DNA of 63,103 nt, filler included, from Licmophora abbreviata (GCA_900291995.1; 5 parts of 5 records of this genome joined end to end with filler, not necessarily neighbours in it); one strand, 5' to 3'. Shown: positions 1 through 63,103, numbered from the whole stretch's first letter. The notes: generated by a model from the letters alone, not told the origin. Translations and numbers: made by a program.

Positions 1-800
1 AGATTCCCAAGACTACAAGCCATTCAGGTTTGTGGGTGCGTTCATCGTCCGTCTCCTGATCGCGAAGGTGCGCCATCGGTACTTCTGCTTCGATACCGAT
101 CTCCTCCGGGGTGCGGCGACGAATGAAGACCGGCTTTCCACGCCACTTGACCGTGATGGTCTTGCCCATTTCAATCTCCGAGAGATCGAATTCAGCAGAA
201 GCCATTGCCAGCACGTCCGCCGAAGCGCTCATGGAAGAGACGAACTTGACGACCAAGACGCGGGCCGTCGATGCATAGGCAAATCGGACTGTCGAGAGCA
301 AGAGGTATGTAAAGGCGCGACGTTCAGGTTCCGCAACCTTGTCAATACGATCGTCTTCGTAGCCATGATCGACGCTTCCAAGTTCATGGAGCTGGGGGGA
401 TGAGGATAGCGATCGGAATGCATCTGTGGGGAAGCAAGGGGGTGGCATGTGGCAGTATGAGTTCCGTGATCTGAGAGCGTCTGACTGTAAGCATTCGGGT
501 AACTTGACGTATCCGGTTTCTCTCTGGCATAGCCAAGAGACAAGCAGGAGAAGAGGAGGCAACAACGTCGCAAAGTTGCAGAACAGACAAAGGCCAACAA
601 CGAGCTTCAAGCTAGATTCAGCCTCCACGTAGAAATCTACGACACGAGTAGGGACGCCGCACGGTCGGCGAGTCGATGACGACGACGAGGAAATGGCAGC
701 AACTTGAAAGCTACTCACTTGACACTAGTGCCTGTTGTGACAAGGCCACTCGACTGGCCAATCGAGGCGTCACGCGGGTTGCAAGGCGAAAGGCATTCAT
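1..800 (-). CDS. UQCRFS1: Cytochrome bc1 complex Rieske iron-sulfur subunit, mitochondrial (3' end runs off the window)
   Basis: Manual translation: exon 1 (800-719) MNAFRLATRVTPRLASRVALSQQALVS is a mitochondrial presequence. GT-AG intron 718-424. Exon 2 reads ...RRAFTYLLLS...SMSASADVLAMAS...GKTITVKWRGKPVFIRRRT...KPEWLVVLGI, typical of Rieske ISP. Not in the ORF track. Confidence 0.95.
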
Positions 801-1152
801 GGCGAAACAAGAAGGACCAAGCTTGCTTCCGTCGGGCGCTGTGACGAAGACGACGAACACGGAGATCCTCGAGCTCATCGAGCTCAAACGGAGGGATAGC
901 CAGACGGCGAGAGAAGGAGCTCGATAGAATCTTGCAAGAGCTCGCACTTTAGCGAAAGTGTTCAAGCTGTGTTTCGTGCGGGCAGGGATCAGTCGAATTA
1001 CAATGGAAACGCACGCTCTTGAGTCAAAGAAGAAAACTTGTTATGAAGTATGTAGTATACTTCTTTTCGAAACATGGTTATTACACTTACGCTCACGCTT
1101 ACACTGCTCTCTTCAGATGTTTGTTTAGAAATAATATTAGAGTAGGTTACAG

Positions 1153-2580
1153 TCACCGAACTTTGACGTCTGTCAGCTCCGTCGCCATTCGATCGGTAGC
1201 TTGAATCAGCTCATGCGTTATCCCACTATCGTACATAGAATGACCGGACATCTTTGGTATTCGGAGTTCCATCTCGGGCCATGCAATGTGTAGATCCAGC
1301 GCCGTGTCAGGCGGACAGATCGCGTCCATTGCACCTTGCACAGCAATGCATCTGATACTTCGCACCCGACGCATTCGCCCTAGATCGAGAAAGTCGACAT
1401 TATTCAACGCATAACGAGAATTCGTAGAGAAATAGCAAGTCAACATCGCCTGTGCTGGAACGTAGCTGGCAACATCCGCCGTACTCATGTTGGACCACTT
1501 CGTTGCATTCGCATCGGTTGGAACCTCGTCTGTCACCGTGCGAAGTGATCGTGGCTCTGTCTGTACCCCAAAGGGATACGTGGTCGATCGAATCCCCCTA
1601 CGGATGGACCGGCTGTCCGCGAACGCGGTGTGCTGGCTCGACGAAGAAAGTCGACCATCATTGGCATCGCGGTAGCTCCACCCATTGGCCGGATCCCAAA
1701 CAAGAACTCGGAACGGAGCCAATCCTGTCGCATTCTGTCTCGCCTCCATTTGACGACGAGCCGTTGCCGAAACACACATTTCCCATCTCATCCAAGACAT
1801 TGCGGCAGACAGACGAGTCTCTGGTGTGTTCCCGAACAGACGATCGTAGTATGCATACAGTGAGTCGTTTCCTGGGTCCGAGGACCAGTCGACCCCAGCG
1901 CTTCGTGAGAATTCTCGCCACCCGACAGGATTCATGGCTGCCGCACCGCCATATCTGCTCGTGAGCCACTCGACTTCGGGGGGTCGCAGGAGACACACGC
2001 CCCTCAACACAAGAGACCGCATGCTGTCGGGATACTCCTGAGCGTAGCCGAGAGCCAGTGTCGATCCCCATGATCCTCCTAGAACAAGGTCCCATTGGCG
2101 AATGTCAAGGTGGTGTCGCAGAGTCTCACAATCTTGTACCATGTGCCATAGCGTGTTGTTGATGAAAGCTTCGCCTCGTGGCTCGCTGTGCCCAGATCCT
2201 CTCTGATCCAGCAATACGATGCGATACCGTGATGGGTCAAAGAAGCGCGCATGATTAGGAGAGCAGCCAGACCCAGGACCACCATGAAGGAAAAGAGCTG
2301 TCAAGGCAGCGTCATCGGCACGACCGTGCTCTTGATAGAAGAGTGTGTGCGTCTCGTCTACTAGCAGCGTCCCGTTTCCATTCGGCGCCGACGACGGATA
2401 GAGAGTTCGCAAGCCGTCCACTCGCTTTTCAGTAGCCCAGAGTCGATGCGGTGACCTAAGACCGGCTCCTACAGTATGAAAAGCTGACTGGTATCTCCCT
2501 TCGCACCTGAAACGAGCCATGGATCCGATCGAGCATAAGAAGCAGACCCCGACGAATTCGCGAGTCCACCCCCGACGCAT
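1153..2580 (-). CDS. Proline iminopeptidase (peptidase S33, alpha/beta hydrolase)
   Basis: LHGGPG, RIVLLDQRGSG, GGSWG nucleophile motif, DAICP, GHS; first ATG at 2580. Confidence 0.92.
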   Translation of the reverse strand: MRRGWTREFVGVCFLCSIGSMARFRCEGRYQSAFHTVGAGLRSPHRLWATEKRVDGLRTLYPSSAPNGNGTLLVDETHTLFYQEHGRADDAALTALFLHGGPGSGCSPNHARFFDPSRYRIVLLDQRGSGHSEPRGEAFINNTLWHMVQDCETLRHHLDIRQWDLVLGGSWGSTLALGYAQEYPDSMRSLVLRGVCLLRPPEVEWLTSRYGGAAAMNPVGWREFSRSAGVDWSSDPGNDSLYAYYDRLFGNTPETRLSAAMSWMRWEMCVSATARRQMEARQNATGLAPFRVLVWDPANGWSYRDANDGRLSSSSQHTAFADSRSIRRGIRSTTYPFGVQTEPRSLRTVTDEVPTDANATKWSNMSTADVASYVPAQAMLTCYFSTNSRYALNNVDFLDLGRMRRVRSIRCIAVQGAMDAICPPDTALDLHIAWPEMELRIPKMSGHSMYDSGITHELIQATDRMATELTDVKVR

Positions 2581-2952
2581 GATTCTTGAGATTCGAATCC
2601 AAGGCTGCTCCTCTTCGTCAAATAAGCCTTGGCGTGGACGCGTCAACCCTTGCGTTCAGTCGTTTTACGCAAGGCATCGTCAAACAGCGCCGTGTTCACT
2701 CCCATCGTCCATCGGTGTGCGATCGTCGCAATGTCGAGATCGTAGTGTGGCGATGTCCTCAACACTGAAGATCTTTCATACATTTTCATTTGAAGCTGGG
2801 TAACGAAGCTCAGCGTGGGCGTGCGAGGTCTGACCCGCGCGCTGTGCGAAGTCTACCTGCGTGTACAATGACTGCCCCTCCCCGGCTTCATTCATCAATC
2901 TTCGACCCGTTACAGATCTCCGTGCAGCAGGGCCGCTGCTCCTGTTTCCACC

Positions 2953-5900
2953 ATGGCTTCGCAAGCAAGGGGACTCCAGAACTTCATTTCAGATTTGAGA
3001 AATGCAAAGAGCAAGGTAAGAGAAAACTTTTGTTCGACCGATCAGTCCCACACGCCATGGTCACCACGCCATGCCTCCGCAGCGTGGACCATGGCCGACC
3101 GCGCGAACACCGTCGAACCATTTAGCTATGGGACGTGTCGTGCCTGCTTGACTTTTTCCTAAGTGAGCTAGCTGACAGGCGCGCCAGCGAGCTTTTTTGG
3201 AATGTTGGACTTGCAGCACGACCTGACCATGGCACCGCCGCCAGTGCCTGTCGCCGCTTTTGTTGATATTTCCGTTGCTCACCACTGCGTGCCCATGTCT
3301 TTTTTTAAAGGAGGAAGAGACACGCCGCGTAGAAAAGGAGTTGGCGAATATCCGAAAGAAATTCAATCCAACGGGGTCCAAGGTGGGGGAGGACGGAAGC
3401 AATCCAGCATTGTCGTCCTATCAAAGGAAGAAGTATGTATGGAAGCTGGTATACATTCACATCCTTGGATACGACGTAGATTTTGGCCACTCGGAAGTTC
3501 TAGCGTTGGTTCGATCCAACAAATATTCCGAGAAACATGTCGGATACACGGCCTTGAGTCTGCTCCTGCGTGGAGACGACCCTTTGATGAACAACATTGT
3601 CGGCACCATTCGCAAGGACCTGACGACGCAGGGAGCCACATCTGGAAAGAACAGCGCACCGACCAGTGACGCTGCACAGTCACTGGCCATCTGCTCGATC
3701 GCCAACATATCCGGACTTGAACTCATCCAGGCGCTTCACAACGAGGTTCAGCATATGCTCGTGTCCAAGACGTCCACGCCAAATGTCAAGAAAAAAGCGG
3801 CTCTTTGTCTTCTCCGACTTATTCGGACGAGTCCCAATCTTGTGGTTGGAAAAGAATTCGCTCCGCAGGTGGCCCAGCTTCTTCAGGATAGACATCTCGG
3901 GGTACTAACCAGCGCCATGAGTTTGCTCAATGGATTGGCGGCGCAGCACACGGAAGAGTACGAGAGTCTCATCCCTTACGTCGTTCATATCTTGGGCATG
4001 CTCGTCTTGAAAAAAGCGTGTGCTCGTGAGTATCTCTATTACCGCACTCCCAGTCCCTGGCTTCAGATCAAGCTTCTCAAGTTTTTGCAGCTGTATCCGC
4101 ATGCCATTGTGACCGAAAACGGCGAAGGACCGCAGAAAGATACGGCATACGTCTCGCAGTTGACGAGCGTCGTCTCCAAAATTCTGACAGAGACTGACGT
4201 CTCTGACTCGATCAACAAGTCGAATGCAGACCACGCAGTGCTTTTCGAAGCGGTTAACTTGATTGTCACATGGGGTTCCGCCGGTCCAGGTCAGCTTCGC
4301 GACGGTGCCATGAAGCTACTCGGAAAATTCATTTCGGTTCGAGAGCCGAACATTCGCTATCTTGGCTTGATGACGATGGCTAAGCTTGCGCAGCTTGAGG
4401 GAAGCGCGGAAGGGATCAAGAAACACCAAGCGACTGTGCTTGTGTCGCTCAAGGATTCCGATATCAGTGTTCGGCGACGTGCTCTTGACCTATTGTTTGT
4501 TATGTGCGATACAGACAATGCGGAACGTATCGTCGATGAGCTCGTCGCCCACTTGGTTCTCGCTGATGCCGCGATTCGGGAAGAGATGGTGCTCAAGATT
4601 GCTATTTTGGCGGAGAAGTACGCGACCGATCTTCGCTGGTACGTGGACACCATTCTCAAACTCATTTCGATTAGTGGCGACCACGTCAGTGATGCAATCT
4701 GGCATCGAGTTGTCCAGATCGTAACCAATCACCCGCAAGGCGATTTGCAAGCATATACAGCCGCGACACTGCTTGTTGCTGCAAGTCCACGCCGATGCCA
4801 TGAGACAGCTGTCCGGGTTGCAGCGTACGTGCTTGGCGAGTTCGGGTTTCTCATCGCCGAACGACCCGGGATGAGTGGCGAAGAACAGTTTAGAATCTTA
4901 CACCAACACTGGGCTACCTCGAACGAGCAGACTCGCGCCATCCTAATCAGTACTTATGCGAAGCTTGCCAACTTGTATGAGGAGTGTCGGCCGCTGGTGG
5001 CCCCGGTCTTTGCACGCAGTAAGAACAGTGTTGATGTTGAAATACAACAACGTGCGGCGGAGTATGCCTCGATGCGAGAAGCGTTTAATCCTGAGGCGGT
5101 GGAGGACTTGCTACGTGAAATGCCGCCGTTCGAGGATCGTCGTCAGAGTGCACTAGAACAGAGACTTCGGGAGACGGAAGGCGAGGATAGTGCCGCAGTT
5201 GTCAAGACGGCAAGACCTAGCGCCGCGCAGAGGCAGCGGGCAGCTCAGAGCGCAGCAGCGGCTCGGGCTGCCGAGGAGGCGGCTGCAGCCGCTGAGCAGA
5301 ACGGTCCCGCGCCAGTTACAAACGGACAAGGTGAGCCCTGCACGAGGCATGGTCGCGCCTTTTGTTGTTGTTACATCTTCTTTTTCCTACTTTTGTCACT
5401 CACCACCACTTTACTTCTCTGATATCTCCAGAGGGCGACACCAGACCTATCGTCGGTATCCCCAAGGAGATAATTCCCGCTATGCGCAAAGCCTTTTCCA
5501 ACCTCTGCACATCGTCTTCCGGCGTTCTGTTCGAGAATGCTTTGCTGCAGGTCGGCGTTAAACACGAATACGTAGGAGCGCAGGGTCGAATTTCAGTCTT
5601 CTTCGGCAACCTGAGCAAGTCACCCCTGCTCAACTTCCGTGCAATTGTAGACGACGTGGATCATCTTCGAATTCAAAAGCAAGGCACACAAGGCCTTCTG
5701 GACGATGAAGAAGGTGGTGGCTGTACCGTCGCCGTTCGAACGCAGGCGAAACTTCTTCTGCTGGTCGAAGTCACCGCACCGTTCGACGACGCGCCGTCAA
5801 TGCGAGTCTCGTTTGAGACAGACAGTGGCGTTAGGCATGAATATCCTCTTCGACTGCCGATTGTTGCCACCTGCTTCATGGAGCCCGTCACGCTTGAGCC

Positions 5901-6351
5901 AGCCGCTTTCATGCAGAGATGGAAGAGCCTCGAAGGGCAAGATAGGGAGTGCCAAGAAGTTGTGAAAGCACCGTCCAACGCACCGCCAATCGACGAGGAG
6001 TACATGAAACGGATCGCACACATAGTGACAGACGGTCTGAAATTCGGCAGATGCCAAGGGGTGGATCCAACTCCGTGGACTGTTTCGGGAGCAGCGACGT
6101 TCCGTACGGGGGCGAAGGACTTGAATGGAAACAACATCAACGTTGGCTGCCTGGTACGAGTAGAGGCCAACCCGCAAGCTGGCGCGTTCAGGTAAGACAA
6201 TTTGGGGCGTCTCGACTTAGTTCTTACTGAATCACTGCTCACCTTGTCCCGATCATGGAAACCTGGCTTTAGGGTCACAACAAGAACTCTCCATCCTCTC
6301 TGTTCGAAGGCGGTCAAGAACGTAGCTCTCGTTAGTATCAAGCTGGCGTAG
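2953..6351 (+). CDS. AP2A: AP-2 complex subunit alpha (alpha-adaptin), about 4 exons
   Basis: MASQARGLQNFISDLRNAKSK|EEETRRVEKELANIRKKF, YQRKKYVWKLVYIHILGYDVDFGH, EIQQRAAEY, C-terminal appendage (SGVLFEN, RLPI...FMEP). Introns at about 3016-3310, 5331-~5410 and 6192-6272. Confidence 0.96.
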
Positions 6352-7022
6352 ATTGTTATTCCAGGCGTGCGTTAAAATTGTTTGTCACTGTTAACGTTTC
6401 TTGTCACTATATTATCTTTTATGTTGGTGTTCTGATCGACGGCAGAAGTGCGACCTGGATGATATCTTCTGAGGTCGTTAGCAATACTTCCTCGTGACCA
6501 GCTGCTGCGCGTCCTGTAAGCCCACCTATTTGTAGTCACTTCTGGAATAACCTCGAACAGAAGATAATAGCGATATCGATGATCCATACGAGATACAAGT
6601 TGTAAGACAATGGCGACGGGTGGGAGCAAACAAACACCCCTCAGTGTTCGAAATGAATTGCCCATCGCATGTTTTGGGGAACGTGCAGGAGACGCTCATC
6701 AAATTGGTACCGCATGATGTCTCGGTACAGTAAAATCGACGGTGTAAAGCAGACCAGCTAGATACCAACAAACACACAGCGAAAGGAAAGTCGACTGCCA
6801 AAACTTGGCGCGAGACAGACCATGACGGGTCGTGCCCTCCATGCCAGAGCTATTTATCTACGGTGATTCAAAGGTTACGAAATGGTTTGAGTACACATTG
6901 TAGGTCGACCGGTCGCGAGTGCTTGTACGCGAGAGAGACAGTCAATGCCGTGTGAATATATCCGATAAGCGAAAAGAAGTATCTACACGAGATCACCTCG
7001 TTCCAGAATGGAGTGAGATGAT

Positions 7023-7622
7023 TTAGTTGGGGAAGAAGTTCTCCACATTTCCGAGCTTGTCGTGGACCATGAGGCCCAACAAGCCCATCTGGGCGGCGCG
7101 GCCCTGGTTGAGCTCGATGGCACGCTTGGAAAGCTTGGTCTCCTCGTCGAACGAGTCCCAGCCGAAGTCGATGAATCCGTTTCGGAAGTCACCAATGAAC
7201 TCTCCGTCTCCTTGAACATCCTTCATGACGGCGATTTCCAGGAAGCCAACGAAAGCAAGGACCTGGAGGGCGCCCGCGACAGGAACAGCAAAGCTAGCGT
7301 CCCACCCGTAGCCAAGGTCGGAGAACTTGGTTCCGGAGTAGTCAATGTTTCCAGGAAGGTAGATTCCGGCAGCGTTGACCAAATATCCGACAACTCCAAG
7401 CATGCAGATACGTCCGTGCTTAAGCTCGACGAATCGAAGGCGGTCGAACTTCTCCTGATCACCGTCGGCCATGAGGTTGAGTGGATCGAAGAATCCAAGC
7501 GGAGGCTGGGCGCCGAGCTCGTCCTCGAAGCTCATCTGCAAGGAGGAGGAACGGACGGTGCTCTTGGAGGGAGCAAAGGCGGCGGCGCCGGCAATAAGGG
7601 AGGCAATAAGGGCAAGCTTCAT
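7023..7622 (-). CDS. Fucoxanthin-chlorophyll a/c binding protein (Lhcf family)
   Basis: Signal peptide + AAAFAP, AQPPLGFFDPL, ELKHGRICML, ELNQGRAAQMG. Confidence 0.97.
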   Translation of the reverse strand: MKLALIASLIAGAAAFAPSKSTVRSSSLQMSFEDELGAQPPLGFFDPLNLMADGDQEKFDRLRFVELKHGRICMLGVVGYLVNAAGIYLPGNIDYSGTKFSDLGYGWDASFAVPVAGALQVLAFVGFLEIAVMKDVQGDGEFIGDFRNGFIDFGWDSFDEETKLSKRAIELNQGRAAQMGLLGLMVHDKLGNVENFFPN

Positions 7623-7945
7623 CTTGGTCTATCTTGACGTTGGTTGGATTACGAGAAGGTGAGGTATGACGCCGATATCTCTTGAAATGTTTGTTATTTG
7701 TTCGCCTTTGGGAACGGAATCCAATCTCGCGATCTTCCCACTTCAACTAAAATTGAAAATGACAGCTTTGGGCCATGAGCCATCATCTCTCACCGCCACC
7801 GATTTGGAACACCTTTTTTCGTCTAGCTGCGCGCGCCAAACGAGAGCAATCGAAATCGTTCGCCTGATGTGCTGCTGTGCTGTGATGCACTGATGTATTG
7901 CAGATCTTGTACTACGAAGGTCGAAGGTAGTCCATTGCAAGAACA

Positions 7946-10331
7946 ATGAATGTACAGAGGAGAGGTGATGCGACGATATACTGCCTGTCGTCAGGACCGA
8001 CGTTGCCGGAGTGGCTCGGCGAGAGAGCCCGAAGAAATGTGTCCAAACGCGACGAGTCCATCAGACGTCGCGTCGAGCTTATCCAGGACTTTCAGATGCC
8101 CTCATCATCCGTCAAAAATAGCACAATCAAAGGATGGGCGCTACTTGATTGCTGCGGGAACTTATCCGCCGAGGATTCGGTGCTACGACGTGCACGACCT
8201 AACCATGAAGTTCGAGAGATATGTGAATTCACATGTCCAAGACATTGCCATGCTCGGAGAAGACTACGGGAAGCTTGCCTTGTTGCTTGAGGATAGGACA
8301 ATTGCTTTTCATGCCCCGTATGGAGCACACGAGTCGATCCGTATACCCACGTTTGGTAGGGGAATGGCTTATGAACCTTCGACATGCGAGCTTCTACTGG
8401 CTGCCAAAGGAAGTCATCTGTACCGTCTCAATTTGGACGAAGGTCGATTCAGCGACCCTTGGATGTTTGAACCTTCAAAAGCTTCATCATCGTGTATCGC
8501 AGTCGGACCTACGCACCCACTGGCGGCTGTTGGTTGCGATGATGGCATTGTTCGGTTCTGGGACAACAGATCTCCGGATACACTTCTCCGACCCTTCTTA
8601 ACCTTGGACGTACACGGTGCAACCTCAGGCTATGGATATGCCGACGACGGAGGGCGTTTTACGAATCTTGCTGAGATTACCTGCATAGCTCATGAACCCA
8701 GTGGTCTCTATATGGCGGCGGGAACAGCTGGAGGCTTGGTGGCTCTTTATGATGTGCGATCGAGCCGGCCGATTCACATCATGGAACACAAACGTGGCAT
8801 GCCTATTCACACGGTCAAGTTTCATTCTGGAAGCGGCTGCATTCTAAGCTCGGACGAGAAACTCGTTAAGGCATGGAGATATAGGTCATCAGGTGATACA
8901 AGTGGACCGGCGGCCAATGATAATGGGGGCTCCATCGGCTCTGTCTTGTGCAACGTCGAAGGGGCAGGCAAATTCTCTCACTTTGTGACGGCCGGCGATG
9001 AAGCCGACCCCTTTGGCAATCGCAGCGGTCTCCTCCTCTGTGCGACTGATCAACCAAAAATAGAATCGTTTTATGTTCCAGCCATGGGCTTGGCGCCCAA
9101 GTGGTGCTCCTTCTTGGAGAACATTACGGAAGAATTGGAGGAACGAGACTTGGCACGAGACGGCAAGACGTCTTCTGCGAGCGACCTTGTCCAAAATGGC
9201 GAAGAGGCGATCTACGAGAATTACAAATTTGTTAGTCGCGACGAAGTTGAAAAGCTGGGCATCTCAAACTTGGTTGGAACACCGCTTCTTCGGGGCTATA
9301 TGCATGGATTCTTTATGGACATTAACTTCTACAACAAGGTCCGCGCCGTGGCCAATCCATTCGAATATGAGGAATACCGCAAGAAGAAGCTCAAGGAGAA
9401 GCTGGACGCCAAGAGGGCTAGCCGAATTGCTCCAAAGCCGAGTAAATTTTCCAAACGCGCCGTTAACCCTGAGCTGGCGACAAGACTCACCGACAAGGCT
9501 GCGGACAGCACGAGGACTGGGAAGGTAGCAAAGGAGATCTTAACTGACGACCGCTTCGGAGGGTTGTTTACCAATCCCGACTATCAGATTGACGAAGAAG
9601 ACGAAAACTTCAAATTGCGTAATCCCAGTGGTGTGGCGGCTTCAAAGAGGAGACGGAACGACCTCGACAGCGACGAGGACGGATCGGAAAGCGACGACGA
9701 CGACGTTGATGCCGCAGGCTTTCAAAGAGTCGAAGAAGAGATCTATAGCGGGTCTGTCGAAAGAATCGAAAGCAGTGACGATGACGAAAGTGATAGTGAC
9801 GATGATGGTTTTCGCGGTGGAAAGGTGAGTACTGGGCTACGAGGTTCAATGTTTACGATTCAGGGGCTTACTTCACGCGTTCGTTTATCATGTCAGGTTC
9901 GAGGAGAAATGTATGGTCAAATGCGGCCAACGAAGCAGGCCAGCAAGGATAGAAAGAAGGAACCTCGCACTAAGAAGACGAAGCCTACTCGAAGACCGAT
10001 CATGTACGAGACTAACAACGCCGGCGATATATTGGATGTTGGTATCGATGCCGCGACTGCCGCACGGTCCAAGCGCCAAGCCGAAATGAACATGTCACTC
10101 GAGGAGCTGGTGGCACTTAAGAAACGTGAGCAATCCAGTATTGGGGCACAGACGACGGTGCGTACAGGAGAAGGGGTTTCACGAGAGACATCCTTCATCC
10201 CCCGCGATGTGCTGAGGCAGCGAGAAAAAGAAGTGGATCATGCTGGAACTGGCAAAGATCACAAGCGAGGAAGGAATCGGCGAGGCGTAAAAGATCTGGG
10301 TTTCAAGACTCCATTCAAGAAGACTCGATAA
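7946..10331 (+). CDS. NOL10: Nucleolar protein 10 / Enp2 (WD40, SSU processome); apparent 1-nt frameshift near 8115
   Basis: IYCLSSGPTLPEWL...RRRVELIQDFQMP joins, after a frameshift, to SKDGRYLIAAGTYPPRIRCYD...KFER; LGLAPKW-like GLAPKWCSFLENITEELEE, YMHGFFMD, NPFEYEEYR, DDRFGGLFTNPDYQIDE. Intron at about 9825-9896. Confidence 0.93.
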
Positions 10332-10524
10332 TGTAGGAAAGACTAATAGACGATCTTAGAACTGGCATCCTGTAACTGTACCGCATCATATACCGTGCAT
10401 TCGTCATTCACATTCCTTGCGTGTCAAAGATCGGTGCTGCAATACTTCCTTCAAGAAAACTCGATTGTGTGCGAAAGATTGATAGACGACCTCTACAAAG
10501 AATATCGTCGCTGCGCAGCACATC

Positions 10525-12342
10525 TTATACCGTGTATTGGCCATCCATATTCCTTGCGTATCCAATACCCGGGGTTCCAAACAGGACTCTGCTGCTGAGT
10601 ACACCGTCAATCATTGTCACTTCCTTCTGGAGAGACTTCAAGCTAATCGTCTCCGCGTCCTGTGTGTGCGGGTCAATGTCAAGCACGTTGTAAGCGATAT
10701 TTCCCCGACTCTGGTTGATTTGCTGAACAATGTTGATATGCGCCTTGGCGAAGGCGTCTGTGATACGGGCAAGAACGCCAGGAACGTTCTTGTTTACGAC
10801 TGTAATTCGGATGGTCTTGTCGGGACGCACAGGGAGAGAAGTTTCAGGAAAGTTAACCGAGTTGCGAATGGTTCCAGTCTCCATAAAATCGCGGATGGTA
10901 TCGGCCGCCATGGACGCCTGATGAGCGAGCCGACGAGAGAAATATACGGGATGAGGCGATGATCTGTCACTCAATAAACGGTGTATCATTGAGGAGCCAC
11001 TGACTTACCGCCGAGTCTTCGGCTTCTCCCGTGGAAGCCCCCAAGTGGGGAAGAATGACTGCGTTCTTGTGATCCCAGAGCTCGTCGTCAGGAAAGTCTG
11101 ACACATAGCGCCCATCACCGCGATCCAGGAAGGTCTTCATGGCAGAAGAGTCGACCAACTCACCACGGGCAAAGTTGAGAAGAACTGCACCGTCCTTGAA
11201 GTGCGAAATGATGTCTTTTCCAACGATGCCGTGCGTGCCACCGTCTTCTGGTGATCCCTTGATGTAGGGAATATTCAGACTGATGTAATCCGCACCCGAT
11301 ACAGCAGAGGCAATAGAATCTTCCAGGCGCATTTCCCTTGGAAGTTTGAGCGCACTGGAAATGGAGAGACCAGGATCGTATCCAACGATGTTCATGCCTA
11401 ATGCCGAGGCGTCACGTGCTGTCGACGCCCCGATATGGCCCAATCCAATAATTGCGAGGGTCTTGCCAGTGATTTCTCTTCCAGTAAAGAGAGATTTGTC
11501 CTTCTCGACCCTTTCTCGTGCCACACCCTGTTCTCCTAGTCCTTTCATGTGGTTGATTCCGTCGATGATACCCCGACTGCCGAGCAGCAGACCACAAACG
11601 ATGAGCTCCTTGACAGCATTCGCGTTGGCACCAGGAGTATTGAATACGGGGATGCCGAGTTCCGTCATGCGAGCCACAGGAATGTTGTTGGTGCCGGCAC
11701 CGCAGCGTGCAATGCAGCGAACGGTGAGATGAACTTCTTCTTCCTGGAGTTTATGGGAACGCAACATCAAGGCGTGCGCATTGATGGCTTTGCCATCCGA
11801 TGGCTCGACAGTGTACAAGTCCGCCGGAAACCGCGCCAGTCCCTAGTTGTATGGAGCAAATCGACGAATGAAGAAGGTGTGAGCTCAAAGATTTCATGCG
11901 CATGTGTGATACATGCAGAACTGTTCGACTCGAGCGAGACATGCCAGCGGTCAGGATCTGTGAATCAACACAGACAAAACCTAGCCATCAATCCTCGTTC
12001 GAGCCATCACGTGATTTAGTATTCGTGGGCTAAGCGATCGGCAGATGTGGACCATTTCGAGTCTGAAGATTATTAATCCCACGCTTCTAAGCTCATACAA
12101 TAGAGAAACATCGATGGAACACTCACCTTGGGCGAAATCTTGTTGATGGTCCTGGTATTGTACTTTCCTGGCTGTGTGAAGTCACTTATGTCTTCGATGT
12201 TCCATCCGCTCACGTAGTGGTCCACGTCAACCGGAATGGTCAAGCGGCGCGTTGTTGTTGCCAGACATGGTCTCGCCAAGCGAAGATTCTGGCGAGCTGC
12301 CAGTCTGCAGAGCGTCATGGTCGTCGTCGTCGTCAACATCAT
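10525..12342 (-). CDS. PHGDH: D-3-phosphoglycerate dehydrogenase (SerA-like, C-terminal ACT domain), copy 1, probable mitochondrial presequence
   Basis: ARCGAGTNNIPV, FNTPGANANAVKEL, GLGHIG, NFARGELV, PHLGASTGEAE, ACT-like VVNKNVPGVLARIT. Introns after ISPK and after EDSA. Confidence 0.88.
11607..11714. repeat. Left arm of 108-bp inverted repeat (partner 13056-13163)
   Basis: Base-by-base comparison by eye: reverse complement matches 13056-13163 with 2 mismatches. Confidence 0.9.
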
Positions 12343-12714
12343 GTTCAAAGTGTGTTTGTCAATGACGAAGCGGGGGAAATTCGAAGCTGCGGATTTGGTG
12401 GCGCGCGTCTGGCTGGCAACCGATAAAGACCCACCACAGCCGTCCATTTTCCGTGACGTGGATGGGAACCGTATTCTACCAATGAAAACGTTCTGAAATT
12501 TCAGCCCTCTCAGCACGTGACGCATCGATGACGCGCGCCGCTTTTTCGTTCGCCCACTCATTGATGGTTGGCATGGAAAGCATCATCAGCCACCTCCGAC
12601 GTTCAGTTTGTGGCCTCGAGAGACATGCGTATTCGGCTTTGTCCAGAACGGCTGCTCCTCCTCACGGCATCCTTACTCTGTTTCTCTCTTGCTTCTGGAC
12701 TCCTTGAAACAACT

Positions 12715-14399
12715 ATGCTTTCGGCCAGGATTTCCTCGCTGGCTTTCAAAGCCCGCCGCTTGTCGCCGCACCGCGAATCTTTCGCCGGAGCTCTCGCTAG
12801 TACGACACGTACTATGGCAGACATTTCCGTTGAACATGGCCGCGGAGAGTGGAAACTGTACGGTGACTTGGCAAACTACAAACCTGGAAAATTCCAGATC
12901 AAAACCTTTAACAAGATTTCCCCAAAGGGACTTGAGCAGTTTCCCAAGGAAGACTACGACGTTCGAACTGGCGACGAAGAAGCGGCCAATGCTCACGCCA
13001 TTCTCTTGCGTTCGCATAAACTGCAAGAGGAGGAAGTCGCTCATACAGTACGTGCCATTGCACGCTGCGGCGCCGGCACCAACAACATTCCTGTGGCTCG
13101 CATGACGGAACTCGGCATCCCCGTATTCAATACACCTGGTGCCAACGCGAATGCTGTCAAGGAACTAGTTCTCTGTGGAATGTTACTGGCAAGTCGACGT
13201 ATTGTCGATGGAGTCAACCATATGAAGGATCTTGGACAGCAGGGACTCGCGAGGGAACGTGTTGAAAAGGATAAAGCCATGTTTGGCGGACAGGAACTTG
13301 CCGGCAAGACGCTCGCTGTAATTGGACTCGGTACGTGCTGTTTGTTTGTGGCTGTTTGCTTTTGCTTGGGTTTGTGCACTGAAGCAGTTTCACTGTACTT
13401 CGCTCGACCATTTATGCTCCCAAATGATTCACTAATTTGTTTTTGTAATTGTAATTGTATTTTTATCGTGGTTAAGGCCATATTGGATCCTTGACGGCAC
13501 GAGATGCGTACAGTCTCGGCATGAAGCTAACAGGTACGAGTCGAGAGCTGAAGGCCGTCCATGGATTTCTGCAAGCGCTATAGACTGAAGGTTCTCGACG
13601 GAACACTGTGCGCTCACTTTTCCTCCTATTCTTGTCTATTTTAGGATACGATCCTGGTCTTTCGGTTCAGAATGCCCTCAAGCTGCCCCGGTCGTTGAGC
13701 CTTGCGGATTCCATTACTGCTGCCGTTGCCAACGCTGATTACATCTCTCTCAACATGCCATACATCAAGGGCGAAGGAGGCACCCACGGAATTATCAACA
13801 AGGCTGTCATTGAACACTTCAAGCCAAATGCGGTCTTGCTTAACTTTGCTCGTGGCGAGCTGGTAAATTCCGAAGACATGAAGGAATTCCTAGATGAAGG
13901 CGACGGTCGTTACGTGTCGGACTTTCCTGACGATCTTCTTTGGGATCATAAGAACTCCATTATTCTACCTCACCTCGGAGCGTCGACGGGAGAAGCAGAG
14001 GATGCCGCTGCCTCCATGGCAGCAGACACAATTTGTGACTTTCTTGAAACTGGAGCGATTCGAAACTCCGTCAACTTTCCCGACACACAGCTGCTCGACA
14101 AGCCCGAGGGTGCCGTTCGTTTCGCTGTGGTGAACAAGAATAAGTCTGGTATGCTTGCCAATATCATGGATGTATTTGCACGAGAAAATGTCAACATTCT
14201 GCAGCAGATCAACCACTCGCGAGGGGGCATTGCGTACAACGTCCTGGACGTGGAATCATCTACTCGAAACGACGTGCTTTGTTTCAAAGACATCCAGGAA
14301 AAGATAACGATGTTGGAAGGTGTCGTGAGCAGTCGCCTCATTTATGGTATGCCTGGAACTGGCTACGCTCGAAACCTTGAAGGAGAGTACTTTGTATAA
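12715..14399 (+). CDS. PHGDH: D-3-phosphoglycerate dehydrogenase (SerA-like, ACT domain), copy 2, probable mitochondrial presequence
   Basis: MLSARISSLAFKARRLS leader; same motifs as copy 1; three exons with a short middle exon (GHIGSLTARDAYSLGMKLT). Confidence 0.88.
13056..13163. repeat. Right arm of 108-bp inverted repeat (partner 11607-11714)
   Basis: CATTGCACGCTGCGG...GCTGTCAAGGA, 106/108 identical to the reverse complement of the left arm. Confidence 0.9.
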
Positions 14400-14735
14400 G
14401 AAGTGAAAGTACGAGGATATACATACATTGCCGGAATGTCCGATTGTACTCTAGCTACAATTAGCAAGTAGACTGCGACGTAGGTTGTATTCGGCCCGTC
14501 TCGTCGACGAGATGCAAGATCATGGATGCATGATAAGGAATGATGACGGGAATTGATCGATGATCACTACACAAAGAATGTTCAAAGAAATCGAGATGCC
14601 TATTTTAGTAGTGTACAAGCGCCTAGTACAAAAAAGGCATATCGAAATCCTTCGAAGAATGTCCCCAGACACGACCACCGTCACTTCCGGCTGTGTATTG
14701 GAGTTTTCTATCTGATATGGGACAAGCCAGTACGA

Positions 14736-15311
14736 TTACGAGCGGCCGTCGTAGCTCTTCTGTTCGTCGCTCTTGCCACTGAAATCGTACTTGGTCTTGA
14801 CCATGTTGTGGCCCTTGGTTGCCGAGTTGACCCACTTCTGATCCAGGTTTGTTCCACGCTTCAGATACCAGTCGGTGAAGTCAATGAACTTACCGGCCTT
14901 GGCCACGTTCTTCTTGTAGTTTTCGTCCTTCTTCTTCTGGTCACTAGAGCGGATCTTCTCGTACTGTTGACGGCTCAAGCCCGCTGGAACATAGGAGTTG
15001 TTTGAGAGTTTTCCTTGCTTCAACTGTTTCAATCAACCATCGTGGAAAGACAATTAGTCGTGGAAGAGTAATAGGACGAGACGTTCATGGTTGATTACAG
15101 TACTTACGTTTTTCTTGGAACGAGCCCCGTAGTTGTTCACAGTCGGGTTCGGAGCAAACAGATCCATGCCGAAGACGGTCTCGAAAAACGGCTTGGTCTC
15201 CTCCGCTGACTTCTTCGCCGCCAGCTCCATTCCGACACGGGAGCTCACAGGGGCCGGGGCGAATGCCGCGGCCGTAGCCAGGGAAGCAACAAGAACGGCA
15301 ACAGTCTTCAT
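14736..15311 (-). CDS. Small basic plastid-targeted protein of unknown function, 2 exons
   Basis: MKTVAVLVASLATAAAFAP bipartite leader; GTAAGT...CAG intron (~15107-15024) joins to LKQGKLSNNSYVPAGLSRQQYEKIR. Confidence 0.8.
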
Positions 15312-15896
15312 CTTTGCTCAACTTTACGAGAAACTTTGTGGTGTCACCTGTGCTTCCGTCGCCATTCTGGATTCTGGTGACGTGGGAGATTTTCTACGCT
15401 TGATCTACGTATCCCTCGTACCAAAACTTGAAGTTCGAGGTTGAAGCGGTATCTTTTCTACAACAGAATGCGAGTTACGAGTCGAGTGGGTCAAGTCAAG
15501 ATTCAGAGATGTAGTCTGCTGACAGACATGCAGACGCCTATCCAGTCAATCGATGAAGTCAACAATCAATCAGTCGATCCTCTGCGCCTGGCAAGCCTTT
15601 CCTCCGTGTCGTTGTCCTCGATAGAGATTAAACTCACTCGTCCTTCGAGTAGCTAGCTTGTAGGGGACTGAAGGATAGGACCGACGGTATACTACTAGCT
15701 GTACTATGCACTGTTGTACTCAAGACATACATAGGTGGTAGCTTTACTATTTACATCCGACACACAATTGTACATTAGTCATCGTGCCAAGAACTACCTT
15801 CTGTTGGATCCTCGATCAACCCTCTTAGCTTGGAATACAGAGTGAATCTTTTGCACTGTCGCAACCGGAAAAATGAGCAATGCAAAAAGTGGGTTT

Positions 15897-16714
15897 ACTA
15901 AATCTGTTTAGTCGATTGTCGTCTCAAGTCATTGCTCTGGGATATGATTCTTTCCATGATTTTGGGGCCTTCCCGCTTTGTGACTTCCATAATTCGCCCT
16001 CGTGTTTCATAGGAGTTGCCCAAGTTGTCCTTCCAACTCGAGGAGCGAGTATTGTTCACCATAACATCGTTGTCGTTTCGGATCGTTAAACGTCTAAAAA
16101 ACTCGCGATCCTCGATTCTGTAGGTGGCTGCTTTTGCGGCGCGCTGAAAGGAGCAGAGATGGATTAGAGAGCGAATCAGTTAGGAAATGAAGTCACTCCG
16201 TCAGCCAACACAACGAGCAATACACCGGTTGCGCTGTTGCGCCCAGTTCTGTCGTGGAGCGGCCGTGTTCTGTCACCATGTGCATCGCGAAGCTCCAACT
16301 TCGACTCACCTCAATCTTTCTCTGATGGATGTACTCCATGCTGAAGTATCCAGCGACACCAGATACCGCCATCGTGAGACACAAAAACTTCGGAAAATGC
16401 TGCGGCGAAAGAATTGTCTTTCGGGCGACATCACCAACGCTCAATCTCCCTGTCCTGACAGACTCGGAAGTCTTGTAGGCTGAGCTGAGAAGCTCGATTG
16501 TACGACTAACAGGATGCGACATATCTACTCTACGCAATGCGCTCTGCCAGTCTTTGAATTGCAAGCTGATGTCTTCTTTGAGCATTGTGAGTGAAGAAAA
16601 AGGGTTCAAGGCGCGAAGCGCGTTTTCTCTCACTTTTCGTCTTGTGACGTGTGCAGGATTCCGGTGCGTCATCAAAAAGCGTTCAACATCAAGGTGATGA
16701 CGTCGAGCATGCAC
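15897..16714 (-). CDS. Possible spliced hypothetical protein
   Basis: 173-aa ORF with a hydrophobic segment plus a downstream ~80-codon open frame after a CAG acceptor (~16144); no recognisable motif, start unclear. Confidence 0.3.
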
Positions 16715-16972
16715 ATTAGATGCGCGAGGTCTTGAGCTACTACTACGAGTATACCGTTACCTGTGCTCGTCTCGTAGTTAGTGCGGTCGACAATTTCATA
16801 GATGGCCACTTTGGGTTAGTCTAGTCGTATCAGTTCTGAACGATGTGGCACGGCGACTGTCAGTCTTCCAGCTTCAGTCCTATTTTACCATGTCTCTTAG
16901 TAAAATGGCCGGCCGTAGAGGACAACAAAGTAAGGATGACGTTCCATGCAAGTTGAATTGCAGCCCGCGCTC

Positions 16973-18820
16973 CTACTCGTCGTCGTCATCGATGTCCATA
17001 GCAGTGGTTTCCTCGTCTCCTCCTAGTGTATCTCGTATCTCGTCGTTTGATCGCAGTGTCTTTTCTACCTCCAACATCAAGTTCACCTGCTCGTCGGTTA
17101 GACCGGGGATGACCTGTAGCTTCTCCCTGACTTCATCCAGAGGGGTACTAATTCCGGTATCGTCCATGGCCATGAGCTCACTCATTTGTTCCGGCGTGAG
17201 AGAAGCGAGCAGTGCTTCGTACTCTGCAGTGTCAATCCCAGATGCTTGCAAGGCTAAATCCACTGGCGAGCCTTCTCGAGAATACCTGCTTTCTTCGCCT
17301 ACCTCCGCGCTGCCACCTTTGCGCTCTTCGACGGCACGGGCCTCCTTTTGTGAATTCCGGATCTCATCCTTAAGCTGCTTAGTCAGCTCTGAAACCTTAT
17401 TTTCAAGATTTGATATCACCCAATCAACGTCCTCTTCCTTGTAATGAAGCCCGTATGGCATCTTGACACGATCCGGGTCATCGCCAGGCTCGAGACCACG
17501 ATCATTGATCCACTCTTCGTCGTCGGATTCGTAGGTTACCGTCGGATCAAACGGAATCTTTTCCAAATCAAACACATCCAATTCATCCTCATCATCACCG
17601 GAAGCTGCTCTAGCAGCCTCCAACATCTTCTTTTCCCTCTCTTCTCGCTTCTTCTGTCGCTCGGTGCGAGTATCGGCTTTGAGAAGCTTGCCAACAAGAA
17701 TTGGGTATGAAGGGGGGCTCTTCAATCCAACAGGTATACCCATGGTGGGTCCTTGGTACGAAGAATCGCCCGAATCGTCGTCGTCCTCTGTGGGTTCATC
17801 TTTCGTTGGCTGACGACCTTTAAATTCGAAGAACTGCGTGGGATCCCTCAACAAAATGTCCACGCCTTCCTTCTCCATCGCCTTGGTGTTGGCCAAGATT
17901 TTGACGTTGGGAACCGGCGTGGACTGCGGAATGTTGCTCTTGCTCTCCTCTTCCGAGAATCGACCCTGAAGAATATCTTGCTGCTTCTTCAGCAACGCAC
18001 GCTTGCCAGCATCGTAAACCATTGCACGCAACCTGGCCTTCTCCTCCAACTCTTCCCGTTCACCCAGTCGCTCATCCGTCCAAAATGAATTATCCATGTT
18101 ACTCTCCATATAAGCTTCCTCTTCCAGCCCTTTCAGAAGTAGCTCACGTGCAAGGGGCAAGGTGTTTCCCTTGAAAGGAAACTGACTCTCGTAGCGCCAG
18201 TACTCCGCATCGTCAGTAGGGACCGGTGCACCAAGCACACCACGAGGACGCGTCCACAGGAGCTGTTCCGCTTCTGGGGTAAAGGCGTCTTCCACTTCTT
18301 CCAGAGTGGTGAGCCACAGTGGTGCTTCTTCCTCTAATTCATCGATAACTAGCTGACGAGCCTTAGCGAAGCGTTCCTTCCTCGCATCGCGATTAATTTG
18401 TGCAACCCGAAGTTCCTCCTCGAACTCAAGTCGTCTCTGTTCCTGCTTTTCACGCTGATAAATAGCATGCTGCCCGGATCGAATATTCTTAATACGCTGT
18501 CGCTCAAGCTTGCGGCGCATTCGCTCCTTTCGTCTCGCCTCTTCTTCGGCCTGATCAGCGGCCCTTTGCTGCTCAATTTCGTGCGCATACTGCTTTCGCA
18601 AAACGGATACCTGCTTTCGATAGACCACACGTCGTTCGGCATACTCTTTCGCTGCCTGCCTAGTAACCGACTTCTGGTCCAATTTAGCAGCGTTTTCTTC
18701 TTGGACGACTGTCGAGCGGGAGTACGTGCGCCACGCTGTAGCGATTGCGCGATGACGATGTGTCGACAACATGCGCTGCGCCGGTCTCTGGCTGCTCAGT
18801 TGCAGGAGCTGCTGCAACAT
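16973..18820 (-). CDS. Hypothetical coiled-coil/acidic protein, probable mitochondrial presequence
   Basis: 615-aa intronless ORF; Arg/Ser/Thr-rich N-terminus lacking acidic residues; E/R/K-rich helical region. Confidence 0.75.
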   Translation of the reverse strand: MLQQLLQLSSQRPAQRMLSTHRHRAIATAWRTYSRSTVVQEENAAKLDQKSVTRQAAKEYAERRVVYRKQVSVLRKQYAHEIEQQRAADQAEEEARRKERMRRKLERQRIKNIRSGQHAIYQREKQEQRRLEFEEELRVAQINRDARKERFAKARQLVIDELEEEAPLWLTTLEEVEDAFTPEAEQLLWTRPRGVLGAPVPTDDAEYWRYESQFPFKGNTLPLARELLLKGLEEEAYMESNMDNSFWTDERLGEREELEEKARLRAMVYDAGKRALLKKQQDILQGRFSEEESKSNIPQSTPVPNVKILANTKAMEKEGVDILLRDPTQFFEFKGRQPTKDEPTEDDDDSGDSSYQGPTMGIPVGLKSPPSYPILVGKLLKADTRTERQKKREEREKKMLEAARAASGDDEDELDVFDLEKIPFDPTVTYESDDEEWINDRGLEPGDDPDRVKMPYGLHYKEEDVDWVISNLENKVSELTKQLKDEIRNSQKEARAVEERKGGSAEVGEESRYSREGSPVDLALQASGIDTAEYEALLASLTPEQMSELMAMDDTGISTPLDEVREKLQVIPGLTDEQVNLMLEVEKTLRSNDEIRDTLGGDEETTAMDIDDDDE

Positions 18821-19309
18821 CTCTCCACTCAGTCCACAATCTAAGCTTTAAACAGTACGCCGCAGTCAAGCGAATATATTATGCTAGTGTATTAGAGAAC
18901 GGAAACAGCGACGCGAATGCTCTTCGTTCGAATGATCATCGTGATGAGGAGAGGTCGCATCTGATGCTTGACTGCGTTTCCAACTTGCAAAACGCCAGAT
19001 TCCTTTCTGATGCTTAAACAAAGATAGAAGATGGCATCGTGTATTCTAGTCGCTAGGACATCATTTGTATAAAAAACTTTATTCCTCAATGTCATAGGTC
19101 CTGTCTGATACATTAAGTAAGACAGTCTGGCAGCACACCAAGACTCTCGTTGTGGCCTCACAAACTTGAAACTTCCGGCACTTCCATTCGCCATGACTTG
19201 GATGACGAAAGAATCTTTTGGTGTGCGCGTCGCTGTGCTTTTTGTCTCCTTTCCTAGAGTCTGAGGGTGATCCGCAAGTACAGGCCTCGTTGGGTCATCA
19301 GGACACAGA

Positions 19310-20249
19310 ATGGAACGAAGGTCACTCGGTGGCGAGAGCTTCCACAGCGTGGGTGGTTTGTCACGGCAGATGTCGCATGAGCTACTTGCCTCGTCCGCGA
19401 GCGTCGGTAGTGACGACTCCAGGTCTTCGTCGTTGCCAGCGGCATCTCTTCCAGCGAATACCTTGATGTCCAACTCGGCCTTAAACTACCTCGGACTTAT
19501 GGCCGCGGCTGCCCAGCAACAACAGCTTACAGCCATCGCACTTGGGCAGACCTTCGCAGCCACACAGCTCTGCCAAGCTGTGAACGCTCAAGAGTCCCCA
19601 GACATGCTTCTCGCCAAAGCTTTGGTCACACAGCAGCATCAGCAAACACAACTACTACAAAGAGAAGCAGCAGCTCGGCGCAATCTTCTTGTACGGCACA
19701 GTCAGAGAAATCAGAACGAGAGGGCAGCTGCCAACAAGACGAATGAAACCGTCTTTGTTCCTTGTCGCGCTCGTTGCATGCCCATCGACCATGACTTTCG
19801 TGTGAGTTTAAAGTTAGGTTACAGACGACTGTTGATTTGGTCGTCATTGTCGATCGACATACTTACTCCGTTTTGCCTTTCGTCTCAACAGACTGCGTAC
19901 TTTGTCATTGCCGAGGACGCGAAGCATGGGGATGACCTGATTTGCTCTCACTATGCATGCCGAGGCACCGTTAAGTTTCGATTCTGCACTACATGCCAAG
20001 TCCCAGTTGCAAAGCGGAATTTCTTCAAACGACACAGTCATGGCCTTCATGGCCGATCGGTTGCACCACCTTCCGCACCAATTAAGTCGGAACAATCTGA
20101 CCATGGCCCTGCGACTACAAAGACAGATGATACTAAAGTTCAGAGTGAAAACTTGATACACACAACTGAAGCACATGACGGTAGTGCCCCGACCGCTGAT
20201 ACCCCTGATCCGATTCGCCCGAAAGCAACTGAGCGAGAGACAGAATGGC
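19310..20249 (+). CDS. Hypothetical Cys/His (putative zinc-finger) protein, cut by assembly gap
   Basis: Q/A-rich N-terminus, then VPCRARCMPIDHD|TAYFVI...HGDDLICSHYAC...FRFCTTCQVPVAKRNFFKRHSH; in-frame intron at about 19802-19891. Confidence 0.7.
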
Positions 20250-20349
20250 NNNNNNNNNNNNNNNNNNNNNNNNNNNNNNNNNNNNNNNNNNNNTTAATTA
20301 ATTAANNNNNNNNNNNNNNNNNNNNNNNNNNNNNNNNNNNNNNNNNNNN
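20250..20349. other. Artificial contig spacer / assembly gap
   Basis: N44-TTAATTAATTAA-N44, stops in all six frames. Confidence 0.98.
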
Positions 20350-20963
20350 TCCGCGCTTGGGTTTCGTCGTAATATCGTAATATCGTGACATCTGACGGCT
20401 CGACGGTATGTTATGTGCTTCGGCAATATAATCAATCCGAGTGTGCTCATCGGAAAGATCCAGAACATAATGGTTAAGCCAAAGTATCTGCCCTCAGCTA
20501 AAACTTCTTGGAGAACACGACAATGGGACTAGCAATCAGTATTACTTCCACTTGAACAAGAATCAGGATGTTAAATCCAGGAGCTTTCTGTAAAGGCCTC
20601 GTCCATGTCCTTAGTCTTCCGAGCGAAGTAGCCCGTCACAACCATCGGGATGACAACCACCGCAAAGAGGGGAGCCAAAAAAGCAGCATAGTCATCGGCC
20701 CTGCATTCTCCGATCGTTTCGTGAGTAGTTTCGTCGATTTGATAGCGAACCCTTTCAAGCGGCGCCAACACCGTCCACAGAATAAGGATTACCAAAGCGG
20801 AGACAAGTAGTATGAGCATCGGCCAAACAACATGTCGTATTCTAATCTGGCGCCTTCTGAATTGAAGCAGCTCATTAACACGCCACAACTTGGTGAACAA
20901 CGCCGCGTACACGAAAATGTGACCAAGAGATATCAGACAGGGTGCAAGGCACGAGACTAACAA
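20350..20963 (-). pseudogene. Class C (GABA-B-like, 7tm_3) GPCR fragment with two frameshifts
   Basis: ALFTKLWRV, LILWTVLAPL, GEC, RKTKDMDEAFTESSWI*; continues in shifted frames as NILILVQVEVILIASPIV and GRYFG...STLGLIILPK. N-terminal TMs absent. Confidence 0.72.
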
Positions 20964-21001
20964 GCGGCGAGAAACTAAAACCAGCGGCGAGAAACTAAAA
21001 C
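20963..21001. repeat. Two-copy 20-bp-period tandem repeat (AGCGGCGAGAAACTAAAAC)
   Basis: Seen directly, at the 5' breakpoint of the GPCR fragment. Confidence 0.85.
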
Positions 21002-21174
21002 AAGAAACCAGGATTGACTTCCCTATATCGTCGATATGCTATAGCAGTGTCCTCGACTGCGTAGGAGGACAGGGAACTCAATGTTCTAACTTGCGCCCTG
21101 GTGCAGTGAGACGATGGAGGCGCTCTTTAACGTATAGCTGAGCTATCTCTGTTACGTACGTACAACTGAACTAT

Positions 21175-22904
21175 CTATACGGGCATCGCGGCTCTTGCAC
21201 GTGCTGCTTTCTTGAGCGCTGGAATAATATAAGCGCACACCAGCCAGCTGTAGGGCGCCGTGAAGATGAAGCTATCGACCCGATCAAGGATGCCACCATG
21301 TTCCGGAATCAAATCACCAAAGTCTTTCAATCCGGCATTCCGTTTCAACATGGACGCCGTCAGATCGCCGATCAATCCGATGAGTCCCAAGAGAACGCCG
21401 TGTACAGCTCCCGTCAAAGGCCAGTTCGGCCACTTCTGAACCCAAGCACCAAGCATTCCTAGTCCGGCACTTACAGCGCATCCGCCGAAGACACCCTCGA
21501 CTGACTTGTTGGGACTTGTAGCGCCTGCCGCTGGCGCAACGGATCCAAGCTTGGTCTTTCCAAAGCTTCGGCCAACAAAGTAGGCACCCACGTCACTAAA
21601 GGCGAGGCACAGCCACGTCCAAAAGATAAAGACGGCCCCCGTGGTGATTGGAAGATGAATTGCCTGTGGAATAAAGCTGGGCAGTGCACTGGAGGTTTTG
21701 CCGAGCAGTTCCAGCAAGGGCGCGGTGATTGGCGCCAATCGAGTCGGCTCTCTGCCAGCACCAATCAGTCGAATTCGTACCCAAAAGGAAGGAACATAGC
21801 CAAGATAGAACATTCCTGTGAAAGTAGTGGCAATCTCAGGAATGGTGGAGACTTGACGTCGCATCGTCAGAAACCAAACCATTGCCCACAGTCCAAAAAT
21901 GGGCAAGCAGATTTGGTGCAGCTCCGGAGCAAACAACGCCTGCGATAAACAGATGATGGAGTTAGCGAGTCTTCATGCGCACGCGCATGTATACACACGA
22001 AGCCGTGAAGCCAACGTACCGTGAGAAACATGGAGCAAGCCCCTACTACAGAGATTCTTCGAGCGGGATAAACCCCAGTATTCATGATCATGCGATAGTA
22101 CTCTAGCTGGCCGAGTATCGTCATTAGCGTGAACAGACCAGTGAAGATGTAGTTCCCAGAAAAGACCCAGCCAGCCACTGCGAATCCCATTACAACACCG
22201 AATGCAATCGATCGCCTCTGCTTCTCCTTCGTCTTCTTCTCTTGCGGTGCGGCGGTGTTTTCCTCTTTCAGAGCTGCTGCCGTACTTTCGAGCTTTTCTG
22301 TATCGCTTCCACTTTCTAGCTTATTTCCGTCCCCGTTCAATGGCATTAGGTGTTTGCGAGGTGGGCAAATGATATTGAGCATCTTTTGACATGCCTCAAG
22401 CAGCTCTTGTCGAGCTTCGTTCGCGTCGTCAGAAAACTCGACGTACTCCTCTCCCTCCATAATATGCTCGACGGAACGAATAGCAGCGGTAGCCTTATCC
22501 CTCGCCACTCGCTGACGAGCTGCGGGGTCAGTTTCTTTCCACAGCCGCTTCGCATAGTCTGTATAAATCTTGACCGCACTGGTGGGCAACGTCGATTGAT
22601 CATTGGCCTCCTCTTCGTTCTTGAGACGCTCATCCCGACGGCGGGCCCTCTGTATCCGCCTCGTTTCGCCCCCGCGTAATTGTAGCTTCATGGACAGTAC
22701 GCCTGGACTCTTCCATATCGTGTTTAGCGATGGGTGAGATTTCTCGGCGAACGTTGAGCGGAACGACGGCGTCGCTCTGGAGAATGCGCAGGTACTCGGT
22801 GCTCCGAGCAGCACAACAGTGACCGACATTATCAACGCTGACCATAGTCGAAGCTTTTTGCTCTGTTCTGCCTTTCTGTTGCCCGTTCGAAACGATCGCT
22901 GCAT
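21175..22904 (-). CDS. Phosphatidate cytidylyltransferase (CDP-DAG synthase), plastid-type, 2 exons
   Basis: SDVGAYFVG, SPNKSVEG, ASMLKRNAGLKDFGDLIPEHGGILDRVDS signature; signal + TCAFS leader; intron 22019-21940. Confidence 0.93.
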
Positions 22905-23304
22905 CGTGGGGATATATTTTTGGACGATGACTCACTGCATTTCTGTAGACAGTGCAATATGGACGAGAACAAAGACCTACAGATGAGGAGCTCTGTACTC
23001 AGTTTGATGAGTTGTGTGCTGTCATCAGGGGCGTCGGCGGCTCTCGTCGCTCGTCGCGTCATGTCAGATCAAGACATCTCATCCATCACTCAGCTCTACG
23101 TGTCCTATCGTACAAGTTCTACGAAGGTGCGTAAGGTGTCAGTCGGCAATCAACATTTCGATCCCTATGGCTTATAGGCGGAGCTCGTCCTGAAGAAAGA
23201 TCTTCCATACCCTCCCCCTGCAACCAATCGATCCGTTATGTACACAATCACGGCAAGGATGGTTTACGATGAGCTTACTTCGATCTGAGCAAAGACGTAA
23301 TTGA

Positions 23305-24291
23305 TCAGAAAACTTCCGTGACTGGCGGCTTCCAGTCATCGCCTTTGTCGCCACCCTCTGCTTCAATTCTCTTGCGTTCAGCTTCGTCTGCTTCCTTCTT
23401 CCGTTGCCGTTTCTCCCGTAGCTCCTCCACACTATATCCAAACAGTTCCTCTCGAAAGTACAGCAACCAGTTGGCGCATTGCGCGCGTCGAGTCTTGTTG
23501 GGAGTCAGCTCCGCATACTGGGGAGGGTCGACGACAATCGAGATTGAATTAATTCTGTTCACCACACGGTGCAACATGCCTCCATCGGAACGTACCTTGT
23601 ATCCAGTAAAGCCAAGTGGCTTCAAGTGAGTCTTTAGACTCTGCTTGTTATCAGCTGGAACGGATCGAACCAACGACTGATTCGCCTTCAAGCTGGGTTG
23701 GTCAACCTCCTTTGAGTATACCCGCTGCATGCCAATCAGGTCGGGCGGAGTAGGGTACTTTTCACGCCACTTTGGAAACACGGTATCACTTTTCCATGCT
23801 TCTGTCGCAGGATCGAACCGATAGCCCAGACATTTCCATACCAGCGTGTTGACCTGCAGAAAAGCATCTCAAAATAATGTCAGTGACATGTAGATCGCCA
23901 TTTTGGCCATCAAGCAATCCCGAACGGTGCATACCTCAAGATCGGAGCATTCGATTCGTAGTATTCGGAGGAGATTTTCGTTGCTCAACTCCTCCTTGAT
24001 GGGTGCCCCATCCCTCGAAAGAACGAAGTCATCTTCTCCAATGGAACCTCGTACAGCGTACAGCGGGTCGGCAGCGGGAGCAAACGGCTTCAAAATCTCT
24101 GGCTTGATTTCTTCTTTGTCTGCATCTTGAGCCTCAGCGGCTGACAACTGACCCAGACTAGTAGACTTGCCATTTCTTGAAACAACGAATGCAGCACGGC
24201 TCGGCGCAAACGCCGCCGCTAACGGAAAGCCGTGCCCACAGAAAGATAGAATAGCAATTGCGCCAGTCAATCTTTTTGCGAAAGAGGTCAT
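23305..24291 (-). CDS. Plastid-targeted DUF1823-like (cyanobacterial-type) protein, 3 exons
   Basis: AAAFAP leader; VNTLVWKCLGYRFD...W...YPTPPD...RSVPADNKQSLK...LGFTGYK...TPNKTRRAQCANWLL. Confidence 0.8.
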
Positions 24292-24564
24292 GGTATCAAT
24301 TCCAAATCTGCGAAAGATTTCCTTCGAGGCGCTATTGGTTTAAGAGAGCAATAGGCAGCAAAACGATGCAAACATCCGTCCAATACAAGGTTCAACGATG
24401 TCTGTGTCGACGGCAGCGACGATGTGATGAGTGGTGTGTGTGTGTGTTTGTTGGCGGGAAAGTGAAAGTTGAAAGTGTCATGACAATTCTAGGACTCAAA
24501 GTGCGAGGTCGCGAATCTTTTTCAAGCTTTACGAGTAGGTAGAATATTTACTTTTTGATACTAC

Positions 24565-24664
24565 NNNNNNNNNNNNNNNNNNNNNNNNNNNNNNNNNNNN
24601 NNNNNNNNTTAATTAATTAANNNNNNNNNNNNNNNNNNNNNNNNNNNNNNNNNNNNNNNNNNNN
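24565..24664. other. Artificial contig spacer / assembly gap
   Basis: N44-TTAATTAATTAA-N44. Confidence 0.98.
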
Positions 24665-25010
24665 AAACTTGTGGATCCTGCGAAAAGAGCTCGATCGCCG
24701 CAGCAGAATACAGATGACGATGACACTTCTTCTTTCAAGACGCTGTGCAGCAGTCGAGACGGTCTTTGTCGTCGTTGTCTCGTCCATTCTCCTAGCACTG
24801 ACTGTGGAATACGTTAAGATCGAGAAGCAATGGCGTACGTGAAAAAGAAACAATCGAAAAATTGGACAGCGCTTTTTGCTCGCCTACACTGCTGTGGGCA
24901 TGGATCTTTTGGGTACTCCCCCCTTGCTGCTTGAACTGGTACGAAATCACCGTGTCACTCACCGCCGCCGCCAAATGGTCCTTATCTCTGCATTCTGCAG
25001 GCCCACACGA

Positions 25011-27050
25011 ATGATGTCCGATGTGGACTTCACCAAGACACAACTTGCTGTCCTTGGTGTTATCCTGCTACTTGCAGTCGATACGATCAATCCGGTCAAA
25101 ATATTTCTTCATGTTTTCCCGAGTGTCGCTCCATGGCATATAGCGTCCGCATCCATGCTGCTCATGGCCTACGTTTTCATTTCGGAGATGAAGGCAATTC
25201 TCTACTTTACCGTCAAGATTTTCTTCCATTCGATTCTGTCCATCTTCTTTCGCGAAGTGGAAGTCGTGGGGCGCGACAACATTCCCCGCTATGGACCCGT
25301 CATCTTTACCGGGAATCACGCCAATCAGTTTGTCGATGCCGTTTCAGTTCTGTGTACCTGTCAACACAAGATCTCTTATCTTATGGCAGAAAAGAGCTGG
25401 AAGCGGCGCATCATTGGGGACCTTGCCTGGGCTCTGGATGTCGTCCCTGTCAAGCGTGCTCAAGATGCGGCGAAGCGGGGTACCGGCACCATCGTCATGG
25501 AACGAATGGAGCAGAAGGGGGGAGAGACGGCATTGACTATTCGCGTCACTGGTACCGACACGACATTTACATCAGAGCTGAAGGTAAAGGATAAAATTCG
25601 GCCGCCCGGGACAGCCATGGCACTGAAAGTGATTGCCATCGACAGTAACACGTCGTTGCAGGTCGACGCCGCCGGCGCCGAGGACCTTGCGCTTCCAGCA
25701 AGTCCAGTGTCATTTGATATTCTGGGACATGTAGACACATCGATTGTATTTGGAAAAGTGCTGGATAGACTGTCGAGCGGTGGGACTATTGGAATCTTCC
25801 CGGAGGGCGGATCACATGACCGTACAGATCTACTACCACTCAAGGTCGGCGTCGCGCTCATTGCGTACTCGGCGTTGGAGCGAGATGGATTGCTGATACC
25901 AATTGTGCCTGTGGGGTTGAACTACTTCAACGCACATCATTTTAGAGGTCGCGCTGTCGTTGAATATGGAGCTCCTACGTACATTGATCCGAGCACACTT
26001 AAGGCGTACAAAGCGGGAGGAGCCGAGAGGCGAAGCGTGTGTAACGAATTACTCGACCAAATACAGATTAGCATGAAATCTGTAATTGTCTCCGCGCCAG
26101 ACTATGAAAGTATGCAGATAATTCATACGGCAAGGCGCCTTTATCAAGATAAGCAGCTGCTTACTCCAGAGAAGCAAGACCTTTCGAGACGGTTTGCGGA
26201 AGCGTACAAGCTGCTCTTATTGAGAACCGAAGGTCAACCCCCCAAAGAGTAAGTGGCGTGCAACAATGGCGAATCGTATTGTATGGACGGCATGTACGCA
26301 GATGTTTGGCTTCTTACACTTCTTGTTGCGTCGCTACTCAGATGGTTGGACCTTCAGGATCGCATTTTGTCTTATCACAGAGAATTGAAATCTCTCGGCC
26401 TACGCGATTTCCAAGTACCGGGACTCGATCGGGAGCATTACGATATCAATGGAGACACGGTGCTTCGCGAGATGAATCTGTTTTATCAGATTGGCCATGT
26501 ACTGTTTCTTCTTTTTCTTGCTGCGATTCCAACGGTGTTCTTGAACCTTCCAGCGCTCATGCTTGCATCACTATACGCCGAAAGGCGTCGCAAGAAGGCA
26601 CTGGCAAAATCCAAAGTGAAAGTCAAGGCGACAGACGTCATGCTTACAGAGAAGATCATGTTCTGCATCGTAGCTGTACCAGCATTGTGGTTTCTCGACG
26701 GCTTTCTTCTCTCGAACTTTACCAGCCTTGACAATTACGCTATTGCGCTCGTGTCTCTGAGCATGCCCCTATTCTCGTATGCTGGGATTATGTTTGCGGA
26801 AGCTGGCATGGTAAGTTGGAAGGAGCTACGGCCATACATTATGCGCCTGTATCCCTCTACGCGACGGAGACTTGCAACGTTACCGGCGACGAGAAGGGCG
26901 TTGCAGGCGGATCTACGAAAGTTCATCAGGATGCTAGGACCAACTCTTGGAGAAATCTACTACGGGAAGGAACTCGACTGGAAGGCGATTCAAGAGAAAA
27001 CGCGCCGCGAGTCTCAGAATGCCCCCCATTCACCAAAGAAAACGAATTAG
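25011..27050 (+). CDS. Glycerol-3-phosphate O-acyltransferase (membrane-bound, Sct1/Gpt2-like), 2 exons
   Basis: NHANQFVD (HxxxxD), PVKRAQD, IFPEGGSHDR, IVPVGLNYF, C-terminal TM helices; intron 26250-26341; start uncertain (24900 or 25011). Confidence 0.9.
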
Positions 27051-27122
27051 GCGACCACTTGATTTAATATTTTTATCTGTCTATAATCATTGTGAGCCTT
27101 ACATAGCTCATTGAGTTGCTAG

Positions 27123-29486
27123 CTAGCTCACGTGAGCGTCAAGGAACTCCAAAAAACGCGCAGCGTACTCGTCTGGAGGTACACAGCTTATTGCATGGAC
27201 ATCGTTTCCGATCATCCCTTTCACTCGACGTTCGATCACTTTTCGCGCAGTCCACGGCTGCAAGAAGTCAATCAATCCCAGGTAGAAGATTGCGCGATGG
27301 CCCGTTCGCGTCCCCTCGATCACTGACAGGCCGCCTCCGTCGACTCCGCAGATACCAGCTCCATAGTATGGGAGAGGCAGCGTAAGGATGGACGATAAAT
27401 GCCTCTCAGTAGCCAACCAGGCCTTTCTCGCAAGGTACACGGGTGGAGCAAATACAATGCGCGCCGGTGCTGCAATTGCAGATCTTGACAAGCGCCCCCA
27501 CTTTCTCGTCCTTGTCTCTTGTGTTGCCTCCCTCATTAACAACTCTTGCTCCTCGATCATATCAAAAGCACGGATCGCCTCTTCATCCATATGACGCCCA
27601 TCCATATCGACGATTCCTACCAAGAGACTGTAGTCCATTACTCCGCACTGAGCTAGGAGTCGCACGTCGCGACGGAGCTGTGCCAGCAACGCCGATTTCA
27701 TTGTCGCGCCAAAATGAAGCCCATACTTCGAGGACCTGGCTGGTGTCGTCTGTAGAGACCGAACCAGCTCAACTTCTCGTTTCAAATCTAAATCCTTCAA
27801 AATAGCAGCGGTGCCTTTCTGTTCCTTTTCTGTTTCCGAACATTCGCGTCCCACGGTTGAACCTTTGAGATCGAAACGTTCAGATATGAATTGAGAGCTT
27901 TCCGACGGAAAGACTGAGTTCATTACGATAAAAACGCGCTCTTTATCTTTAGGTTGCCAAGCTTTCCCTCCAGATGCGCTGCTCGGTGAATGAACGTTCA
28001 TGAGCTGGACAAATATGATGCCTCGAACTATTCCTTGCTTAGGAACAAACAGCAAAACTTACCTGCGGTGTCGCGTCGAGCTCGGGTCCGATAATGAAAC
28101 TCCGTACATGCCACAAAATCGAGTCAATAGAGAGCGTCTACCATTCCATCTCATATACTCGTGATATTTCGGAAGCATCTCCATCAGCGTCCGTGCCTCC
28201 TCCTTCTGCGCCAGTTGATGTTCGAGAACGAGAAAGACTTAGTGCTCGATACGCTCGCATTTTCGAAACAAATCAGCGAAACTCTTACCTTGATCGTTTT
28301 AATCATGTATGCTCCATCTCGAGTGAAGAAAAATACACCACCTATCGAAGCCAACACAAAGAAGCTTATGCATGAGTACGAGGTCAGCCTTGGAAGTGTC
28401 CATCGTCACATTTGGTGAGACCATACGTACCAGCTCGAGCGGCGCCCTTCGAGTTGCTCTGAAACGACACGAAAGGCCCAGATTCCAGAACAGACTCCCT
28501 AAAGTCTGTCTCTGATATACCAAATCGACCACGCAAGTCTGAAAAGGTTCGAGGGGCATACGCGGTAACATGGATCTCAAGCTGGGTTGCATTGGTTGTA
28601 TTCGTGATCGAAATGTCGGTGGTCAAAAGCGACGTGAAGTCGCAGTCTGAGGGAATGCACAGCGAGTACGTGAGCACAGCAGCCTCCATATCATTACCCA
28701 TCCACATGAAGGAACAAACCTCGATTCTCCTTTTGGTCGTTCCAACTTTCTCCTTCGTCGTCGCTGGGTTCGTCGAGATTGCCGTTGTACTTCCATGCAG
28801 CCCGAGCCCATTTGGAAAGATATTTCTTGGTGTTGTTTGGGACAACTGCTGATGCCCAACGTGAAGCATTCAGACTAGGAACCGAATAGATCCAATCAAA
28901 CATCTTCTTCGACTTAGGCCCCCGGCTCCTTTCGGCAACGACTTGGTCCATCTGCTGGTCGACTACCTGGTTATTGTTTTCTTCCAGTGAAACGAGTGCA
29001 GACGACTTCGATCTAGATTTCGCAGGCGGAAATGGCGATAATGAGTAGAGCTGCTTTTGTGAAATCTTTTCCTCTTCTTGGATAAAATGCGTGACTGAAA
29101 TTTGATGTTCCAGCGTCCCTGGACAAATGGCAAGTCTAACTGCCTGTTGAAAGCCAAACGACAGTTCCCAAAGAGGCGAGATGTTTGTCTCATTCGTCTT
29201 GTCACGAACATCGTTGGGTCCCAGAATCAATGGACCGTCCATGATTCCAATTTGATCATGCTGTAGTAGATAGATCCCACGTGAGCCGGCTCGTAGAGTC
29301 GCGATGATGGTGGAGGCGTATGCTAACGCGGTAAGCACCGCATCGGTCCAAATCACCATGATCTGTGTTTGAAGGTCAATCAATTTTGGGCATCCGATGG
29401 AGCTACAACTTCATCGATCTTATTCATTTCCATACCACATTCAAATTAACATTCACAGACGTGACAGGAGAAAGCATAGATAGCAT
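27123..29486 (-). CDS. Phosphatidylinositol phosphate kinase (PIP5K family), multi-exon; start uncertain
   Basis: YAPRTFSDLRGRFGI, FQSNSKG, FIVMNSVF, FDLKGS, LKDLD, MDYSLLVGI, YLGLIDFLQ, ISCVPPDEYAARF. Confidence 0.9.
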
Positions 29487-29769
29487 GAAGGCGGCAGCGA
29501 CAGCACACCATATAACTGTGGTCAAGGTCCATGCCAAACATCCTTCAATTTCCAATTTTCGACAAGAAAAGCGCGCGAAAGATTGCAGTTCGCGTCTGAC
29601 GTCATGGTGTGACGTACCAGTAGGAACTTCGAAGATGTTCCACGGATGATCGGCGGCGAGCCCCGGCGAAGTTCGAAAGTGGCTCACCGTTCGCCGCGAA
29701 ATTCGCGTTGGATCATGGGAGATTGAAGATGCTCACAATTTTTCAAAGAAGAAATAGAATACACCGACG

Positions 29770-30654
29770 ATGACACAGCAACGAACGCACCCAGAGATTG
29801 AACAACAGACGGCAGCGCTCCGCTTGTCGGATTCAGACCTGCGCGAGGAGTCGGCCCTCATGACGAGCCACAAGGAAGCAGGAGCTGCCGAGCCAAATGA
29901 CACTGCGACGAGCAGCACGACGGGCGGGTGTCCCTACCAATTCGTACCACTCCGCATGGGAGGCAATGGCGGGACTCACAAACCATCGACTGGTTCTGCA
30001 TTACTCATTGACGAAGTCCCGCTTGACAAACTCCAGGATATGACGGAGAGGTTCTACGAGAAAGCATTCCAGGACAAGACCCTCGACCAGTTTATTCACT
30101 CGCACAACGACCCACACGGAGCCCGATTTGCGAAGTGGATTCATCAAAAGCTGAGCGGATCGAATGTATGGGATTTGGATCGCCAGACGCGAGACTTGAC
30201 GCCCAAAAACGTCGCCGGTGGACGACGTGCCGTTGTACACGATCGTTCATCGGCTCATGCAGCGGCATGGTACAGTGCCAAACGGCCGAAGCAAAGCGTG
30301 GGGCGCCACTTTCAGTTAGATGAGACCCGTGTGTGGATGCGATTGCACTTCTGGGCCATGCGTGAAGCGGGATTATTGGAGTATTCGCCGAGCTTTGCGG
30401 ACTACTACGTGAGGTTTATTGGACATTTTGTTCGCGTGTACGAGTCCAAGGCGCCAATGTTTGCCCGCGAGAGTCTTCGGTGGTCGGAGAACCCGAACAA
30501 TCTTCGATCCTACATTGAGAATGGCCGAGTGATGAACGATGTACTTGGATTGACGTTTCAGCAGGCCATGGAAGATATTCCCGCGTCGGAAGCAGAAGAC
30601 ATCGAGTGGCCGTATTATGCAGCCAATGAGACGGATGAACCGCAGAGTTGGTGA
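29770..30654 (+). CDS. Truncated-hemoglobin/globin-like protein
   Basis: FYEKAFQD.TL..F, H..RFA.WI.Q.L.G, AH (candidate proximal His), W in TRVWMRLHFWAM resemble group II 2/2 globins. Confidence 0.6.
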   Translation: MTQQRTHPEIEQQTAALRLSDSDLREESALMTSHKEAGAAEPNDTATSSTTGGCPYQFVPLRMGGNGGTHKPSTGSALLIDEVPLDKLQDMTERFYEKAFQDKTLDQFIHSHNDPHGARFAKWIHQKLSGSNVWDLDRQTRDLTPKNVAGGRRAVVHDRSSAHAAAWYSAKRPKQSVGRHFQLDETRVWMRLHFWAMREAGLLEYSPSFADYYVRFIGHFVRVYESKAPMFARESLRWSENPNNLRSYIENGRVMNDVLGLTFQQAMEDIPASEAEDIEWPYYAANETDEPQSW

Positions 30655-30731
30655 CCTAGCTAGACCCATACAACGAACGAAGTATAATAAATGTAATACT
30701 GTAGTCAACTTGGAGTGCACGATTTCGCTTT

Positions 30732-31512
30732 TCAATTAGCGGTATTACTGTTGGCTTGTAGATTGCGAGGCGGACGAAACAGCGACGTCATTGGGATGAG
30801 CTCGGGGCGGGGGAAGCCCCCGTCTCCTCGGGGAAGAGGCTCTGTCGCATTGTTCTTGTCGAACGGGTAGCACCACAGTACTATACGCTTAGACAGTTTN
30901 NNNNNNNNNNNNNNNNNNNNNNNNNNNNNNNNNNNNNNNNNNNTTAATTAATTAANNNNNNNNNNNNNNNNNNNNNNNNNNNNNNNNNNNNNNNNNNNNC
31001 AGTACTATACGCTTAGACAGTTTCGGTAGAAGTCGAAACTTTTTGACTGCCTGCACGCCCTCTTCCTGTTCGTCGTCCCGCTTTCGAGCTGGAAAGATAA
31101 GAGTAGCGCTCTGGTTGTGAGCCAAAGGAAGATCCTCGAGTCGATACGTAACTTGCAGGGTGTCTCCAAAAGCGTATCGAATCTCTTTCTTCGGCTTTTC
31201 AGACTTGTGTGGTGCGATAGACTGCTGAGTTTTGCCCCGTTTGTTTCTTCCCGTTGTCTTCGTCTTGCTGACGTTTTTGCATCCCGTGTCATCACTTGGT
31301 GGTCGCAATCGTCCCTGATGAACCTCAAGGTACTTTTCAATTTCCTCGCCGCACTCTCTCGGAAATATCTGCGAGCCCAGCAGATCCAAGAGCTCTCGTC
31401 GGAGCTCCGGAGAAGAGTGAAACCACTGTTGATCGACCTTCCGGAGATACACTACGACTTCCGCGAGATGCGTCTTGCCGACGCGCACTTCCGAATACGT
31501 CCGTGTGCTCAT
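30732..31512 (-). CDS. Hypothetical protein, weakly SLX4IP-like; spans a closable gap
   Basis: ORF continues in frame across the spacer via a 24-nt flank overlap: ...KRIVLWCYPFDKNNATEP...NTAN*. Confidence 0.65.
30900..30999. other. Artificial contig spacer; flanks overlap by 24 nt
   Basis: CAGTACTATACGCTTAGACAGTTT at 30876-30899 and 31000-31023. Confidence 0.98.
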
Positions 31513-31744
31513 GGTTCAACGTTTAGCTTCCACGGGTGAGAAGCGCGATGTGGAGTCTAGTGGAGTCATGGGCGACGGCGGGGTCGTCGACCCACGAATC
31601 CAATCAGTAAGCCTGTCATCATCCATCGCAGCGCGCTCAAATCTCAAGTTTTGAGAGCCGACGATGCTGCGGGACGACGAGAGCGCGCGACGACGTCATA
31701 ACTGTGAGTGAGTATATACCGCCTTGGTACATTAACTTACCACC

Positions 31745-33051
31745 ATGCTGCAACCGAACGGCGAGACTTTGGCACCCGCCATACAACTTGCGGAAGCTGT
31801 TCCTCTCTTGCCACCACGCCCTGACGCTATTGTGACCCTGCTGACAACAGACAACTTTCTGCCGGGTGCGCAAACTCTTCTTTACTCTGTCAAGGTGGGT
31901 CGTCCGCAACTTACACGGTTCTCGCGGCGTGGTGCGCAGGTGTATGATGCATTGTACTCATAGACTCGTCCCAATTCGTCTCTCGCCTAAAGAAACTCCT
32001 TCCGAAGAATCAGAGCTACCCGCCGGAACTTGTGGTCTTTGTGACGCTGAACGTATCGAAAGCTACTCGAGACGCACTGCATCCTGTTTTCTGTCACCGG
32101 ATAGTCGAGATTGAACCTATTTCCTTCCCAGGCAACGCACTAGACAACAAACAGGTCGTCTCGGCTCACGTTGAAACATGGCGTGAGCAGGGGGCCCTGA
32201 CAAAGCTTCACATTTTCAGATTTCACGTCTACGATACCCTTCTCTACCTCGACGCAGACTGTTTGGTCGTCAAGGACATCTCCCATCTGCTCGAATTGGG
32301 AAAGACATTTCTTGAATCCGACGCTTTGGTGGCTGCTGCTCCTGATCTGTTCCCACCCGACAAGTTCAATGCTGGGGTCATGGTGGTGCGGCCATCGCAG
32401 TCAGTCTTTGACAACATGATGGGACAGCGCACGCTACTAACAACATACGACGGAGGCGACACTGGTTTTCTCAATGCCTACTTTAGTGATTGGTACACGG
32501 ACATGCCTCCCATGGCGCGATTATCCTTCGGCTACAATGCACAGCGCTTTATGTATCATTGCACGTACGACAAACAACCAAACTATTGGGATCTTGCCGT
32601 CTCGCCCGAGTTGCATGTCATTCATTATTCGTCGTCTCCAAAGCCGTGGGAAGCATTGGAAGGTGCTGTCGATAGTGCTGCTGTCAGTGCCGACGATCAT
32701 TTAGAGGAGGGTGATCGGAAAAAGATACAAAAGGTGACCAAGAATGTAGAGTTGGAAGCTTTGTGGAAGACTTATTATCAACGCAGTCGCAATTACGACC
32801 ACTCGTTTCGAACAAGTCAGCCGGAAGAAGCGGCGGGGCGGCAAGATGCAGCGGCACCAGCGACAGGCACAGCCATTCCGAGCGATCCGAGAGAGATTCA
32901 CAGACATGTTACAAACCGGTATGACGAGCTACGGGCGCAAGGAAGAGATCGCAAGGAAGCAATGCGAATTGCTCGCTCGGAGTACAGACTTGATAGAACT
33001 GATCACATCCCTGCGTCCGACAGGGTGGCTGCCATGTTTGGACTAAAATAG
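31745..33051 (+). CDS. Glycogenin-like glycosyltransferase family 8, 2 exons
   Basis: AIVTLLTTDNFLPGA, TKLHIF, LYLDAD (DxD), FNAGVMVVRPS, DGGDTGFLN, HYSSSPKPW. Confidence 0.88.
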
Positions 33052-33072
33052 TACGTGCACCTTCAATTTGCG

Positions 33073-34119
33073 CTACAGGAAAGTACCCATTCTAGTTGCC
33101 AGCAGTTGACACCATGCCACGTCTCGAGGCGTGAAACTCTTGGCCGTGTCGGACCCTAGAACGAGTACCTCTGTGGCAGCAGTCCCGGTATCATTGTTGC
33201 GAACCGGAAGCAAGAGTGCTCCTTGAGTGTTTGGTGGCAAGCAAGTAAATTCGACTCGTCCCGGGAGCGCTTGAAGCGTAGGGAGGTATGATTCCTTGCT
33301 GGCGTCCTTGCGAAATCGATCAAGAATAGGGTTTGCGGCGTTCTTATTTTCGAGCATCGTGCGCTGCTCGGGAGCCTTCGGTACGACCCCTGCCGATGCT
33401 GCTATCTCCCAGTCACTCTCAGTGTGTTGAAGCAGCACGAGCGTTCCCGCAGGTGTGGCAGTCAAGATGGAGTCTACTGCCCACTTAAATTCATCTTTAT
33501 TGCTGACTGCGGTCGAATAGTACTCTGGTTCTGACAACTGGACACCCTCCAGCTGTACCGTCTCTGCTAGGGCCGACGTGACATCCAGCTTGCTCAGACC
33601 ATTCAACAAGACAGCTCCACTGGCAAACACCGCAAGAAGATCGGATCTCGTTTGTTGTCCCACAACTTCTGGGGGAAGAGAGTCAATCATGCCCAATCGC
33701 TGCACTAGACAAATAGCTAACCCTGTCCCTCCCAGTAGAATGGACCCCACGTCCGACGATAGCAGCGACAGAACCAAGTCGAAAGCACTTGTGACTCCAC
33801 CAACTTCCTCCATGACCGTAAACCGTGCAGATCCGCCCCCGTCTTTCGAATTCGGAGAGGGCTCGGCGTATAGACGTGTCCTGGAATGTTGAAAAGGAAG
33901 GGCGGCGGTCTCGCAAAAGTGATCGATTCGATTCGCTGTGTCTTCTCTTGTTTGGCCTAACTCGGTTGTCGTACTACTACTACTCGTACACGCTGTGGCA
34001 TCAGTGCTGGGTCGGTTGTGTATTGCTCGCCTATCGGAAAAGCTATGTCCACGCTGTCCCAATAGAAATATGCATAGCGACAAGAAAACAGGGTGCCGGT
34101 AAGAACGATGGGACCTCAT
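33073..34119 (-). CDS. CCB4: Cofactor assembly of complex C subunit B (CCB4-like; cytochrome b6 heme ci attachment)
   Basis: Signal + GHSF leader; RSDLLAV, YLPTLQALPGRVEF..LPPNTQG, LVLGSDTAKSFTPRDVAW. Confidence 0.75.
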   Translation of the reverse strand: MRSHRSYRHPVFLSLCIFLLGQRGHSFSDRRAIHNRPSTDATACTSSSSTTTELGQTREDTANRIDHFCETAALPFQHSRTRLYAEPSPNSKDGGGSARFTVMEEVGGVTSAFDLVLSLLSSDVGSILLGGTGLAICLVQRLGMIDSLPPEVVGQQTRSDLLAVFASGAVLLNGLSKLDVTSALAETVQLEGVQLSEPEYYSTAVSNKDEFKWAVDSILTATPAGTLVLLQHTESDWEIAASAGVVPKAPEQRTMLENKNAANPILDRFRKDASKESYLPTLQALPGRVEFTCLPPNTQGALLLPVRNNDTGTAATEVLVLGSDTAKSFTPRDVAWCQLLATRMGTFL

Positions 34120-35773
34120 ATCGTGGTGATGCAGCGACTTGGTGTGATGTATGAGTCGATGTGATGAATGACGATGTTAGATTATGTAATGGTTATGAGC
34201 GATGTTGAATGTGATGGGGTAACGTCGAAGGTCAGTCGAGTCAGTCGAAACAGAACAGGACCATCATTTGCTCAACATGCCGTTTCGTCCCCCAGAGCCT
34301 ACCTTACTCACGAAAGAGTTTAAAAGGATCAGGGGCGACGTCATGGTGATTCAGTCATCTACTGTGTATCAGTCTACCTATGCCTAACTAATAGCGTGCA
34401 GACACCTACTACCGGTAGTTGGAGACAGCGAGATGTCAAGGCTTGTGCGCACAACTCTGCCTGACCAAAGAACCGTTGAGCTGAACGAGAATCTCGTCTA
34501 CCGGAATGCGGCTCGCTTGAATTCTCCAATACCCGGAGCGTTTTCATAAGATGATAGTCGAGCCCCTGATATTGAATAATGTGAACGTACGACGGCTATT
34601 CGGTTTCTTGTATCTTTTTTCCCGCAAAGTTGCCTGCCGATCTGTCCTGCATAACTCTGTAGGATTGCTCAACTACCCGCGCTCTCAAAAGTCTCTCCGT
34701 TCCCTTGCGTCGAGTATGATATCCGATCCAATCGATCGTAGCACACAAGCCCCGCTCAGCACCGGTTATGATAGTCAATGGTCCCGACTTGTCCATCCTA
34801 CACTGACGTTCTGACACAATGACCTAGCCTGTGCAGAGACTCTCTAGACTTTGCCTGTGCAGAAATTGACAACAACGAAGCCAGTGAAGGGACTTGGCGT
34901 CTCTGGATAAGACATGAGTATTATGCTGGTACCGCGAACTTCTCGTTCACAGCCGCGAACTTCCCACATGCTTTCAGTTCCACACGACGTCGTTCTCTCG
35001 CAACCGTCATAGATATGCACTATGAACTGGATCTCCAGTCTGGATCGTTTGGTTCGACTGTTCTGTTCGTTTCCGGGTGAATATTTAGAATCAACGGTCC
35101 CAGTGCCATCGAGCAAGTATAGACACGGCCCATTTGACTTTCGATCCGCACCTACAATGGTTCGATGTAAATCACAGCTCGATAATGGCTACAGTGGGAG
35201 GAATCAGCAGTCGATATACCATTCACATTTCCAAGTAGTGCATGTGCCCAATATCGAAGCGAAAGTCCAACCAAGAAACACTCTGCTCCAGCCAGCAGCA
35301 CCAAATCGACCTTCAGCCAATGTGGATCGACGATGAGAGGAGCGTAGGTCAGCATCCATCCCGTCTATTGCTCTCGCAGACTCGTTCTCTTCACAAATAA
35401 CGGATGTTCGAAGCTAGTATAGTCGTAGAACAGACCAAGCTGCCTTCGCTCAGTCAGCCTCAAAGCACTAGACGAAGCGACGACGGAGAATGTTCTAAAT
35501 TTCAATTGAAAAATCTGTAATGTCTTGTGTACGCAGGGCGACCGCGCGCTTTGATGCGATCGCATTACGTCTGCGCGACAAATGTCTAGATGACGATGAT
35601 GCCCATGTTCAATGTACTGTACTCTCATCGCCTCTAGTGCTTCTTGCTGGGGAAGTTCTGATACGAAAGTCTTGTTGCATTGTGCGAACGCCGCTCCAGT
35701 GAGACTGGGAGAGCAATTCTTGTAAAGTGAAAATCGAGAGGTAAAAATATAGTCCAGAACACAGATACCAAAA

Positions 35774-37542
35774 ATGCATCGCAGAGGCCAGTTGGCCGCA
35801 GCACGTGCCGTGCGATCGATGGATGGCGACAACAAGGTCAGACCCAAAGACTCCGGAAAACCGGGTACCGAGGGTCCTCCTCTGCCCTCTCTGTTGATTG
35901 CCTTCCTTGGATCTATACTGGTACTCATGGGGGCGATATGGAACCTTCCAAACGAAGCTGGGCGAGACACGCGACGCTCCGTCGGACCCACGATTGTCGT
36001 GCTGCCATCGGCCAACGCGGGTGACGACAAGAAGGCGACATCAGCTACATTCGTTGGAGGGGGTGATACGCTATTGGAAACGGCAAAACAAGCGGGGCTA
36101 CATTCTGCTTCTGCGCACCGAAGCGGTGAAGACGACTATCACATGGTATTCTCTACTGGGTGCTCCATATTTCAGGACTGGCAGTCCTACATGTTCTTTT
36201 TTCACGCCATGAGGGTTGGACAGCCTGGGCATGTGACACGGATCGTATCGGGGTGTAACACGCAAGAGGAACAACAGCTCCGTACTCTGTTTGAGACACA
36301 AATTGCCACAATGTCGGACAGATTCCATCTGCATTTTACGCCCGACTACAGCGGCGTGAGCAAGGGATACAGGTTCAAGTATTACAACAAGCCGTTTGGC
36401 ATGCTGCATTGGCTGGAACATGGCGTAGGATATCCGGGAAACGTCGACCACGACGACTGTGTTATCATTCTGATGGATCCAGATCAGATTCTTCTGCGGC
36501 CGATTACGCGTGACTTTAGAAACTCGACCATCTTGTGGAAAAAGACGGGAGACAAGGAACCTTCCACCAACTTGATTGTCGACCACGGTTCGCCGTTTGG
36601 ACAGCTCTATGGATTCGGAGCGCAGTGGATGACAAAGGTTGATCCTGTACATGTCGCACAAAGGAAATCACCCGTTCAACTCGTCTCCATGCCCGACGCA
36701 CGAGACTACTATTCCGTTGGCCCCCCGTACATTGCCACGGGTCGAGATATGTACAAGATAGTTTCGAAGTGGGCGGAGTTCGTCCCAAGTATGTATAGTG
36801 TTGGATTATGGCGACCAACAAGTTGTCTGCTGATGTATGCGTTGATTGTCGTTCAATCTCACGGTCTTACTCTCTCGTATGACTCGCAGGAATTCACGAG
36901 GACTATCCCCACTTGCTCGGTAGGTGCTCAGCGCAACTTCCCATTTCTCTGTGGTGTCTTGGTGGTGATGTAACGGTCTGGTTCTCATGTTCGTTGCTAT
37001 CGTCGCCTCTATCTCTGCTTCTGTTGCTCAACTTTGACAGCGGAGATGTTTGGCTACTGCTTTTCAGCGGCTGACCAAGGTCTCAAACACAAGGTCGCAG
37101 TGTCGTTTATGGTGAGCGATCCATACGCCGGTGGTATCGAAGGCTGGGGCCTCGTCGATGTCCTCGGAAAGGAAAATGTCTGCCAGAATCCTCCGAGGGA
37201 CCGACTGCCGTACCTGCTGCATTACTGTCAGAGATACATGCTCGGAAAGTGGTTCATTGGCAAATACAGATTACCAAAAGACTTCATCTCATGCGAATCC
37301 GCCTTGTTGACGGAACCCCGGCGGACATTGGTCTAAAGTACGACTACGCGATCGGGCCAGGTTCCAACGAGAAGAAACCTTTCCTGAAGCCTCACCATAT
37401 TGTACGTATGGCGTTCATGCTATGTCAACTGATACCAGCTTTGAATGAAGCCGCGGTGTACTTCAAACAAAACAACTGCCAGGCCGGAAAGGCTAATTAC
37501 AACCGGACATATGTGTTTCACGCTTCAATGGAGACAGAATAG
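35774..37542 (+). CDS. Peptidyl-serine alpha-galactosyltransferase / HPAT-like glycosyltransferase; 30-nt micro-exon; apparent frameshift at 37316-37319
   Basis: Type II TM anchor, VFSTGCSIFQDWQ, GQPGHVTRIVSGC, YYNKPFGMLHWL, LMDPDQ, AEMFGY, LHYCQRY. Confidence 0.8.
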
Positions 37543-37575
37543 CGAGCAATGTTACTGTTACTTTTGAGTGCGTGT

Positions 37576-38988
37576 CTAGAGTAGTTTTCTTCGTTTGCGA
37601 CTCGGTTCCTGAGTATCGTCCGCAGAGGAAGAGACTTCAGAACTCGTCTCCATGTCGGACGCCCCCGAAGGAGCGCGAGGTCGTCGTCGGTCGTGAGCCC
37701 GTGTTCGCATTTCATCTGTAGGTGGCAAGATCGACGCCAAGGGAGATACTGACGGAACCATTGGTTCCGATATCTGCGAAAGCAACACCTTGAAGGCCGT
37801 CTCAAAGGAGCGCTGCACAATCTGAATGCGATATGACGGTGTCCCAACATCCTTGGTCGGTTCCAAAGGGTTTTCCACGGCCATGGAGAATGGTCGGTTC
37901 GGTATCCAGAAGTGCTCTCTTCTATCTTTTGCTCCTTTCGGAAAGTAGATTCCGTCATGGCGGACGGATATGCCAGTCGTTACAAAGTTGAAGTCCAGTC
38001 CATATAGTTCCAGGAACTCAACGAGGAGACAGCCCAAATTGTGCAGACGGGGTCGCCGAAAGTTGTATCCAACTCGCTCGCGATGCTGGAGGAAGGACAC
38101 AATCATCAACTGAAGCGCAAACGAGCCCACACCCCCAGTGTAGGGTTCGTTGAGCGCGCGTGCTTCCATAAAGTACTTGAGAACGAACGTGAGCGATCGC
38201 AGTGGAGGCATGGCTTCGAGGTAGGTATTCATGAGCGCGGCTGCCTTCGGACCCGTCTCTTGATCAAAGCAGATATCGAAGGACACGCCAGATGGCGCAT
38301 GCGTGAATTTGACGAGAGGCACTCTCGTTTTAGCAATGACCTCCAAATAAGACAGATCATCGCGCCACGCGTCCCGAATAGCACTCGCCAGCTGAAGGAG
38401 AGGAGAGGACGACGATGCTGCATCTCCTGCGTCGTACTCGTCCATTTCCTTTTGCTCCTTTTGTTTCCGTTTTGCTTCGTTGTCTTGTGCCTCGTCGCTA
38501 TCCGTCTTGTGAAACTGAATGACCAGATCAATATCTGACGTCGGAAGAAAGAGTCCCGTAGCCTGCGACCCAAAGACTTGTACTTCGCACTTGTCGGATC
38601 CAAACGTATCGTACGCCACCTTCTTAAACTCGTCGACCAAGATTTCTCGTCCCTTAATTTCGTCCGGTTGCGGTGCAATGAGCGTACAGAAATCAACAAT
38701 TTCATTGTGTAGAGCGACCAAGGGGTTCACACGACGCTGACCATCTGTCTGAGGTGCATGGACCATCCATGGGGGCAGCGGATCTCTGCTGTGCAACGAA
38801 GCAGCGGCGTGCTCATTCTCGGACTGTCGTCGCGCCGCCGCTGCTGCTGCTGTGCGCTTCGTGTCAGTGGATGATGAAGGCTCATCGGAGATGGTGGGGT
38901 CGTCGTCGTCATTCTCGTTGAACGACAGAAAATCTGCAGATTTCCACTTCTCGTCGCTTCCCCGTTCTTCTATTGAAGCTTCGTCCAT
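37576..38988 (-). CDS. Non-canonical poly(A) polymerase (Trf4/PAPD5/TENT4 family)
   Basis: LHNEIVDF, FGSQATGLFLPTSDIDLV, RVPLVKF, LNEPYTGGVGS, NLGCLLVEFLELYG. Confidence 0.93.
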   Translation of the reverse strand: MDEASIEERGSDEKWKSADFLSFNENDDDDPTISDEPSSSTDTKRTAAAAAARRQSENEHAAASLHSRDPLPPWMVHAPQTDGQRRVNPLVALHNEIVDFCTLIAPQPDEIKGREILVDEFKKVAYDTFGSDKCEVQVFGSQATGLFLPTSDIDLVIQFHKTDSDEAQDNEAKRKQKEQKEMDEYDAGDAASSSSPLLQLASAIRDAWRDDLSYLEVIAKTRVPLVKFTHAPSGVSFDICFDQETGPKAAALMNTYLEAMPPLRSLTFVLKYFMEARALNEPYTGGVGSFALQLMIVSFLQHRERVGYNFRRPRLHNLGCLLVEFLELYGLDFNFVTTGISVRHDGIYFPKGAKDRREHFWIPNRPFSMAVENPLEPTKDVGTPSYRIQIVQRSFETAFKVLLSQISEPMVPSVSPLASILPPTDEMRTRAHDRRRPRAPSGASDMETSSEVSSSADDTQEPSRKRRKLL

Positions 38989-39308
38989 ACTGACAGTGTC
39001 GCACTGGAGATTTCAACAAAGAAGAGTCAGGGCGAGAGGCCATTGATGATGATAATGTCGCAACAAACACAACAACATTACATTATAGTCCATCACATTA
39101 TGCGAAATCGCCTCGACGCGCGCATCACGCGTCATGCTGTTTGAAGACTGTCGCTATTTCATGTGTATCATAGTTCACAGATTCACAGATACTTAGTAGT
39201 ACTGCTAATACGACGTTGTGGGCAACAAGAATGTATTGCCAACGCAGAACTTCGAGCCATGAGGCTATTCTGAATTGCCCCTGTCTAAAATAGAGTAGAG
39301 ACGACGAC

Positions 39309-40225
39309 ATGCTGAGTCGCGCCTTTGCTAGAGGACTTGCTGTGCGGGTGCGGGGGCTGACGAAGCGAATGTTTTCCGTGAAGGAGGTCTCATGGTGTTC
39401 CCCAGTCCGTTCGTCTAAGAAGCATGTCGCGACAGCAGAGGCTAACAGAGTAAGTTGAAAGTCTCACTGGTCCCTACTACAAACGACTGTTGAGTCACTT
39501 ATTTCATTGTCGCATTTCGCTTGACATTACTCATATTTTACTACACGCCGTTTGCGTTTCAAAATCATTAGACAGCACAAGAACAACAAGAACAAGAACA
39601 AGAAGAAGCGAGATCAATGGAACCTATCGAGAAGTTTGGAATCTGTGCGGCTTGTGCTAGGGGCAGTCGAATCATGGGTGTCAATGGGCAGCTTCCGTGG
39701 AATCTCCCAGAAGATCGAAAGCACTTCGTGGATCTAACGAGGGGTAAGCTGCTTGTCATGGGAAGAAAAACGTTTCAGGAGAGGCCCAATAAGAGTCACA
39801 TTTCTCATGCGTACGATACCATTGTCGTGTCGACAACTATGGAAACAGAACACGATGACGTAAACGTCGCGAGGTCGCTTCCAGAAGCTCTTCACTTGGC
39901 TAACGAGCTGATCCAGGAGTCAAAGCAGCTCAGAAATATAGGCGGACTCGCATGCTGGGTAGTTGGCGGAGAACGAATCTTTGGCGAAGCGCTCAATCAC
40001 AAATCTGCGGAGGAGGTACACCTGACGCTTGTGGACGCCGACATTGACATTCATGCAATTGCAGCCGGATCAGGTTCAACTCCCGCTGTTGCCTTGTTCC
40101 CAGCCAAGTATCGGTGGGACCGACATTTTATGGAGACGTCAACAATGACAACCGACGCCAAGGACGGAAGTCCGAGTTTCACAACCGTCGTATACAGAAG
40201 AAAGCACTCTCACAGACAAGGATAA
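39309..40225 (+). CDS. Monofunctional dihydrofolate reductase with spliced N-terminal mitochondrial-type presequence
   Basis: Exon 1 39309-39449 (MLSRAFARGLAVRVRGLTKRMFS...), GTAAGT...TAG intron 39450-39571 in frame; GVNGQLPWNLPEDRKHF, VMGRKTF, VVGGERIF. Confidence 0.85.
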
Positions 40226-40248
40226 AATCTACAAATCTAACCAAGTGA

Positions 40249-42136
40249 TTACTCTTCTGCATACGCGCTGTCGTCCTTGAGGTTACCTGCCATGAGGGCC
40301 GACGCTGCTGCTGCAGCAGCTTGCTGATGTGCATCCTGTACACTCGACAACAACCCGTAGTTTGTGACCAGCTCCTTGTGTGGCAGGACGTTGCCAGTCA
40401 GTGGGCTCTTGTCGCTTGTCTTGAGCCACCGCGAAATTGCTTTTCGTTCGTAGGTATGACCATCAGCGGCGACAACAGGGTCCCGCATGGACTCGCCAGT
40501 GATCGGACAACAGGGCATACCTGGTATTTCCTCGCCCTCTTCTTCATCGTCGTCCCACTCAGACTCTGCCGGAATCGTCGATGCGGGTGCCATTAGTGGA
40601 TCACCCACGTCCTCCTCTGCCGACTCGCTAAGAATCAACGGCGGGCCGTCTTGCGACTCATTATTGAAGCGTCCATCCCAGTTTGTAGCAAACACAATGT
40701 CGCCGACTGCCGTATCGACACCACCTTCCAACCATCGACTCAATAGAGACGCACCGCCCTTGACAGCCTCCGCACCGACTGTCAAGAGACCTTCTTCAGG
40801 AAGGCGACGATCGACCGTCTCTGAAACTGTGCTCAACAATGGAGATTTGCCGAGACGCTCTGCGATACTGACCAACTCGTCTTGGCACACTTCCATGGCT
40901 CCATGATGGCGCTCTTCGCAAATGAACATGTATCGATGCGCATGAAAGGAACACAGCCATCCCTCTGGGGTTGTATAAGATATTATTACATTGTCGCCGT
41001 GTACCTCTTGCACTCGATATTCTTGTCCCGGGGGCACGGGAAACAAATCGGCGGGATTGCAAAACTGAGTGAACCGAACCAAGTCGCCTAATGGCGTCCA
41101 GAGGAACATACAAGGAGGCGCTGGTCACATAAGAAACTGCCATGGCGGTCTTTATCATCCGAGGAGCGTACAGTAGCTCACACGAAGACTCGCTCTTGAT
41201 GCACGTACCTTGTCGTAGCGGTGCTTCGCTCGGTTCGTATTCGCAAACGATTCGTGCCGAAGCTCTGGACTTTTCGTTCGACGTTCCCGTCAGCGGCAGC
41301 CACTTATCCAGCGTGACCGTCTTTCCTGTCAGCAGCGGCGTCACATCCATACTGGCCATCCCCAAGAATGGTTCATTCGAGTCTCCCGTCTGATTGCCCG
41401 TTCCTTTCTTTTTGGTCGGATATCGTTCATTATTGTTGTTGTTGCTGCTGAAACCGAGTTTCTCGCCAACGACCGCGTGGAAGAGTGCAACTGTAAGCAT
41501 TGGTTTTGGGAGGGGCGCTCCCGGAACATCAGACAGATCGACGCCGCGGTTGCCGCTGCTGCTGCAGGAGGTACTGGTCTATCTTCGTCGTCGTCATGCT
41601 CATCCATATGCGAAACACGCGTCATCGGCAATGACACGTCCAAAAACATAGTTTCCGTCCGAGGCCAGCTGGGATCCAGAGTATCGAATACCTCCGAGGT
41701 GCGCTGGACTTGCTGCATGAATCGGACGCTGGCATATGGATTGGCCGATCCACTCCGGTCTCGCGAAGACCGAGTCAACAAGTTGCCTAAGCCGCTCTGT
41801 CGTACAGGCTGAGTACGGCGACAGTACGAGAAAGCATGAACTTGAGCAACAAGAAATGAAACTTTTTAGCACAACGAAGAGTGCACATTTAAGAAGACTG
41901 ACCTCCAAGTTTCGTGCGGCCACTACCCGAACTACCAAAGTGCCCAGAATGTACTGCTGCGCCTGAGCGGGCTTCTTGTTCGTCTTCAAGTCCTTCTTGA
42001 GGTCGTCGTCGTCGTCGTCGTTCTCTGATTGAAACGATAAGTCCAAATGATCGTAATCTGGTTCTGGCAGCGGTTCATCGTCGAGCCTGGCCACGCCACT
42101 GGGAATTTTGGAAGATGCCATGGTCGTGTTATCCAT
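40249..42136 (-). CDS. C2-domain + U-box protein (putative membrane-binding E3 ligase), 3 exons
   Basis: GTLVVRVVAARNLE, ANPYASVRF...TLDPSW, FLGMASMDV...WLPL (C2); CPITGESMRDPVVAADGHTYERKAISRWL...SPLTG (U-box). Confidence 0.88.
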
Positions 42137-42518
42137 TCAACGCTACTCGAGTACGAAACAAGGTGGAATGACGACAGCGACGGTGGCTACGATGATGTCG
42201 CCATTTTGTGGGGTTTTCAGTTTTCACGAGACGAAGACGGCGCGAGGCGGAGAGACGGGCAGACTTCCTTCTGTCTGTCTGTCTGTCTGTGGGTACTCAT
42301 TTCAGTAGAATAAGTACCAGAGGCTACGTGAAGCGTATCTTCCTCCAAACCATCTGCGGAAAACGTCCGGAAAGGACGAAGAACTCTCGATTCCCTGTGT
42401 CAAGAAACAGATGCAAAGAAGAGATGTGAGCACAAAGACATCACATGACAGCAGAACACAGATCATCCATTGCAATCCGCAGAACCACGGTCCCTTCTCT
42501 CCATTCACAACAACAACC

Positions 42519-43148
42519 ATGACGTTCCGCTCTTCCGTCTTCTTGTGTGTCTTTGTGGCTGCATCGGAAGCCTTTTCTCCCGTCAGGACACACCATGTCG
42601 CGATGATGTCGAAGACTTGCCCCTTCGAAACTAGCAGCAGCAGCAGCTTGCACTTGGCCTTGTCGCAAGTACACCAGGAACAGGAAGACGAAGCCATGTA
42701 TCTCATGCAGAAAGCTAGAGAATGCGCTTTCGGCGAAACATGCTCTGTGGAAGAGGCTCGTCATTACTTGAATGAAGTCGTTCATGTGCAGAGTGGCTGC
42801 GCTGCTGGGACTTTGGCAGGACATCAGCTCTGCGACGAGCAAGATGCTGTCGCCGACATTGTTGCACACTTGCGAGCGAAAGTCGATCAAGCGCAAGAGG
42901 CTGGAGCACGCGTCTGGCAGATAGACTCCGAAGCGGCCGTCCTCTATCCCGAGGGTGGTGCCGTGCGCTCCGACGACCAAGCACTGGTCATGGCGGGCGC
43001 GCTAATGCTGATTGCCGGACTCTTGTCGTATGCGGGAGCAAGTTCCGACGAACATGTACAGTTCACACTTCAGGAGTGGTGGTGGGCGACCAAGGATGGA
43101 TACCTCAATGTAATGCTTCATCACTACCTGCAGAACGGCGGTCTCTAG
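42519..43148 (+). CDS. Plastid-targeted Cys-containing hypothetical membrane protein
   Basis: MTFRSSVFLCVFVAASEAFSP leader; ARECAF..TCSVEEA...QSGC...LC; one TM; FTLQEWWWATKDGYL tail. Confidence 0.75.
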   Translation: MTFRSSVFLCVFVAASEAFSPVRTHHVAMMSKTCPFETSSSSSLHLALSQVHQEQEDEAMYLMQKARECAFGETCSVEEARHYLNEVVHVQSGCAAGTLAGHQLCDEQDAVADIVAHLRAKVDQAQEAGARVWQIDSEAAVLYPEGGAVRSDDQALVMAGALMLIAGLLSYAGASSDEHVQFTLQEWWWATKDGYLNVMLHHYLQNGGL

Positions 43149-43301
43149 AGCTAGCTTGTCCTAGTTTTTTGCGTTTGACGATCCACGCCTGCACTTGCAG
43201 ATGTCTTGCGGCGCGTCGACGTGATGCAGTAGTTTTACTCTCAGTAGTAGTCGAATGTTGCAAGCAAGTATCTATGTTTGTTCACTACAGTTAATCGTTC
43301 G

Positions 43302-46300
43302 TTAGGCCCCGTCGCGGTCGCCCTCCTCCCAGAATCGCGTCTTGAGGCGGGTCTTCTTCTGCGGCCCGGGCTGCTCTTGTTGGCTCTCAAACATGGGCTG
43401 GTCGTAGATGCGCTCTCCGAACAGTCGTCGGATGTTCATTGCCGTCAGTTCGTCACAATACCGAGCAGTGCTGTCGGCACTCAGTAGCTCATACATGGGG
43501 TAGACTCCAATCATCGAGACACTCTTCATTTCCACGTCGTGGGCTGCCAGCGAAGCTTGCGGGGTCGTATCAAAGACGACGCATTGATCCGGTCGACGCT
43601 CCAATCGCAACGCGGCGCCTAGCAGCTGCTGACTCTCGCGATGGTATCCACACGTACCACCCACCCGCTTGTCGACAGGGAAAAAATTCGACAGTCCCGT
43701 GTAATCCAATAGAACGTCAATCTGTTTCCGGGTCAAATGTGAAACTACTCCGCACTGCATTTCCACATCCATGAGAGAATGCAGCCACTTGGATGTTCCG
43801 GGTAGAATCTTGACTGGCACTGGCGCGTCGTCGATGGGCCCTGTGTTTGCCCGATTCGCTTCCGAGCCAAGTCGATATCCACTCTTCCATGTAGACGTAG
43901 ACCGCTCGACTTCCTTTAGATATTCTTCGATTATCTCCTTTTGCTCAGCAACATCGTTGGTCCAACCGAAGGCTTCGACGGCGTCTTGAGGGCCTACTGC
44001 CATTGAGAACTGGGCATACTCTTCGTTGGGTGTGGTAAAACCCCGCTTCTTCGCAATGCTCTTCCAAGCGTCTAATACTGTTTGAAAGAGCTCCGCCTCG
44101 GAAGGCCCCGTATCTTCTGATTTGACGGTGGCAGCAGGCTTTTCGACAACATCCGTGTCTTCTTCAAGTCCATACTCTTCCATGTACTGCTTGAAGATCT
44201 TCTTGAGCTCCGTCGAAAACGTCGAAGTTACTTGCTTGGCCCGTTCACCACCGCCAAGGTCGGGATACAGCACGGTGACGGCTTCCTGTGGCAGGAGATG
44301 AACCGTAAGGTGTATCTTGTCGAAAGCGACACCTCCAAGGTCATGCTCCTCAGCTGCGACCGCCCAAGCATAGCCATGCATTTCTAGCAGCTCACGCTTG
44401 GTAGGACCTTCCGCCTTTGCCGGCGATTCTGATGGTGTGACTGATGGAGTGTAGGCCTCGGGTACTGGGCGAGGGACCTCCGGGATTTCGCCCAGCTTGT
44501 CACGAACTAACCCTTCCACCAACTTGAGATACTCCTCCGTCAAATCTGAAATAATTTCTTGATCGCTCGTCCAGGCATACCCATCTCTAATGATCAAAGC
44601 CGGATCGTTAATGACCATTGCACCAAGCGCTTCATCCGGTGTCGGGGGGTCGAAATTTCGTTCAGCGGCAAGGGACAACCACGCTTGATATTGGATTTCC
44701 AGCATATCGTTCTCTGTTAATAAAAGTGGAGCCCCTGAAGAAGTCATTGAGCGCGACGACACTTCTGTACGTTCGTCCAACCCAATTCCTCCACCGCGAG
44801 TAGCCGCGCCCATAGATGTCAAAGGTGCGGGCGTTCTTTCGTCGATCTGATCCGAGTCGCGACCATTCGACACTGCATGGAATACACGCACAACTGTAGC
44901 GATCTCGTCTGCATCTGTCGTCCAGCGAAACGCTTGGCTTACAGCATCATCAGGACTTATGACGGTAGCAAACATGATCTGGTCAAGCGTCGGCTCCTTG
45001 AATCCAAAATGTTCCGCGGTCTTAGTCCATACGTCAAGCTGAGCTTCGATGGACGCCTCACTGGCTCCGACAGGTTCGTGAGATGCAGTTATCTCCCGAT
45101 CTGTAGCCGATGGAGTTTCCGGTACGTCATTCGGAATTGCAGGCGCATACGAAAGCTTCATATCGTCCATCCATCCATCAAAGACCCGGGCAAACGCATC
45201 GTTATGCGCTCGTGCCACCTCTCGAGCGAGAACGAAGTCATCGGTCCAGCAAAAGACTCGCCTTACAGCTATCTCAGCTTGTGTCACGGCTGCTCGTCGA
45301 CAATCCTCCAGTGCAGGAGGGCCGAAGCTATACTTTTCAGCGACATCTTTCCATGCTTGGTAGTGCAAGCCCGTTATGTCCAAGAGGACACCTTCAAGTC
45401 GAAATACAGCACCAAACTCCTTGAATGGTTGCTTAATACGGGGCATGTACTGTGATACGCCCGTCGTCTGGACAGAGTCCTTGTGGGCCATAAGCGAGTT
45501 CAGCTCAATAACGTTCAGTTCTTCGTATTCAAGAAGATTCGCCTTTCGAGCCTGGAATGTTGAAACCTCGCGACCTGAAAGGGCCCCTGATCTGTAATCG
45601 TCGTATTTGTAGTCTTGGTAGTCGTCGTAGCCTCTACCAAGCGCGTCGGAGATGTCGATCCCCATCTGCCGTGGTCGCGTGGAGGACTTTCGCCTTTCGT
45701 ACTCATCCAGTTGGCGCATATTCTTTTGATATTCCTCTTCTTCGTCAATCAGGCTCGACAGATCGCTGCCGAGAAAAGCCCGACCAGCGGACGCCCTCGA
45801 CTGTTCGGGTGCTGGTTCTTGCTCCTTACGAAGCCATTCTGGTACTAGATCTGCTTCGGTGTCATCTTCAAGCTCGTCGCCGACGTCCTCGTCCTCATCA
45901 TCCTCCAGAGACATGGATTCGTCGCTCCATGCCGTTCGAAGTCCTCAAGTCGTTTCCGCTTACGGGCGCTTGTTGGTCTCGGCTGCATAGAATTCAATAC
46001 CGAGTCTGCATACTCGACCCCGTCTTCATCCTCATCAGGCTCTACAATTGGCGTGAGAGTGCCGTTCGACATCCCAGTTTCCACTTCATCGAGAATTTCA
46101 CGGACATATTCTTCCTTGCGAACAAAACTTTCAAACGCAGATTTCTGTTGTGCCTTGGCTTCAGGATCGTCTTTTGTTCTCCCGCCGCCTACTGCAGACA
46201 CAGCTCGAAACATGTCGTCTATCACCTCATTGTCATTTGATGGTGACTTGTCTTTACCCCTCTTCGGGCGAGGACCTATCTTTGACAAAACCTTTTCAGC

Positions 46301-48415
46301 ATCAATGTCGCCGTCGCTCGTCATGACTTCTTCGACATCATAGCCGAGCTCAGATTCATCAAGAGACTCTTGATTTTCGTTGTCGCTCAGCCCAGATCTA
46401 TCTCGTCTCTCCTTTTCAATATTCTGGAATGCCTCCCAGTCGCGGCGAATTCTGTCTTGCTCTTCTTCAGTAGTAGCGTTTGCTTTCCGATACATTGTCC
46501 GGAGCTTCTGCTCCTCAATAGTACCGAGCTTCGACGAGTCGAGTTTCTCAGACACGATATTTTCGTCGCCGGAGGTAAAGAACGGGGTGTCAGGTGCTGG
46601 TAAACTTGGTGTAGCAACTTCTTCCATTTCCGAAAAGAATGGAGTACTCGGTGGTAGAGGAGTCTCAGGAGAGCGATCGGTTTCGACACTAGCTATCGAT
46701 CTCGACTCAACACGCCGTACTGAGACGGTGGTACTCGGCTCTTCCGCCGCAACCGATGAGAATACATCGCTTACGTCAACTGGGCCCTCCAAGGATGTTA
46801 TGTCTTCCTGCTCAAGTTCGTCCTCCACAGTATCCGATTCGAGCCCGGATCTCAAAGCTTCGAGGTTCTGTAGTAGTTGATCGCCACGCCGCGTCCCTTG
46901 GGTTTTTACAATCAAGTCTTCCATGGCTTCGAGCGCTTTCTGGTTAACATCTCTTCGAATTTCAGAGCGGCTCCGGTTCTCTCGCATATCGGAAGTTGAC
47001 AGAGCCGCCTCTATTTTGGCGTCTCGATCAACCTCCTGCCACTCGAAAGGTAATCGAGGCCCCCGCGCCAGTCCGGATTGTTTGCGGATCGACTCTTCCT
47101 TCTCCTGGAATCTCTTCCAGGACTGCATCTGAATAGCAATGGCGTCCTCATCTTCAATGATATCAGGTAAACCTTCGACATCCTGATCGGAGTTTTCTAA
47201 CTGGTTTTGTGCAAGTCGAGTCGCAATCGATCTATACATTTGCCATTCTTTGGCAGTCTCGGGTCGTATTCTGCCTTCTCTCCTCTTCTCTTTCTCTATT
47301 CGTCTCTGCAGCTCAATCACATTCTCCTCCAAATTGTCTAGCACTTCGTTCGCCTCTGAGTCTTGCCGTGTAAACAACATCTCCTCTAACCGTTGTAATG
47401 CCCACGTGTCCAGATCGTCATCGCTGCCCGGTCGGTCCACATTCAAGTCCTTGGCTCGACGAAAGGCCTGCTCTTCATAATCAGCATACTTGTCGATCGC
47501 CGCTTGAAAGGCATCCTGTCGCTCTTGCTCCTTCTTCGATTGTTCCATGAGCTTGTCAACCTTTTCGTCTCGTAGTCCGGTGACATCTCGACGGTCAGCG
47601 TAAGTGCGTTCCTCGGCCTCATACTCGGCGATGATGTCCAAGGCAGTTTTTTCTCGTATGGCAGCAATCTCCTCTTCCATCTCTTGCCTCCACACCGACT
47701 CCATGACCTGCTCGGCATTTACTGGGACAGACTGAGGATCATCCCTCTTGAGTTCCTCCAATTGTTGCATTATTTCCCGACGAACCTCTTCGTACTTGGC
47801 TTCGATTTCCTTCGCCATGGGGTCAAACCAAGAGTGGTCCACATTGCGAGTTGAGGACTCTTCACCCTCCTGAGGATTGCTCATCGATAAATCATCGTTC
47901 TCACTTCCCCCAAGTATATCGCTGATTTGAGGCATGTCATCGGATAGATTGCTCATACTAGCCACGACACGATCCGAAGGGCGATCGACGTCGGCAAAGG
48001 TACCATCTTCCATTCGTATTGGGCGCACCATGTTCGTCTCCTTGGCGAGCCAGTCCTTGAGTTTGTCCCGGGTGGTACGACTTGCAGGATACGATGTGGC
48101 GTCGTCTCGTGGGTTTGCTGCTGCGTCTTGGGGACGTCCCTCGGTGTCCTCTTCGTCGTCCTCTTCAGAAGGCGTCGAGGATGCGATATGTCGTAGTATG
48201 ATCGATGGATGAATCTGAGTTGAGTCTGGCACTACAGGCGACACTGGAATCCACCCTGACTTCCTTGGTGCGGCGAAACTCTGACGACGAATAGGATATA
48301 CGGGTGTATTGCTGGTCGTAAATGCTAAGATCCCTGTTGAATGGTGTGAACAGCGTGAGAGAACAACAAGCAAGACAGCTGCCCAGGCGGTATTTTGTGT
48401 AAACAGATGTTTCAT
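43302..48415 (-). CDS. Giant plastid-targeted acidic coiled-coil + HAD-like (CbbY/PyrP2-related) protein; one frameshift near 45930
   Basis: Two long same-strand ORFs (869 and 870 aa) overlap by 70 nt; signal + ILAF leader; FGAVFRLEGVLLD, PGTSKWL, LERRPDQCVVFD, AAHDVEMKSV, YELLSAD. Confidence 0.75.
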
Positions 48416-48882
48416 CGTGGTTCCCTCTGCCTTTGAAGTTGGGTACTGAATCAACTATGTTATAGAGGACGAAACCAGAGAATTTGGAAGCCAACTTCCA
48501 CTCCCTTCTTCGAGACTGACGGTACTCTTGTGGTCAACTCAGATGATCAGCGACGGCTGGGTTCCGAACCGTGCTCGCGTCTGTGATGGCGACGGCATCA
48601 CACGAACATCAACAAAGATCTTTTGCAACCTTGAAAAGTGAAAAGTGGGATTCCCTCTCATACGAGATTTCTCTATTGTGAATGCTGTGGACTATTCGGA
48701 GTTAGGAATGTTGCAAGTGTATGTCTTGTTTTGTGAATCCTTCGACTCAATTCGACTTGATAGCGAAATTCGATTTGATTCATTCCGGCGTCACGCCCGC
48801 AGCCCACAGCAAACATCATCACTCTCGCCATGTTTGGTATCCGTTGAGGCGCCTTTCCCATTGCATTTCTCACGTTTCCGTC

Positions 48883-49503
48883 ATGACACGAGCTTTCACG
48901 CCTCCGGATACGTTATCGAAAGAAGAGATTCGGACAATCGCGGATGTACGACGCGACATTTGGACCAGCGCCTTTACGGGTCTCGCAGTCGGCTCCCTTT
49001 CAGGACTGGTGTTGCATTCGCTCGCCAAGATCAGCTCAAAGCGAGGCATCTTGCCACCGTCTCCCCATCTGAATCGTAACACAGCTCTCTTTGCGTTTTT
49101 GGCCGGCGGTGCCATTGGAAGTTTCCTAAATGCGACCACTACTGGAAAGAACGAAGTCCACCTCTTGCACCCCATCTTCCAGGTGGGAAGTAAGAACCAC
49201 GGAGAGTCTTCTCAGGATGCCGACAAAGCGTACCGCGAGTCGCTCCATCGCGCTCAGGAGAGATCAACTGAGTTACGAGGACTCGAGGAGCGCCATCATC
49301 GTCATAATACGGCCCGTGGCAACGCAACTCCGTCCGGTATCATCACCAATCCGGCTGGATGCGTCGACCAACAGGATGAACGACAGCTGCGTCATCAAAA
49401 CCGAGTGCTAAGGCGCAAGACGCTAAGAGACACATTGGAACATGGCCATGGACTATCAGATTCACATGGGGGACGCTGGGTGCAAGAGAATGGTCGGACT
49501 TGA
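48883..49503 (+). CDS. Hypothetical two-TM protein
   Basis: MTRAFTPP..., two Gly-rich hydrophobic helices, GKNEVHLLHPIF, HGLSDSHGGRW. Confidence 0.7.
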   Translation: MTRAFTPPDTLSKEEIRTIADVRRDIWTSAFTGLAVGSLSGLVLHSLAKISSKRGILPPSPHLNRNTALFAFLAGGAIGSFLNATTTGKNEVHLLHPIFQVGSKNHGESSQDADKAYRESLHRAQERSTELRGLEERHHRHNTARGNATPSGIITNPAGCVDQQDERQLRHQNRVLRRKTLRDTLEHGHGLSDSHGGRWVQENGRT

Positions 49504-49749
49504 CCGAGAAAGAATACAAGATGGGATTCGACGATGTAGTATGTCGTTTATCGCGTCAACCTGTCCTATCCACACGATTGCACCTTAGAACAACAGACTA
49601 CATTCTATAAGCGTATCTGGTGTTGAAATAGACGCACTTTACTGAGTATCAACCTCCGTTCTCGTGTTCACCATGACATGCAACGCTTTGTTTACAATAA
49701 AGGTGTCATTCGTTCCATAGAGAGGATCCATGCAATGAAATGGACACAG

Positions 49750-51087
49750 CTAGAACCCACCATACACTACTCGAATGGACTTTGGGTCGATCATGTACTT
49801 GTTTTCGCTTCTCGCAGTTCTAGTCTTCATCAGAGTAAAGGCGACAACTCCCGCATTGACGACCTTATTCTTTTTCGAAATGTGATTCACTTCATACGGG
49901 AGAAAGGTGCGAAAGAACGATCGAAAGTAAATGGAGTGTCCTCCGACAATGACATTGTCGTCCTTGACAGCTGGTGAAAAAACAAAATCGCAGAATTCCG
50001 TCATGCGCAAGAGGCCATTCGTTGCAACTGGCTTGTTGCCCGTGTGCAAACTCATGTCGGTCTGATTGGAAAAGATTCCTTGAAAGTCACAAACCTTGGA
50101 CGTACGATCAATCCACGACGCTGTCACCGCCGTGTGCGATGGTGTAATACTGAGCGTATCTGGATTCCGCGAGATTTCCTGAAGACTGGGTACAATGAGG
50201 ATCTTGTCGTCGGGTCGTCGTGCGAGACGGTCGCGGAAGCCGGCAGCCATGGTGGAAATGGCACGACGCAGGTTGCTGCACAAGATTTGCGAGGACGGTG
50301 CGCCTGGATCGGCTCGGAGGGTGGCCACGAGACCTTCATCGACATGGGGTGTCTTGCGAAGGAACATTGCCAACTCATCGACTTGTCCAAGGCCCAAGTA
50401 CGACAATGGTGAATCAAAGAACCAGCTGGGTGCACCATAAAGTCGTAAGCAGAAAAGGGTGCGGTGAGTGTGAGGCAATACTTTGAGAAATCACACGAAC
50501 ATCATACATTTGATATACGCAAGACGCATGCGCAACCAAATAGTGAACATACCTATCCATCTTTCCGCTTAGAACAAGATACAACTCATACGAGAAAGAC
50601 TTGATAAGCCCTGGAAGGAAGCCAATCACAAAGACCAAGGCTGACCTGTGTTTCCCCTTGTTGAATGTGTCGTTCCAGGTACTCTCTAAATATGGGGCCG
50701 CGCAGAGAGATTGTGGTTTGCCAATGAGTAAAGACTTTACAGTAGCCCCTGGAAACGCTACAAGGCAGAAAACACTGGCAATGACGACTCGATAGGTCCT
50801 CGACTTGACTCACCGCCATGTCGTACAAAATACACAGTCTTTCTCTCAATTTTCGCCTCATTTTTTCCAATGAGTGGAGCAAAGAATATCTTGGGATCCT
50901 GCGGTTTCTTCCAGGACTTGTCGTTGCAAAACATCAGGTACAAGATTCCCTTGAAGGTCAAACGGAGCTTGTAGAGCAGCGTCGGTAGATTGAACAGAAG
51001 CATGCCACAGGCCAACACAAGTACGGCACGTGAAACGTGGTTTTCTACAGCCCAATCCATAAATCCACTGAGCGAGTATTCCTCCAT
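49750..51087 (-). CDS. Histidine phosphatase superfamily (PGM-like) protein with N-terminal TM, 3 exons
   Basis: YFVRHG|ESTWN, DSPLS..G..Q, SNLRRAIST, LQEISRNPD, IVGGHS..FR, NAGVV. Confidence 0.85.
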
Positions 51088-51488
51088 GGTGGATACACGA
51101 AGCGAAGAGAAAGCATCAGACACACGCATGGCTGCTTCGGGTACTTGCTGACAAAGGAAAAAGATACGACTTTCACCTTGCGACTCGACTCGACTCGACT
51201 CGACGGCACCCTTCCCACCATGTTCAATGTCGCCGTGGTGGAGCACAGACAGAACTCAGATGCTCTGCTTTTCGAGACGGGATGTGGACTTCGTCTGACT
51301 GCGAGCGAGAAGACATAGTCACACACAGACAATGACGGCTTGCGTAGAACACACGTAGAGTTTGTACTGGTTCATTCAAACAGGACGCCGTCACTCTTGT
51401 CAACGAAGCACAAAAAGTCCAACGAGGTCGTTGCAGTCGTCGCCGTCGTTGTCATCGTCTTCTTCTTGCGTGTGTTATTAAGGCTACA

Positions 51489-52040
51489 ATGAGTCGCGCA
51501 GATCGCATTGAATACAGTGAAAAGTATGCGGATGATCACAATGAGTATCGGTAAGAGCGAGGGAGCGGAAAAGAAAGCAGTCAAGCATCACGCATGCTTT
51601 TTTCGGACGACTGGTGACAGCAGTACTCGCTCTACTCAAGCTTACGTGCTCTCCCTTGTGCTACTCTTGTTTTACTCTGTAGGCATGTGATTCTTCCCAA
51701 GGAGATCGCCAAGACGCTTCCCAAGGGACGTCTCTTGACTGAAACGGAGTGGCGCAATCTCGGAGTCCAGCAGAGTCGAGGGTGGCAGCAATATGCTGTT
51801 CATCGGTGAGTTCGCGTCCTGGTGACTGTGGGTCTTGCTCGAGCCTTTCTGCACGATGGCCTTCTCGCGCTGATGATTGTCGCTGCCTCTCTTTTTTGAT
51901 ATTGAAACAGCCCGGAGCCCCACATTCTTCTCTTCCGTCGTCCGCTCGGAACGGATCCGCAGACTGGACGAATCGATGCAGAGTTGGAGCGTCAAGCCCG
52001 CGAAGAGTACAAGCACCAGTTCGGTCTCTCGCGAAAGTAG
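51489..52040 (+). CDS. CKS1: Cyclin-dependent kinase regulatory subunit, 3 exons
   Basis: Manual splice: [74 protein letters not shown]. Not in the ORF track. Confidence 0.96.
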
Positions 52041-52599
52041 TAGATGCGCCAAAATCGTGGGTGTGTCTTTCTCCAAGGGACACGGCATTAGGTGGATGGG
52101 ATTGGATCTTGTCGTCGCGGTGCTGCGGTCGTCCTCATACATGTTGAAGGTTTGCGAGGTTTATGGCTTGCAAGAGCATCGAGCCAATGCGCTACTCTCT
52201 CTTCTCTCTAGATAATGACGTAGTGTAGTGCTGCTTGCTTTTGAAGATCTGTCGGTCGTCTATTTTACATATAGAGTGCCTTTTGTTCTGTTGATGAGGA
52301 GTAGTTGATGTGACTAGTCCCTGCGCTCGTCGCAGTCAATCTCGAGATCCACTCTAGTCTATAGGTATGCTTCACGAACTGAATCTTACTCGCTGGATGT
52401 CCTCACTGTAGGTATCATTTGTGATGGCTAGACGTTCTACATGGCATACTCGAGGAGCGATACATACCTCAGTGGATGCGAGTTGCTAGCTACTTGGAGC
52501 AGCGCTCTATCGTTACAAGCGGGCATGATGGCTCGTCTGCTTCTAATCAGTATTCATCAATCAAACAATTTCGTTACCACAGTTTTTCTCTCATACGAT

Positions 52600-53812
52600 C
52601 TACTCGCTCTCTGCTTGTCGCTTTTGCTTCATCTTGAGTCCTTCTTCGGGGTGCGTCAGACTGGAGTTANNNNNNNNNNNNNNNNNNNNNNNNNNNNNNN
52701 NNNNNNNNNNNNNTTAATTAATTAANNNNNNNNNNNNNNNNNNNNNNNNNNNNNNNNNNNNNNNNNNNNCCTTGTCCTTGCACGTCGCCGGCGTCCTTCG
52801 TGTCGCGCGGGAAGTACTCCTCGTCACGCAATTCCATGTCTTCATAGAGTTCCTCGTCTGTTGCTAGCTGCTTGAAATCCTTGCTGCACTCGAGGGCATG
52901 AACCGCTGCAAGTTCCGCCCGATCGATGGCTGAATCGGCAATGGTCGCGACCTCGTCCGCCGTCAGGGCGCGCACCTTCTTGGCCGGCGATCCAGCCCAC
53001 AACTCGCCGCTCTTGACGGTCGTACCTGGTGTCACCATGGCACCTGGTTCCAGTATGGAGTGAGACTCAATAGTGGCACCATCCATGACTTGTACCGATG
53101 CGCCAATCACGACATCGTTCTGAATAGTAGCGGCGTGAATCAAGGCGCAGGGTCCGATCGTTACATTGCTGCCAATGGAGGTGGCAAAGTCTCCTTGGAT
53201 CTTGGCCACATGGACGACAGCACGGTCTCCAATGTTGGTATTGTCTCCAATCGTCACCTTGTTTACATCTCCTCGCACCGTCGCTCCGTACCAGACACTG
53301 CGACAGAAAACAAATAAAATTCATGGAGAGCGTGAGTGAAAAAGGCAGGTAGCTACAGCCAAATTGTTGTTATTGTATCACCACTCCAAATACTGCACGT
53401 ACCTGCTATTCTTGCCAATACTAACATCGCCAATTATGGAAGCCGACGGCGCCACAAACGTAGCGACTTGACTGACGACGGGCGCGACGCCATCGACAGC
53501 GACAAATCGAGTCGAAGGTACGAGCCGCTCCGTGTACTTGGCCACTTCCATATTTTTGCCCATACTGTCCAACATGGCGCTGTCAAAGAAACAAGGATAA
53601 AAAGTGAAAAGATTAGAAGTTTTCTAGTGTGAGATGTCAGATCGCTGCAGTTCGGCAGGAACAGTACACTCCACCAGCGCCCATCAGCGTACAAAGAGTA
53701 TGGATTCTTACGCGCGACACCCCCCCCAATCGAGAGACACGTCTTGCACTTACCCCATTCGTCTGGCGGCCGACGACGCAGCCAAAACTGCTCGTGCACC
53801 AATCGATGTCAT
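52600..53812 (-). CDS. Gamma carbonic anhydrase-like protein, mitochondrial (likely complex I CA module); interrupted by gap
   Basis: FVAPSASIIGDVSIG, VWYGATVRGDVN, IGDNTNIGD hexapeptide repeats, WAGSPAKKVR; tail NSSLTHPEEGLKMKQKRQAESE* lies left of the spacer. Confidence 0.88.
52670..52769. other. Artificial contig spacer / assembly gap
   Basis: N44-TTAATTAATTAA-N44. Confidence 0.98.
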
Positions 53813-54426
53813 CGCTAGGAAGAGTAGTCTTGCTGTGGTCAAGACCAACGCTGCGAAACAAGGACTGTAATACAATGAAGTCGAGCAAAGGCTTTTGCTG
53901 CGCGTGTGTTGTGTTGAAATATACTCCAGTACACCGCGACTTGCGCGCGTTGCAATCGGAGGCGATGAAGGACAGACACCCCGAAGAAAGAACATTCAGT
54001 CATTCAACATTGCCGCCTTAAGGTTCTGGGAAGATTCCTTGCCATATTCAACATGAACGATCCCAAGTAACTAGAGTGTGGCGTGAAGCGACGAGGCTGT
54101 CCAGAAACAGCGAGACGACCGAGATTGAAGACTGCCCAGTCGTCAAGTACCAAGTTGCGTTGCGTAAGCGCGACTTCGTCTTCTTTCGAAAACAACAAGG
54201 GACTTCAGCGTGTCGTTCCATCATTGAACTGCGTTGATTGCCCTGATAAAGCTACCCGCATGGATTTTCAGCATGTGCGTGCAAACATTCTAAAGAGGGG
54301 AATGTATGCTGTCGACGGTTCATGCTTTTCAAGTTCCTCAAGTTGTTGTGACCTATAAATTCTGTTTATCTTCTTCTCAAATAGACTTACCAGGCTCCCG
54401 CCTTACTGGCAAAACAATTTGAAGTA

Positions 54427-55465
54427 TTGTGGTTTCATATTTACCTGACGGCGCTGGCAATTAACAATGGGGAAGTCATACGACATGTGAAGCAACCGAG
54501 ACATTGCATGCCGTTTCTACGACGATCACTCGAGTACATTCGTGTGCTGGAGGATAGACCGCCGAAGCGAAGGGCGCAAACCAATGGGATTGTGAAGCCA
54601 CACACGAGTGATGCTATTGCTCACTTTCGCAAGAAGAACGGCACGTTCAATCTTCTATATGTTTGTTTCAAGCACAAGACCAGAATGTACAACGATGCCT
54701 TTCTCTCGACACCTCGAAAGCGAACAAGAAAATATCTGATAGCCAAGGTAGCATACGACGACAGTTCGGAAGGACGGCACGAGTGTTTGGCACTAGATAG
54801 TGCTGCTTACAGGGGATACGGCCATCGTGGGAACGAGTCTGAGAACGATCCCGTTGCAACAATTGTACTGCCCACAAGTCGTCACCTAAGATTCGAAAGC
54901 GTAGCGCAGCAGATATATCGAAAGCTGGTATGGACTTGCCGCTGCGTGGTCTAGTCGAATGCAGCATCGATTGTCGCGGACAGCGCGACTCGTCCACATC
55001 GATACAGACGCAGTCGCTCTCGCAGCAGTCGACTTCGGACGCTGGTGGCACTACTGACGTTGATGCGTTTGAAAACGTTGCAGAAGAGCCTGCGCCATCA
55101 TCTAGTCTTGAACGCAACGATGGATGTATCCCTACGCAGGAGAGGAAAGTATTCTTTCATTTCTTGTTTTGGGATTCACAGTCAGCGCTCCCTGTTGCGC
55201 AGGTAGAACCTCGCACGGACCGACGTTGTCCCATTTGCAACGACAACGCTGTACGTAACCAGGCTCGCACACAGGTTAGTAAGTTGGAACCCGGCGCTCG
55301 ACGGTGTTTCGATGTTAAGCGCCTACTCAGTACTAGTCCATGACTTTAAATGGGCACGTTTAGCAAAGCGCTTACTGTACTACCGAACTGTATGCCAAGT
55401 TGTGTTTTTTAGCTGAAATCTGTGTCGAAAGAAGGATCGTATGCTATCATTGGAGGAGAGGTCTA
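54427..55465 (+). pseudogene. SUZ12/EMF2-like fragment (frame-disrupted, no VEFS box seen)
   Basis: PFLRRSLEYI and KVFFHFLF...EPRTDRRCPIC recall SUZ12 N-terminal and zinc-finger-adjacent motifs; frame change at 54843-54954. Confidence 0.35.
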
Positions 55466-55709
55466 AGCTAGACAGTCTTCCGCGGACGAGTCGAGTCGAA
55501 TCAGTCGCCATGAACAAAACACGCGTCTCTTGGCCGCTGGACCGCGCCGCTTCGTCGCCCACACACATTGAACATGACGCGACGACGACCGCGAGGATCT
55601 CTACACAAAGATACGGCGAGCGGTGAAGCGGCAATCATATCCCTCCACCGTCAGTGACGCTCGGTGGTAGTTTCTTTTTGCCGTGAAGGTGCTTATCTTT
55701 TTGAAACGA

Positions 55710-57041
55710 ATGATGTGGTCATTCCGAATCGATGTCCTCGTGGGCGGGCTTCTATTGGTTGCTGCTGGAGGGGCGTTGACGCTATGTGAGGCCTTTTCTG
55801 TTCCCGACTTTGCACGGTCTCGTTCACTCCAGATTCGAAACCAGGGGAACTCTCGTGCAACTTCTTTCCTCCTCTCCGCCGTGTCCTCAAACGAAGATCT
55901 CTCGCCTGGCATCATGGCGATTGATGCCTCGAACGAGGAACTATTTGCAAAGCTTGAGGCGCTGCGCGAGCAACCATACTTTCGGCTTTACAGCGTTGAT
56001 ATGCTGGCAAGTTGTGAATACATTCCACAAGAACTCTTTGAATGTTACAGCGAAACTTGTGAAGTCTATCCAGTGGAAGACGAAACGGTACGTGTGCTTT
56101 GGGAGTAGTGTGTTTTCAGACTATTTTCAGACGAATAGTCATGAACAAGGAGCCTAACAGCGGCACCCTGTCGTCATTCACTCCCGTAGGTCCCTAACGC
56201 CATCAAGGAAGCTGATTTCAGAGAGCATACGTTCCAGCTGGATGGATGGGCACGGTGGGATATGCCCAGTGAAGACTACTATGACACAGAAGAGTTCCCG
56301 GAGAGTTACACTGGCTATGACGGGGCCGAAGTATGGAACTTCATCCACGATCGTATTTGCTTCGAAGGATATGGTTACAACGATGATCACTGGAAAGCAG
56401 TCTTCAACAAGGCTGTGTCGGGGCTTCATGCAATGGTTTCGGCGCAAGTAATTAGTGGGATTCAAGATAAGATCAATTCTGGCGAGGAGTTCACCGACGC
56501 GGAAGCATGGACCGACGCCTCTGTCGAATTTGGGCGACGCTTGGGCCCAGACGGGGAGACACCTCTTGCGCTAGAAAACCTTTATTTCAGCTACATGCTG
56601 CTGTTGAGCGCAGCGTCGCGAGTTAAAGAACGGCTATTGTCAGATTGTCAAGGCGAGAATGTCGACGAACATTCAGCAGAGGACCTTCCGGCAATCCTAT
56701 CGTTCCCGCTTCTGAATGATCCTGATGTGGCGATGGCCTCAAAAAAGCTCCACGATCATGCTGTAAAGGATGCCGATTCAGCCGGTACACTATGGGAGGC
56801 TCGGCTGCGGACTCGAGACCTCTTTCGAGTCATAAATTGCGTCCAATGCAACAAGTGTCGACTGCATGGAAAAATAGCAGCTATGGGACTATCGACGGCG
56901 CTACAGATTCTCGTAGGGAAGAGTGGCGATGGTGGAGATGCGACTCCATTGCATCGAGTGGAGTTGGCTGCGCTGATGAGTACGTTATACAAGTTTTCTC
57001 GGGCGATCGAGACTTGCAGAACGATGAAGAAAGTTCTATAG
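55710..57041 (+). CDS. ERO1: ERO1-like sulfhydryl oxidase, 2 exons
   Basis: YFRLYSVD...C-x9-CYSETC, PESYTGY, VSGLH, NLYF.Y, NCVQCNKCRLHGK; intron at about 56088-56189. Confidence 0.88.
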
Positions 57042-57207
57042 TTATTGCTCCGTATAGTTCAGCTCAGTGTGCTCTAGGTGCAGTGGCTATAATGGTGCGG
57101 ACGTAGCCGGTAGAAAGTGAGCTACACTTTAGGTGAAACAACTATCTATAGTTAATATGTATGGACCAAATTCAGCGGCGTGTCGAAACGAGCGATCTTG
57201 AAACCTC

Positions 57208-59302
57208 CTAGCCGGTCGTGTAAGCATGGCCAGAGCTCAACCTGCCCTGTCCGCCCTTTGATAGCGAAGCAGTCTGTGACATGATCAGGTCAGCTGTTGC
57301 GGGTGTCGGCTTCGTCGGATCGTAAGGCGAGCTTGGGTTGTTGATCAGCGTCACGCAGAAGCACTTGGCGATCTTGTCCTCGTCTCGTATGAGAGCCACG
57401 CTGAGGCCAAGACCCCCGCGTTCTTTCATCTTCCCGCGAAGGACGCACGGCTTAGGTGGCTGATTTGCCAACCGAGCGTCTGCGGGAGGTGAAATCATCT
57501 GGCTTATCAGATCAAACGCCTGCTGGAGATCTTCCTGGCTCGTCAAGTTGAAGACCGTCATGGAACACACTTCTTGCTTTGTGAAGCCGGATAGCTGACA
57601 GAAAAGACTGTTACAATCAATGAAGGCTCCACCCATGGATGCAATCGCCTGGAAATCGATTGTGAAAAGCACAGTTAGTAGCCATGTTCTAACCTTCTTT
57701 CCAGCAGCGTGGAAACAAACACCCATGACGCTTACCATTCCTACGGAGCAGGAGTTGAAAACGAATCGATACTCGTGCTCGGCAATAGACGGTGACAGTG
57801 CCGAGTCGACATCTGCTGGCGAACTCGACGCGTCGCTCGACGCGCCTTGAAACGACATGGCGGATTTGGGAGGAACTCCGCCAAAGTTTCCAAGCGACCA
57901 CACGCCATTCTGAGCGGCAACGTGTCGCACCGCCGTTGCCGCCTGAGAACCTAGAGCCCCTCCTCCAATCATCTGCACCTGTTGAACAAGTTGATGTCGA
58001 TCTCTGCATATTGGCCAAGGCAACGACGTGCGTCGTGAGAAACAGAACAGCGAAGAACAAGACTAATTCAATATTAATAAACGTACATTTCAGACCTGTA
58101 TTGATGCTGTTGCAACACGCGAATGTAGTTCGCAGCTTCACTCAGTACAGAGCTCTTGGTACCTTTGGGTACGATGACACCCCCACTGGACAAAAGGTTA
58201 CGCAACTCTGTTATTTGCTTGGAGATTCGGAAGCTTCTCTCTTTCTCACGTGCGTTGCGTTCTTCTCGTTTGCTCTCGTCCAACTTCTTCTTTCGTTTTT
58301 TGGGTCTTCCTATCGTCCTTTCATCGAATGGTTCAGCGTTGTCGGATGAATCTAGAGGCAAGATTTATACACAAGTAAGAACCAAGGCCCCGGGACATTA
58401 CATGCCTTTCGTATTGCAGCGACGCCGCACTTACCGTCACTATTGTATCCGCCGCTATCATCTTCTCCGACACTACTACCTGCTGATCTCTTGCTTCTCG
58501 CCGACGAAGTTTTCGGTTTCGCTGACGGCTTCAAGTTAGCAGAAGACGATACTATATTTGAGTGGGAGAGGTGCGTGGGTGAGGATCGAATACACACTTG
58601 CATCAATTCGGAGTATTCCATAGTTGAAACGATCATACCTTGGTCCGCCGATTTCTCCGGCACAGACGAATACGAAGACGCAATGGAGTGGAGATTTGCA
58701 ACAGCTGCCGCCGCAGCAGCTTCGTGTGTGGGGATTGTCAACGATGACTTGCCTGTGGTACCACTAGAACTGCTGGTCGTACCGCCGCCAACGGGAGCGC
58801 TGACACTTTCGCGTACGGTCACTCCTCGTCGAGTCCGTGTCCCCGCACCGCGCGAGGCCATTAGTTCGGATGAAGATTTTTTGGATGGTCCCGAAGAAGT
58901 TCCATTGTCAGAGGGTGAACTGCTATCTCTGCTGCCGCCGTCTGAGCCACCCGATCCCCCAAGTGACGATGGATTTATCATAGCTTCGTCCGGGTCAAAG
59001 TTGAATCCAAACGATCCGTTTTCAATACTGACAAGAGCAGAGTTGTCTGAGTTGTTTCCACTTCCATTTGAAGAGCCATTGCTTCCGCCGAGACTGCTCG
59101 TCTTTCGTCCCAGAGCCTTAATCAAGCTCATGGGAAGGACGGCAGAGGAGCTGTCGCTCGTGTTGGCCGATTTGGATGGATCCGCTTCCTTCACTTCGCC
59201 ATCTTCGCTTGCCGCCTTTGCTGATGCTTTACTGTCTTCGAGAAGAACCTTAGCCCTCTCGTCTTTGGGGTCAGGAGGAGATCCTGATGTGGCGCTGTTC
59301 AT
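57208..59302 (-). CDS. bHLH-PAS transcription factor (same family as diatom RITMO1/bHLH1a), about 5 exons
   Basis: KREERNAREKERSFRISKQITELRNLL...KSSVLSEAANYIRVLQ (bHLH); YRFVFNSCSVGM|AIASMGGAFIDCNSLFCQLSGFTKQEV (PAS). Confidence 0.9.
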
Positions 59303-60072
59303 GGTTGAAGCCTCAGAGTCGAAATGAGAACGAGGCTGATGACAGGAAGCGAAGGAAAACGTCAGTATGACGCACTTTCAATTAACGATACACTTAAGGA
59401 TACTGGCTCGGCCAATCAGATCGCCGCAAGCTGATGACGATGAAAAGTGAATCTCGTGAAAGGGTGGGAGCTCACCTTGAAGTTGCGTTGGCGATGCTAC
59501 GTCTCTCTCTCTCGGAACCAATTTCGATCGTCCGCTCTATCAATCAAAGCAGTGGGACTACTAGAATGTATAGAGACGTGGCTCTGTGCTGGTCTAAGCT
59601 TGCTATAGTGAGACGAATGATGATGGTGATGTGCTGCTCCGGATCGTCTGGTTGTGTGGCTTGTTCTGTGAGATCAATGTGTAGGGTTCCGTAGAAATGA
59701 GTGCGTTGCTACTGGCCACGTCATTCATCCAAAACAGGTTTTTATCATGAATCAATACTGATGATAAACAAGTGAAGGTCTCACGCACTTGCTAGCTTCG
59801 TCCTGCCGGCGTCGGTCGTGAAGTTTGAAGTTTTGGTCTGGACGCATCTTTTACTTTTGCGACCTGCGACCTGCGACCTCTGCAACCTCATCTCGTCGCA
59901 TCTTTCATATAATATATATACCTTACACACACATCGTCGCAAGTGACAAGTGATCTACCTCGCCGCCCCCACCGCCGTGTGATTTATCATAGCAATCAGC
60001 GCATTGTGATTGAAACGCCATGAGGCTGTAGCAAAGAGAACGCAGCCCGCCATCACTGTTTGATTAGTCTCA

Positions 60073-61383
60073 ATGCTCCTTACGCTAGCGCTGTCGCACT
60101 CCAGCTGTCGTCTCTTTGGCAGCACCTTCTGTCTCTGTATCGTTCTGTGCGCTATCCCCTCTCTAGCGTGGTTTTCCTCCTCGTATTACTCGCCTTTTAG
60201 CTCCAGAATGCCGACTCATGTTAGCATGTCGAGTGAAACATCCGGCGATACACCCTCAAAAGTAGTTATTGCTGGGGCTGGTGTTGTGGGAACGTCGACG
60301 GCCTACTATCTATGGGAGAATCATGGCATAGCATCAACTCTTGTGGATCCCACGGGACGAATCGCTCCAGCAGCGTCCGGCAAGGCAGGTGGATTCTTAG
60401 CGTTGGATTGGAACGAAATGAGTCCTGTGGGACCACTTGCTCGACGATCCTTTGAACTGCATCAGCAACTGGCTGACACATTTGGTGCCGATACACTGCA
60501 GTATCGGCATCTGACATGTGCGGCGGTCAGTGTTGATGCGTCGAAATCGAAGCAGCCTTCTGGAAAGAAACTCGGTGGCGTGGAATGGGCACAAGATGCG
60601 GAAGACGACAATACAGTTCTTGGTGTGCGTAACCTAGGAGACGAAAGCACTATTGCTCAAGTTCATCCCAAACTCCTCTGCGACACTCTCTGGAGTGCGG
60701 CGTCGAAAGCCCCGGGCGCTGACTTGGTGCAAGGCAAGCTCGTTTCGCCCGTGTTTGACGACGGGGTGCTGGTGGGCGCCAAGCTTGAGGATGGGACTGT
60801 GCTTGCAGCCGAAGCTATCTTGTTTGCCTGTGGACCCTGGGCTACCAACGTTATGAACGGTGTCAAATACCACAGTGTCGTCATCCCAACCCCGCGGGTT
60901 CTGAACCAAAGCGTGTTTTTCGATGGATACGGCGATCCTGAAGTTTACCCTAGGCCAGATTCAACAGCATACTGCACGGGCTTTCCTGACCCACCAATTG
61001 TCGTCGAAGAGTCACCAGGAGAAGAAGAAGTAAGATCAGAGGCGATAGCGAGGATAGTCAAGGCAGTGAGAGCTGCATCAGGCGGTACGAGCGAAGGGGC
61101 GGCCCTTGCGTCTGCGCAGGTGATCGAGCAGGCATGCTATCTTCCTACTTCCCCCGATGGTCTACCAGTTATGGGGCCTGTACCTCCCGAATCGGTCGGG
61201 GGTAATGGATGCTATGTTGCTGCTGGTCATAGTTGCCGGGGAATACTGCTCGGTCCGGCCTCCGGCGAATCCATGGCACGGCTAATTGCCACGGGGGCGA
61301 CTGACTCTGTGAGTCTTCGTCCCTTTGACCCAGCACGATTTCCAAGATTTAAGTTGGATAGACTATTGAAACCACGAGGTTAG
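60073..61383 (+). CDS. FAD-dependent oxidoreductase (DAO family, Tda3-like)
   Basis: VVIAGAGVVG, AASGKAGGFLALDW, AQVHP, PEVYPRPD, QACYLP, GHSCRGIL.GP.SG. Confidence 0.9.
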   Translation: MLLTLALSHSSCRLFGSTFCLCIVLCAIPSLAWFSSSYYSPFSSRMPTHVSMSSETSGDTPSKVVIAGAGVVGTSTAYYLWENHGIASTLVDPTGRIAPAASGKAGGFLALDWNEMSPVGPLARRSFELHQQLADTFGADTLQYRHLTCAAVSVDASKSKQPSGKKLGGVEWAQDAEDDNTVLGVRNLGDESTIAQVHPKLLCDTLWSAASKAPGADLVQGKLVSPVFDDGVLVGAKLEDGTVLAAEAILFACGPWATNVMNGVKYHSVVIPTPRVLNQSVFFDGYGDPEVYPRPDSTAYCTGFPDPPIVVEESPGEEEVRSEAIARIVKAVRAASGGTSEGAALASAQVIEQACYLPTSPDGLPVMGPVPPESVGGNGCYVAAGHSCRGILLGPASGESMARLIATGATDSVSLRPFDPARFPRFKLDRLLKPRG

Positions 61384-61570
61384 CTTCACAGTTTTCACTT
61401 GAACGTTAAAATGCTGCACTACGTTGCGCTGCATCGGCCTTGTTTTAAAGTCAATAGCGCACCTATTGCACTTTGTGACCATCAGAATATAGAATTCATT
61501 TGTATCCCCATTTTATTCACTTTTGGATGTTGTCGCATTCTGCTGTTGATTACGTTGACTCTGGCAACAC

Positions 61571-62657
61571 TTACAACGCGTCGAACCTGAGGTTTGTCAG
61601 AAAGTCAACCGTGTCGTCGTCGAGGGAGGATCCGAGCGAACGCAAGCTGGAGTGAAACACAGAGGCGGGGGCAGAGTGCTTGTCCTCTCCTGCTGTGCTT
61701 GCCAGGATGTCCTCGCAAGAGCGGATGTCATGGTCTCCCATTTCATCAAAGCTATGCTGTCCTTGGAGCGTCATGAGCGAGTCAGTCATTGTACGATCAT
61801 GACGATCGCCCGTGCTCTGACGAATCTGGAGGGTTTCTTCGTGATATTCGGGGGCCGACCGAATAGACGTGATGGAAGTTCCAAATGTGTCCATCCAGTT
61901 TTCATCTCCAAAATGCACGTGACGATGGTCACGAGATTGTGGCGGTGACAGAGGAAGAGGTTCGAGATGACGGTGTAGGTCGTCGAGGTGGTGGAAAGGC
62001 CCTGGGTCGGACTGGCGGCGTTCCAAAATCGGGTGGCTATGATGTACCAGGGCGCGACTGGGCCATGTGAGAGACGCGCTCCTCTTGGGGGTCAGTTCTT
62101 GTTTGGTCATATCCATCACAACTGGATCGGGCTCGTGAGAGCGAGCGGCGACAGGCACAATGTCCTTCTCACGGGAAGCCAAAGCTTCGGCCTCATCCTT
62201 CTTTTTTTTGTCGCCAGACGACCATTTCCTTGGTGTAGCGGGCCTTTTCTTCGGCTGCCTCGCCTTCAAACCTGGTGCGGGTGTTCGGGTCGATCGCTTT
62301 CCATTTGCCGGCAATCGTCTTAGCTAGGTTTGCAAATCCGATGCCCGATGACCTCTGGTGGTTTCGAGACGGTGTCAAGCTACCATTGCCCGACCTGGCG
62401 CTCTGAAGCAGCTGTTCCCTCTCATGCTGGAAGAACAAATTATACGCAGAGAGAGGGCGTTTTGGCATGTCCTTGGGCTTCTTCCAAGGAACCTTGGGAG
62501 GACGTCGCTTCTTCCTCGTCTTTTCGTTGCCTTTCTGGTTCGAGGCCTTTTGCCCCTTGGGCATGGCCTGAGACGCGCTGTTGCTGAAGAGATCCGGCGG
62601 CAATTCCATTCTGGAAGGGTTTCTCTGCTGTCTTCCTTCAGTTTTATGCCGAAACAT
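61571..62657 (-). CDS. HMG-box transcription factor; apparent frameshift in an A8 run at 62202-62209
   Basis: KKPKDMPKRPLSAYNLFF, GFANLAKTIAGKWK, EKARYTKEM..W; continues in another frame as KKKDEAEALAS... Confidence 0.88.
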
Positions 62658-62719
62658 GTCCCCGTTTGTTACGAAGTGACAAGTCTTCTGACTGTAGATG
62701 ATACCTTCAGTTTTATGCC
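62635..62719. repeat. 16-bp direct repeat CCTTCAGTTTTATGCC (62635-62650; 62704-62719)
   Basis: Seen directly at the 5' end of the HMG-box gene. Confidence 0.8.
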
Positions 62720-63103
62720 AGCAAGGTCTTTCGGAAAAAGACTCTCACAATTTTGAGGAAGTCTCTTGAGTACAAAATCGTCTAGGGACTGTTGAGCGTT
62801 AAACAATTTTATTTTATCGACCTAACTGTATAAATGTAGTATTGAAGTTTGGGCCTGTTGACTTTAGCTCGAAAATTTAGTCAGACTACGTGTCTATAGA
62901 CTTAGATTTGTCTATCAAAATGCTGGAGTGAACGATCCTGGGGTGTAAATTTCGCACGACACTGAACTGTCTCGCGACATTAATGACCAAAAAAGGAGGT
63001 GTACCTATTTTACCGCATCTGGTCCGATTTGCCGCGGTAGTGTTTACCATATTGAATAGTCCCGTCTGTAAGCTGAGATGTAGGAAAGTTTAAAATTTGT
63101 CTA

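Follow-up and report, generated by a model that had tools for sequence, protein, structure and literature searches.

The locus described here raises the question of why two long-diverged neighbouring genes, transcribed away from each other and encoding the same kind of enzyme, carry a short stretch of almost identical DNA in inverted orientation, and whether the DNA between the two copies of this stretch is ever turned around. It lies in a window of 63,103 nt, filler included, in which parts of five records of the Licmophora abbreviata assembly GCA_900291995.1 are joined end to end (Table 1). The initial annotation had read it as a near-perfect in-frame inverted repeat between head-to-head PHGDH paralogues, produced by recent local gene conversion or serving as an invertible cassette of the phase-variation kind. 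The repeat itself is as it was described, i.e., 108 nt with two differences and a 62-nt core.

Table 1. Features of the PHGDH locus, with positions counted from the first nucleotide of the window
Feature	Position	Strand	Remarks
PHGDH paralogue A	10525..12318	-	472 aa; exons 12318-12127, 11842-11009, 10917-10525; spliced open frame
PHGDH paralogue B	12715..14399	+	475 aa; exons 12715-13330, 13477-13533, 13645-14399; spliced open frame
Gap between A and B start codons	12319..12714	.	396 nt; putative bidirectional promoter
Left arm, probable converted tract in A exon 2	11607..11714	-	A residues about 108-142
Right arm, probable converted tract in B exon 1	13056..13163	+	paralogue comparison
62-nt perfect core, A copy	11637..11698	-	within left arm
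62-nt perfect core, B copy	13072..13133	+	within right arm
Spacer between arms	11715..13055	.	1341 nt; would be inverted by any crossover

The two genes have the same domain order, with catalytic, NAD-binding and C-terminal ACT domains, preceded in A by an Arg-rich leader. A matches the Pfam families PF00389, PF02826 and PF01842/PF22629, and B matches PF00389, PF02826 and, weakly and under the curated cut-off, ACT. The closest solved structures are D-3-phosphoglycerate dehydrogenases and the closest named homologues are diatom proteins; by homology A and B are D-3-phosphoglycerate dehydrogenases with a C-terminal ACT domain, and their enzyme activity is predicted on the same grounds. Their introns are placed differently, as had been claimed, after alignment codons 73 and 351 in A and at 208 and 227 in B. 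The presequences, on the other hand, had been called unrelated, which is too strong: the leaders are weakly alike (38% identity across 26 aligned residues), both are rich in Arg and Lys and nearly free of acidic residues, and the mature N-termini that follow them are homologous. Diatom PGDH, part of the stramenopile phosphorylated serine pathway, is predicted to be mitochondrial (PMC5715807), and the A and B leaders look like mitochondrial presequences, a location suggested by their composition and by that prediction. As both leaders are basic and almost acid-free, and given the predicted location of diatom PGDH (PMC5715807), an exchange of leaders between A and B would probably leave the compartment unchanged. 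From the divergent arrangement of the genes the gap between their start codons is presumed to be a bidirectional promoter. The 8-mers common to four intergenic gaps lie at scattered positions, in a count made without a control set.

Diatom homologues are of two types, which differ recognisably in their N-terminus and ACT region, and by tree A falls in the A-type and B in the B-type clade. In a tree of the protein ends (51 rows from named taxa, from the paired loci and from some close relatives that are unnamed, with a midpoint root only) a branch with values of 97/96 splits the B clade from the A copies. Since this B clade holds both centric and pennate diatoms, together with two unassigned basal rows, the duplication is old; flanks and ends group by paralogue and not by species, which places the duplication before the tract. 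The two genes are also adjacent elsewhere. Their accessions are consecutive in both haplotypes of Nitzschia inconspicua, KAG7356922/3 among them, and in Cylindrotheca closterium (CAJ1959211/2), and both copies are complete on five distinct metagenome contigs, head-to-head in L056, L066 and L069 and in tandem in L007 and L054 (L055 repeats L054 and was counted once). Both copies have an intron at codon 119 in L056 and L069, L054 has it in B alone, and the window, L007 and L066 lack it from either copy; such concordance between paralogues is suggestive only.

Mismatches at 11715/13055 and 11606/13164 mark the limits of the arms, which share a codon phase and lie in frame in both genes. Their two differences, at 11699/13071 (Gly) and 11636/13134 (Thr), are both third-position and synonymous and divide the arms into perfect runs of 15, 62 and 29 nt. 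The arm sequence is present at just two places in the source assembly (G000), and the arms belong to the only inverted repeats of at least 30 nt detected in the window with a 14-nt seed. The flanks of the arms are about 68-69% identical between A and B. When the synonymous-informative codons are counted, i.e., those at which both genes have the same degenerate amino acid, 32 of 34 are identical inside the patch and only 110 of 260 outside it, in line with the many synonymous differences that the initial annotation had reported elsewhere between the paralogues; a recount of the 11 codons LRSHKLQEEEV likewise gave the claimed six. Inside the patch 19.9 differences are expected and 2 were observed (P(<=2) about 6e-12, for a window chosen post hoc). 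The longest identical run, of 19 codons, was matched in 9 of 100,000 shuffles, and a 34-codon window with at most two differences in none of 20,000, the minimum there being five. Synonymous divergence is thus locally depressed, with a pS of 0.074 inside the patch and a saturated 0.78 outside.

The protein stretch that the patch encodes is the most conserved of the family, and it is conceivable that selection on the nucleotide sequence, through RNA structure, codon choice or a regulatory element, keeps the two copies alike. Such selection should be visible between species, and a between-locus control was therefore assembled from 78 metagenome loci, of which 70 gene copies, including the two from the window, were kept; one locus was left out as a duplicate, L057, L060 and L073-L084 were left out as distant, and copies in which few codons mapped were discarded. 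The comparison loci all come from short-read metagenome or transcript assemblies, and 2343 of 2372 between-locus pairs were compared, 29 near-identical pairs having been dropped. Mean synonymous identity between loci was 0.380 inside the patch and 0.379 outside, with a maximum of 0.72 and a longest run of 13 codons, against 0.94 and 19 codons for the A/B pair of the window. Because its silent sites are not conserved between species, constraint is ruled out as the source of the identity, and the earlier argument that protein constraint cannot account for matching third positions holds. The predicted RNA folding energy of the patch was no better than that of shuffled sequences (z +0.99 and +1.18). 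Nucleotide-level selection was rejected on the control and the folding together, with an element unique to this species as the exception, and we consider it extremely improbable as the cause of the patch.

Other A/B pairs carry patches of their own. In L056, a head-to-head pair, a 375-nt stretch is 92% identical between A and B and contains a perfect run of 97 nt, which has its start at an exon boundary and coincides in part with the position of the window's patch. In L066, also head-to-head, 62 nt at codons 323-342 are perfectly identical, and in the transcript contigs L010 (A) and L019 (B), which are intron-free and were assembled separately, 63 of 64 codons are identical at 292-355. The patches thus lie at codons 117-151 in the window, 119-212 in L056, 323-342 in L066 and 291-356 in L010/L019. 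The longest exact runs in 810 comparisons of A with B, of 133, 97, 62 and 62 nt, belonged to these four pairs, whereas the next longest was 39 nt and the 99th percentile 31 nt. No exact A/B run longer than 23 nt was found in L069, L007 or L054, even though L069 is head-to-head. In a quick and mostly unresolved core tree, same-organism paralogues are sisters in L069 (support 98) and in P0003/P0048 (support 92), which fits older homogenisation. Patches occur in two of three head-to-head pairs and neither of two tandem pairs when the window is excluded, numbers too small to test. Patches recur in the A/B pairs of other diatoms, but mostly at other positions.

A short-read assembler or polisher could also have collapsed the two most similar stretches of the two genes. 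The source assembly is fragmented (7734 contigs) and is probably a metagenome bin, and none of the public sequencing runs contained more than 0.15 of the locus words, with no RNA run listed among those that matched, so that independent support comes from the contigs of four runs at a depth of about 2. Two of these contigs, from two other studies, fall on arm A: a 163-nt contig (X2) over 11551-11713 has no difference from the window and a 151-nt contig (X8) over 11689-11839 has one, and together they carry the A alleles at both diagnostic sites, the A flanks and the assembled orientation. These contigs support arm A and both its flanks as assembled, while among the pieces listed no contig of the same organism covers arm B. 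Collapse in assembly requires long shared words, through which bubbles form in a de Bruijn graph. It is unlikely here since the arms are not identical, their two synonymous differences making neither a plain copy of the other, and since flanks that are only about two-thirds alike offer no long shared words. The separately assembled transcripts L010/L019 of another diatom have a patch of their own, and the core tree shows homogenisation at the protein level. An assembly artefact is therefore given a small probability, one that is nevertheless larger than that of nucleotide-level selection.

With the between-species control, the absence of an RNA fold better than chance and the independent patches in other diatoms' A/B pairs, the proposal of recent local gene conversion stands. 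The patch very probably reflects ectopic (interlocus) gene conversion between ancient, adjacent and inverted paralogues, as part of a recurrent process that leads to mosaic concerted evolution. The direction of transfer was sought in codon usage, but the log ratio (0.29) is uninformative and there is no close outgroup, so the assignment of a donor was dropped. The following course of events may be envisaged. Purifying selection would keep the catalytic cores similar enough to seed pairing, and a break in one copy would be repaired from the inverted copy 1.3 kb away, with pairing by fold-back and copying of a short tract that involves no crossover. Such a tract would survive where the paralogous proteins are near-invariant and interchangeable, while selection would act against any conversion that reached the N-terminus or the ACT domain, which are paralogue-specific, or such a conversion would fail for want of homology. 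The two differences between the arms could be later mutations or edges of overlapping tracts, and the patch itself would need no function. Conversion tracts in yeast and rodents are reported to span about 50 to several hundred bp (PMC3924818), and conversion is described as occurring mainly at an identity of roughly 80% or more, being slow below that or under a minimal efficient processing segment (MEPS) of ~200 bp (PMC3924818). As the flanks fall below 80% and the 108-nt tract below the MEPS, each conversion event should be rare (PMC3924818). Mitotic recombination is reported to be high in diatoms, measured between homologues and not between paralogues (10.1101/2020.11.08.373134).

Were such repair to end, rarely, in a crossover, the 1.3 kb between the arms would be inverted. 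With a crossover in the core, 1341 nt would be turned around and the resulting frames, of 468 and 479 aa, would be open, with no internal stops, so the claim that a flip would leave two intact chimeric frames is upheld by prediction. From A the spacer takes in exon 1, intron 1 and 128 nt of exon 2, followed by the 396-nt gap and 341 nt of B exon 1; a flip would consequently not move both 5' exons, as had been stated, since beyond its first 341 nt B exon 1 would stay in place. In the window the N- and C-terminal halves of each gene agree in type, which is the ancestral phase, and the same is true of all five distinct two-copy loci. A fixed past flip, or a mis-oriented assembly of the window, was rejected for this reason.

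It is nevertheless tempting to ask whether conversion is accompanied by recurrent inversion, often enough for diatom populations to carry both orientations and to make chimeric A/B enzymes with no recombinase involved. The best candidate is L043, a short-read contig about 97% identical to the short-read contig L056, in which intergenic DNA and the A 5' part, with its A intron, are joined to the B 3' part and its downstream flank, i.e., in a flipped, chimeric arrangement relative to L056. The change from A to B alleles occurs once, between L056 positions 4517 and 4529, bar one earlier site. A shared tract also causes assemblers to mis-join, and for L043 a real inversion and a mis-join are equally possible. 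When 199 proteins of 400-530 aa were typed at their starts and ends, 129 were B-B, 54 A-A, 4 A-B, none B-A and 12 ambiguous. The four A-start/B-end chimeras span three lineages, and in two of them (P0092 and P0013) the join from A to B lies inside a stretch common to both paralogues, which mis-assembly and crossover predict alike. The reciprocal B-start/A-end form was found neither among the 199 proteins, despite one search aimed at B starts, nor among the typed loci; its absence fits mis-joins in transcript assembly better than inversion.

There is a precedent for recurrent inversion in the yeast flip/flop locus (PMC9731477), where about 4% of conversions are reported to resolve as crossovers that invert the spacer. 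The yeast repeats, however, are about 4 kb long (PMC9731477) and the diatom arms 0.1-0.4 kb. For the organism of the window, the contigs of the four runs contain no flipped joint among the pieces listed, at their depth of about 2. Because both products of a flip would be open frames and L043 has the flipped form, occasional inversion of the A/B spacer may be a rare by-product of conversion. We regard it as unlikely, if more probable than an artefact behind the patch, that both orientations recur and segregate in populations. It is to the same degree doubtful that the PHGDH A/B pair has long been a locus that flips without a recombinase, at which recurrent conversion keeps the short in-frame arms alike and occasional crossovers invert the promoter and both gene starts, and of which L043 is an allele. 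If it were, natural populations would express chimeras with the leader, N-terminus and promoter of one paralogue and the NAD-binding/ACT half of the other, and flipped alleles like L043, if real, would show enzyme halves being reshuffled in a eukaryote through recurrent inversion within genes.

A programmed, recombinase-driven phase-variation switch is a different proposal. The geometry of the locus is that of bacterial gene-altering inversions such as hsdS (PMC9881135, PMC10028968), which also have in-frame inverted repeats in coding sequences on opposite strands (PMC9881135); these differ in that their inversion is as a rule frequent and driven by a recombinase, and that a single population contains both variants (PMC9881135). 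Programmed inversions are described as usually having a recombinase nearby, with exceptions (PMC9881135). The bin has 13 tyrosine-recombinase and 4 resolvase matches, but all lie on other contigs, none being on contig C2573, and they may come from bacterial contamination. The initial annotation had seen no recombinase, and none was found among 33 scanned ORFs of the window, a set drawn from 39 of at least 220 aa by removing the frames of PHGDH and some that overlap and adding two shorter ones. Furthermore the position and sequence of the patch vary among lineages, unlike a recombinase target, which would stay fixed across them, and the contigs of the four runs (depth about 2) show no mixed orientations among the pieces listed. 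With no recombinase among the scanned ORFs, a shifting patch, the ancestral phase and the assembled orientation in the few molecules available, the idea of an invertible phase-variation cassette is not supported at this locus. A programmed switch is unsupported as well, and its probability is about as slight as that of nucleotide-level selection.

Gene conversion between the paralogues has practical implications. Paralogues can be mixed up in trees built from the PHGDH core, and the shared patches lead transcript assemblies to connect A with B, with chimeric entries in protein databases as the result. Homogenisation never reaches the N-terminus or the ACT domain, which points to what distinguishes the two enzymes.

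The process itself is already known, and the PHGDH A/B pair of diatoms adds a further, clean example of mosaic concerted evolution. Neither the pair nor the patch was found reported in the literature on diatom phosphoglycerate dehydrogenase, gene conversion and mitotic recombination, a search with most subscription papers and all supplements outside its scope. The stramenopile mitochondrial PGDH enzymes resemble A and B in domain content and presequence-like leaders (PMC5715807), and that report, whose main text has no mention of duplication, is not known to describe two adjacent diatom paralogues or conversion between them. Among the closest cases are the homeobox genes Dlxa and Dlxb of Capitella teleta, which are old, diverged, closely linked and inverted paralogues with identity that includes silent sites only in their most conserved part (PMC3199776), as are the engrailed and invected genes of hexapods, which are cited there; the Capitella patch was interpreted as proximity-driven conversion (PMC3199776). 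The Dlx genes differ in being tail-to-tail transcription factors with a tract that enters an intron (PMC3199776), whereas the diatom genes are head-to-head metabolic enzymes with an exon-only tract and a patch that moves between lineages. The mammalian pairs BMP8A/B, DDX19A/B and TUBG1/2 are likewise long-lived, partly homogenised and partly diverging, BMP8A/B being inverted (PMC2720389). Their tracts are multi-exon, with introns more than 97% identical and conserved boundaries (PMC2720389), in contrast to the diatom patches of 60-400 nt with shifting boundaries. Finally, the flip/flop locus of Saccharomyces chromosome XIV also has inverted repeats homogenised by conversion, and its recurrent inversion is seen by its authors as the by-product of an occasional crossover (PMC9731477). 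There the repeats are whole-gene repeats of about 4 kb around 24 kb, with both orientations observed by long reads (PMC9731477); the diatom arms are short and intragenic, and a flip between them would for that reason make chimeric proteins.

The two PHGDH paralogues (A and B) and the near-identical patch that they share lie entirely inside the first joined contig, OLMU01002573.1. The second copy of a direct repeat at the 3' end of A overlaps the final codons of this gene, and the repeat may have arisen when the end of A was duplicated long ago. The small two-exon gene among the neighbours had no Pfam match in the one exon scanned. The intergenic gap between A and B (12319-12714) contains one candidate CACGTG element and several candidate TGACG elements, and a putative TGACG element is also present in the intergenic gap of L056, a homologous contig.

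Joins, repeat and neighbouring genes in the window
Feature	Positions	Strand	Remark
N runs between joined contigs	20250-20349, 24565-24664, 30900-30999, 52670-52769		
Direct repeat, 62 nt	10384-10445, 10521-10582		74% identity; copies 137 nt apart
Light-harvesting protein gene	7023-7628	(-)	
NOL10-like nucleolar protein gene	7950-10331	(+)	
Small gene	14736-15317	(-)	two exons; signal-peptide-like start

Outside this locus the source assembly, G000, gave 13 tyrosine-recombinase and four resolvase matches, located on contigs C2335, C4499, C2157, C2158, C7444 and others, with both kinds of match on C2158. The contigs carrying them are possibly bacterial contamination.

A flipped arrangement, in which the start of A is joined to the end of B, was seen in another diatom when contig L043 (1-2067) was compared with L056 (2548-5712). 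This comparison contains one allele switch only, and the arrangement in L043 is either a real inversion allele or a mis-join. Chimeras with an A-type N-terminal part and a B-type C-terminal part also occur among the database proteins (P0013, P0133, P0092, P0094, and P0132), the last of which, a 654 aa record from Asterionellopsis glacialis, runs from a B-type start through an A-type start to a B-type end. These chimeric records are probably transcript mis-joins via the shared patches.

A phase-2 intron at alignment codon 119, where the conserved patch begins, interrupts both paralogues in L056 and L069 and only the B copy in L054; it is found in neither A nor B of the window, L007, and L066. 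Seminavis robusta has two B-type copies on separate scaffolds (P0090 and P0207), and no A-type copy was among the matches listed. The orientation of the pair varies among diatoms, being tandem in L007, L054, and L065 and head-to-head in the window, L056, L066, and L069, which implies that one gene was reversed in its entirety without A and B losing their adjacency.
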